From Octopus vulgaris (Eukaryota), in the NCBI GenBank assembly GCA_951406725.2, contig OX597815.1, positions 213,900,001 to 213,964,000 of the forward strand: DNA of 64,000 bases, given 5' to 3'. The position numbers were made by a program, and so were the translations under genes. Position 1 is the first letter of the stretch; every line of letters begins with the position of its first letter. Below the pieces are notes generated by a model, which saw only the letters and a program-made list of their open reading frames with translations, was not told where the DNA came from and ran no database searches. Positions 1 through 64,000 of this stretch are shown in pieces.

Positions 1-1249
1 GACTAGGTTAAATTTGTTTGTTAAAAACGCTTATTTCACATTGCAACTTAGCCACAAAATAATGTATGGTGTACTAGTAGCACACACATACACACACTTA
101 TACAGACATACACACACATACACGCACACACACAGAGACCTGTACATGCAGCACGCGCTCATAAATATGTGTCCATGTCAGGTGGTAAAAATCGGTGCGT
201 TCAACTAAAATGCCTTGTAGTATTTCGTTCTGGGTCAGTGGACTCTCCTTACGTTCAGTCGAGTTTTTGTCTCTTATGAAGTAAAAGCAAATGCATTCTT
301 ATCGGTGTCAGTGGCTTAAGAACCTTCCATGAATGTGCTCCAGTATGGCTGTACTCTAATGAAAGAAACCAGTGACAGAATAAAATAAAGATGATTGTTA
401 GGGGTTTGTTTCTACTTTCATTTAATAACAGCAGAAGGTTTACATTATGCATCTCTACGTGCTTCTAGTTTAGCCAAGAAGAGCCGAGAGTTTGCTACGA
501 ATCGCGTGTTTTTCAGCATTCAACGAAATACAACGAAATATTTAGACGCTTTACTCACAACATTTACCAGTCTGTACTACAGTTTTCATTCATTTCTTTA
601 ATTTATGTGTTATTTTATTTGTGATTGAATTAAATAAAAGTAGAGTACAGTCAACATATATGTTTGTGAAACAATCAATTTGACTAGTAACGGTACTGAT
701 GCCAGAAAAGTTGGAATATGAAGACTGATGATAACCTGATTAATAATTTGTATTGGAGTGTTAAAAACATTACATAGATATGAAAAGTAAACATATCATA
801 TTTATAGACTCGAAGATAAGGATAAAATGCTTGTGCAGAATTAGTGTTACACGAACGTCGTGCTGGCCAGTCGTAACAATATGCTATTCATCATTTGCAA
901 GTCTCCGCTTAGCAAACAACCGTATTTGTTAACATTTGTGTATTCTTAGCTTTTCTCTTTAATAAACGAGTAATACTTGATTCAAGACTGTTTCACGATT
1001 ATATTTAGGAAGTTGAGCAAGTTTATTCATACTGTTTCATACAAGGAAACAAAAGTAACTCTAAAATTAAATATTAATTATAAATTTTAAAATTCCAGTG
1101 CAGTTAGCAAAACTGTGGAAGTAGAGGACTGAATATGTTACAAGATTTGACCTTGTTCTTAAACAGTTCGCACTTCTACATTATAAGTAGCTTAAATATT
1201 GCCGAAGTTGGTTTTGTTTTTATACACCATAGGTTGTCGAAATAATGAC

Positions 1250-2460
1250 AAGTTATAATCATAAACAGTCCGTCGATAGTCAACGGTGACAGACCATATG
1301 AAGCACCATGACTATCAGAAGGGAATCCATCTCCAACACTGTTTTTTCTGTTCCCAGCTGTTGTAGCCCGGGGGTGAGTATCATCGTTCAGTCTCTTCAA
1401 GCTGCGTTTATCTACATCTTTGTATCTCAGTTGGGGGCGGGGTCTGTCCTTATTTCTCATACCACTAGACAACTGTGGATAGAGTATTTATCTTTTAGTA
1501 ACCGAGTTTCCTCCGTTCATGAGCCATGTCCAAGCCAGCAGAGATTTTGTTCGTTACATAGAGTCAGGGCTTGGCTGATAAAGAACTTCATTCTTTCGGA
1601 TAATAATCTTCAAATCGAACTTTACTACTGCACTGTCGAATGCATTCACCACGTTCTGCATATCTCCAATGATATAAAAGAGCATAATTAACAGTAATTC
1701 TGTTGCCGAAGCCTTACCTCCGTGATGCGTCATCTAAAATAAATTAGCTCCAGATCTTGTCACTATGTAAACGCTTTCAGTTGAGGAGCAGACAGATGCT
1801 TTGGACATCACTGGTAAACACATGGAGAATAACATTTGTAACAGCGGGTAGCCCTGTTGAATTCCACAGTAACATCAACCTGTGTGCAGATCTGAATTTC
1901 ACTTGTGTAACTTGAGCTTTCGTGCTGGTGCCCAAAGACTCCATCGTACGCGAGGATGTTTCTGGAGATCTGAACTTTCTGAGAACATGCTACGTGACCG
2001 ACCGGTTTACCATGTTAAATGTGTTTGTGAAATCATTGAAGACTACCCAGAATGTCTTCTGTTCCACTCATTTCTCCAGAATATGTTGAAAACAGACCAC
2101 TACACTGATGGGGCTTTTCCCTTTCTGAATTCACACCAAGTTTCAAGTAGAATCTCAAACTGTAATTTTTCTCATTCAGACCAATGGAATCTCAGTCTGA
2201 AGTTTCTTAGGGGGTTCTTTCCGAATATGTGAGGGAGAGAAATCCCTCGATAGTTTACGAATTCATTCTTATCACCCTTTTTGAACATAGAGATGGTGTT
2301 ACTATCTTTTTAATTCGATGGAATACTACCAGCCTCTTATGGCCAAGCTTCACCTAGGAGAGACATCTAATGATCATGCTCCCCTATATATTCTGTACTG
2401 CTTTCAGAATCACGTCCACAACTGGCACCAATTCAAGTGACTTGTGCTTCAGCTTAGAAA
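1250..2460 (-). mobile_element. Degenerate RTE-clade (BovB-like) LINE, RT domain and C-terminus
   Basis: Minus-strand pieces FKKGDKNEFVNYRGISL, FNDFTNTFNMVNR (FIDFTKAFDTVNR-like), GIQQGYPL (GVxQGCxL-like) and C-terminal GMRNKDRPRPQLRYKDVDKRSLK (ORF 1176..1472). Many stops and frameshifts. Confidence 0.85.
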
Positions 2461-2641
2461 AAAAAAGAGACTAATAATTATGGAAAAGCTATATTGTTTA
2501 AATCACTCCTTTTTTTCCGAATGGAGAAAGCGCGCTCTGTCTATTTTTCTCATTCTATTTGTTTAGCTGATAATTAGGCACCCTTCGTAATGGAAACTTT
2601 TGGTTGACGATACAAAACCAACTCCATAATCGATAGCTTAC

Positions 2642-2748
2642 AGTTCTTGCTGAAAGTTTACTGAAGCTTAAACTCAAGATGGGCTCCATCATGGAGTCCA
2701 TCATACTGTAAAATTCTGTAAACATATCACCAGAAGTACCCAAAGGAG
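2642..2748 (-). CDS. Candidate internal coding exon (107 nt, phase 1 to 0), product unknown
   Basis: Acceptor tttctcccttgacatttAG, donor ACT|GTAAGC, open frame PLGTSGDMFTEFYSMMDSMMEPILSLSFSKLSART in non-repetitive sequence. No homologue recognised. Confidence 0.4.
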
Positions 2749-4049
2749 CTAAATGTCAAGGGAGAAATGTAAAAAGAAAATACAAATTCCCAATTAGAAA
2801 TTAATAACACTCTACATTTTGTTCATTCTTGAATTACTCACGAACAAATTTGTTTGACTTTCTTCATGATTAGATTTGACTTTCCAGTATTTAACTTAAT
2901 AAATTTCTTTGCGAGCGATCAAAATCCTTCCCCCAGGAATTCCTTCCATTTACTGCAGTAATAAACAAAATCGTCTCTAACCGCGCCCTCCCAAACAAGT
3001 CATCGTTACTTCATCATCGTAGATTCACAATGGTGAAGTGTCAAAGCCATTAAATCTTTCAGCTAATAGGCAAATCTTTTTATTCAACCTACTCCCTATT
3101 CTAACTGACCTAATGAACTGTGTAACACATAGAATAAGTGTTAAACGAATTGATACGATGGCTAGTAGATACGATGGAAGCTGAGCAAAGTTTCTTTAAT
3201 CCTTAAAACGTCGCTGGAAGCTAATGACAAACCAACTACGTGCTTTGACACAATTGAAAGAAAGGAAAGCAATCTCAGTGGAGCCAACCATAAGTTACTA
3301 TGAGTGGAGCTGTGGGGAATTGATAAAGAAAAGCGGAATGCAAAAGATGAACGAGTTCCAGTTGGATTCTTTTGTTATCAAATTGAAATAATATTTGTTT
3401 GTTTCACATCGTTGAGCATTCTAGAGCAAGGGAAAAATCTTTCGGCCAGTTGATCTGCTGCAATACTTTCAATATCTGCTCGAAACCATTTGATCTCTCT
3501 TTCACCGTTCATGGTCTTGAGAAAAATTGAATGTCACGGTATCAACCCACCATGCACACTTTTTAACATTACTATATAAGGATTTTGTGCCCAGTAAAAA
3601 GGAACCCAAATATTTCTTCAACTAAATCAGTTATTTGTTAAAATGGACATTTCTATAACCGTCTGTGTATCATACTTAATGTATACAGATTGTTGATAGG
3701 CCAATTACTAGGCTCTTTGTCAGATGTGCTGTGCTTAAAAACGCAATAAATATCGAAGAGGGACCAGCATTCACCCCAGCAGTTATCAGCGAGAACGCCA
3801 GATGCATTTCCACCTTTCTTGGTTCTCCGCAATCAAAAACATAATTATGTCCTTCGTAGCCTTTCAATTGGAATCCGACGCTGGTTTTAATTTACATAGA
3901 AATTTAGTTTGGTGCGAATGGCAAAGACAATATAACAGCAAACTGTAAACCCAGCTGTAACTATTTCAGCTAATCCGTTTATTGAGTCGAAAATTATCCA
4001 GCTTTACTTTGTCTTTAATTTCTTGAGAATGGATAATATAAACTTTCAT

Positions 4050-4808
4050 AACGGTTTCAAATTTTGGCTCAAGGCCAGAAATTGAGGAATTATTCGATTA
4101 CATCGATCGCAGTACTTGCTTGATACTTTGTTTTATCGAATCTAAAAGGCTGAAAGAAAAATGCGACCTCGGCGGAATTTGAACTCAACATGTAAAGACC
4201 TGGAAGAAATGTCACTAAGCGTTTTTTCTCTAACACGCTAACGATTTTAATATTGATTTCAAATTTTGGCCCAAGGTCAACAATTTCAGGGAGAGCGTAA
4301 TACGATTACATCGACCGCAGTACAGCTGATACTTATTTGATCGACCCTGAAAAGATGAAATGCAAAGTCGACCTCGGCGGAATTTGAACTCAGAACGTAA
4401 AAACGGACGAACAATTCTCTTTTACTCTAGGCACAAGCCTTGAAATTTTTGGGAGGGTGGGCAGTCGATTAGATCGACCTCCAGTACACAACTGGTACTT
4501 AATTTGTCGACCCCGAAAGGATGAAAGGCAAAGTCGGCCTCAGCGGAACTTGAACTCAGAACGTAACGGCAGAAGAAATACCTATTTCTTTACTACCCAC
4601 AAGGGGCTAAACACAGAAGGGACAAACGAGGACAGACAAACGGATTAAGTCGATTATATCGACCCCAGTGCGTAACTGGTACTTTATTTATCGACCCCGA
4701 AAGGATAAAAGTCGACCTCGGTGGAATTTGAACTCAGAACGTAACGGCAGACGAAATACGGTTATGCATTTCGCCCGGCGTGCAAACGTTTCTGCCAGCT
4801 CGCTGCCC
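4050..4808 (-). mobile_element. Tandem chain of four tRNA-derived SINE units (SINE-A)
   Basis: Repeated core cgaccccgaaaggatgaaaggcaaagtcgacctcggcggaatttgaactcagaacgt containing the B-box (GAGTTCAAATTCC on minus). Different 3' tails, a single complete head ending near 4808. Core resembles the MetaSINE central domain (from recall). Confidence 0.9.
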
Positions 4809-4842
4809 TGATTTTGCTATTAAATATCATTTAATAACCTGA

Positions 4843-5055
4843 TAGGCAAGCTGGCAGAATCGTTAGCATACTAGGTAGAATGCTTAGCGGCCTTTCGTAC
4901 GTCTTCACGTTCTGAGTTAAAATCCCGCTGAGGTCAGCTTTGCCTTTCATCCTTTTTGGGCCGATAAAATAAGTACCAGTTGAGTACTGGTGTCGCTGTA
5001 ATCGACTTACCCCCTCCATCAAACTTGCTGGCATTGTGCAAACATATGAAATCAA
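4843..5055 (+). mobile_element. SINE-A copy, head-to-head with the preceding chain
   Basis: ggcaagctggcagaatcgttagc head, gcctttcatcc core, gcattgtgcaaacatatgaaatc tail. Confidence 0.85.
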
Positions 5056-5329
5056 TATTATTTAAAAACAAAATATATTAGAGTCAATTCAAACGAAATG
5101 AATGAGTCTCACCAAAGAAAGAGCTTCTTGATGGTTGATCATTGTATCTTCTCGATACGGAAACTAAACCTTCCTCAAACCATAAGCAACGGGCTTTCAA
5201 AAGGACACATGAGATAATCTTCCCTGAATTAGTACAGTATTTCTGAAAATGAGATATAATGGTATTAGATTGAATATCTTTAATCATAGGTATGCTCTTT
5301 CAGGGCACTTGGCAGAACATACCAGTGTT

Positions 5330-5745
5330 TACTTATGGTCATCGTTCCTTAGAGAGCATAGACAATCGGCAACTTTTCTCCACTGCCCTCGACCAGGGCA
5401 TTCTTTCAATATGGTGGTAGGAAGGCACTTTCCTGAGGAAAGGCCTTTCTGTCCAAGGTTTTGTTGGTTTTGAATTGTTATCGACGCTTCTGTGCCTGTT
5501 TCTTTTTTTCACATTTTTTTTGCTAGGGCTGCTGGTCCTACGCAAATCCATCTTTTTTTTTTTTTACCTCAAGGAGGAAGAAGTGGTTCATATTAGCTTC
5601 ACCGCTATCCCTTGACCTGTCCAGTCAGGTCAAGGGATAGCGGAGGCCCAGCCAGGAGCTCGCAGTCAGCATTGATAGCTCTCTGGTTCATTGAGGTACA
5701 TAAGCGTCGACATCGCACCAAGGACTAGACCTCATAGCGGTCGCA
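5330..5745 (-). mobile_element. Internally deleted RTE derivative (5' UTR-like segment joined to ORF2 3' end)
   Basis: 5590-5740 resembles the conserved RTE 5' UTR (cccttgacctgtcc...ccaggagct...atagctctc...tcattgagg). 5330-5420 on minus reads GRGQWRKVADCLCSLRNDDHK*, like RTE ORF2 C-termini. Confidence 0.55.
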
Positions 5746-6382
5746 TATACCTTGCTTTCACTAATTATTTTCGGTGTTTATGTGCTCAGGAATAACCAGT
5801 ATGTGACAGCAAGAGACGGAAAGGGAGAGAGATAAAGAGAGAGCGGGGAGAGGAGAAGGGAGAGAAAGAGAGAGAGAGACGAGGTGGGGCGGGGAATTCG
5901 TACCAGCACCCTACTCGGATGCTACAAATTGTCATCGGAGTGAAATGAAGCAACGTAAATAGAAAGCTTTGCTCGAGGAGACAACGCACCACTTGGTCCT
6001 TGAATCGAACGCACGATCTTTTGATCGAGAGACCAACATACTAACCATAAAGCCATTAGAATTGTAGAATTTATTGAAACAAACAAAAGGAAAATAAAAC
6101 CCGAATAATAAATCAAACAAATGCCATGAAATAAACGAACTGGACAAATAAATATGTAACAAACACAAATAAAATGGCTATAAATTATCGTAAAAAAAGA
6201 AAACGATGAAAAATCCTATAAAAATAAACTATAAAATACAAATAAAATAAATGTGGACGAAAGGAGACACTTCAAAAATAACTGCGTTAAATGTCCAGTA
6301 TTTGTTCATTTTGTATTTATACACATACATACATGGACACACATATATGTTTGTATATGTACATATGTATATGCATGTATGA

Positions 6383-6428
<46 letters not shown>

Positions 6429-6809
6429 ACGGGTCTTGAAAACCCATTTATCCGCTTGTTTTCTTTCATATGACTGCTACTGCAATGCAGAAATAGCTAA
6501 ATACTGCAAAGGTATTGTTGCGCAACAATCAATAAGCATCCAGATGACAATATCATGTGATTCTGAATTAGAAATAAGTGCAGCCTGTCGTGTGTTAACA
6601 ACGTTTCCTTTTAAAAACATGTCTAGTTTTAACGACTTTATTAATAGAAGCATCACGTTATATAACTTCTTTGGAACGGACGGAAAATAACAATTGCTTT
6701 CTAACCCCAAAGTCTAATTTTGCTATGAATGAATATCGTTTATCGTTACATAGCGGTGACTTAGTTGAATATCGTTTGAGGTTTTGATACAGTTGCCTTC
6801 AGCGACAAT

Positions 6810-7558
6810 CTGACAGTTGTTAAGTACACTGAACAAAATGCTTGGTGGCATATCTTCCGCCCTTTCATGTTCTGAGTTTAAATGCAGTCGAAGTCAATTT
6901 TGTCCTTCATCATTTCAGGATCGACAAAATAAATACTAGTTGAGCACAAGGTCAAGGATATTCTTTCTAGTTTTGGCACAAGGCCAGTAGTTTTGAAGGG
7001 CGGAATCAAGTTGATTTCATCGACCCCAGTAATTAACTGTTAAGTATTTTATCGATCCTGAAAGGAGGAACAGCGAAGTTGACCTCGTCAGGAATTGAAC
7101 TCAGAGCAAAGAGAGTCGGAAAAGATATTGCAAAGCACTCAGTCCGACGCCCCAGCAATTCAGCTAGTTTATCTCCTTCAGCTCAATATTCCTTCTACTA
7201 TTGGCACAAAGCCTGAATGTTTGTGGGGTAGAGGGCTAATCGATTTCATCCACTCCAGTACATGAATGGTACTTATTTTATCGATCCCGAAAGGATGAAA
7301 GTCATAGTCGACCACGGTAGAATTTGGAAGAAAGCTGTATAATAATCCTTCCTACTCTAGGCACAAAGCCTGAAATTTTGGGGGAGAGGACAGTCGATTA
7401 CATCGACCCCACTGTTTCACTGGTACTTAATTTATCGACCCCGAATGGATGAAAGACAAAGTCGCCCTCGACGGAATTTGAACTCATAACATGAAGACGG
7501 ACGAAGTACCACTGATAATTTCGTCCAGCATGCTAACGATTCTGCCAGCTCACCGCCT
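6810..7558. mobile_element. Cluster of four SINE-A copies (one plus, three minus)
   Basis: Same core and tails as 4050-4808, more diverged. Confidence 0.8.
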
Positions 7559-7889
7559 TAGAGCTGAATAATAATAACTTACAGAAATACGCATGCACAC
7601 ACACACAGTACTCAACACGACGGAAATGATATGACGCAGGAGCCTCTATGCTCTCGTTCCCTTCTACTAGAAACAGCAGTTACATTACACTATTCCCGAA
7701 AATAAGGTTGGATAGTCATAGCTTGCATGTGTTTTGATGATAAGTTTACTCAAGCAAATCAACTTAGGGCTAAATATCGCAATAGCAACGATGTCAAATC
7801 TAGAAAGCTTTTACAAGTTAGAGCCATTGGACTATGACCCTTGAAGGGTTTAGTCTATAAAATGGAGCTTTGTACTTACTGTTTTTGAA

Positions 7890-9001
7890 GCCTGGTACTT
7901 ATTCAAGCTCATCCGAGGCCACTTGGTTTCTAAAAGACCATTGCTTTGCTGGATATACTGTTACTTTGCCTTTCTACAGCAAGACAAAATCGGTTTGTAA
8001 AGTACTGACTCTTGGTCATCCGTAACTTCTCATTTGAACGCCAAATCAGAGGGAAAATTAAACTTTACATAACTATTGACAGCTCTTGGATTTTCTGAGT
8101 GAAATACGAACAGGGATGTCACCAGCGGCATTTCCTCCGGGAAGAAGCGTCAGACGATTTTTGGAAACTTTACATACTGGTGTTGATTTTTTTTTCTCCA
8201 GAAATAAACGTTCTATCAGGCCTAAAGCCATTAGAAAAGTACCGTTTTACCAACATTGTATATTTGCTCTGGTGTGTAACTCTCTCCAACAATAATTTTT
8301 TCTCCATCTCCTGGACATAGCTGCCTTTGTATCAGCACTTCAGCTTTAGCAGTCAATCTCGTGTTGGGAAAATTCATATAAGTCTCAAACCTTACAAACC
8401 AGCCTTTACTAGCCTGAAAATATTTTTCATTAGAAATGCTTTCCGTCTTCCTTTTTCTGAAAAATCGCCAGGCAAAACTGTTTTTTTTTCACATACAATT
8501 ATCATAGCGCCTATCGATACGATGCGTCGAGACAGGTCATCGATTCATACAACCGAGAGCTGTTCCATTTTAAACATCACATTATATTAGAGCTATGACA
8601 AAATGTGTTCCGATGAGTTAATGGAGTATCTTCTTGAGCACTCGATTTAATTATCTCTGTTGTTATGTATTGTTTTCACTGTAGACGTTGAAAAGATCGA
8701 TATTCTAGTCACGTGGCTGATTTTTCAATCACATCAAGCGTTTTCAAAACATCAAACCATTTTACGGTTTCTATTCGTACTACCACCTTCAGTTCGATTT
8801 GATGGTACCGGCCATCTTAAATTGTTGGTAAATCCAACAGCGGTGGTGATAAAAATTATCAACAGCAAATATCTAGTAAAAAGCATATCACCAAAAAAAT
8901 AACTGTTTTGTGAGAGTAAAAGACAAACAAAAAGAGACATCTTTTTCCGATGAGGATTGAGGAGATGAAAAGGTAAAGGTATGACGTAGGAGGAAGAACT
9001 G
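7890..9001 (-). mobile_element. Degenerate Tigger/pogo DNA transposon (HTH and N-terminal DDE region)
   Basis: Minus strand PDRTFISGEKKSTPVCKVSKNRLTLLPGGNAAGD matches the Tigger1-type PDRTFISKEEK...SKDRLTLLLGGNAAGD motif. gctagtaaaggctgg gives ASKGW. A TA-CAGTTCTTCCTCC TIR-like end lies at about 9001. Confidence 0.8.
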
Positions 9002-9901
9002 TATAATTACAATTATTTAAAGGTTTACCTTGGTCTTCTATGGTCACTTCGCCTTTGCACCTCTGATTTGAATCGTAAAACTTGACATTCTACTCTCTCT
9101 CACTTTCACATACGCAGACTTCTGTGTTGAGATATAACATATGTAGCTACAGACATTGCTAAGATGCTGACACAAGTATTGTTGTTAGCAGTCGTTTATT
9201 AATAAGTTGCTGGGTTGTTATTAATGGTGGTGTTAATTGCATTGGATTTGGTGTTGGTGATGATGATGATGGTAAGGATATTGTTGATGCTCGTGGTGCT
9301 CTTGTTAACTGCTACTACTACGAGCATTAATATATCTAAGATTACATTATCCAATGTATGACCCAACTTTTTATTATGGTAGATTTAGAGTATGATTATT
9401 AGGCTGCTATTCTACGTAGGTCGATCTACCGTATATAAGGAGCCTGACTCGTTCTTCTCACTTGATGAATTTCTTACCTTTTAGAAGCAGCATGTTTTCG
9501 CACTGGTTAAGGTCGAACTGGTTGCAGTATTAAGAATAAAGAATAATAGATCAGATTTTGTTGCTCATGTTTATCTCTTGTTCTCTTCTGCTCAAAACAC
9601 ATCTGATCAAATTAGCAAATACATTCTAGCCGCGCTCATTCCATCTTTTCAGATATAATTGATTTCAGACTGCAGTTTTCTACCAATTTCTTCCTTTACG
9701 AATGTATATAAAGCACGATTTGAGACAGACTTGCCTGCCAATCCTAGCAGATCGATCGACTGCGTAGAGACCTCCCCACCCTCCGGCCGCTGCGGCTGCT
9801 GGTGATAATGGTATTCATAGCAATAGGCTACAGCCTCAATAACTAAATGGTACTTGAAGTTTCAGTTTGGCAAAACAGAAGACCGCAGCAACAAAACAGC
9901 A

Positions 9902-9973
9902 TTCTTCTTCTTCTTCTTCTTCTTCTTCTTCTTCTTCTTCTTCTTCTTCTTCTTCTTCTTCTTCTTCTTCTTC
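9902..9973. repeat. (TTC)n microsatellite
   Basis: Pure trinucleotide run, source of the poly-Phe ORF. Confidence 0.95.
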
Positions 9974-10896
9974 TCATTGTCAGAAAGTCATAGCACCGAC
10001 TACCTGTTGTGCACACTAACTGATCAATTTTCTTGCTTTGATGAATTTAAATTGTGTTGCTTTGGTTCCTGTGCGCCAATCTATTATACATACACACACA
10101 CACAAACAAATAGATATATATTTACACAAATATACACCCCCACGTTACAAGCATATATCTATGTGTATATATGTGTATCTAAATATGTTGGGTGTGTATG
10201 CATGTATACGTTCACGCATTTAAAACATATATCTCTGCTGTTGTAATTATTTTACAGATTGATGTATTGCTCTTCCCATCGTAATCACAGACAACTTTGT
10301 CTGCATCAGCATTATGATTATGTCGCTGCATTATTCATTGTGTGGTTGTCATAATGGTTCTTATTGCTTTTATTGTTAATCTTGGTGTTACAGTTGATAG
10401 TGTTGCCGTTCACTTAGTTGCTTCCATTTTGTGTGGGAGAGTTGTCCTTGCTATTGTGCCTGTTGTCGTATTAGCCGTTTGCAGTTAACAGGATCAGTGC
10501 AATGCCTGATGAGTCATGTGTTAGATAGGGTTTAGTTGTGATGTTTTCCACATTTAAAATTCAATCAGTTCCACATGCTAGCAACTTATCTTTGAGTTAA
10601 ATACTGTGAAATGCAAACGCTTTCGTCACATCTGCAGGATTAGCTGAATGCTTTCCCTCAGACTACAAGTGTTTCTAAAAAAAAAAAAAAAATGGATGAC
10701 ACTTCCGGTTGGTGTCACTGTTTTCACTGTTTCCGTTCATTTAAAAATGTATCTATTTTCTAACTAAATTCGAACACACATGCAATTATACACATTGCCG
10801 AGTATATGTATATTGACATATGTATATTCGCTAATATACACAAAAGCCACACCCGCATGTATGTGTGTGTGTGTTTGTGCATGTGCGCGCATATAC

Positions 10897-10947
<51 letters not shown>

Positions 10948-11038
10948 CGAATGTATATTCATGGATATGCAAAAAAGTACTCGCCTATGTGTGTATGAAT
11001 ATATATGTGTGTGTACATATAAATATATGTGTATGTTT

Positions 11039-11083
<45 letters not shown>

Positions 11084-11244
11084 AGCACATATGTGTATAT
11101 ATGTTTATGTATGTATGTGTGCTTCCATTTTACAAACAAGAGGTAATCATAAAAGGTTCCTTATTTTCATCGGCTACAAGAACCTTATTTCGATTTGATT
11201 TACAAGGAACACAGAATTAATATACATATGCAAGTATGCGTGCA

Positions 11245-11300
<56 letters not shown>

Positions 11301-11334
11301 TGTGTATTGTGTGTCTCTGTGTTTATGTGCATGC

Positions 11335-11537
11335 TTTCTATTGTAAGGCACAAGGCCTGAAATTTTGTGGCCGAGGGCTAGTCGACCACATCGACCCCAA
11401 TGTTCAACTTGTACTTATTTTATCGTTCTCGAAAGGATGAAAGGTAATGTCGACCTCGGCAGAATTTGGAAAGAGAAGCTAAAACCGAAAGAAACGTCGC
11501 TAAGCATTTTGTCCGGTGTGCTAACTATTCTGCCGCC
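11335..11537 (-). mobile_element. SINE-A copy
   Basis: Tail ggcacaaggcctgaaatttt plus core and eroded head. Confidence 0.8.
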
Positions 11538-12101
11538 TTTCTGTGTGTTTGTAAGTGATTGCTCATCACATGGAAGCCCTGGACTTTATTTTTCAGAAAA
11601 CGGTTTAATACATTGGAAGTAAGCCTTTTATTTTAAAGCTAATTATAAGCATCAGAAGTATTATAAGTTGGGCATGAAACATGTACAGAAACTATATATT
11701 CTGAGGCAGTTCAAATGAAAAGATTAAATGAGGAGGGAATCGAATTAGAAATAATTGAAACTATACACGCACTCTGGGAGTAGAATTATATTCTAGGCTT
11801 TATCTGCCCCTCGATTTAAGCATAAACGTGTGTGTGTACGTGTGTATACACGTGTAAAGAACGCATATTTGTGAAGCTCAACTTGAGTTATCTGCTGAGT
11901 TGCTTGTAATGTAAAAGTTTATGCGAATCAGTATTCCCTGATCAATGAAGATTGTTGATATCTTAAAACAATTTATTGAAAATAAAGTAATTGCATGTTA
12001 CTGAATTTATTTTCAGGCCTGGTCAACTACTACCGCTAATTTATTCTATATTCACTTTGTTGTACACCAGTCCCGGATTAGCTTTGATCAAGACGAGATA
12101 T

Positions 12102-12162
<61 letters not shown>

Positions 12163-12275
12163 AGATATCTGATGGTAGAGGAATAGTATTTAACTACTAT
12201 TTCTAAATTTCGGTATGTGGTGAAGCAATTTGCTGAACCCTAATTAAAATTATGCTTATAATTATAGAAATTTTG

Positions 12276-12360
<85 letters not shown>

Positions 12361-12974
12361 TTTAAATTGAAGGATTACTCAATACATTTGGTAGAGCAAA
12401 AATTCATTATTCTTTGACAATAATAGTATTAAAAGTAACTACTAGCATTGAGGAATATATATATTCACACATATCAGCGTGTGGTTTCGTGTGTGTATAT
12501 ATCTGTGCATATTTGTAATATGATTTATGTTTCCGTTTTTACGCTGACTTTCAGTTATTAGACACAGCACCCACACAGATTGATCTAATCTCGGTGTCCT
12601 CTCTAGTTTTACTCTGATTTTTCTTATCTTTATTAAAAATATTACATGAATAAAAAACGCATAATGAAGGCCAGAAGGTTTTGCTTTTCTATCTTTTATT
12701 TCCAGTCTTGTTACATCGCCAGAAACAAATTTTACCAAGAATTGCTGATATTCAAATGTAATACTGAAACCTGTATTTATTTATTTGTGATTTTTCTTTT
12801 CGGCAAACCGTTTCAAATTGCTTTATCGATGCAAACCGAGGAGAGAGACTTTACGGCGTCTCTCGACTTACCGATCTACGCGTTATCATTCGTTTACTTT
12901 AAGACAACAACACAAGGTCCACTCAAAGGTTTCTAAGCTTGGCGGTTTCTGGTCTAAACTTAACGTTCTCTTTT

Positions 12975-13446
12975 GGGCATAATTCTAGTTTAAGCACCCC
13001 ATATAATCCCTCATAATCTTTTTATTGCTGGGAAATTTCAGAAAATTTGAGCGAATTTGTGTTCTACACACGGCAATTCATATGATTATGAAACAAATAT
13101 TTCAATTTTTCACTCCTCAGCTCTGCCCATAAATCCTAAAATTTCCACTCTTTTCCCACTCTTTTCCCTTGCATGCATCATCATTCCTTTATAAATGTGT
13201 TTATGGGAGAACAATATTGAAAAACATTAATACATGTCAGAGTGACAAAGAAACGAGAAAGGTATCAGGTAGTCGTGAGATGTGCTGAAAACAACTGCTA
13301 ACTCGCCCTTAAATCACACACAATTTTTTTTACATAATCGTAGGAATTCCCATATGTGGAATACACATGCGCAAAAATTTTCTGAGAATTCCAAAAATAA
13401 ACAAGTTATAAGGGGGTATAGGGGTGCTTAAACTAGAATTCTGTCC
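12975..13446. mobile_element. MITE with long (~120 bp) imperfect terminal inverted repeats
   Basis: aattctagtttaagcacccc at 12981 is the exact reverse complement of ggggtgcttaaactagaatt ending 13440. Similarity continues inward for about 100 bp. Confidence 0.8.
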
Positions 13447-14355
13447 TTCTTTGCGGTCACAAGTCAAGGAAGCACTGTGCGAGTGTCGTGGGGACCGTTC
13501 TTCTTCTGACGAAGTCATTAAAACACGGAATGAGAAGATTGGTGCGGCTGTTAGGATGCTAAATATTTGGCACGGCTGACTAGATACTCAACCTGTTTCG
13601 TTGACAGTATATTTTGGCATTGGAGGCAAATATGCCTACACATGCATAGGAGTATGCACGTACAGACAGAGCGTGAGAGAGAGAGAGAGGGAGAGAGAGA
13701 GAGAGAGAGAGAGGGACATTACAATTTATCAATAGAACACGATTCACATAAACGCTTTCTTCTTATGCTCATACGCATAAAGAGAGAGACAGAGAGAAAG
13801 AGAGATAGGATGAGGGAGGGAGAGAGGGTAGAGGGAGAGATGATAGAGCGAGAGAGAGAGAGAAACAATAAAACGAAAGAAACGTTGAAACGTCTGATAT
13901 CAAACAAGTCAGCGTCGAATCAGCTACGCCAAAAAAAAAAGCCGGCGCCAAAACGGCTGAAACAAGACGTCTCACACTTATTAAAACAATATTAGCGCAT
14001 CTCCCAAATTTCATGCTGTACAGTCTTAAACACAGAAGCATATAGTATTAGATGATATCAGTAAAACTATGGATGACTCACAGCAACAGAGGCTTTGAGC
14101 ATAGGTCAGCTTGATCGAAATTGATCTGGGGGTTCACATAGTAATAACAAAACCAAAGAAATTTGCTGATGCAAAGAGAAATGACTTCTTGTAAGAAAAA
14201 AATACTCAGGGAGAGAAAATCACTGTCCATTAGCAAAAACAAAAAAAATGTTTTGTAATAGGGACAGTATTGTACCAGTGAGTATAAAAGTGCGTGTTTT
14301 TGATTGTGTTTGTGAGTGTTGTAGATGTGTGCTACATATGTCCTTTCGTATGTAT

Positions 14356-14404
<49 letters not shown>

Positions 14405-14420
14405 CACACACATGTACATA

Positions 14421-14600
14421 CGAGGGGTTGCTGAAAAATTCCTGGCTTTGGTTAAAAGAAAATACAAGAGGATCAGTAAATTATAATTTATATTCGGCAT
14501 ATTCCCCGCTCAGATTCACACATTTATTGCAGCGGCCCTTCAGTTTTCCTGAGTCTTGCGAAAAAATAAAAATTCCTCGGATGGTTGGGTCTCCGACCAG
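14421..14600 (+). mobile_element. Mariner-derived MITE, right end missing
   Basis: TA|CGAGGGGTTGCTGAAAAATTCCTGGCTT mariner-type TIR, truncated where the Penelope relic begins. Confidence 0.7.
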
Positions 14601-14604
14601 GTCG

Positions 14605-15650
14605 AAGATAGTCACATGGCTGGTCTTAGAAATTTTTGTAAGGTCCCCTCTACGGCCGTGTGTTAGTATCACGTGACAATATTTGGCGTCGTAAGTTAAG
14701 GCTGACACGATTGACTGAAAATACCCAAAGAATCAATGCTCTGAATGTTTTCTGTTAAGTGTTTGTAGAAAATGTACACATGATTAAGTTTATAAGCTTT
14801 TGTACGTTTCCCGTTAGTCCGTGCGTTAGTGTCACGTGACGGTATATTTTGCGCCTAAAAAGTGAGCCGACACGGTTGAGTGAATATGTTTAGTTATAAC
14901 CAAGATATACCAAATTTAATCTGGGAGAGTGGACTGGTTAAAATTTAGGTTGTTAGCTGTGAAGCTTCCTCATAACAAGTGGCAGATTGAATTTTGTGTG
15001 TGAATGATTATTTGTGTATATAGTCTGTTAAAGTTAGTGAAGTCTTGGTTTGTACTTTTGTATGAAAGTATTTTCTTTGTTTATCCATACTTCATCTGTG
15101 GTATACACTGAACATAGATAGAGTGGGAAGACCTGGAATTTGAGAGGCTTATTTTTTGTACATATGTCTATCTAACCACTTAGTGGGATCTGTCTAGTAC
15201 AAGGGTCTCGTATTTGTTGTTGGTGAATGGTCAGTCTATTTCTCAGAGTAAGCTTTGTTTGACCTATGTAATCATTACATCCTTGACATTTGACAGCGTA
15301 CATTAAGTTCCATGAAGAACATGCGAAGTGATTTTTTACGGCAAAATCTGTCCTGATTTGAATTTGTATGTTGCGTCTTCAATAAAGTTGAAGCAGGGCC
15401 CGCAACTGGGGCGCTCGCATTTTTCGACTGTTGGTGTAGGAATTGTGGAAGGTAATTTAGCACTTGTGAGGAATTTTTCGAGGGACTTTGAGTGTCTTTT
15501 ATTTTTGATTAGTCTGTGTGTTTCAAATACTTGTTTCATTCTTGGGTATTGTTTCAGTAGTGGATAATATTGTAAACCTGTGTTTCTTGAGTTATGTGCT
15601 GTAATAAAGGGTAGATTATTGGATGTATCTGGAGAGTTTCCGTAGTTCTT
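14605..15650 (-). mobile_element. Penelope-like element relic: GIY-YIG endonuclease and 3' UTR
   Basis: Minus strand LPFITAHN...LTSAKL...TVEKCERPSCGPC...IGQTKLTLRNRLTIHQQQIRDP...RQIPLS gives the Cys-rich linker and (Y)IGQT motif. A duplicated ~70-bp motif (ccgtgygttagtrtcacgtgac) lies at about 14655 and 14818. Confidence 0.85.
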
Positions 15651-16300
15651 CCATATTTATTACTTTGTGGATATATATATATCTATATATATGGATGTAT
15701 ATATACATATATATATTATATGCATTTATATGAATATGCATATATAAATGCACATTTATAAACATACTGACGCACATATATATGCATTATTATATTCATA
15801 TAGGTTATGCATATATAAACAAATACATATATAAAGACTTGCATACACACATATGTGTCTGTGTTGGCACAGGAATGTTTACGCTGGTATATATTTGTAT
15901 ATACAGTAAAATATGTAATTTCAGAGCGATAGGGACGGAAAGTATGAAGGAGAAAGACAAAGCAAATAGAGAGATAGATAAATAAATAGATAGATAGAAA
16001 GAGAGAGAGAGAGAGGGAGAGAGGGAGAGAGGAGAGGAGAGAAACACTGGAGAAAGATTCGGAAACGTGTATAGGAGATTGATGTTTCCAGGCAGGGACG
16101 AGAACGAGTAAAACGTAATGAAATATGGCTTAGATTCCGGTAAAGGCTATTGATTTGTCAAGTTATGACATCAGCCTCTTGTCAGTAACTCTGGCCAAGA
16201 CTCTAGAATTGCTGATATATTCACAGGTTTTCAAGCTTGCAATATAAATCCCTGAGGAGATATGGGAAAATTCCTCTGAATATATTTCAGATTTCTCATC

Positions 16301-16445
16301 GTATGTATGTATGTATGTATGTATGTATGTATGTATGTATGTATGTATGTATGTATGTATGTATGTATGTATGTATGTATGTATGTATGTATGTATGTAT
16401 GTATGTATGTATGTATGTATGTATGTATGTATGTATGTATGTATG
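16301..16445. repeat. (TATG)n microsatellite
   Basis: Long pure tetranucleotide run. Confidence 0.95.
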
Positions 16446-16576
16446 TGTGTATTTATGTATTTATGCACGAATCTATGTACGTATGTGTATGCATGTATGA
16501 ATCTGTATATGTATATATATTATGCATTCATGCGTGTATGTTTATATATGTATATGTATGTTTGGATGTATAGAAA

Positions 16577-16613
<37 letters not shown>

Positions 16614-17094
16614 ATAGATATATAAACGTATATATATATATTTGTATGTAGTAGGTGTATATGTTTGTGTGTGCGCATGTATATATATATATATACATAC
16701 ATACATACATGTAGATGTGTATGCATATATGTATCCAGACACATACATATATATACATATATATATATAAATAGAGAGGGAGAAAGAAGCAAATAGATGG
16801 AGTACCAAAGAAAATATGTTAATGCTTTCATATTTGTATTTCAGTATGCTTTGACGTGGCTGTATTTGTACAATCTCGAGGTCACGTGTCTAATTCCATA
16901 TCATTTGTAATACAGAACCGTTGCGTATGTACGCATGCGCATACGTTCCAATTACTATGTTAGGATGACTAATTTTGAATCAGTTTATTCGTTTTGCATA
17001 GAATAGGAATATGGAAATGAATGTCCTAAAACAAAATGGCGGCTAATAAAGTTGACTGTCCGTGGCAATCTTTTATGGCTTCAGCGGATTTCTT

Positions 17095-17170
17095 TCCCTT
17101 ATCTGTATTTACTTTTATTGGTTGCAGCTAGAGACTGTGGCCACGCTGGGGCACTACCTTTAGTGTAACT
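17095..17170 (-). mobile_element. 3' terminal tail of the LINE at 18833-19170, separated from it by the CR1 insertion
   Basis: Minus ggtagtgccccagcgtggccacagtctctagctgcaaccaataaaag. It joins 18833 through the shared TAACT. Confidence 0.65.
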
Positions 17171-18832
17171 ATTTTCAAACAAGATGATGGTCGTGAACCC
17201 CCTCCATTTGATAGATCGGTACCTCCAATGCTTCGATTGGTCATCACGCGGGACGAAGTCAAACGTGTTATTCAAGGCCTCGATGTCAACAAGGGTCACG
17301 GCCCTGACGGCATACACCTACGGGTTATCAAAGCGTTGGCTCCGGTCATCTGCGAGCCCTTAACACGACAATTCAATATGTCATTGGCGACGGGTGTTAT
17401 ACCTGCAGACTGGAGAACAGCGATAATCTGCCCAATTTTCAAGAAAGGGAGCCGCGAAGACCCGCTTAACTACCGACCGGTTTCCCTTACATCAATAATC
17501 AGCAAGATGTTCGAAACCATCCTTAAGAAAAGTATGATGCTCCACCTCCTAAACACAGCCTCTATCTCTGATTCCCAACACGGCTTCGTGCCGAAGAGAT
17601 CATGCTTGACCAACTTACTAGTAATGGAATAATTGGTGACGCGCATCCTCGATGATAGTGATGCTGTTGACATCGTTTTATTGGACCTTGCCAAAGCTTT
17701 TGACTCGGTAAACCACCGCCTATTACTTGTCAAGCTTCAAGCATATAGTTTCCATCCGGATATTGTACGATGGGTTGGTGCCTTTCTCTCAGATCGCTCC
17801 TTCCAAGTCCAAGTTAATGGTTCGCGGTCCGACGTCTCCAGTGCGAGCAGTGGCGTGCCTCAAGGTTCAGTGCTTGGGCCCTTGTTGTTCTTAGTCTTCA
17901 TAAATGACTTGCCCGACGACCTCACGCAACACACCCTTCTATTTGCCAACGATATCAAACTGGTCGCTCCTCGCGGTAATATAGAGGATCTTCGTCGATG
18001 CCTCCACCAAATTTGGAAGTGGTCTAACGATTGGGACCTGTGTCTGAACGTGTCAAAGTGCTGTCATCTGCCTGTCGGCTCTACTCCTGCAACTCAACTT
18101 GATTTCTAGCCGGGTCGTCTGGTGCTGGAGAGGACCGATCAGGTAAAGGACCTGGGTATCTTGGTGGATTCCTCCTTTTCGCCTTCGGCCCAGTACGTCC
18201 ATGCTGCCAACAAAGCACGCGGAATTCTGTTCTTGATTCGACGGTCATTCGGAATGCTCACAGCAGCCATATTCCTACCACTCTATGTCACGCTGGTGAG
18301 ACCCATATTGGAGTATGGGATTCAAGCCTCTTCTCCTTATCTCCTCAAAGACATACAGCATCTCGAAAGAGTCCAGAAGCTGGCTACCCGCATGGTGCAT
18401 GGTCTCAAAAATTTGTCCTACGAAGAAAGGCTGAGGACGCTCGACCTTTATTCTCTTGAAAAACGCCGCCGCCATGGTGATCTCGTTCTCGCCCACAACA
18501 TCATAAGCGGAAAGTGTAACCTCTCGAAAGAGCTGTTCTTCACTCCTGCTCCAGAGCGTCGGCTGCGGGGTCATTCCGAAAAGCTCTACCTGCGACGATT
18601 TCATCTCAATCGAAGGAGAGGAGCTTTCTCCGTCCGGGTTGCGGATCCGTGGAACAAGCTGCCAGACGAGATGGTGAAGATGCCGACGACCGTTTTGTTC
18701 AAAGCCTCCCTGGACCTCAAGTGGCCTGAACTCTTTACATGAACACCACTCTGTACTTAACTCCATGTCCCCCTACATGGCCTTGCTATTTGCTTTTGAG
18801 CCAAATTTAACTAACTAACTAACTAACTAACT
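17171..18832 (+). mobile_element. Young 5'-truncated CR1-clade LINE (ORF2 RT domain, 3' UTR, (AACT)n tail)
   Basis: ORFs 17228..17632, 17633..18109 and 18122..18742 are one frame broken by two stops. Motifs GPDGIH, PIFKKG, NYRPVSLTS, QHGF, LDLAKAFDSV, GVPQGSVLGPLLF, LFAND (catalytic DD changed to ND). Tail taactaactaact. Confidence 0.95.
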
Positions 18833-19170
18833 GGTTTTTTACTCTCATTTCCCGGTTCAATTTTTGGAACTGTTTCTGATGAAGTAATGAGTTTCGTAGA
18901 GCTCTTCTTCTTTGAGTTTCATGCCTCGATAATAATAATTCGTGTGGTACGTCAGATAAAAATTTGTCCGAATGCTCTTTGGGCATATCTATATCCGCAT
19001 CGCGCAGATCTCTGAGGTTGTTTGGCAGATTATTGAAAATTTGTGGTCCCTAAGTTATTACAATACTGTGTCCTTACTCTAGATGGAAAGAGCGCGATCA
19101 TTGCTACTGTGCAGTGGTGTTCCGTTTGGAGGCAGGTATAGCCTTGAATCCTAAAGTTGGGTTGTAGAAC
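18833..19170 (-). mobile_element. Old LINE (CR1/L2-type superclade) ORF2 C-terminus
   Basis: Minus pieces PNFRIQGY, HHCTV, SRVRTQYCNNLG, and DVPHE...RRRALRNSLLHQ, like the VPDEP...RAAxSNSL end of such ORF2s. Confidence 0.7.
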
Positions 19171-19604
19171 TTTTGAAAATTATCTCTCTCTTTCTCTCTC
19201 TCTCTCCTCTCTCTCTCTTTATATATACATATAAACAATTTAGCTAGTTAGAAAACATATGGCTGTTCCAACGGAACCGACGTTACTACCATTTCATCTC
19301 CAAGAGGACGCTTCCTCCAACTGGTTATTCGATGCAATTTGCACCCGATATATATTGCAGGCAGGGGAGCGAACCCTATCCACTTCCACTCACGAGACCA
19401 CCATTCCGTACGGCTTCGATCTCTTTGTGCTCATCCTCGGTGGTGGATACTCGTCCGCTAGAAATAGTAGTAGTTCATCCAGCTCGCAATAAATAGTAAA
19501 TAAAGGACACCCAGTCACTGATCTTGCAACAAGCAAATTACCCAGTTAGAAAATTTCTATAAGAGATGAAAGCAGTAACTATACTGAGAGGTAATGGTTA
19601 TCGC

Positions 19605-19636
<32 letters not shown>

Positions 19637-19817
19637 GGAGAAGGGCTTCCATTCTTTTAGCTTCTCCCTACAGCTTATCTGACGCACCGAGTCAATCTTC
19701 TTTGTATAGTGGCGTTTGACTGTGTTGAGTTCCGTTGATTGTTTGACGCTTTGCAGCGACCACAGATCGGAGACTTCACAAATTGAATTTTTATAATACG
19801 GTTTTGCATTACTTACA

Positions 19818-19855
<38 letters not shown>

Positions 19856-19995
19856 TGTATTATGTATTAAATGACAATCATGATGATGGTTATTATTAGT
19901 GTGTGGATGATGATGACGGAGCTGATCAGTTTAGCTACACTGACACATATCATAATACATGTAGGTGTTGTGTGTTTCTTTGTGCATATGTTTAT

Positions 19996-20057
<62 letters not shown>

Positions 20058-20163
20058 ACGTTTGTATATGTGTGTATTTGCGTGTGTGAAGTTGTTATTC
20101 GTTTTACACGTTACGTTTTGCACAGTATCACTTTAGCACGGTTTTTGTTTTGGTCGATTTTGT

Positions 20164-20619
20164 TTGTTATATTTTCCTTTCTTTTATTTTACTTCCCTTT
20201 CCATTTCTAAGATATTATGGTATAGGAACGTGGAAACTGTTAATCCGTTGCTACTTCGGAAAATTTGTCGAAATGTAGGTGAATGGTGGCCTGTATGTTC
20301 CGAGAAGGATTTACGCTCAGCGCGCATCTGTAGGTCAGGCAATGACAACTGGGAGAATGCACTTGATTTCATAAAACACCATCACAAAACAAGATTTGCT
20401 TCGTATTTGATGAGCTGTGAAGACGAGAAAATAATGCAGCTGAGCAATAGGAATGAGACGTTTGGTGCAGTATTCTTTAAATTTTGTTTCTATTTGGGAA
20501 ACCTTAACGTGGTACTCAATCTGTTAGAAGTAGTTGCTAAATCTGCCTTAAATCACATCCTAATGTCTAAAACGAAAAGGAAAATTAGTTTATGTATTAC
20601 TAGAGGACAATATGCCTGA
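20164..20619 (+). CDS. Unassigned 151-codon ORF, possible coding exon from about 20212
   Basis: Long pyrimidine tract and AG at about 20211, then an open frame in mostly unique sequence. No domain recognised, and the 3' part overlaps an old repeat. Confidence 0.2.
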   Translation: MLYFPFFYFTSLSISKILWYRNVETVNPLLLRKICRNVGEWWPVCSEKDLRSARICRSGNDNWENALDFIKHHHKTRFASYLMSCEDEKIMQLSNRNETFGAVFFKFCFYLGNLNVVLNLLEVVAKSALNHILMSKTKRKISLCITRGQYA

Positions 20620-22116
20620 AAAGGAAATGGAATGGTTACACCAAAAATACTTTTGGTCATAAGCCTACTCTTTCATGCTTCACTTGAAATAAACAAATCA
20701 ACAGTTCATAAAGCCTTTCATCGATTTCTTCCAGAAGTATTAGTTACTGTTTTGTAACATTACTCAGATAAATGGGTGACACTTTTCAAAGGGATAACTA
20801 TAAATCAGTTTTCTTTTTTGGGATGTTTTTAATCAGTTCACTCATCTTCCTTAAGAAATACTGACGTCCTTGTGGAGGATGCTGACGCTCACTTTAGAAA
20901 ACGCTATATTAAAAGAAGGCTCAAACATTTTAGCATGGAGAAAAACTCAATTTGGAATGTTAGGAAATTCAATTTATTTTACTACAACTACTTACCTCTC
21001 TCAAGTTGTATAATTTTTAACATTTCCAATAATACTATAACAGTAATGTTTGCTCTAAATACAATGTTCACTTTTACCTCTATGTCATATTTCTTAATTC
21101 AATCCTTTTCCTTCTATCAAATTGCAACACACAAGACATCTTTTCACGTCCAAACTACTCAAACGGAATTCTCGTTGATTAAACGTCGCGGCGTGATCTC
21201 CGTCTTCAGTTTTGAACAACCTGTAAAGTCTACGGCTATTGCTATTTTACACAATGAGGACTTTAAAAGAAAATCGATAATTGCAAATTAATATTTGACA
21301 CTCAATCAAAGCCTTAGATTCAAAGCAGAAAATAGGAGGCTTGAGTTACCAAAAAACATCGGCAACATATGTGAACAAAAACTTTCACAGGGTTCTAATC
21401 GTACGATTCAATCTTTTCTATTTGTTCTCCGTCACATCATGTTTACTTATAAAATATATTACTATTAGAAATTGTTTATACTTACAAGTTAGTCAAATAC
21501 GAAGTGGTCCGGGGCATTTCTTATGCCAGAATCTTCCTTAGACAAAACTTACAAAGCTTACGAGGCAAAGCTATTGATATAACGGATGTGAGCAACAACA
21601 ACAATATTCGTTAAATTGAGAGAAATAGTCTGGATAATGATATAGGACGCTCACACTGTAAGCACTCCCCTCCCTTGTTTCAAATAGTTGTTTAAAACGC
21701 CTGCTTAAGGAGTTTGTTTATGTATGACGCATGCTTCTAAGTTTACAATATTTGTGTCACACAAAATAAACTTGGAGACTATCATTTAGAAAAGTCTAGA
21801 GTGAATTTAGATACTACAGTATGGTCGGGAAGCCTCTTTCATTGTAGCTTTCTGTAGTGTGTAGCTACGTCGGTATACATTCTACGTTGAAATCCTGTGG
21901 GGATCGACTTTATCTTCCTTTCCTTTGCAGACAGGGGTGGGCTCGATAAAATAAGTACGAGTCAAGAACTTTTATCGACCGAATCGACTGTTCCCTCCAT
22001 CAAGATTTGTAGTCTAGATATTACTTGAGAACCAAATAGTTGTGTTATTGCAGTCGGCATGAGAAGTAACAATGCAGGCACTTTAGCTTTGAACCATCGC
22101 CTTAATGCAACGGTGT

Positions 22117-22422
22117 GGAGGCACTTGGCCTAGTGGTTAGAGCAGCGGACTCGCGGTCGAGGGATCGCAGGTTCGAATCTCAGACCGGGCGATGTGTGTG
22201 TTTATGAGTGAAACACCTAAGCTCCACGCGGCTCCGGCAGAAGGTAATGGCGAAACATCTGCTGACTCTTTCGCCACAACTTTCTCTCACTCCTTCCTCC
22301 TGCATCTTGCAGCTCACCTACGACGGACCGGCGTCCCATCCAGGTGGGGGACCTATACGCCAAGAAACCGAGAAACCGGCCCTTATGAGCCAGGCATGGC
22401 TCGAGAAGGAACAAACAACAAC
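22117..22422 (+). mobile_element. tRNA-derived SINE (SINE-C), near full length
   Basis: A-box TGGCCTAGTGG, B-box GGTTCGAATCT, internal gcagaaggtaatggcgaa and cgacggaccggcgtcccatccagg motifs, (AAC)n tail. Confidence 0.9.
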
Positions 22423-24559
22423 TTAATACAACGAGACAAAACAAGTGACTTTGTAACAACAGGAAACTGAATATTTACTAAGCGGATAAGTCTATGTGGA
22501 CACGTCTAAGATCGCACGTTATAAATCAAGAGAATTTCTTCACTTTCAATATCAACAACACATTGTTCTTGCTAAGTGATACTTTGTTTTTAAAAGCCAT
22601 AAATTTGAACAGAGAAATTTTACGACCGAAAGCATCACTATCTAGTGTAAATAAATACTGAATGTAATGAAATGAAGTCGGCACAGATACAAGCAATCTC
22701 AATAGTGAAAAATTATATTTAAGAAAATAGATGCTGACTCGATTAAAACTAATTTTGTTTCCTTTTGTTTGCACATCTTTGAGTACTTTCTATGTAAAGA
22801 ATCTGAGTCGTTTATTTTATATATTTCAATTTTTTCTTCAGTTCAAAATTCTATTTCACTGACAGTTCTGTAATTAGTGTCTGCCTTATCAGTTTTCAGA
22901 AAATTGGACACATGGAGAAGAATTCAAGTGTCTTTATTCTTGTTTCCAGCGTCAAATCGATTTTTAACTTCTTTTGGAGATAATAATTGAAAAGGCGGAC
23001 GTTTTTTTCTTTTCTTTTCGGCGTTTATCTTTTATTGCAGTCTTTAAAAAAAGAAGGAGTCTCAATAGATATTTCATAAAGTATTGATCTCACAAATAAC
23101 ATACTTTGACTTTGTGTTCTAGAAGAATGACGCATGGTTTTTAGACACATGATTTTTACTTATCTCACCTTGCAAATATCGTTGCTAAAATAGATTTAAC
23201 TGATTCTTGTCACATTATAAAAAAGTTGAGTGAGGAACATCATTCTATTCTGAAGAGATCAAAGTGTGTTAGAGTACAGGAAGGAAAGAAATTTATGTTC
23301 ACAAAGAAATATGTTTATTCAGAAAGGTGAAGATTTTCTTCGTAGGGTTTAATGTACATAAATATAGCTAAGCCATATGAGATGATATGAAAGGTGATGG
23401 TTGATAAATTTTACATGCAGTATTTTTTCAAATGTCCGCACAGCAAAAAGAAAAAATAAAGAATTAAAACAAGCTTGCATTTATTCATCGATGACAACTG
23501 GTGCTTCATTTCAAGAATATGGCAGAAGAAAATTCGCAATTCAAGTATTTAGACTTTGCTAATAATACACATGAAATGGAGTTAATCTTATTTTCACACT
23601 GTCTTAATAAGTACCGTTTCCAATACTGAATGGGAAAGTATGACTCCAAATGAATGAAATACAAACCACAATGCGATTTGAACTGCGAACGTAGATGAAC
23701 AAAAATAAACACCCGTCTCTAAATTTTACTACTCTAGATAATAAAAGTATCTTATTTAGGCACAAATCCAATAAATTTTGTGATAGACTGGGCGATACAA
23801 TCGACCCAAGTACTTTCCCAAAAGGATGAAAGCAAAGTTGACTTGAGTGGCATTTGAAACCCGAAAATAAAGAATCGGAGCAAATATAGTAAACCATTTT
23901 TAGTTTCGAGTTTCTAGCGATTCTGCCAGCTTACCACCTTTCTCTGAATAGTTTATGCATTTCAGCATCCACAGGTTGGGTTGTACGTAGATATGTCGTA
24001 AACACCATCTTCGTATTTCATTCATAGTTTGACAGCGAAGATGTAAACTCTACGGTAGCAACAAATTGCCAACAGTTAACTTTCTCCATTATCCTACTAA
24101 CCGCCACTCACGATATAACAATAGGGTGGTACTACAAATAATTGATTGAATATTTGAACATTTTTGGTTGCGAAGATCATCACGTTGCATTCTATATCGT
24201 TTTTTATTCATTATATATTTGAAATAAGAAGGGAAGAAGTTTGGCAGAATTGGAACATCGCCAGACAAAATTACGTTGCCGTGTGTTTTACGTTTCTTTA
24301 CTTCCGAGTTCAAACCTTACGAAGGTCAAATCTTTTTTGATGCAAATAAAGTATAAATCTAATATTGAAATCAATGCATTTCACGTTATTCTACTGTCTT
24401 CCAGTGCCTCAGTTACAAATCAAGTTGCCAAGTCAAATTATAGCCGATTAAAATATCCAATTTTATCTGGGACGATTGAATTTATATATGTGAGTGTTTA
24501 TGAATAAGTTTCTATACATACAGATATTTGTATGTAATGATCTATGCTTGTGTGTACAA

Positions 24560-24597
<38 letters not shown>

Positions 24598-25249
24598 AGG
24601 TTGGGTAGCACAAATGGTATTAACAGAACCCAAAACAGGAACAAAAGAGAATCTTAGTCACCAGAAATTACAAAGTGACTGAATGGCCGAAATTTTTAAT
24701 ACTTGCTCGAACGTTTCCATATGGCACTGTAGAGAGTTCTAGGTCACACCAAAAGACATATGTTTGACTCTTAGGAATAAATTCCAGGGTAGGATAAACC
24801 CAGGTTTCACTGATTTTCATAGAAAATACGTTTCTGCCTCAGCACACTCGATCAACCTTTGAATCAAGTTACTCGGGTATTCATGTGTTCCCTTTTACAG
24901 TCTGTAGTAATCCATGAAGGTGAAGGAGGATAGTTAGTACGGCATTATGATCCATGGTTAATATGCAGCAATAAACCTAATAGAAATTGATTGCTCTTGG
25001 ATCACCAGTTCTTACTTTGTATGCAGAGTTGCAACATTTGCAGCTGTCGAAAGTTGTTCGCGTCATAAAATTAAATTTTCCAATAAATCGCTTCCTTAGA
25101 TTTCCTTGGAACTACAGATGATGTTTGGTCTGTGGAAATAAACTGAATGAGAACTGCTTAGCATGCCTGCATTACATGGTATAAATTGCTAATGGTTGCA
25201 ATTTATATTTGAAACACCGTGAAGACCTAAAGCATTTCCGCTCAGGCGT

Positions 25250-25645
25250 GACGGTGCGCTGAGAAGTTTGATTCTCAGCCACCTGGTTCCGGGTTTAGTT
25301 CCGCCGCGTGACACCTTGGGCAAGTGTCTTTTGCTATAGCTTCGGGCTGACCGAGGCCTTGTGAATGGATTTGGTAGATGGAAACTAAAAGAGACCCAAC
25401 ACACACACACACACATACACACACATACACACACATTTGTTTTTGTTTTTCCCCCAGCCGGTGTTGGTTTATTTACGTCCCCATTACTAGTTCGGCAAAA
25501 GGGCCCGATGGAATAAATAGCAGACTTTATAAAGATGAGTACTGGAAGGGGCTGGGGTGGTGATCCACGTGACTAAAAATTCATCAGGACGGTGCTCCAG
25601 CATGGCCGCAGTCTAATAATTGAAACAAGTAAAAAGTAAAAGATA
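25250..25645 (+). mobile_element. tRNA-derived SINE with central microsatellite (SINE-B)
   Basis: accttgggcaagtgtctt...ggatttggtagatggaaact, (CA)n, then tail ggtgctccagcatggccgcagtc...gaaacaagtaaaa. Confidence 0.85.
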
Positions 25646-25914
25646 AATATTTACTCGAATCCAAGCAAACACTGGCAACTACTGAACGACACAATAATTA
25701 CAGATAGAAGGAAAACCGTCTGGTATTTTATTTAGTCTAGTCATGGAGGTAAACGAAAACCCTCAAAGAGACTGCAAATGCTAGGCTTTACTAATGATTT
25801 CACTTGCCAAAATCATGGTCACAGCACTGCAAAAACCACTTCTTAAAAGCTAACCTAAAGTTCAGCTCGCAATAGGATTGTGTTGTTACTACTTATTAAA
25901 AAGTCTCTCGACTG

Positions 25915-25986
25915 ATAGATAGGCTTGAGGTCACACACCAATGCATTTCAATAGATAGGCTTGAGGTCACACACCAATGCATTTCA
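25915..25986. repeat. Perfect 36-bp tandem duplication
   Basis: atagataggcttgaggtcacacaccaatgcatttca twice. Confidence 0.95.
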
Positions 25987-26080
25987 ATTTATAGCCCATA
26001 AACACACTGTATTTTCATTCTCTATCCTTTCACTCCTACTTAAATAGCCTCTGCCCGTTTGTGTTCACTAGATACATATG

Positions 26081-26362
26081 TGGAGGCACGTGGCCTTGTG
26101 GTTAGAGCAGCGGACTCACGGTCGAGGGATCGCGGGTTCGTATCTCAGGCAGGATGATGTGTGTGTTTATGAGCGAAACACCTAAGCTCCACTCGGCTCC
26201 AGCAGAAGGCAATGGCGAACTTCTGCTGACTCTTTCCTCCTGCATCTTACAGCTCACCTGCGACAGACTGGCGTCCCGTCCAGGTGGGGGACCTATACGC
26301 CAAGGAAACCGGGAAACCGGCCCTTATTAGCCAGGCATGGCTCGAGAAGGAACAAACAAACA
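26081..26362 (+). mobile_element. SINE-C copy
   Basis: Collinear with 22117-22422 apart from a small internal deletion. Confidence 0.9.
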
Positions 26363-26421
26363 GATGCATATCAAGTCCAAACCCACCAAGGCACTCAGCT
26401 CTCCTCCGTTTATTACTTATA

Positions 26422-26606
26422 CAGGATGCGACAGAAAGGTTAATAAAAAACAAACATGAAGATGCATGAAAACACTTTGTATTTCTATGAAGTTCATTAA
26501 ATGCATTTTCTGTTTGTTTCAGACCGTGCCCATCATGACTTGGAGTGGAGAATTTCATTTTTTTCTTGAACCTTTGGAATCGGGGCATTCTTTCTGCCGC
26601 ACCCTG
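26422..26606. mobile_element. Tc1/mariner-type MITE
   Basis: TA|CAGGATGCGACAGAAAG ... CTTTCTGCCGCACCCTG|TA. Confidence 0.85.
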
Positions 26607-26889
26607 TATTTCCTTACAACATGCTTCACACTAACCACTGTGCTCAGTCCTTTTGAGTCCTTTTTTTTTTCATTCTGGAGATACCGAAATACAGAGGTCG
26701 AAGATGATCATCAACTGTCAAAATCTCATCAGTCACAAAAGGGATCCCATGGTTACAAGAACAACTTTTTGCTCAACTTAACCATTTAAAACAAGAGTAA
26801 GTAACCTTTCTAGCATTTACACAAAATACAACTGAAACATGTTTTTAAACATCCAGGCTCAATGAATTTTGATGTCCTTGTCATGAGTG

Positions 26890-26946
<57 letters not shown>

Positions 26947-27145
26947 GTGTGTGCGCGCGTGTTTATCCAAGAGAAGGAGCAATATTAAAGGGAAATGATT
27001 GATGATAAGGTTAGAAAATGAGGATTAAGATTTCGCCTCATGTGTGTATACCTACCTACATACACTCAATAACTCTACATAAGTATGTATATATATATAT
27101 ATGTGTGTGTGTATACGCGTGTGCATGTATGTTAATATACGTATT

Positions 27146-27357
27146 AGGCGGCGAGCTGGCTGAATCGGTAGCCTGTCGGGCAAAAAAGCAGCTTTTCGTC
27201 CGTTATTACATTTTGAGTTCAAATTCCGCCGAGGTCGAGTTTGCTTTTCATCCTTTCGGGGGTCGATAAAATAAGTACCAGTTGAACACTGGGGTCAATG
27301 TAATCGACTTGCTCTCTCCTCCTAAACTGCTGGCCGTGTGCTGAAATTTGAAACCAA
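27146..27357 (+). mobile_element. SINE-A copy
   Basis: ggcggcgagctggc head, core, and gctgaaatttgaaacc tail. Confidence 0.9.
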
Positions 27358-28194
27358 TATTCAAACATATAAATGTATGTTAAATAGCTGTATAATTCAC
27401 TTCAGATTTATTTCATAAGGTGTCAACATTTTTGTGAGACAAGTGCGACCTGTTCAGTGATATAGTTCCATTGTAAAATAGAATACTAATTTATCCAGGA
27501 AAAGTTTTATTTCTCATGTATTTAATACAACGCATACCATCTTATATGGGCCAATCTTTTTCGAGAAGCAGGCCGCATGAGACATGCCACATCATCAGGT
27601 GGCTCACAATACTAAAACAAGTCAAGATAACTTTTCGTTGGTGTGCCATCCAGTAAGTTTCGCAGGCCACAGTTTACTTATGACTGTTCTATAGTGGAGG
27701 TGCGTGGTTTAGTGATTAGGGTTCTGGATTCAGGATCGCAAGATTATGGTTTCGATTCCTGGACCGGGAGCCGCGTTGTGCTCTTGAACAAAAAACTTCA
27801 TTTCACGCTGCTGCAGTCTACTTAGCAGGCAAAATCAAATAACTCTGCGACGAACCGATGCGGAATTTGTACGCCTTGGAAACCAGGAAACCGGCCCTTA
27901 TGAGTCGGCAGACTGGAGAAGATAACTTTCCTTTTTAACTTTATGACTGTTCTATTGTCTCAAACTAAGCCAACGTGTGTCGCTGAAATAGGATTGATGG
28001 AAATTGTAATTTAGATGTGCAGCTATGTTGTATACTGTGTCGTAGTGACTCTGCCTGAGAATTACGTCCAGGGTACACGTGACTGTGGAATGCTCATCTA
28101 CTGAGTCCTCATCCTGAAACAGGAGAGATTCATCACTACCACTAACACGCACGCACACTCACACATACAAAGACACATGCGCGCGTGCACACAC

Positions 28195-28702
<508 letters not shown>

Positions 28703-29106
28703 TATTTTTATAAAGAAAACTTCGCTGTGAACTTCGTCAATATAACTGGATTAACAATGGTGCAAAGCTCAAAGCCATTTAACTCCAGATTGACGGCACC
28801 TCTTTTAAGATAAATGATTATAACGCATAGTGTATTTGAAAATCGACTTACTGCGTTAGTGGCATTAGCTGCTCCCGAATGTGCCGATAGATAAGTGATA
28901 CTTCAACTCGAATTTGTTTGAGAAGATACGTGATATCGAAGTCGCTGATTAAATTCATTTCTGCCCTTCACCATCTCACTATGAGAAGCTCGTCGAAAAG
29001 TTTAGATGTTGATTATTCATCACAGTGAGGCGAAACCTTAATCCTCATTTTCTAATCTTATTTTACATCAATCATTTCTCTTTAATATTGCTCCTTCTCT
29101 TGGATA

Positions 29107-29145
<39 letters not shown>

Positions 29146-29278
29146 GCACGCACGGACGCACACGCACACACACACACACACACACGCACACACACATATA
29201 TATACACACATGCGCACACACACTTATATACATATCTATCTATCTGTCTAGCTGTCTAACTCTCTGACTGTCTGTTTT

Positions 29279-29335
<57 letters not shown>

Positions 29336-29374
29336 TTATCTATCTATCTGTCTGTCTGTCTATCTTTCTTTCTT

Positions 29375-29449
<75 letters not shown>

Positions 29450-29450
29450 T

Positions 29451-29519
<69 letters not shown>

Positions 29520-29580
29520 ATATATATATATACACACACGCACGTATATATGTATGTATATATATACACACATACATATA

Positions 29581-29965
29581 GGCGTAGGAGTGACTGTGTG
29601 GTAAGTAGCTTGCTTATGAACCACATGGTTCCGGGTTCAATCCCACTGCGTGGCACCTTCGGTAGGTGTGTCTTCTGCTAATAACCTCGGGCCGAACAAA
29701 GCCTTGTGAGTAGATTTGGTAGACAGAAACTGAAAGAAGCCCGTCGTATACATGTATATATTTATGTATATATGTGTGTCTGTGTTTGTCCCCCCAACAT
29801 CGCTTGACAACCGATTCTGGTGTGTTTACGTCCCAGTAAGTTAGCGGTTCGGCTAAAGAGACCGATATAATAAGTACTAGGCTTACAAATTTTTGCTCGA
29901 CTAAAGGCTGTGCTCCAGCATGGCCACAGTCAAACGACTGAAACAAGTAAAAGAATAAAAGAAAA
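29581..29965 (+). mobile_element. SINE-B, near full length
   Basis: ggcgtaggagtgactgtgtggtaag head with B-box GGTTCAATCCC, central microsatellite, conserved tail. Confidence 0.9.
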
Positions 29966-31087
29966 ATAATAAATACATACATACATACATACATACATAC
30001 ATACATACATACATACATGATATTCAATTGACCAAATTATAATATTCTGCAATACTATTGCGTACAATGTCAATGAAAGATGAAACAAAAAAATGCCCAA
30101 GAAAGCATTTGAACTTCCGGCGGTGAAGTAACCAAAGAGCATCTAATTTTAACTTTCCGTTCTAACGGCCATACATTTATTATTGCTGTGTGTATTAACG
30201 TTATTGTCTCGAATTCTCTCGACCATTTTCATAATGGAGGCTTGCTGTTGTTTGGTTGCTTGTTTATCTCAGCCATTCAGCTTGCCAAATAGTGGTTTAG
30301 AATTGAAGACGAATTACCAGAATCTCCAGTGAATAGGCTGCGTGTGTAGGATTCTTAAATATTCATTCCTTTCAAATTCAATGATTGTTGATTTCTTTAT
30401 CCTGTCACAATTAATTATCGTGTAAATGATTTATGTAACTTTTATATAGTTCTATTAAACAAAAGACGTTATTCTCAAATGACCGTTGATGTGAAAAGTC
30501 TTCGTAAATTAAGACAATAAAGCTGATACAAATGAGTAGAAAATTGTGCTTTCCTCTGTTTAGATCAATCGACCAACGAATGAGAAAGTCTGGTAACATA
30601 GCAATTTAACATCTTAATGTTGAACAGCGAATATTGATGTTACAAGAAGCAATTAAGCAGGAAAAGAATATGTAAGCACCATTATTCAACTCTAAATGGT
30701 TTAAGGTAGAGTACAAAACTTAGTTACAAAGAGTTGCTATTAGAAAACTTAAATCTAAAAGTAATATATCAACTATATAGTCACTACTAAAACCAGTTAT
30801 GTGCATAACACCAAGGACACACCTCTATTAAATTATACACATTGAAATCAATGTTTTAAATTTCTTTGTAGAATGACATATGTTTCCTGGCTTGAAAAAT
30901 TTAGCAAAGTTGACAGCAATATGTTATGTAGTCATGTACTATCATATTTAAGATGTTCATGTACAGAGAAGCGGGTGGGGGTGGGGGGTGCGACTGGCGC
31001 TATCGTAAAAATGGTAGATTTCTTTTTCAGTGAACGTTTCGGCGTTCTCTGCTGTGAGTTCAAATCTATCTTAGGTTAACTTTTTGT

Positions 31088-31249
31088 AGGCGTAGGTGTG
31101 GCTACATGGTAAAGAGTTTAAATGCCACCCACATGGATCTTGGTTTAGTCCCACTGCGTGCCACCTTGATCAAGTGTCTTCTGCTATAGCTTCGGATCAG
31201 CCAAAGCCTTGTCAGTGCATTTGGTACATGAAAACTGAATGAAACCCGT

Positions 31250-31307
<58 letters not shown>

Positions 31308-31319
31308 TATATGTATACT

Positions 31320-31358
<39 letters not shown>

Positions 31359-31600
31359 CTGTATCTCCCTATATATATATATGTATATATATATAAATTC
31401 TTTTATTCTTTTACTTGTTTCAGTCATTTGACTGCGGCCGTGCTGCAGCACGGCCTTGAGTCGAACAAATCGACCCCAGGACTTATTCTTTCTAAGCCTA
31501 GTACTTATTCTATCGGTCTCTTTTGTCAAACCGCTAAGTTACGGGGACGTAAAAGCACCAGCATCGGTTACCAAAACCACTCACAAGGCTTTGGTGGGCC
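31088..31600. mobile_element. SINE-B 5' half (+) and SINE-B 3' half (-) around a (TA)n tract
   Basis: 31088-31250 head on plus, 31400-31600 tail on minus. Confidence 0.8.
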
Positions 31601-31635
31601 AGAGACGGGAAATGGAATATACGAGTAACTTTATT

Positions 31636-31744
31636 GCTCACAACGATCGTTTCGACGCATCTTGCATTGATCCCTCGCGGATCGGATACTGTGCAGCTTG
31701 TTGTGGTGCATCTGTCGGTGCAGACGCTTCTCCTCGGGTGATGC
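31636..31744 (-). ncRNA. Type I hammerhead ribozyme-like motif with long stem II (decayed)
   Basis: Minus gcaucac-CCGAGGA-gaagcgucugca...ugcaagaugcguc-GAAAC-gauc-GUU-gugagc. Stems I and II pair, stem III is palindromic, and the core has U4 changed to C. Confidence 0.6.
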
Positions 31745-32362
31745 CATAAGGGTTATCTCATTAAACAAATTCTGCTTCACTCGGTTTTAATACAACAAGC
31801 CGTTAGCGACAGTATGTTTAAGCCTTCGAGCAGGAATCCCACTCGCAAGAGATCAATGTAAGGTGCGTGGAAACGATCATTGTGAGTAATAAATTTTCTC
31901 GTATATTCCATTTTCCATCTTTTGTAATATATTCAACGTACGCTAACGAATCCCTGAGGAAGATCCAGCGACGATGGTGCAAATATCGTGGATGACGTCA
32001 GGTAGCTATTGACTGTGAACGTGATTCATCGGTTTACTACTAGGAACGTACCCAGCACTTAAATATTTATACAAACACGCGCGCGGGCAATATAATGTCC
32101 TGTTCTGTGATAGGAAATTCAACAAAGAAAGTATTCCATCGGCCTTCTGTTTCTTTCGCTTTTCTTCTCTTATTTAATTTTTCAGTTCGTTATAATATGT
32201 GGTTTGTGCCTGATGAATATGTTTGAGATATTTCTCAACATATGAAACTACGAGTAGCACCTCAAGACATGTATTATGCCCTTTAAATAAATAATACATA
32301 TATATATATATCAATGTAGGGACACGATATTTCGTTATGCAGCTATGATATATTACAAAGTA

Positions 32363-32541
32363 CCGCATTTTAACATGTATACGGAACCCCTTTTTGTCAA
32401 AAATTATGTTCAAAAAGTATGGGAGTTTCTTATACATGGATAGTATTATAATCTCTTTACAAAACCTTTTTTCCAAATTTGAAGCCTCAAAATTAGGGGT
32501 ACCCTTATATACGAGGATTCCTTATACAAGTTAAAATACGG
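32363..32541. mobile_element. pogo/Tc1-mariner-type MITE
   Basis: TA|CCGCATTTTAACATGTATACGGAA ... TTCCTTATACAAGTTAAAATACGG|TA. Confidence 0.8.
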
Positions 32542-33176
32542 TATATTAAACGTTTTTATAAGTCAGTACCTTGTACACTGTGTTAGCAGTGCTATTACAT
32601 CACTTGTTAAGGTTATCTCTACGGATCTTTTTATAGAAATTTTAGCCAACACTTTGTGCATGTATGTGTGTGCGTGCGCGTGTGTATGTGTGTGTATGTG
32701 TCTGTGTGTATTCCCCATCACCGCTTGTCAACCGGTGTTGCTGTATTTACGTCCCCGTAACTTAGCAGTTCGGCAAATGTGACCGATAGAATAAGTACCA
32801 GACTTGAAAGAAAATAAAAGTATTTAGTTTGATTCATTCGACTAAAAATTCTTCAAAGCGGTGTCTCGGCATGACCGCAGTGTAATGGCTGAAACGAGTT
32901 AAAGATTAAAGATTAAAAAAAGAAAAAGTTCCACATTAGACTGTACAGGAACCGGCCAAATATGATTTTACATAACTAAATTTCATTTAAAGCTGCTTAT
33001 TGTGCCGCTAATTAATATAATGATTTATTGCATTTCTGACGATGCGCATAACTAGCTCGAATAAATTACGTTTCTTTTTTTCTATAATGAATTTTTTTTT
33101 ACAATTATCCGGAATCTCAGAAAGGTATTTAGCATTACTCATGTCATTATGCTTGAAGTATCTTAAAATAATTGCA

Positions 33177-33338
33177 TAGGCACAGGCGTGGCCGTGTGGT
33201 AAGAAGCTTGCTTTCCAGCCATATGGTCCCTAGTTCAGTCTCACAGCTTAGTAGCTTGGGCAAGTGTCTTCAGCTATAATCTCGAACTCACAAAATCCTT
33301 GTGAATGAATTTGGTAGATGAAAACTGAAAGAAGCCAC

Positions 33339-33385
<47 letters not shown>

Positions 33386-33610
33386 GCACACACACACACA
33401 CCTATGTGTGTATGTCTTTTTGTTTTTGTCCCCCCATCGCTTGACAAACGGTGTTGGTGTGTTTATGTCCCTGTAGCCTAGCAGTTCAGCATGAAAAACT
33501 GATAGAATAAGTACTAGGCTTAAGTAAATAAGTCCTGGGATCAATTCTTTTCAACTAATTGCGGTGCTCCTGCATGGCCGTACTCAGATGAATAAAGCAA
33601 GTAAATAGTA
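33177..33610 (+). mobile_element. SINE-B copy
   Basis: Head, (CA)n centre and tail as at 29581. A further 3' half lies at 32660-32910. Confidence 0.85.
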
Positions 33611-33869
33611 AAAGCTGCATAAACCTTTCTGCAAATGTCATACACTTATACACACACATACGCGCGTGCGTATGTGTGTGTATAAGTGTATGAGTGTGTG
33701 CGTCTGTGCGTGTGTGTGTACGTGTGTCTGTGAATGTGTGTGTGTGTGTGTGTCTGGTAAGTGATTTTATCGAATAAAAGAAAACAGATGGAACATACAC
33801 ATAACAGAATTTAGACACCCATGTTTAAAAATTATATCTAGCATTCGTATAGTAACAGTTAAAAGTACG

Positions 33870-34215
33870 CATGCGTATGGCTCAGTAATTAGAGCGGTGT
33901 GCACACAATCATGAGGTCATGAGTTCGATTCCCGAACCAGGTTGTGTTGTGTTCTGGGACAAGACACTTTATTTCACGTTGCTTCAGTTCACTCAGCTGT
34001 AGAAATGAGGTGCGACTGCACTGGTGCCAAGCTGTATCGGCCCCTTTGCCTTTTGTCTTGGATAACATCAGTGGCATGGAGAGAGGAGGCTGGTATGCGT
34101 AGGCAACTGCTGGTATTCCCTAAACAACCCCTTGCCCGGACTTGTGCTTTGGAGGGGAACTTTCTCGATGGAACCCCTTGACCAGTCATAATCGAAGGGA
34201 GTCTTTACTCTTTAC
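33870..34215 (+). mobile_element. tRNA-derived SINE (another family)
   Basis: A-box tggctcagtaatt, B-box gagttcgattccc, caagacactttatttcacgttgc core, (TTTACTC)n tail. Confidence 0.75.
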
Positions 34216-34233
34216 TCATATTGAACAAATATT

Positions 34234-34836
34234 CTTTTCTACTCTAGACACAAGTCCCAAAATTTGGAGGGAGGGGGCCAGTCGATGCGATCGACCCCAG
34301 TACGCAAGTGGTTCTTAATTTATCGACCCCGAAGGATGAAAAGCAAAGTCGACCTCGGCAGAATTTGAACTCAGAACATGAAGACAGGCAAAATACCTAT
34401 TTCTTTACTACCCACAAGGGGCTAAACACAGAGGGGACAAACAAGGACAAACAAACGGATTAAGTCGATTACATCGACCCCAGTGCGTAACTGGTACTTA
34501 ATTTATCGACCCCGAAAGGATGACAGGCAAAGTCGACCTCGGTGGAATTTGAACTCAGAACGTAACGGCAGACGAAATACCGCTAAGTATTTCACCCGGC
34601 GTACTAACGTTTCTTATTTCTTTACTGCCCACAAGGGGTTACACAGAGAGGGGAGAAACAAGGACAGACAAAGGGATTCGGTCGATTATATAGACCCCAG
34701 CGCGTAACTGGCTCTTATTTAATCGACATAAAAGGCAAAGTCGACCTCGGTGGAATTTGAACTCAGAACGGAGCGGCAGACGAAATACTGTTAAGCGTTT
34801 CGCTCAGCGTGCTAACCACTCTGCCAGCTCGCCGCC
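34234..34836 (-). mobile_element. SINE-A trimer inside one 15-bp target-site duplication
   Basis: TSD tattgaacaaatatt at 34219-34233 and 34842-34856. Internal junctions at 34397|34398 and 34614|34615. Confidence 0.9.
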
Positions 34837-36179
34837 TTCTTTATTGAACAAATATTAATGCAGACATGACACCTATTGGGAAAGTTATTGACAGGCAGAC
34901 AAATGCTATGCACTTATTAAACCATGTACATGAAGAGATTATAAAAAATAAGGGTTATAAAAGCATTAGGCATAAAAGTAAAGTTGAGATACATTTCAAA
35001 AATATGAGCCCAAAAATTCAATAAAATAACCAGTTGTATTAAACGCTTCAGAACTGCGAGATGTGCAAAGGTATGGCTTTGCGAGTTTAGTGTTACATAT
35101 TGCATTGTATATAGGCAACGCTACGGGGGCTTAGAATTCAAAAACTCATTGCATCAAATAATACACAATCTATTTTTCATTCCTTCTTTTTGAAATTTTT
35201 ATTCTATTATATTTACATATTTTTATATTAACTTGTCTCAAGTTGTATTCAATGCTTTATATATGTGTGTCCGTATATGTATGTGAAAGTGTGTGCGTGC
35301 ACCGCACGCACACACACTCACACATACACACACATACACACACACATACGATGTACTTCTTTCAGTTTTCGTCTACCAAATCCACTAATACGGTTTGTCC
35401 AAAGTGCCACGCAGTAGGACTGAAAGCCAGAACCATGCAATTTGGAAGCAAAATCCTCACCACATAGCCACGCCTGCGCTTACATAAACACATATACGCA
35501 CACACATATAAACGCATATATGCGCACCTGCGTACGTGTGTGTGAAAGCTAGTGAGTGTACACACACACACACACATTCATATAACTGTACATATAATTA
35601 TATAATTATACAAAATATGTCTCTATTCTTTAATTTGAAATATTCCAAATTACTGTTAATTTCATTCATGTTTCTAGGTTATTGATCCTGACTTGAAATT
35701 TAATTCATAATTAAAAATCGAAACATAACAATGACTATCGATTTGAATGTCTATTTCCACGTTAGTATCCAATAAATATTAATAAATCGATTACAATTGG
35801 TAGTTTCTTTATATTCAGCTTACTTTTCGAGTTAGCTTTATATATTCTCATATTTTAGACCCTCTTTTTGTCTTTAAAACTTTTTCACCATGAAATTAAA
35901 CCCCTTCATATTGCGTATGTTTATGGTTTATACGGTTTTAGTTATTCCTCATGTCGTGTGTTGCTGGTCTTTATCACAGGATGATGGATTATGCTGTTTT
36001 GCTACAAGAACTAATTCAGCATTTTTCCCCAGATAGAGTATAGCTAAGGATACTCTGTGAAATGTGTCCTTCACCCATTTAATTATAAGGTTTGATTAGA
36101 AAATGATACGTCAATTACATTTTTGCTGTTTGAGCAACTCTCTCGTAGTCTCTTAAGTATGGTTCCATACATTTATTTA

Positions 36180-36830
36180 CAGTAATCACTTGCCATATCG
36201 CGGTTCGCCTATCGCGCCCTCAGTACATCGCGGATTTTTCTGGCTAATATATATAAATTTATATCGTGAACTCCTCAGTACATCGCGGGTTTTTGCGGCC
36301 GATAGGTATTTATATTTTTTTAGATTTTAATTATCTCTGTGGTAATATAAGCAATTTCACGCCTAAAAGTTAATGAATTAATAAATAAAAATACGGTACA
36401 ATGTTAAAATAAAAATACGGTATAATGTTAAAATAAAAATACGGTATAATATTAAAAGAAAATACGTGATGTACCGTAGATGAGTAAACAAAGAACCGCA
36501 CATACTGTAAGGAAAACAAAACTTGGAAGGCGAGTGTGGTGTTGCTTTGCATTTATAAAAAAATAAATATATTGCTTACTGCCATATCACGTTGAAAGCA
36601 GCGGTTCTCGTCCGATCACCGAAGTTAAGTAACGTCGAGTCTAGTTAGTACTTAGATGGGTGACCGCTTGGGAAACCTAGATGCTGTAAGGGTCACACAT
36701 TTTTAACGGCAGTGCATCAGCATGACCGCAGCTCTGAGCTGAAACTAGAGAGAAAAAAATATACAGATTTTCACCTATCGCAGGGGTTGGGGGTTGGAAC
36801 GTAACACCCGCGATAGCCGAGGGATTACTG
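36180..36830. mobile_element. Tigger/pogo-type MITE hosting the 5S chimera
   Basis: TA|CAGTAATCACTTGCCATATCGCGG ... CCCGCGATAGCCGAGGGATTACTG|TA, with an internal 24-bp tandem repeat (about three copies) at 36380-36465. Confidence 0.85.
36574..36691 (+). pseudogene. 5S rRNA-derived sequence (retrocopy or SINE3 head)
   Basis: gcttactgccatatcacgttgaaagcagcggttctcgtccgatcaccgaagttaag...agtacttagatgggtgaccgcttgggaaacctagatgctgtaag is a full-length metazoan 5S with a few substitutions, including box C. Single copy, not in an rDNA array. Confidence 0.9.
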
Positions 36831-37540
36831 TATATCGTAGCAGTGACAGTTATAATGGTGGAGAAGTGCGATACAAGAGGTAATTATGCTGGTTTTTATA
36901 AGTAATGGTAATACGGGGTGGAAGTCAGGTGCTAGTGTCTAATCTGTTGGAGATGTTTGTGGAGTTGTTGGCAGTTACATAAGCAGTCTTTCATCTTGTA
37001 TCTTTTACTTGCCTCAGTCATTGTTAGGCTGTGGCCATGATGGAGTAAAACTCCTTGAAGAATTTTTTTATTTTAAGCCTGGTACTTATTCTATCCAACT
37101 GTGTTTGCAATGTATTTGAATGTCGTCGTTCATGTATTCATGCGATGGAAAAAGTGTTTTTCTAATGATGTAATGTCTCCACCAATCAATTACAAAATTC
37201 GTTGGAAACAGCTGTAGTGAATTGATACATTACCCATCTGTTGTTATTTATTCGTTTATTATCGCCTTTATCGGAACCTGCTCCTTGCATAAATCTGAAG
37301 TAAAATATGGACCGTACATTTATTACAATGTGCGTCTCTTAATTAACCTCAGAGCTATTACTATACTCAGTCGGGTACAGTTAATCGTATACGTAACCCG
37401 AATATCCTTCTGCCTGTACTTCGGCCGCCTCATATATATTCATCTATATTTGTTGTGTAAACATTTTCCTTTTCGACTCGATCCGGTGCCTTCCATTAAG
37501 TACCTGATACACTTGAATCCTGATCTATTACACACAAACA

Positions 37541-37599
<59 letters not shown>

Positions 37600-38085
37600 G
37601 CATCCAGTGTGATATGTAGCTACTGCGAATATAATGCAGTATTATGAAATTTAACAAAATAAAAAAGAAAGAAAGGAAAAATGAAATCGCATTTAAAGAA
37701 ATAGCCTGTGTATTATATGCAGATGTGGTTAACAAAGTGATACAGTGGTGCCAAATCTACGATGTTATCTGTAAATTAGAAGAAGAGGAAGTAAGTTGAA
37801 ACGATTAACCGAAAGATGGCAGTTATTTGAGAGTTGATGTTGAGGAGACAACCTGATGCAATCGTGTAACACAATGTAAGTTTCAACTTCTTTGCAATCT
37901 GACGCTTTCCTAATGCCTCTTTATATTTTGCCGCTTTATTCATTTTGTTGTTTATTCATTAATGTGGCATTCGTTATACATGTATACACACACATACATG
38001 TGTACACGCAAACAAATATGTAAAATTATATACATACGTACAGTCATAAGTATATACATACAATACATATGTACATATGTATATA

Positions 38086-38127
<42 letters not shown>

Positions 38128-38240
38128 CTTGTGTGTGTATGAGTGTGTGTGTGCATATGTATATATGTATATAAATGTGTGTGTGTGTGTGCATATGTAT
38201 GTATGTATGTATGTATGTAAATGTGTGTGTGTGTGTGTGC

Positions 38241-38286
<46 letters not shown>

Positions 38287-38562
38287 GTGTGTGTGTGTGT
38301 GTGTGCAGAAGGAAAACGCAATTACTACAGCTTTTCTACGCTGCATGAAAAGGAAATTTCATCTGTCTCCAAAATGTGTGTCAAAAATTAGAGCAAAACA
38401 AATATAAATGATGAGGACGATGGTGATGGTGTGTGAGGTGGTGGTTGTTGTTGTGGTGAAGATGGTAGTTGTGATGGAGCTAGTGGTGGTGGTGGTGGTG
38501 GTGGTGGTGACGAATTCGACAATGACGACTATCCTGCCAGTACTGCGACTGCTGCGTCTGCT

Positions 38563-38596
<34 letters not shown>

Positions 38597-39215
38597 ATGG
38601 TGATGTAGCAGTGGTGGTTGTGGAGGCGGTGGTGGTGCTGGTGACTATGTCTGTGAGGACGCCGATGACAAAGACGATGCTGCTGCCGTTACTGCTGCTG
38701 CTGCTGATGATGATGATTGTTGATGACGACGACGATGATGCTGATGACAAGAGGATGAGATCGACTACCCTGGCGTCTGCAGACACACACAAACTAACCG
38801 AAACACATTATAAATAAAAAGTTGAGGTTATTGTTTTTTTCCCCCCTTTTAAGTTCCGGAGTGAAAATAACGCCAAACAGTTGTTTGCAAACTCTCCTTC
38901 ACTATTCCTTATAACTGCAATATTATAACTAAACAGTTTTTGCTACACCTACCTGACCAAATCTTTAAGCATTATCTTTTATTTCTCTTCATTTCTTAAA
39001 TATTTATTTCAGGAAACAATATTAGAGATTCTCGTTCCGTCTTCTGAAAACTGATCTGGAATATTAAAGAACGACATTTTAAATGTGAAAAGGAAGCAAT
39101 TTAAAGTTTCTCTACTTTCACAGAATAAAATTTTGTGACAGTAATTACAGAAACAGGCGTTTGTTACTTTAGGAGCTGTAAATGGTAGCAGCAGCAGCAG
39201 CAGTAGTAGTAGTAT

Positions 39216-39285
39216 TTTATTGGCCACAAGAGCCGAAAAAATATAGGACAATACAGAGACAAAGGTCATTTACACATATAAGCAT
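39216..39285 (-). mobile_element. Very short 3' end of a Tx1-like LINE
   Basis: Minus ...ttgtcctatattttttcggctcttgtggccaataaaatactact resembles the end of the element at 57680-58272. Confidence 0.55.
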
Positions 39286-39300
39286 TAAAGCAATAATAAT

Positions 39301-39516
39301 TAGTTTCAAATTTTGGCACAAGGCCAGCAAATTCGAGGGAGGGGCGTAAGCCGATTCTAGCGACCCCATTGCTCAACTAGTACTTATTTTATCGGCCTCC
39401 TAAAGGATGAAAGGCAAAGCCGACCGCGGCGGAATTTGAACTTAGAACGTGAAGAAGGACAGAATGCCGCTAAGTATTTCGCCAGGCTTGCTAACGATTC
39501 TGCCAGCTCGCCGCCT
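39301..39516 (-). mobile_element. SINE-A copy with ~18-bp TSD
   Basis: cattaaagcaataataat before and cattaaagaaataattat after. Confidence 0.9.
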
Positions 39517-40289
39517 TCATTAAAGAAATAATTATCAGCAAGAAAATTGTTTAATAACAAAATTACTCAAAAAGGGATTGTACCATCCAGGAGCAAACTC
39601 ACTGGGAACCTCATAGGTCCTGGATCATCCCAAGGGACAAAGGCACCAAAGGAAGATGTCACTTTCCCGCCCGTACTCTTCAACCTATAAGTGCAAGCTC
39701 AGAGTAGGCCTACTCACCCGGGCCATCTTTGTTACATTCGCTCACATTTTAATAAATATATTTGGGAGCAGCACCCCATTCTCTGTCTGCATCTTCCTCT
39801 TTTAATGGTATTTAAAAATAGTCGAGGAAAGCTTCCAATCTCGTCTACCACACATCTTTCACCATTGACAAAAAGCAGACGACAGCTGACTATCTTCCTG
39901 GTTAAAATATGGCTGAGAGATTTTCACGATGATATCAGCCGTTAGCCGGATCTGTCATACACGCGACAGTGTCTCTACGACATAACTCCACAGCTTAAGA
40001 ATGCTGGACTTGTATACGAGTGTATGTAAGATAGTTGCGGCGCCCTAAGCGCATTTAGAAATGTTTCTAATTTAAAGCACAAGTCCAACAATTTTAAGCA
40101 GACATCATCGACCCCAGTATTAGACCCGTACTTTATCTTAACAGACCTTGGAGAAATGTAAGGTAAAATGACCTCGGCGGCATTTGAACTCAGAACGTGA
40201 AAAGAAAATAGAAATATCGCAAGGTTTTCTTACCGAAGCTGTAACAATTATACCAATCCACTGAATTTAATAATAATTATAATCACAAT

Positions 40290-41250
40290 TGGACTGGTCA
40301 AATATCTTGAAACATCTAATGACTGGATGCTAAAACTCGTTAAAAACCACGAGAGACGTAAGAAGCTTCATTTTGTCATGAAGGAGATCAAAAAGTTTAT
40401 TATTGAATTCATGCATTTTATCCAGATTGAACAGCATGATGGAAGTGTGGCAAATGTTGTTGCAAAGGAGGTGAAGTCAGTGGCAAAGCAAAAAGCGTTT
40501 GAACATAGGTGAGAAGAAAACCTCTGCATGGCATATATGTAACCCGTGGCAAACAAGCTAATGTAGACCAGAAACACATCCATCAGTGGCTACGGAGCTC
40601 AGGGTTAAAAGCAGAGAGCGAAGGCTTTATCTTGGCTGCTCAAGGTCAGCGCTTATTGACCCGGAACTATCAAGCCAACGTGATGAAAAATAGAGTAGAC
40701 CCAAAGCGCCGATACTGTAACGATAAGATTGAAACCGTGGATCACCTCACCTAATCTCTGGGTGTAAGATTTCAGCACCCGTGGAGTATAAATCTAGACA
40801 TGACAGAGTTGGTCAGTATCTATCTACACTCGGCATTATAAAATCAAAACTGCTGACAAATGGTACAAGCACCATTCTGAGGCTGTAACTAAGGGAGAAA
40901 ATGTAACGACTCTTTGGGACTTTCCAGGGTATACAGACTAGACCATCAAAGTTAACAAACCAGATATTGTTATGAAAGACTGAAAACAATAAATTCTGTT
41001 TAATGATGAACAATATCTCTGCAAAAAGATTTGATAAGCTCACTGAATATAAAGATTTACTAATGGAAATAGAAAAGTTGTGGTATCTCAAGACGGTTAC
41101 AATACCAGTGATTGTAGGAGCATTTGGAATGATCAAAAGGGAAGTGAAACTTATTTGAGGATGATCCCTGGTTTACCGTCCATACAGGAAGTGTAAAAAG
41201 TTGTCTTTACTGGTACCTCACCCGTACTGAGAAGAGCTTTGTCGCTATGA
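40290..41250 (+). mobile_element. R4/Dong-clade non-LTR retrotransposon relic (zinc knuckle and restriction-like endonuclease)
   Basis: KPLHG...HQWLRSSGLKAESEGFILAAQ...TRNYQ...ETVDHL, EYKSRHDRV, KWYKH, ENVTTLWDF, NKPDIV, YKDLLMEIEKLW, PVIVGAFG, VLRRALSL*. Stops and frameshifts present. Confidence 0.9.
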
Positions 41251-41387
41251 ATTTTCTTCTTTTTTCTATCACATGACTTCGTAAATAAACTATCTTGGAT
41301 GAAGACTTCGAAGACTTTGAATGAAACATGGAACAGCTCTTATAAAACAAAGCAACAACAACGACGAAGCCATAATAAAATATAATA

Positions 41388-41613
41388 AGGCAGCGAGCTG
41401 GCAGAATCGAAATATGCGGTCATTAATATTTCAGAACCTAAAGAAGGTGGCGAGCTGACAGAATCGTTAACACGCCGGACAAAATGTTCAGCGGCACTTC
41501 GTTCGTCTTTACGTTCTGAGTTCAAATTCCGCCAAGGTCGACTTTGCCTTTCATCCTTTCGGGGTCAATATAATTTCTCCCCAAATTTCAGGCAGTGTGC
41601 CTTTAGTAGAAAG
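41388..41613 (+). mobile_element. SINE-A copy with duplicated head, ending in (ATT)n
   Basis: ggcagcgagctggcagaatcg at 41389, again at 41446, then core and tail. Confidence 0.8.
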
Positions 41614-41656
41614 GATTATTATTATTATTAATAAGGAAAAACCCTGAGTCAAATCG

Positions 41657-41687
<31 letters not shown>

Positions 41688-42180
41688 GGCTGGGACATTG
41701 TATAGAATGTCTGTTGTCAGCCATGATGGAGTAGACATATATAATCAAAGGTATTCCAGCTGTGATAATTACATATTTTATAAGGCTATATGTAGAACTA
41801 AGTTATATAATGAAGTATTTATTTATTTGAAATAATAAAGCGTGATTTAAGGTAGATTTCGCTACTGTTTCTAATGAATGGTGCGACCTCGTAGAAACTT
41901 TCTCGACAGCAAGACACTGATTTTTTTCTTCTCTTCTTCTTTAGTGTTTTAATCACTGACAGTTGTGCATTTTTCAAAGCTGCGGGTCAGCTCTGGTTGA
42001 GCAAATCTACCACAAAAGTTGTCTAGATACGATCATTCATTCTTTTCTGATACAGTCTACCTCAGTGCATTTTGTTCAAAATAATTTTATGGTTTTAAAA
42101 CTAGAGATGTGATTTGAAAGGTACTTTTAGCTGGTTGAACGACCATATAGAACAATGGTTCTTAACTTGGTTTGTAGCGC

Positions 42181-42222
42181 CCCCTTGCTGAGCATTGTGA
42201 GCTCACAATGCTCAGCAAGGGG
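42181..42222. repeat. Perfect 42-bp spacerless palindrome
   Basis: ccccttgctgagcattgtgag|ctcacaatgctcagcaagggg. Confidence 0.95.
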
Positions 42223-42527
42223 CGATAAACGTCAAACGACGACGATATGAGCTCTGGTGAATCTTAAGATTTTTAATAGAAATGAAATATCTAAACAAGC
42301 TACGAGACTTATAATTCAAACACATTTTCAACGACATCGCCATCAGGATTTAAATTTGAATTGAGAATTATGATCCCAGTAAACCGAAACATAACTGATG
42401 ACGTACCATTGCACAATATAATTTCATTATATAAGTACTCATCTTTAATAATTTTCATAAAATTTTAACATAGGAAGCACTAGTCTTCGCAAATATTTTA
42501 AAAATTGGCTCATGATCGAACTTGGTT

Positions 42528-42870
42528 ACTCTTTTACTCTTTTACTTGTTTTAGTCATGTGACTGTAGCTATGCTGGAGCACCGCCTTTAGTCGAGCAAA
42601 TCGACCCCAGGACTTATTCTTTGTAAGCCTAGTACTTATTCTATCGGTCTCTTTTGCTGAACCGCTAGGTTACGGGGCCGTAAACACACCAGCATCGGTT
42701 GTGAAGCGATGTTGGGGGACAAACACAGACACACAAACATATACACATACATACATATATATATATATATACATATAAACGACGAGCTTCCTTCAGTTTC
42801 TGTCTTTCAAATCCACTCACAAGGCTTTGGTCGGCCCGAGGCTATAGTAGAAGACACTTGCCCAAGGTGC
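42528..42870 (-). mobile_element. SINE-B copy, 5' truncated
   Basis: Reverse complement of the 29581 element. Confidence 0.9.
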
Positions 42871-42879
42871 ATTTGTATA

Positions 42880-43400
42880 AGAGAATATGTCAGGCTTATG
42901 TTCCCACTAGTTTTTCGCATATCTGATTCCAAACTGACAACAAATTGTCCAGTGCATATGATTCAGTGCAAACGTCGTTTAGTATACTCAGTTGAGGTTT
43001 ACTTAAGAGCAGACATACATGCAGCAGTCAATTGTTTCTCTGGTTGTACGACGAAGCAACTGAAAATATCATTATCATTTTAAGGATCCCGGTTTGCTAA
43101 TTTCTAGGGAGCAGACATCGATTCTCAGCTGCCATAACGAAACTTAATGTTTGTCTGATTGAAGTCCAGATGCTAATAACCACTGATGGGCCATGTATGA
43201 ACCAACATCGGAATCACTGGCGCTTGCAGAGTATTTACTGTGCAATACCTTACGCTCTGGAAGTCCATCTGATTTCTTTTCTACCTTCATTTGTTCTGCT
43301 TTCACTGTTGTTTCTTCTGTTTTATCGAGATGCGCTTTAGTCTCGGTGATCTTTAATTCCTTTATATTTTCTTTGCTTCTTTTGATATTGAGTGTAGTTT
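42880..43400 (-). mobile_element. Second, older R4/Dong-like relic
   Basis: Minus KVLHSKY...DVGSYMAHQWLLASGLQS, RETID, HMHWTICCQFGI...WEHKP parallels 40509-40900. Confidence 0.75.
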
Positions 43401-44295
43401 CTGGGGACTTTCATGTAAAATTTGCTCTTGCTTGACTAAAGCAGGAGCGAATTATATTGCTTGACTAAAGCAATATATTATGTCTGTTGTATGTTGTTTT
43501 CCCCTCTTTTTGTAGGACATGGGAAGGGGAGTTTGTAGAAAGCTATTCTTGTTAAAGGAAGTACTGAGCTACAAAATGCTGAGAACCACAGATATAAAGG
43601 CTTCGCCATTTGCTTTCAGTATATCAGAAGAAGTGATGAGTTTATCAGACGTTGAAACACAGTATCATCAAAAGTAACTCATAACACTGAGACGTATTCA
43701 CTTGAGGTACCCCTAACACCATCTTTCTTTACCTGACAATAAAGTAGCCATTATAAGTAGAGGTATTCTACTTATGTTACATTAAAATTGTACATTATCA
43801 ATAAAAGCTGTTGTTGTTGTTGCTTAGCATGTTGTCAACTTTGATCGAGGAGACTAACGATCAAAAGCATTCCAACTGCTGCGATGACGTCATTATCACG
43901 CATTGTGTGTCTAGAAGTACACTGCAACCTCGTTTTCCAACAAGGTGCAGTGTAATTGAAGAGCGACTCAGCTAGTATTTTCAACAGGTCTAGCGATCAG
44001 GTTCAAGCTCTTTTGCTAACTCCTTATAGAAGAATTTATATCTATTGATATTTAGGGTTTGTCGTTACAAGGACCACTTAATTTGGCTTTAGCAAGAAAT
44101 CAAGTACAATATAAAACAATAGGTTTCATTCACAAATATGTAACCAAAACATATTTCGGAATGACACTTCAAATTTTATTTCAGCACTTGAAATGTTTCA
44201 GAAACAAAAAAGAAAATCTCCAAATGTATGTTGAGCCTTCGGCTCCGCATCAGCAATGTTCCCTTTCAAGGTGCAGGTATAGCAAGGTTACTTAC

Positions 44296-44374
44296 TTTGA
44301 TAGAAGACTAGCTGTTGTTCTTCATGCAAGTCTTTTCTCTCCATATCAGAGATACTCGTTCCGTCTTCTGAAAA
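44296..44374 (-). CDS. Candidate coding exon (72 or 79 nt), product unknown
   Basis: Acceptor ttttCAG (exon from 44367) or catTAG (from 44374), donor AAA|GTAAGT, open frame (FS)EDGTSISDMERKDLHEEQQLVFYQ. Confidence 0.3.
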
Positions 44375-44560
44375 CTAATGTGGTCAGCACTATTAAAGAA
44401 CGACGTCATTTTAAATGCAAGTCTCTTCTCTCTACATCAACAATGCTATCTCAAGAACAGCCAAGAACTGCTACAGCTTGCCAACAACACCGTTGCAAGG
44501 ACCAGCATCAGAACACAAAGAGCCGGAGCATGCGTACAATCCTATGCACACACGCACGCA

Positions 44561-44611
<51 letters not shown>

Positions 44612-44796
44612 GTACGCACATATGTACACACATAAACACATGCATACATACATATAACAAATGAGGGAAATATAAAATGGAATTCAAGAAATCCTTTATT
44701 AATCTTTATTAAATGATTAATAAAGGATCCCGTGAATTCCTTAGCTTCAATTACACACATTCATACATAATACATACAAACATACATATATACATA

Positions 44797-44836
<40 letters not shown>

Positions 44837-44884
44837 CCGCATTCACGCGCATGCATACATATGTATGTATATACATATGCACCC

Positions 44885-45331
44885 CAAGGTCATACTGCCT
44901 GGGAGTTCTTCGTCGCCTTCGTGAAGCTGTGCGGCTAAAACGATCCGACCTGTGGGCAGTAAGGAACTGACAATTCCACCATGACAACGCACCCGCTCAT
45001 TCCACCCACTTCGTCTAAGCATTCCTCGTCAAATAAAACACTTCACTTGTCAGTCACGTTTCCTATTCTCCAGACTCCAAAGCAAAAAAAAAAAAAAAAA
45101 TGCTCAAAGGAAAAAAATTTGAGTCAGCAGAAGACATTAAGCAAATTTCGACAGTAGAGCTCTGAAGCATCCCCAAAAGTGATTTCCAGAAATACTTCCA
45201 GCAGTGACAGGAACGCAGGGAGAAGCGTGTGGACTCCGAAGGCGAATACTTTGTTGTAAACTAAATCAAAATGGTAACTTTCTAATATTACCTGTTTGGC
45301 CAAATGTCGGATACTTTTTGACTACAACTCG
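44885..45331 (+). mobile_element. Mariner transposase 3' half with right TIR
   Basis: YCLGVLRRLREAVRLKRSDLW, HHDNAPAH, YSPD, LKGKKFES, EGEYF, ending ...tacaactcg|TA. Confidence 0.9.
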
Positions 45332-45372
45332 TATATGTATATTTATACACACTCGCGCGCGCACATATAAAG

Positions 45373-45678
45373 TGCATGGCTCAGTGATCAGGGTATTCGG
45401 CTTGCGATCGTAAGGTTGATAGTTCAATTTCCGGCGGCGCGTTCACGTTGCTCTAGTCCTCAGCGTCAGTAATTCTTGTATTTTAAGGGGTCAGCCTTGT
45501 CACATTCTGTGTCACGCTGAATCTCACTGAGAACTACGTTAAGAGTACGCGTGACTGTGGAGTGCTCAGCCACTTACACGTTAATTCCACGAGCAAGCTG
45601 TTCTGTTGATCGGATGAACTGGAATACTTGTTGTCGTAGCTGAAAGAATACCTGTTGTCGTAGCTGAAAGAATACCAG

Positions 45679-45680
<2 letters not shown>
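45373..45680 (+). mobile_element. tRNA-derived SINE (SINE-D) with a 24-bp tandem duplication at its end
   Basis: Head tggctcagtga, body cagccttgtcacattctgtgtcacgctgaatctc...ccacttacacgttaattccacgagcaagctg. Related copies at 27970-28130 (+) and 52835-53156 (-). Confidence 0.8.
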
Positions 45681-45721
<41 letters not shown>

Positions 45722-45817
45722 TGGGTGGTGGGGAGAATTCACGAAAAAAATAAAAGACGAAGACAGATGGTGTAGAAAACAAACAGATGTATTTGTATAA
45801 CGCTCGGGAATTGAAAA

Positions 45818-45855
45818 AGTCTTTAACGTTTCGAGCCTACGCTCTTCCACAGAAA
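45818..45855 (-). ncRNA. Minimal hammerhead-like motif (Penelope type, variant core)
   Basis: Minus CUGUGGAA-GAGC-guag-GCUC-GAAACGUUA, with stem II intact and palindromic AACGUU. Confidence 0.5.
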
Positions 45856-46003
45856 AGAACACAGAAAGAAACAAGAACAGAAACAAAGAGAGAAAAAACT
45901 GTTTGTAGTGGCTACCGATTATCATGGCGAATGTCGGACAGAAGGGTCACACCGGAGAGCTAAGAAGTAGGGGAAATAACAAAGTAATACATACATTTTT
46001 ATA

Positions 46004-46073
<70 letters not shown>

Positions 46074-47043
46074 AATATATGAATATATATATGTGTATAT
46101 ATATGCATACATACATACATATATATATATACATATATATATATATAGACGTTATGAAGGGCATCCAGCCATAGAAACCAAACCAAAACAGACTGGACCC
46201 AGTTGCAGCGTGCATGCGTGTGTGTGTGTGTGCATGCGTGCATGCGTGTGTGTGTGTGTGCATGCGTGCATGCGTGTGTGTGTATGTGTGAGTGCGTGTG
46301 TGTGTGTGCTTGTGTGTGAGTTTGTGTGTGTACTCTTGTCGCTTTGACAAATGAGGATTCAAGCAAGGAACGACCATCACTCTATGGCCGTCTGTGTGCA
46401 AGGTTAAAGCTGAAAACTTCCGCCGTCACTCTCTACTCGTCCCTGTTATCTCTTTCGCCATCGCCGCCGGACTTATGAAGACAATGTTATGGTAGGTGCT
46501 GGTATCTTGGCTTGCTGAACATTCTGCACGATGGTTGAACATTACAATGGGCATGGTTTGTTCAAACTTTTCCTAATGTCTCATCCTACAAACTTATATT
46601 GGCCTAGTGCAACAAATTCCTCGAGTGTAGTTGTCATCAGGAGTGGGGATTTGTATGGAGTTACTTTCTTTTAGATGAGTAGCTGAAGAGTTGAAAGGCC
46701 TCATCTGTCCTGGGTCCTTTGGTGGGTATCTGTGAGTGATCTTCTTCCGTGGTAATTCTCTGTTAGGCTAATAGAATCATAGCTGGGACTCTGACAAGCG
46801 CAACTATCCTGCGTCAAAGTAGACTGGGAACAACAGAGGCTAAAAGGTAGTTCCTCAAAACCCGGGAATTCTCAAGCCAGGACCCACAACCAGATGCAGT
46901 AAAGTCTCCCCCCCTCTCTCTCTCTCTCTTTCTCTCTCCATCTATCTATGTATCACGCTCACACACACACTCTTTCTATCCGTATACACACGCACATATA
47001 CATGAATATACATACACACACGCACACACACACATATATATAC

Positions 47044-47100
<57 letters not shown>

Positions 47101-48302
47101 CATATATATATATGTATATATACATATATATATATATAAATATATATACGTATAAAGATGCGTAGCACATCCATACATGCACACACGCACACACGCACAC
47201 ACGCACACACTCACACACGCACGCACACACACACACACACCTATGAAGGACCACAGTGGATTTTAAGATACTAGCGGCACTGTAACCAGGATAAATTACG
47301 AGATGATCACAGTTTTCCACCTTTGATCAAAGGACCTAAATAATAACAACCTCTGTCCTGAACGTTTATTAAGTCGTGTTCCATCAGAGACTAATCTTTA
47401 CATTTAGGACTCAACTCTTAAGACTTTGAAGCCTTTGTCTAGCTCTACGCTATGAAGAAATTATACACCAATGAAATGGCAGCCAATATATCTGTTTCAT
47501 CGATAAGAGTTTTTTGCGGTTGCATGGATAAGGAGGGACGTCTGATTATCTTACTATCGTATGACCACATGCGACTTGACTTAGATCAATGAACTTAGAT
47601 AAGAATGATGAGGTATGACTACATCTCGTTCAGTTACCCGTTTGGTGGACAATAGATACTTCTGTTGACATTGCCATGTCTATTTACAAGACGACAGAAT
47701 GACGGCAGTGAATACAAATACAATTAAAATAATTTTATACATCCGTACATAACTGTCACAGCCGACTGACTATAGCCTCAGGTGACGAGTTTTCGTTTAA
47801 TATCAAGCGTATAAGTAAAGAGTTATCTAGTAGCTTCTATATCACTTTACCGTACGCGTATCCAAAAACATAAAGCTTTACGGCAAATTTTGTCAGTTAA
47901 TGGTCTGCATATACGTATAGATTTTGTAACGATATATGCAGTTACGTACACATACAAGCACTCACATACAAGAACATTTACCCATGCGCGTTTTCACTCA
48001 CAGTCACTCTTCTTATTATATTAACAGTCTTAGAGAAAGAAACACCAGTAGAGACACTATTACGTAAATTTCAAATTAAGACTAGCCTGTTGATATTGAA
48101 TCACATCGACAAATTCGTGGAAAATATATGTGCGTATTTATAGTACACAAGCACGTGGGCACTGAAAGGGCGAAGTAGTTTAGAGGCTGCCTTCGCATTC
48201 ACAAGATTTGTGCCAGAGGCTACTACATACGATGTTGAGCGATTCTCTTTTTTGATAGGCTCGGGTCGACCTTGTGAAGGAAATTATTCTATCTATCTAT
48301 CG

Positions 48303-48356
<54 letters not shown>

Positions 48357-49200
48357 CCCCCTCTCTCACATTTCTTGGTCTTCCTTTCATTCTCATTACT
48401 TTCCCTCCTCTTTTACCTCCCTTGTACCTTACTCTATGTCCCTTTCCTTTCTTCTCTCTTTCTCATCCCTCCCTAATTCTTCAATCCCTCTGCCCCTACC
48501 TCTCTCCTCTCATCTTCCACGCGACCGGTGTTACTCCAAGCCTGACCTATCTTTCTTGGTTCGACTGCCATCCGTGTAGCATCTCTTATATTCCTTCCCA
48601 CGACTTTCATCCTTCATGTTCCTGGCGTAAGGATTCACTCCATACACGCCAGATTAATTTAATTCGTCCTTAGTCGAAAGACAAATGTTGTTAATGTATT
48701 GTTTGTATTTGTAATTGTGTACCATTTCTCCGTTATTTACGTCCTTCTTTCCGTATACATTCGCTTGCTTTCTTCCAAAGTGCTCTTAGCTCAGATTCTC
48801 TTGGGGCCGGCCAGATTGGAGCAGTCTTGAGTGTAACCGGCCGAAACTGCAGGGACGACCCATCCTTATTTTTTCCCGTCCTTCTTAGTATCGTCTAATG
48901 TCCGGATGTTTTGTTGTCATCTGTTATGTTCTTGTTCCATTTCTTTTTTTTTTATATATCAATCTACATACATGCGTATCACGTGTATCACCCGACTGTG
49001 CTAAGTTCCTATCACTAGTAACCTACGTCTGTAAATGATAACACTCCAAGTCGCCTAATATACAATGTATGTGTATTTGCCTTCTTTTTTTAATTTTAGA
49101 GAGAACTTTGATCGACCACCTGCTTGGTAGCAAGGTTATGAAGGAAAGTGTCATCTTTTAACCATCATCCTTTAAATCTTACAGAGGTCTTGCAGATTTT

Positions 49201-49234
<34 letters not shown>

Positions 49235-49251
49235 TGTATGTATGTATGTAT

Positions 49252-49329
<78 letters not shown>

Positions 49330-49654
49330 TAAGATTTTATAGTTTGCTTGAAACATTGTATATGGAATATAATGTTGAAAGATTTAAAAAGCCAAACAAT
49401 GCAAATAGATTTTAAGATTAAGTAACTTAAAGTAAAAGTAAGTTACCTGGTAATCTTTGGTCTTATATGTACACAATATTTTGGGACATACAAGTCCCTT
49501 CTGCAGGGTTAAAAAGGAACTGTCCTTGGTAGGTTTTTTGGGTCGGAGATAAAATAATTCTATGATTATATTAGAATTTTCAAGCGTCTCTCTTCTTCGT
49601 GAATGTTAGTGACGTCAATTATTAATCCAGTCATGGCGGTCAGACAATTTCTGC

Positions 49655-50029
49655 GACCACATCACCCTAACATCTGACCGCACAACTCCCCAGACTGCAA
49701 CCCCTTAGATTATTATGTGTGGGGCGCTGTTCAACGAGAGACCAACTAAACTCCTTGTAACACCAAAGATGAACTGAAGGCAAGGGTTATAGCAGTATTC
49801 ACCAACTTAAACAAAGAGAATGTCCAGAAGAGCTGCAGGAGATTCTGAAGTCGTCTGGAGACTGTGGCTATTTTACTGGCCATTTTATGGAGATTTTATT
49901 GAATAAATTTACTCTTCATTATTTCAAGATAATTTTATGTAATTTTGGTAAATATATCTTTTAAAATGAGATGTCAGTGTTATTTTTATTTTTGCGTAAT
50001 TTAGACGACAGTTTATTCACCGCATCCTG
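49655..50029 (+). mobile_element. DD37D (maT)/Tc1-like transposase C-terminus with right TIR
   Basis: NSPDCNPLDYYVWGAVQRETN*TPCNTKDELKAR...SCRRF*SRLETV, ending caccgcatcctg|TA. Confidence 0.85.
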
Positions 50030-51313
50030 TATATAGATATATGTGTATGTATGTATGTATGTATGTATGTATGTATGTATGTATGTATGTATGTATGTAT
50101 GTATGTATGTATGTATGTATGTATGTATGTATGTATGTATGTATGAGTGGGGGCGCGCGTTTTATGCGTGCATTTATGTATATACGTGTAAGTGTATCAG
50201 TATTAGTACAAGGTCTTCGTGGGAGAGATCGTAAATCAAGTTTTAAAAGAACCGGGAAAGGTGTGGGCGAGCAATTTAATCGAGCGTTGCATTCACTATA
50301 AACTGGTAAGTAGCTCGATGGTTAGGAGCGGCGGAAATATATTCCTTCAAGAGTGCATTTAAGGAATTCAATTTGCTACTAGGGCATATACTTTGATATG
50401 ACTATAAAAGTACTCCTTTTTTATATCCGATAAACGGGAAAAAATATTTAAAATATTTAGATTGTTCCCAATTTTAATGCAGTAAAAATTAATGTCATAT
50501 TTAAATCAATTTCCTTCAAAGCAGTTTGTAGAACAATTAAATGAAAATAAAATAAAATTCCAGAATTTCGAAGTTGTCCTTTCGCAAGTAACTTGATACG
50601 CCATTGCAACAAAACTTAAGGCGTGATTGTAGTAGATGTTTGTCTGTATTTCGTATTTAAGGGACCAATCCCTTTCGTAGGTCATATTTGTTTTGTGGAA
50701 GGATTTCACAATCAATAGAAAGTCAGAGTAAAAAGTTATAGACGGATGTTTTACATTTCTGTTTTTAGATTTTGTCGAATGTTTTTTTTGTTGCCGTCTA
50801 ACCTTGCTATATCGATGAGTAACAATACTGAACAAAAATTGATTCACTAAACTATTCATTTAAACATTATTTATAAATTATATTACGAAGATAAAAAGTA
50901 TGTTTGCTTGACGTTTCACTCCGTGTCAATTCAGATAGTGTGTTTTTATTTTTTAATTTTTGAAAACTACTCTCGATTACAAACAAAAATCGCTATGGTT
51001 TTCTAACCATAACGTTTTGAAAGACTTTACAATGACATGTATCTTATCAAGTTTGGTTAATAAGATAGATGTTCAGCATTGTCATATAAATATTCTCACA
51101 CTCAAATAGTCTCGTGTGAGGACATTATAAAAATGTCTTTGTATATAAATCAGAGCTTTACACAGAATCATCTTTTATTTTGGGGAGAATCTGTCTTTAA
51201 CAATTCTATGACATTTCTTGACATTATAAGTAGAGTTGTCAGAAACTATTGAAAATATATTGTTCTCTTTAGTAATAGTATCTGTACTAAATTGTTTCAT
51301 TCAATCCTCGATT

Positions 51314-51723
51314 CATTTACCACCCACAAGGGGCTAAACACAGAGGGGACAAACAAGGACAGACAAACGGATTAAGTCGATTACATCGACCCCAGTGCGT
51401 AACTGATACTTAATTTATCGACCCCGAAAGGATGAAAGGCAAAGTTGACCTCGGCGGAATTTGAACTCACAACGTAACGGCAGACGAAATACCTATTTCT
51501 TTATTACCCACAAGGGGCTAAACACAGATAGGACAAACAAGCACAGACATAGGTATTAAGTCGATTACATCGACCCCAGTGCGTAACTGGTACTTAGTTT
51601 ATCGACCCCGAAAGGATGAAAGGCAAAGTCGACCTCGGCGGAATTTGAACTCAGAACGTAACGCAGACGAAATACGGCCACGCATTTCGCCCGGCGTGCT
51701 AACGTCTCTGCCAGCTCGCCGTC
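51314..51723 (-). mobile_element. SINE-A dimer inside one 15-bp TSD
   Basis: TSD attcaatcctc(g/c)att at 51299-51313 and 51726-51740, junction gaaatacc|tatttc at 51493|51494. Confidence 0.9.
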
Positions 51724-52596
51724 TTATTCAATCCTCCATTAAACGTATTGACAATTTAAACTCATACAATAATACACATTACATTATTTTCCTTCAAACA
51801 TACTTGATCAGGCAGCTTGTTATTCTTTGATACATAAAGAAAAACATGTAACCATTTAAAAAAAAATGCGGCCACATCTTTGTCACAACAGTCAGTCTAT
51901 TTTTCGTACAACGATCAAGTATTTTGTTATTTGTATTATATTTATATAATTGGTTCACTTGTTTTCGTCATTTTGTCTACACTAGAAAGTATATTTTTTC
52001 CATCTCATACTGCTAGCATGATTACTTATTTAATTTATTAAAATTATCAGCCAATTGTTCTTTTAAACAGAAGATATAAAAACTACAGAAGTACGGTATG
52101 TACAGATTCAAGTCTGAAAAATAAATAAATACTTTCTATTTAGCTCTCAGGATTTATGGTTAGAAGTTGTTTTGTTTCTTTTTTCTCTAACTGTAGCGAG
52201 AAAAATAAAAGTGTAGCCTATATATCATTTAACCGACAACTCTCGCGTACTTTTACCATTTACAGTGCATAATTAACATTATCGTTAATCGATTAGAAAA
52301 TCTCCCATGTTCACACGAAACAGATAACCAGACAGGAAGAAGAAGAAGTGGATAATTTGGCGAAATGCCAAAACTGAAGATTTCTATTTTCTCTTTTGTC
52401 TTCATTCAAATTGTTTATTGCAACGACAATTGAACAAAGTAAGAAAAATGTATTTTCTGCAAAGTTTAATCAATAAATAAACTAATGGAAGAATAATATC
52501 TCTTTTGTATACGTTGTACGGATATTTATAAGTTATGGTCAAAGAACGGATAATGTTAGTTCAACTGAAATTGCGTACACACACACGCAAGCGCAT

Positions 52597-52649
<53 letters not shown>

Positions 52650-52834
52650 TGCATACATACATGCATGCATACATACATACATGCATGCATACATACATAC
52701 ATACATGCATGCATGCATACATACATACATACACACACACACATACATACATACATACATACACACACACACATACATACATACATACATACATACATAC
52801 ATACATACATACATACATACATACATACATACAA

Positions 52835-53156
52835 AGGAGCACTCCGTCGGTTACGACGACGAGGGTCCCAGCTGATACGATCAACGGAACAGCTTGCTTG
52901 TGAATTTAACGTACAAGTGGCTGAGTACTTCACAGATACGTGTACCCCTAACGTAGTTCTCGGGGAGATTCAGTGTGACACAGAGTGTGACAAGGTTGAC
53001 CCTTTGAAATACAGGTACTACTCATTTTTGGCAGCTGAGTGGACTGGAGCAAGGTGAAATAAAGTCTTTCTCAAGGACACAACGCGTTGCCGGAAATCGA
53101 ACTCACAACCTTACGATCATGAGCCGAATGCCCTAACCACTAAGCCACACGCCCTC
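52835..53156 (-). mobile_element. SINE-D, near full length
   Basis: Minus head gagggcgtgtggcttagtggttagggc...gtgagttcgatttcc, body as at 45373. Confidence 0.85.
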
Positions 53157-53188
53157 AACATACATACATACATACATGTATACATACA

Positions 53189-53584
53189 TGGTGGCTATCA
53201 GCTCGTAGGCGAATATGATCATCACTGACAGAATATCTTATCTTAGATGTTAAAGACAATAGTTGTCAGCAAAGCTCCTGCTGTAATTTAAAGTCAATAA
53301 CATCTTGCACAACATCGCCATGACTCCCACCTACAAATCGTCTAGAAACAGGCAAGAACAAGATCTCTAGCTGAGTAATGAGGTGGCTGTTATTTCTGAA
53401 TTTCCTTCTCCTCCCAGCCGTTGAATGAACATTGACTTTCCTACGTTCATGTGTTCTTTGACAGGTTCTGATTTTCGTTCTGCTGCATGTTCAACGAAAA
53501 CCACCGTTCATACCATTAAGACTTAGTAGGGTTGCCGGTTTGGTCGCTGAGCGTGTGACGGGTTTTACTGGGTTACCGGTAACA
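53189..53584. mobile_element. Candidate solo LTR
   Basis: 396-bp unique block bounded by TG...CA, flanked on both sides by cataca inside a (CATA)n array. Confidence 0.35.
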
Positions 53585-53776
53585 CATACATACATACATA
53601 CATACATACATACATACATACATACATACATAAATACATACATACATATATACATACATACATATATACATACATACATATATACATACGTACATACATA
53701 GACGCCATGTATTATGTATGTATGTATGTATGTATGTATGTATGTATATATGTATGTATGTATATATGTATGTATG

Positions 53777-53810
<34 letters not shown>

Positions 53811-54971
53811 TGTATTTATGTATGTATGTATATATGTATTTATGTATGTATGTATATATGTATTTATGTATGTATGTATGTATGTATGTATGTATGTATG
53901 TATGTATATATGTATGTATGCTCACACACACATACAAACACATACAGACGCGAATACATACATACATACATACATATGTACACATTGTTTCTATTTTAAG
54001 ATTTGTTCGGTGCCTTCAGCCACACATCACCTTTGCCAGCTGAAAGTTTTTACTGCATAATAGTGTATAGATAATAGAATATTTCCACCACACACACACA
54101 CATAATACACACACACACACCTACACACATGCTTATGTGTTCGTGTGCGTATACGTGCATGCATGTTTGTGTACGTGGAAACACTTAACGTAATTGGTTG
54201 GGGGCGAGACCCAGGAATGTCAGGTTTTCGGCACTCGAACTGGACGATGCATTGCCAACTCAAACAAAGCATTTCATTCCACGTTGCTTTATTCCATTCC
54301 GCTGAAAGTAAGTACCACCGATTCCAGAGCATCTGGCTAGACCCGCGACCGACTGGCGTCCCGTGCACTGAGGGGTCTTACACGGAAACATGGCTACGCT
54401 CCGGACTAATGCTTCAGTAGGTTCGAAACCCATATTTTAACTTTATGTATGTATGTTTGTATGTATGTATGTATGCATGTATGTATGTATGTATGTATGT
54501 ATGTATGTATGTATGTATGTATGTATGTATGTATGCATGCATGTTCGTATGTATGTTTGTATTATGTACGTATGCTTGTGGGCGTAATACGTATGTACGT
54601 TACGTATACGTACGTGCGTGATATAATTATCGGTATCATATGCGATGTATAGCTAAAATATTTCTAATACTTCAAAAGTATTTTCTGGTGCATAACCTAA
54701 ATTGTAGTAATGTAAGTCATGTAATGAACATTGAAGGAGTAGCTTCCCCGCTGGGTAACAGCCACTTGCGCATATAGGGGAAACATTTCCCTTTGATAAC
54801 CAATTAATCAACACGTATGGTTCAGTTACTATTAGTTACTTCAGCAGAATGTCATATCGTACTGCTTCGAGATTTATTCGTAGTAAAACTCAATGAATAT
54901 TGAATTGCTTACGTTGAAAGCAATCACTTAAAACTTTAGATTACTGTAATCTGAATAAACAAATAAATAAA

Positions 54972-55310
54972 TCTATATATATAAAGCTGAAGTTGTCTGT
55001 GTATGTGTGGCAGGTTTGGTAGCCTTCAGCTAACACTATCTCCTCCGAGACCCTGCGGCGCAAGTTGACCAAAATTGAGAGTATGATAGAAGAAGGCTTG
55101 CTCTTCCTTCCGTAGAAGAAAAAATTAAAATCGGATCATGTTAACATAAAAAAAATTATTTACATTAAAAAGATGCTTTTGTTTTATGAAAATCCCTATT
55201 TTTTACGATTTTTTTACTGCTGTGTCGCCATTTTTCGGTGTATTTCAACCAGAAAAATGTTCACTTAAAGAGAATAACAAGTTACATAATGCAAAATTTT
55301 TACTTTTCAA
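54972..55310 (+). mobile_element. Second Helitron copy, 3' truncated
   Basis: A|TCTATATATATAAAGCTGAAG start, collinear with 28284-28645. Confidence 0.85.
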
Positions 55311-55387
55311 GTTCGACGGATTTGAGCCAATGAAGGAACATGTATATGGCAGCTCGAGCTGTTAGAAATAGTAATAATTTCTCCCTC

Positions 55388-55550
55388 GGGCGCAGGCATG
55401 GCTGTGTGAAAAGAAGTTTGCTGCACAACTACATGGTTCTGGGTTCAGTCCCACTGCGAAACACCTTGGACAAAAGTCTTCTACTATAGCCCCGGGCCGA
55501 CCCAAGCCTTGTGAAAGGATTTGGTAGATGGAAACTGAAAGAAACCCAAC

Positions 55551-55623
<73 letters not shown>

Positions 55624-55850
55624 CGTGCGTATGTCTGTGCGCGCGTGCGTGTCATTTTGAGTGTACTTTTCCTCCAGCACCGCTTCGCAATCGGTGTTGG
55701 TTACTGTACGTCCTCGGCAAAAGGACCGATAGAATAAGTACTAGGCTTCAAAAAATATACTGGGGTCGTTTTGCTCGACTAAACCCTTCAAGGCGGTACC
55801 TCAGCATGGCCTCAGTACTAAGACTGAAACAAGTAAATGATAAAAGGTGA
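55388..55850 (+). mobile_element. SINE-B copy
   Basis: Head, (TA)n(TG)n centre, tail. Confidence 0.85.
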
Positions 55851-56324
55851 AAAAGAAAGGGTCACAAGATTAATGCCAATAAAAAGAACGACAGACATTA
55901 TCATTGTTGGATACCTGACATCGTAGAAGCGCTCCATCATAGTTGGCCCGGGATGAATGACAACAGCGCTTCTTTAGACGTTGTAATACGTTTTATTTGT
56001 TTGCTTTTTGGCTTTAGTCTCTGTTTGTGCAGAACTATGATCCAAAGAACTCCATTTGTATACGTGTTGTCTTATTTTCAGAGATTAATATGTGGACCCT
56101 GCTCTTGGACTCAGAACGTAAGGGAAAGGGGGAAAAAAAACACTACAAGGCCTTCGTCTAAAGTCGTGCCTATACCTTTGCCCACTACCCTGTCAACCCA
56201 CTACGATAGTAGTAGTAGTAGTAGTAGTAGGAGGAGGAGGATGCGGATGCGGAGGAGGCGGAGGAGGCGGAGGAGGAGGAGGAGGAGAAGGAGGGGGTGT
56301 AACAACAACAACAGCAATAAAAAT

Positions 56325-56517
56325 GGTTTCAAATTTTGCATGAAGAGCAGCAATTTTTGGGGAGGAAAATAATTGATTACATCGAACCCAGTGCTCAACT
56401 GGTACTTATTTTATTGACCCCCTCCCCAAAGGACGAAAGAAATTTGAAATCAGAACGTAAAGACGGATGAAATGGTGTTAAGCATTTTATCCGGCGTGCA
56501 AACGATTCTGCCAGCTC
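56325..56517 (-). mobile_element. SINE-A copy
   Basis: ggtttcaaattttg tail through gattctgccagctcg head. Confidence 0.8.
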
Positions 56518-56572
56518 GGGGACAGTAGGAAGGACTTTTTAGCGTAAGTTGGCAATTTTTCTGAGTTTTTAC

Positions 56573-56631
56573 CTCATACAAAGCATTCTTGCTTGTTAAC
56601 GCTAAAGAAGATTTCCATCTGGAACGCTCAC
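56573..56631 (-). CDS. Candidate coding exon (59 nt, phase 1 to 0)
   Basis: Strong acceptor tttttccctctttatttcCAG, donor GAG|GTAAAA, frame ERSRWKSSLALTSKNALYE. Confidence 0.25.
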
Positions 56632-57539
56632 CTGGAAATAAAGAGGGAAAAACAATGATGCTAGGCAAATGATCCTCTACAGACGTTTGCTTAATTCTAC
56701 GTTTGCTTAATTGAGATGACCAGTAACCCATGAAACCGCTGGTTTTATATCAGTGTTCCCTCATCTAGAAGGATGCTGTGACAACATCTAGGGTGCCCTC
56801 ACTCTAGAAGGCTTAATGCTAATTAGCCCATAGCTGGAATCATAGCAAGTGCTATTACTGCAAAGGGTTCCATCTACAACACAGTTCCGTCGATGCGAGT
56901 ATCAACCAGTAAATACCGATAACAAAAAGAGAAATAATAATAATTTTTTCTAATTTACGCACAGAAAGCCAGCAATTTTTAAACGATGAAGTAAATCGAT
57001 ACAGTGATACCATTAAATGATTGGTATTTTTCTTTTTTCATCCACAGCGAGAGAATGAAAGGTCAAGTCGACCTCGTCGGAATAATAACATAAAGAGAAA
57101 ACAATAGAATGAGAGAGTGGAAGAAGAATAGAATATGAATATTTCAAAGTGATACAGTATTCTTACACCGTTTATTTATTTACTTCTTTATTACTATTGA
57201 TTGATATATTTATTGTTTAGCAGTAAAGTTCTTAAATTTTGAACTCATCTGAAATGCTGCCAGATTCCCAGATTGCAGGCTGAAGCCATTGATCAACGCA
57301 ATGTCGTTCCAAGGAGCTTAGCTGTGAAGTCACCAGGTTCTCATATTTCATTTATACTCCTGTCACCACCTCATATTTCTCCCGTTCCAGAAGAACTGGA
57401 TATTACTATCAAGTGATGACAGTAGTAGTAGTTGAGTTGGGGGTGGTGATGATGTTGGTGGTGGTGGTGGTGATGGTAGTGGTCGTGGTGATGGTGGTGG
57501 TGATGGTGGTATTATTATTATTATTACTATTAGTGGTAA

Positions 57540-57586
<47 letters not shown>

Positions 57587-57679
57587 ATAGTTGTGGTGGC
57601 GGTGGTGGTGCTGATGGTGATGGTGGTGGTGGTGGTGATGGTGGTGGTGGTGGTGATGATGGTGGTGGTGGTATTATTA

Positions 57680-58272
57680 TCGAACAGCTACTGTCACGTA
57701 TAGGACGGATCCGGCTATCAGCTGAATCCATAGTGAAGAATGCCCCGCCGACCTCCTTTAACAAGGAGGGCAAGGCCGTTTTCCTGTGCCTAGTGGTTGT
57801 GGCGAAGGAGGTTGAAAGGGCTAAAGTCAGACACTTTCCTCTTTGGTCAAGGCCTCATCAACTTTTTCAAGTTTTACTTGAAAAGGAAGATGAGGTTAGA
57901 GAGGGAAGTGATGTCTGATAGCAAGTTTTCTGAAAGGTGGGTGAATTGTGCAAGAATGGCCAGTATAAATGGACCAGTTCTCAGGTTTCGCCTGTAATTG
58001 AAAAAAGGTATTATAAAAGGAGAAAGGGGCTCTCTACCCCCCTTTTGACCAGGCTCCCGTGGCTTTTATGGGTTTTTCCACGTGAGACCTTTTCTTTTTT
58101 CGAAGCGTCTCCTCTATTGGGAGTTTTTTGTTGTTAAAAGTTTTGATTGTTAAACTGTTTTTTACTCGGTATTTTTTCACAAACGGACAAAACCCTTTGT
58201 AACCTTTCGTCCTGTTTTGTCCCTTTATGTTTTCCAATCATATTTGTCAGTCCTTGTGGCCAATAAAATGAA
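57680..58272 (+). mobile_element. 5'-truncated Tx1/L1-clade LINE (ORF2 C-terminus and 3' UTR)
   Basis: EQLLSRIGRIRLSAESIVK...FLCLVVVAKEV, frameshift, LKGLKSDTFL...FFKFYLKRKMRLERE...FSERW...*, then UTR ending ccttgtggccAATAAA. Flanked by tattattat on both sides within (GGT/AGT/ATT)n. Confidence 0.7.
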
Positions 58273-58300
58273 TTATTATTATCATTACTATTAGCGGCAA

Positions 58301-58348
<48 letters not shown>

Positions 58349-59103
58349 CAGCAGCTGACATTGCTATATGACTGATTTTAATTTATGATGAGAAAAAAAA
58401 CCCAAAACAAAACACGTTATTAAGCTGGATATTATTTTCAATGGCCATTTCCAGAGAAGGATAACTTTAATTACTACTGACACGACAAGGAATTCAAATT
58501 CTATGGACACCACCATTTAAGGACGGGAGTTGAAAGAGATGTCGCTTGAACAATATATCATTCTTTCCTGAAAGAGATGAATTTCTTTCTATCTTTCTTT
58601 CTTTCACTTTTTCTTTTTCCAAAGAAAGAAAGAAATTCTTTTCTAAAAAGATAAAAAGATGAAAATTATTTCAAATCGGTAGAAATTGGGATTTAGCAAT
58701 ATCAGGTAATATAGCATATATTGGGTGGTGAAAGTAGGAGGAAGAGAGAGAGGGAGAGAGAGGGAGAGGGAGAGGGAGAGGGAGTGAGGGAGTGAGAGAG
58801 AGAGAGAGTGCGTATGTGTATCTTGCACACACATGCACGCATACACACATACACACACACACACATGGTTATAATGGAATTGACAACAGGCTTCGCCAAA
58901 TTTACGAATATGATGTTAATCGATATGGACACATACACATACATAGACACATGCATGCATACAAACGTATTTGCATACACACACACAAAGACATACACAT
59001 AAACACACGCATAGCTCCATATATACGCACACACGCATAGCTCCATATATACGCACACACGCATACACAGATATAAACACATACATATCAACATATGAGT
59101 ATA

Positions 59104-59172
<69 letters not shown>

Positions 59173-59289
59173 GTGTATGTGTGTGTGTATTATTATATTT
59201 CGGGACGGTCATTATTACCAAATAAACACACGCACTATATATTCATTCTTCACTCGTTTATTACTGTTCATATTTTATCTTATGTCCAT

Positions 59290-59335
59290 TGTCCAGAAAT
59301 GTTTCATCACACATCTGTGACCTCTTCAGCGACAC
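59290..59335 (-). ncRNA. Minimal hammerhead-like motif (decayed)
   Basis: Minus ugucg-CUGAAGA-g-gucaca-gaug-ugugau-GAAAC-auuucuggaca has both core boxes and a 6-bp stem II. Confidence 0.6.
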
Positions 59336-59412
59336 TTTCCGTCCACGCGTATCTTTCAGCTCGGCTTAATCCATTCTACACACACACAGACACACAGACA
59401 CAGACACACACA

Positions 59413-59518
<106 letters not shown>

Positions 59519-59602
59519 CACACACTGTAGCTCTTTTCTTGCCCTACAACTTTTGCTAACGTTTTTGAAGTTCGAACAAAGTTTACTCCTTTTCAGACAA
59601 AA

Positions 59603-60780
59603 GATGATGGAGTGCCGAGTAGAATAAAAAGGAGCGCATTACACATCTTCTTCTCTTCGCTTTCAGTCTCTTCGCTTTCCAAAGCTGCTAAACCCGCTCG
59701 AGACATGTGCTGTGAACGAAGAAGGTGCTATCACTGAAAGAAGAGCACAAAAATGATTTTTACACTTCAATGAGAGGGAATTCAACCTCACAAATTCTGA
59801 GTTCCGGCCGACAGCTCCGGCTCAATGAGAATTGATTGCGCGAACTCATGCACGAGGGTCTGCAGCAATGCACTCGAGAATTGGCCCAGCAGATGGAATG
59901 TTTTCATTACACCGTCATCCGTCGGCTTCATTCAACGAATAAGGTTCAAAAGCTCGGGGCATGGGCCTCGACGCACTTTGAACGAATAAGACAAACTCCA
60001 GCGTTGCTCTATCGCTGCCAGTTTGCTCGCTCGACACCAGGGTACTCATGGCGATGAAAAACGGCGATGAAAAATGGTGTCTACAAGAAGTGAAAAGAAA
60101 AAGAAGGCGGCAAGTTGACAGAATCGTCAGTATGCCGGACGAAGTGCTTAGCGGCATTTCATCCGTCTTTACGTACTGAGTTCGAATGCCGTCGGGGTTG
60201 ACTTTGCCTTTCATCTTTTCGGGGTTAATAAAATAAGTACCCGTTGAACACTGGAGTGAATGTAATCGATTTACTCCCTCTCCGGAAACTGTTGGCCTTG
60301 GGCCAAAACTTGAAACCAATATGAAGTGGAAAGAAAAAGAAGGTGACGCGGTGGCAGAATCGTTAGCACATCGGACAAAATGCTTAGCGGCATTTCATCC
60401 GTCTTCGCGTTCTGAGTTCAAATTCCGTCGGGGTCGACATTGTCTTTCATACTTTCGGGGTCGATAAAATAAGCACTTGGGTCGATATAATCGACTTACT
60501 CCCTCCCCCGAAATTACTGGCCTTGGGCCAAAATTTGAAATCAGTATGAAGTGGAAAGAACGGCCGAGTCCCGATCCAGAGCTGCCTCGACGCAAGACAA
60601 TGATCTGCGTTTGGTACGATTAAGAAGGGCGAATAAATCCACTCTGAAATGCCTGAAAACAACCACACAGCCAATGCAGAACTCTACGTTCCGCAAACGT
60701 ACTGTCGCGACGGAATAATCAAGCTGAGTCGACTCGACCGACAATACGGTTTGCTTCTTAAACACGACAACGTTCGCATC
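59603..60780 (+). mobile_element. Degenerate mariner transposase interrupted by two tandem SINE-A copies
   Basis: HLLLFAF, TRELAQQMEC, KVQKLGAW, GDEKWCL, then SINEs at 60105-60317 and 60341-60542 bounded by gaagtg(a/g)aaagaa, then RKTMICVW, NAELY, LLKHDNVR. Confidence 0.85.
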
Positions 60781-61099
60781 ATATTTAGGCGCTAGGCGTA
60801 GCGACTACTGAAAAAGTGGTGCAGATTTGCTACAATTCTAAAGGTTAAGAACTACTGAGCGATATGATCAAATGCATAAGAAGAGACCCATGATAAAGCC
60901 TTTTCAGTTGTGGCCATCCGTGTTTCACCAGCCCCTTTTTTCTTTTTGCATTGCTTCCTCATTTAAACTGAAAGGTGCAATAAGAGGGAGATTTGGCTGT
61001 TATGTTTGTCGAACAATGCGCAGAAGCAGCCTTGTTTCGTCAGTTAATTGCTGGAGTCGAAAACGCAGATATTCATCTGACTATTATCTTTTATATTTT

Positions 61100-61545
61100 C
61101 CTTATTTCAGTCATGCGGTCATGCTGGGGCACCTCCTTGAAGAGACTCAGCCGCATAAATCGGGCCCCGGGACTTATTTTTTTAGGCCTGGTACTTATTC
61201 TATCGGTCTTTTTGTTGAACCCCTAGGTTACTGGAAGGTAAACACACCAACAACGCTTGTGGGGAACAAACACAGACACAAGGACCAACACACACACACA
61301 CACACACACTGAAGTGTGTGTGTGAGTGTATATATATATATATATATATAGATAGATATATAGATAGATAGATAGATAGATAGATAGATCTATACGACAG
61401 GCTTCTTTCAGTTTCTGTCAACCAACTCTACTCACAAAATTTTGGTCGGTCCGAGGCTATTAGTAGAAGACACTTACCCAGTGGGACCGAGCCCGGAACC
61501 GTGTGGTTAGGAAGCAAGCGTCTTACCACACAGCCACCTCTGTGG
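61100..61545 (-). mobile_element. SINE-B copy
   Basis: Reverse complement of the 29581 element with compound microsatellite centre. Confidence 0.85.
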
Positions 61546-62966
61546 CTATTAAAAAGAAAGAAAACACGATTTTAAGTAGGGAGCTCATATAGTGCTACAC
61601 ATGATTGGCAGCGACGAGAAAGTTTCAGTACTTTGCATTAAGTTCTTCGTTTTAAGCACCCTTGTCATTTCACAGTTTCAATGTCAAAATTTTAATCCTG
61701 CTCCAACTGGCGAAATGATTATCTCCCTTCTAATAGCTGCAACAGTTAAAGGGACTGAGTGTGTGAAATAAATCAATGAAAGGCACCAACAAGATTTCAC
61801 GTCAATGGTGCTCTATTAATTTCTTGCATTGCATTGTCTTTGGTTCTCAGCTCTTTGATGGAGTCGAAGGGGCGGCTTGGTAACTTACATAGTATCTTAC
61901 TTATTTTTAGACCAAGCAGGGGCCATCCATCTCCAACTCTTATTACAGTCGATTTCTTCAAGAGATAGAAAGACAGACAGAAAGAAGTAATGAGAGAAAG
62001 GGAAGAATCGAACCTGGAGGAGACTGGCACGTTATTTAGTGACCCCGAAAGGATTAAGGGTAAAAATATGACATCGCTCGGAATTTGAATCAGGGCATAA
62101 AGAATCAGAAGGAGCTCCGCCAAGAATTCTCTTCGATTCTCTAAAGACTATAGCCATTGGCTGCCTACAATGATTTTTTTATCAACAAATGTTATTTCTC
62201 CTGCTTTGTAACGGATGAATTAAATATACTGGATTCTCGCCAAATATTACCGGTGAGCGTAAAAACCAATAAGGTGACCTGTTCGAGTAAATCTAATCAA
62301 TTTTATATCCAGTTGTACAGTTGTAAAACCGATTGCGAAATGAAAATAAAACTAATACATGGCCACACGAGGCACTATCATTTAAAACAAAGCTAGCATT
62401 AATACGTTCTTTATAAGAGTCAGCTTTATAACCCGTTATTGCTGGCACGAGTCTCTATCATCAATAGATTTTTTTTTCTACATCTAAAATAACAAACCTT
62501 ACGTATAAACCCGTTTGAAGATTAGTGCGTGTAGGAATATCTATAAAGTTCACACCTCAGATAAATCATATTTAGTAAAACTAATGATAAATAAATAAGA
62601 AAAAGAAAATAATTTGAAGATCTATGGTGAGTGCGAGCATTCCATATATTAAACGATACATTTACAGAATCCTTTTGAAGTAATTTATTTTGTTGGATGT
62701 TATTTTATTCTATATATTGGATTTGGTATTTACATAGTAAGTTGCTTTGTATTAAAGAGATGCTTTGAAGTGGCAAAGTAAGTAGCAAGAGATTATATTT
62801 ACCAATGAAACTCTCTGTATTATGAAGAAAACATATTATATACTCAATAATATGCTTAGCCAATAAAATATCACTTTCAGCAGTTAGTCATCATAATCAA
62901 TCTGTGTGTGTGTCTTCATATATATATATGTATATATATATATACATACATATACACACACACACA

Positions 62967-63036
<70 letters not shown>

Positions 63037-63732
63037 TATATATATATATGTATATTTATATGTATATATGTATATATATATATGTGTAATATGTGTGTGC
63101 GCGCGCGTTTGTGTGTGTGCGTCTGTGTGTGTATAGATAGATAGATATTTATATGTATATATTATGTATATATGTATGCATCTATCTATCTTTCTCTTTA
63201 TATATACATGCATATGTATATGTATATGCATATATACAAGTGCATATATACATATATATATGTATATATACGTACATACATATAAATATTTGTGTGTATG
63301 TGTGTGTGCACGTGTATGTATACATGTGTTTATGTTTATGTATGAGTGTGTATATATGTATGTGTGTGTATGTGTGTGTATATATGTGTGTGAGTGTGTG
63401 TCTCTGTATTTATACATACTCACACGCACACAATATGTTTGTGCTAAGACAGGGAGAGAGTGAGAGAGAGAGAGAGAGAAAGAGAGCAGAGTAAGATTTA
63501 TGTATATTCCAATATTTGCGCTCAGGGTTGTGCCTGTAGCTTTGGCCTACAGTCACCACGAAGAAGCAAAGCTCCCTTCGAGAAGAGGCTCTTCAGAATA
63601 TTTGCCAAAAATATCTTTCTTTGCGACCAACTTATACTCAATTACTAATGACACCCAAAGGACTGTGTGTCTGCGTGTGCTTGTATGTGTGTGTGCTCGT
63701 GTGTGCATGTGTGTGTTTGTACAGACATGCAA

Positions 63733-63801
<69 letters not shown>

Positions 63802-64000
63802 AGTGACACAAGCACTATTAATACTGAATGGCAATCGTTATATCCTACTTAACAAAGATGAGTTAGAACGCCATATACTGCGGTATTCGCCTTGAGAGAT
63901 CCTCTCATAAAGACGTAGAATACTAAGAGCACAGGCAATGCATGTGTGTGTAAATGTATATATATATATACACATACATACGTATACAAAATTATCTAAA

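Follow-up and report, generated by a model that had tools for sequence, protein, structure and literature searches.

Crocodilian SINEU elements and Tx1-Mar LINEs prefer common sites in a Mariner element (Kojima 2015, PMC4494074). In the part of that paper drawn on here, a SINE and LINEs of the Tx1 clade use one repeat site, sequential insertion gives rise to tandem SINEs and site preference varies among LINE families, all of which resembles the octopus repeat described below. There, however, the insertions go into a third element, Mariner-N4_AMi, and a target site duplication (TSD) lies between the tandem SINEU-3 copies. The octopus SINE instead targets the head of its own group, and most of its chains retain a single head.

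Another parallel is R2, which uses a restriction-like endonuclease. In the sections of PMC11371274 used here, the 3′ tail anneals to the nicked target and 5′ junctions are mostly seamless via annealing of the cDNA, as we propose for octopus, although that work concerns an rDNA target and engineered templates. Our system would instead combine an APE-type LINE and a natural SINE acting on a dispersed repeat, with annealing deduced.

Squamate SINE-derived satellites and jerboa Dip/B1 multimers have been ascribed to unequal recombination, insertion at the same locus being mentioned in passing in the part of the article used here (Vassetzky 2023, PMC10702118). Like the octopus chains, the squamate satellites have sub-SINE tandem units with one longer terminal unit, and longer arrays are more uniform; the jerboa multimers differ in having full-length units. 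Unlike either, the octopus chains have a heteromeric seed dimer that arises by targeted insertion. The octopus SINEs OK, OR1 and OR2, as presented in portions of PMC4758252 and PMC4824008, also have a tRNA-like head and family-specific tails, and are likened to ours by description only. In the available part of PMC13282606, a 2026 octopus repeat annotation, the words 'nested' and 'target' are absent, and we found no description of a SINE that targets its own head in the open-access main texts searched.

The octopus system appears to be a new form of Tx1-type target-specific insertion. We consider it probable that A-type SINEs insert at position 48 of older copies by means of L1/Tx1-type LINE enzymes, and that annealing then leaves one mosaic head. 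The system makes the passage from dispersed SINEs to tandem arrays countable, a connection called poorly evidenced in the portion of PMC10702118 used here, and it provides tens of thousands of natural records of non-LTR 5′-end joining, the least understood step. By aiming at its own family an element may be following a safe-harbour strategy. Chains of this kind also distort repeat annotation and age estimates, since units of differing age lie at a single locus.

Three chains in the window

The window is the whole stretch of octopus DNA that was analysed, 64,000 nucleotides in length. An earlier note on it had reported one identical junction at three distant loci, and this was recovered on re-analysis. 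A junction 16-mer has three exact matches in the window, all on the minus strand (4576-4591, 34391-34406 and 51487-51502), against 0.19 expected from 100 shuffles, and at all three an A-type tail meets the same base, head position 48 of a 231-nt SINE consensus built from fetched copies.

At locus 1 the units lie on the minus strand. A young A-type unit with the sole complete head (consensus 1-231; 4583-4807) is joined, at the first copy of the site-48 junction (4576-4591), to a B-type unit that starts at head position 48 (4414-4582) and is the presumed recipient. The bounds given earlier were too short, as two older C-type units come after the B unit: the first begins near head position 53, so that the B tail adjoins a mid-head position (4257-4411), and the second begins near position 17 and adjoins the preceding C tail (4053-4246). 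No enclosing TSD was detected at this locus, the longest words common to the flanks being 4-7 nt.

Locus 2, also on the minus strand, contains an A-type unit with a complete head and a CAG tail variant (34615-34836), an A-type unit from head position 15 (34398-34614) and a B-type unit from position 48 (34231-34397). The second site that had been proposed at 34614|34615 is thus an A-type tail meeting head position 15. Locus 3 consists of an A-type unit with a complete head (51494-51724) followed by another from head position 48 (51316-51493), again on the minus strand. Both loci had been described as enclosed by 15-bp TSDs. The duplication is exact at locus 2 (plus strand, 34219-34233 on the tail side and 34842-34856 on the head side), but at locus 3 the 15-bp copies (plus strand, 51299-51313 on the tail side and 51726-51740 on the head side) differ by one mismatch, leaving 11 bp exact. 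A single complete head per chain and the lack of an internal TSD held on re-parsing. The incoming tail, which had been called constant, is A-type at both sites, but its variant differs between sites 48 and 15.

No contig from the sequencing runs at loci 2 and 3 spans a chain, and paralogues swamp the matches; at locus 3 both flanks run into SINE ends in two sequencing runs, which is uninformative on the number of units. Other repeats lie nearby. An older plus-strand SINE (4851-5051) stands head to head with locus 1 at a distance of about 40 bp, three older minus-strand B/C units are clustered at 6964-7557, the middle one beginning at position 78, and a different high-copy repeat with very high read depth lies just to the left of locus 2 (33900-34180).

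A high-copy SINE with a preferred junction

The repeat is a short, non-coding, dispersed, high-copy SINE flanked by TSDs, which were present in 21 of 42 A monomers and in 0 of 60 null cases. Its three tail families have a common head and core: A is young, B comprises young B1 and older B2, and C is old. ARAGORN and Rfam gave no match for the head; box-like motifs near head 11-21 and 74-84 match what we take to be the Pol III A and B box consensus. A junction 19-mer has 41,082 exact copies in the 2.8-Gb genome (0 for the reversed control), which also contains 6,083 adjacent junction pairs, 117,733 exact copies of an A-tail 21-mer and 3,288 copies of the site-15 junction.

A blind sample of 100 stretches of 10 kb (1 Mb) was parsed. 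In it 20 of 57 A-tailed units run into head 45-55, where chance predicts 0.0008 per insertion. The earlier note had proposed to tally junction position along the head as a check on targeting; 20 of the 21 blind junctions below an A tail fall at head 48-53 (14 at 48, five at 49-50 and one at 53) and one is at 17. Junctions below B or C tails in this sample are mostly ordinary head-to-tail neighbours, and a B tail at site 48 has, in absolute number, three genome matches. A copies in unique DNA are common, with 28 monomers versus 15 chains in the blind sample.

The remaining loci were chosen by sequence pattern, mostly from the start of contig C1, and their class proportions therefore do not stand for those of the genome. 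In the 106 parsed site-48 chains the last unit is A in 53, B in 46, C in five and unclassified in two, and many marker combinations occur across the chains. Read depth over the A tail and junction, relative to the core, was lower in organism E (X12 versus X1, X4 and X7), a weak hint of a lineage-biased A burst.

Two-headed loci and insertion into existing copies

Insertion at a fixed site of pre-existing SINE heads had been suggested from the window, and loci that keep both heads bear it out: since they carry a 15-17 bp duplication starting at position 48, young A copies insert into existing genomic SINE copies. The last units of chains are also the older ones, as described below. Five of the 106 parsed site-48 chains were flagged for an old upstream head; three have a duplication that spans 48 to about 63, a fourth lacks it at the join and the fifth is doubtful. 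At L147, which was parsed as a monomer, a variant of the recipient itself is present in both copies of an exact 13-bp duplication. Across the genome, a pattern of head 48-62 running into a new head matches 76 times and a core control 5 times. Thirty matches to this pattern, from 28 loci, were fetched; 21 resume at 48 after the A unit and nine do not. Among those that resume, 13 lie below an old head and eight within the junction of an existing chain, and a spacer of 16 bp with a 2-nt leader is the most frequent (10/21). The old head in two-headed loci is 16.7% diverged versus 3.6% for the new one. Such loci make up about 4-5 of 107 chains, and about 95% of chains have a single head.

Tandem arrays of heads only, with a period of 64-66 bp, were also observed (G000:C10:17996023-17996504, C14:84691111-84691409, C11:19231499 and C20:48572634), the two longest giving 8 and 5 matches. 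They are likely to be expansions of a two-headed intermediate. At L301 an A tail is joined to head 15-28 and then to a complete new head, possibly a two-headed intermediate at site 15.

Ages of the units within a chain

The last unit is usually the more diverged. This holds for 29 of 30 A-C chains (12.1 vs 4.4% for the first unit), 18 of 22 A-B1 dimers (7.4 vs 3.9%) and 24 of 32 A-A dimers (5.3 vs 3.5%, p=1.4e-4), the A-A difference reaching only p=0.1 in a first pass on the core alone with CpG sites excluded. Mismatch between TSD copies, a survivor-biased clock, did not separate the classes (9.9% for A monomers, 12.6% for A-C chains and 12.0% for C monomers).

The two units of a dimer are also largely unrelated. 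No rare variant is common to both units in 68 of 73 dimers, which led us to reject rolling-circle copying of one RNA as the source of dimers. None of 1,302 dimer pairs shares at least two rare variants in both units, and 30 C units have little in common, the largest Jaccard index among 435 pairs being 0.26. The repeat is not a true Alu-like dimeric SINE whose two units are amplified together.

The alternative raised in the earlier note, a fixed multimeric master, here taken as one or a few copies that gave rise to all chains, would account for the identical junction and draws something from the existence of read-through RNA. It could also explain why the 125/128 marker is concordant between units in 24 of 32 A-A dimers (p=0.012), a coupling that exceeds the prediction of random targets. 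Yet the last units come from families A, B and C and differ in age from the first, and the many marker combinations form no clades. The earlier note had named a single clade with equal inner and outer divergence as the mark of a simple dimeric master, and neither is seen. Older last units together with the lack of dimer clades make a fixed multimer master unlikely, and we give this reading almost no credence.

A candidate partner LINE

A partner element had been postulated, and we found a LINE family that lands at the same base, 48. At L327 a broken 4-kb LINE lies between two copies of head 48-63, inside a chain junction. Its pieces match RVT_1 (E=1.5e-11) and Exo_endo_phos (E=6e-5, slightly short of the curated cut-off), and its ORF2 is 49-59% identical to the intact 1149-aa ORF2 of an abundant young LINE. 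The latter has endonuclease, RT and zf-RVT domains, and among solved proteins it is closest to human L1 ORF2p (E=8.5e-54). Judged by these domains, the partner appears to carry an APE endonuclease and a reverse transcriptase of L1/Tx1 type; the label Tx1, rather than L1, is our assumption.

Relatives of L327 were sought with its 3′ 679 bases, which hold no SINE head, and 40 of 1,415 candidates were scored. Among the best 20 after L327 itself, some of which may be non-autonomous, 18 end at position 48, one ends at 50 and one is without a tail, and their recipients are varied. An exact pattern of the family tail has five matches, three of them at site 48. A 5′ TSD copy was seen for L327 only. 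The partner LINE thus appears to use one fixed position in a repeat and to generate a TSD there.

The tail of the L327 family is identical to that of SINE A in 38 of 48 columns, and the tail of a second, microsatellite-flanked family, the abundant young LINE above, in 38 of 50. Both are unlike the B and C tails, and the alignments score 50 versus shuffle maxima of 26 and 24, so that SINE A has its 3′ tail in common with a LINE. As two LINE families have equally similar tails, similarity of the tail is not enough to single out the partner. It is because of the common site that we regard the L327 family, in which L327 itself is broken, as the likely partner and source of enzymes.

Two other candidates were rejected: the microsatellite-flanked LINE (L094, L326), whose tail has 0 matches at site 48, and a CR1-like ORF in L163, which lies on the opposite strand to its tail-like match. 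At L326:616-6092 lies a young LINE of L1/Tx1 type that is very abundant; microsatellites terminate the copies seen, one copy directly follows the tail of another, and among 150 matches listed dozens lie in open frames of 1,130-1,178 aa.

These loci bear on the idea that chains form in a single insertion, with the reverse transcriptase first copying one SINE RNA, stalling at a hairpin that ends at 48 and then switching to an A RNA at its 3′ end, or with the RNAs ligated beforehand. One TSD, one head, no internal TSD and unrelated units would all follow, and in the consensus head a hairpin loop is predicted to end just before position 48. However, such a jump accounts neither for the two-headed loci, in which the TSD covers 48-63, nor for the 4-kb LINE with 48-63 on either side, and it predicts units of equal age, contrary to the divergence data. 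We consider it very improbable.

Fate of the second head

Insertion into a head should leave two heads, and the composition of the survivor suggests that the new head merges with the old one and largely replaces it. The heads of A-C chains (n=29) are A-like at positions 3, 6, 30, 48 and 59-63; being A-like at most markers, they show that the old head is mostly gone. Traces of it are nevertheless found. The old allele at position 19 occurs in 14 of 29 A-C heads, compared with 7 of 43 A monomers (p=0.007) and 30 of 32 C monomers, and that at position 36, a CpG site, in 10 of 28 A-C heads (p=0.04). Divergence at 11-20 is raised in A-C heads (15.2% vs 6.6%), their recipients having been chosen by an exact C tail and possibly differing from average C copies. 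In several chains a diverged 5′ tip is in register with a young head. Head divergence does not follow the last unit (r=0.14, p=0.2) and slightly follows the first.

The steps that we envisage are as follows. The LINE endonuclease would nick the bottom strand near 47|48, and the top strand would be cut near 63|64. SINE A RNA would be mobilised in trans by the L327 LINE family, perhaps with the help of read-through RNA that matches the target at its 3′ end. We lean towards the view that the full-length cDNA anneals to the old head and that the young sequence then prevails for the most part; this would resolve the duplicated head to one mosaic head. The part of PMC11371274 used here describes a comparable outcome for R2, with seamless junctions from 3′ and 5′ annealing and a minority that duplicate the homology. 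The earlier note had the cDNA joined by homology to the old head. A merger by homology fits our reading, but what survives is for the most part the incoming head. Since the junction rebuilds the target, chains stay open to further insertion, and once units adjoin, local duplication would also expand the chain.

Self-targeting could instead be rare and yield only the two-headed loci, single-head chains arising later by retroposition of read-through RNA or by collapse of tandem heads. Heads would then be mostly young, as is seen, and older last units are predicted here as well; read-through copies with their own TSD exist (L029 and L094), and tandem heads do recombine, giving the head-only arrays of 5 and 8 copies. 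Against this, each of the few two-headed loci would need many offspring, and the absence of dimer pairs with common private variants in both units and the low similarity among C units are not what such offspring should show. The old alleles at position 19 and the divergence at 11-20 are likewise unexpected for transcripts that start at a young head. This course of events strikes us as unlikely, and direct insertion followed by annealing is the reading that we retain.

Choice of the insertion site

The A tail has TAG or TAA before TAAAGAAATA at 20 of 22 blind-sample junctions at site 48, and a CAA or CAG tail variant in 27 of 30 fetched cases at site 15. The two sites thus go with different variants of the tail. 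Of 21 A TSDs in unique DNA, seven begin with GGT in both copies, which means that the site-48 preference acts loosely outside SINEs too. That the GGTATTT following A tails is purely RNA-derived was rejected, as both copies of the TSD include it at insertions into unique DNA; GGT within both TSD copies shows the choice of target, not its cause.

L029 and L094 are TSD-flanked A copies with 29 and 26 nt, respectively, of a second unit, and both extensions stop just before the B-box-like motif. They indicate that read-through RNA exists and is mobilised, and such RNA could pair with the target. The site could be chosen by the endonuclease or by RNA pairing, and the data fit both. Sites 48 and 15 lie at the edges of predicted hairpin loops (44-47 and 15-20 of the A consensus), although the hairpin at the site is not predicted for one older copy (z=0.59). 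The junction itself is a short inverted repeat resembling the stem of the head.

These elements may be parts of one loop, which we offer tentatively. SINE and LINE copies resident at site 48 would give read-through RNAs that pair by their 3′ ends with the next target, the SINE would supply landing sites for its own LINE so that the loop reinforces itself, 5′ annealing would renew old promoters, and a tail variant would have switched to site 15. If true, this would be a natural RNA-aided system of seamless gene conversion in which old SINE promoters become young again and tens of thousands of satellites are seeded.

Growth of longer chains

Most parsed chains (73/106) have two units. Among the 33 with at least three, the rare variants common to different units number two or more in 11 chains, one in 10 and zero in 12, the null for such sharing being <0.03 per pair. 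Sharing of at least two rare variants implies local duplication, and these counts point to local duplication having enlarged at least a third of the longer chains. In middle units the first part often comes from the last unit and the remainder from the first unit. Variant sharing and mosaic middle units together indicate that local duplication and repeated insertion both add units. Growth of arrays by re-insertion, as first suggested from the window, hence explains part of the lengthening, but the 11 chains above indicate duplication in place. A few chains attain 6-7 units with variants in common. At G000:C1:4676275-4677962, about ten units of 185 bp with a common variant form a small SINE-derived satellite.
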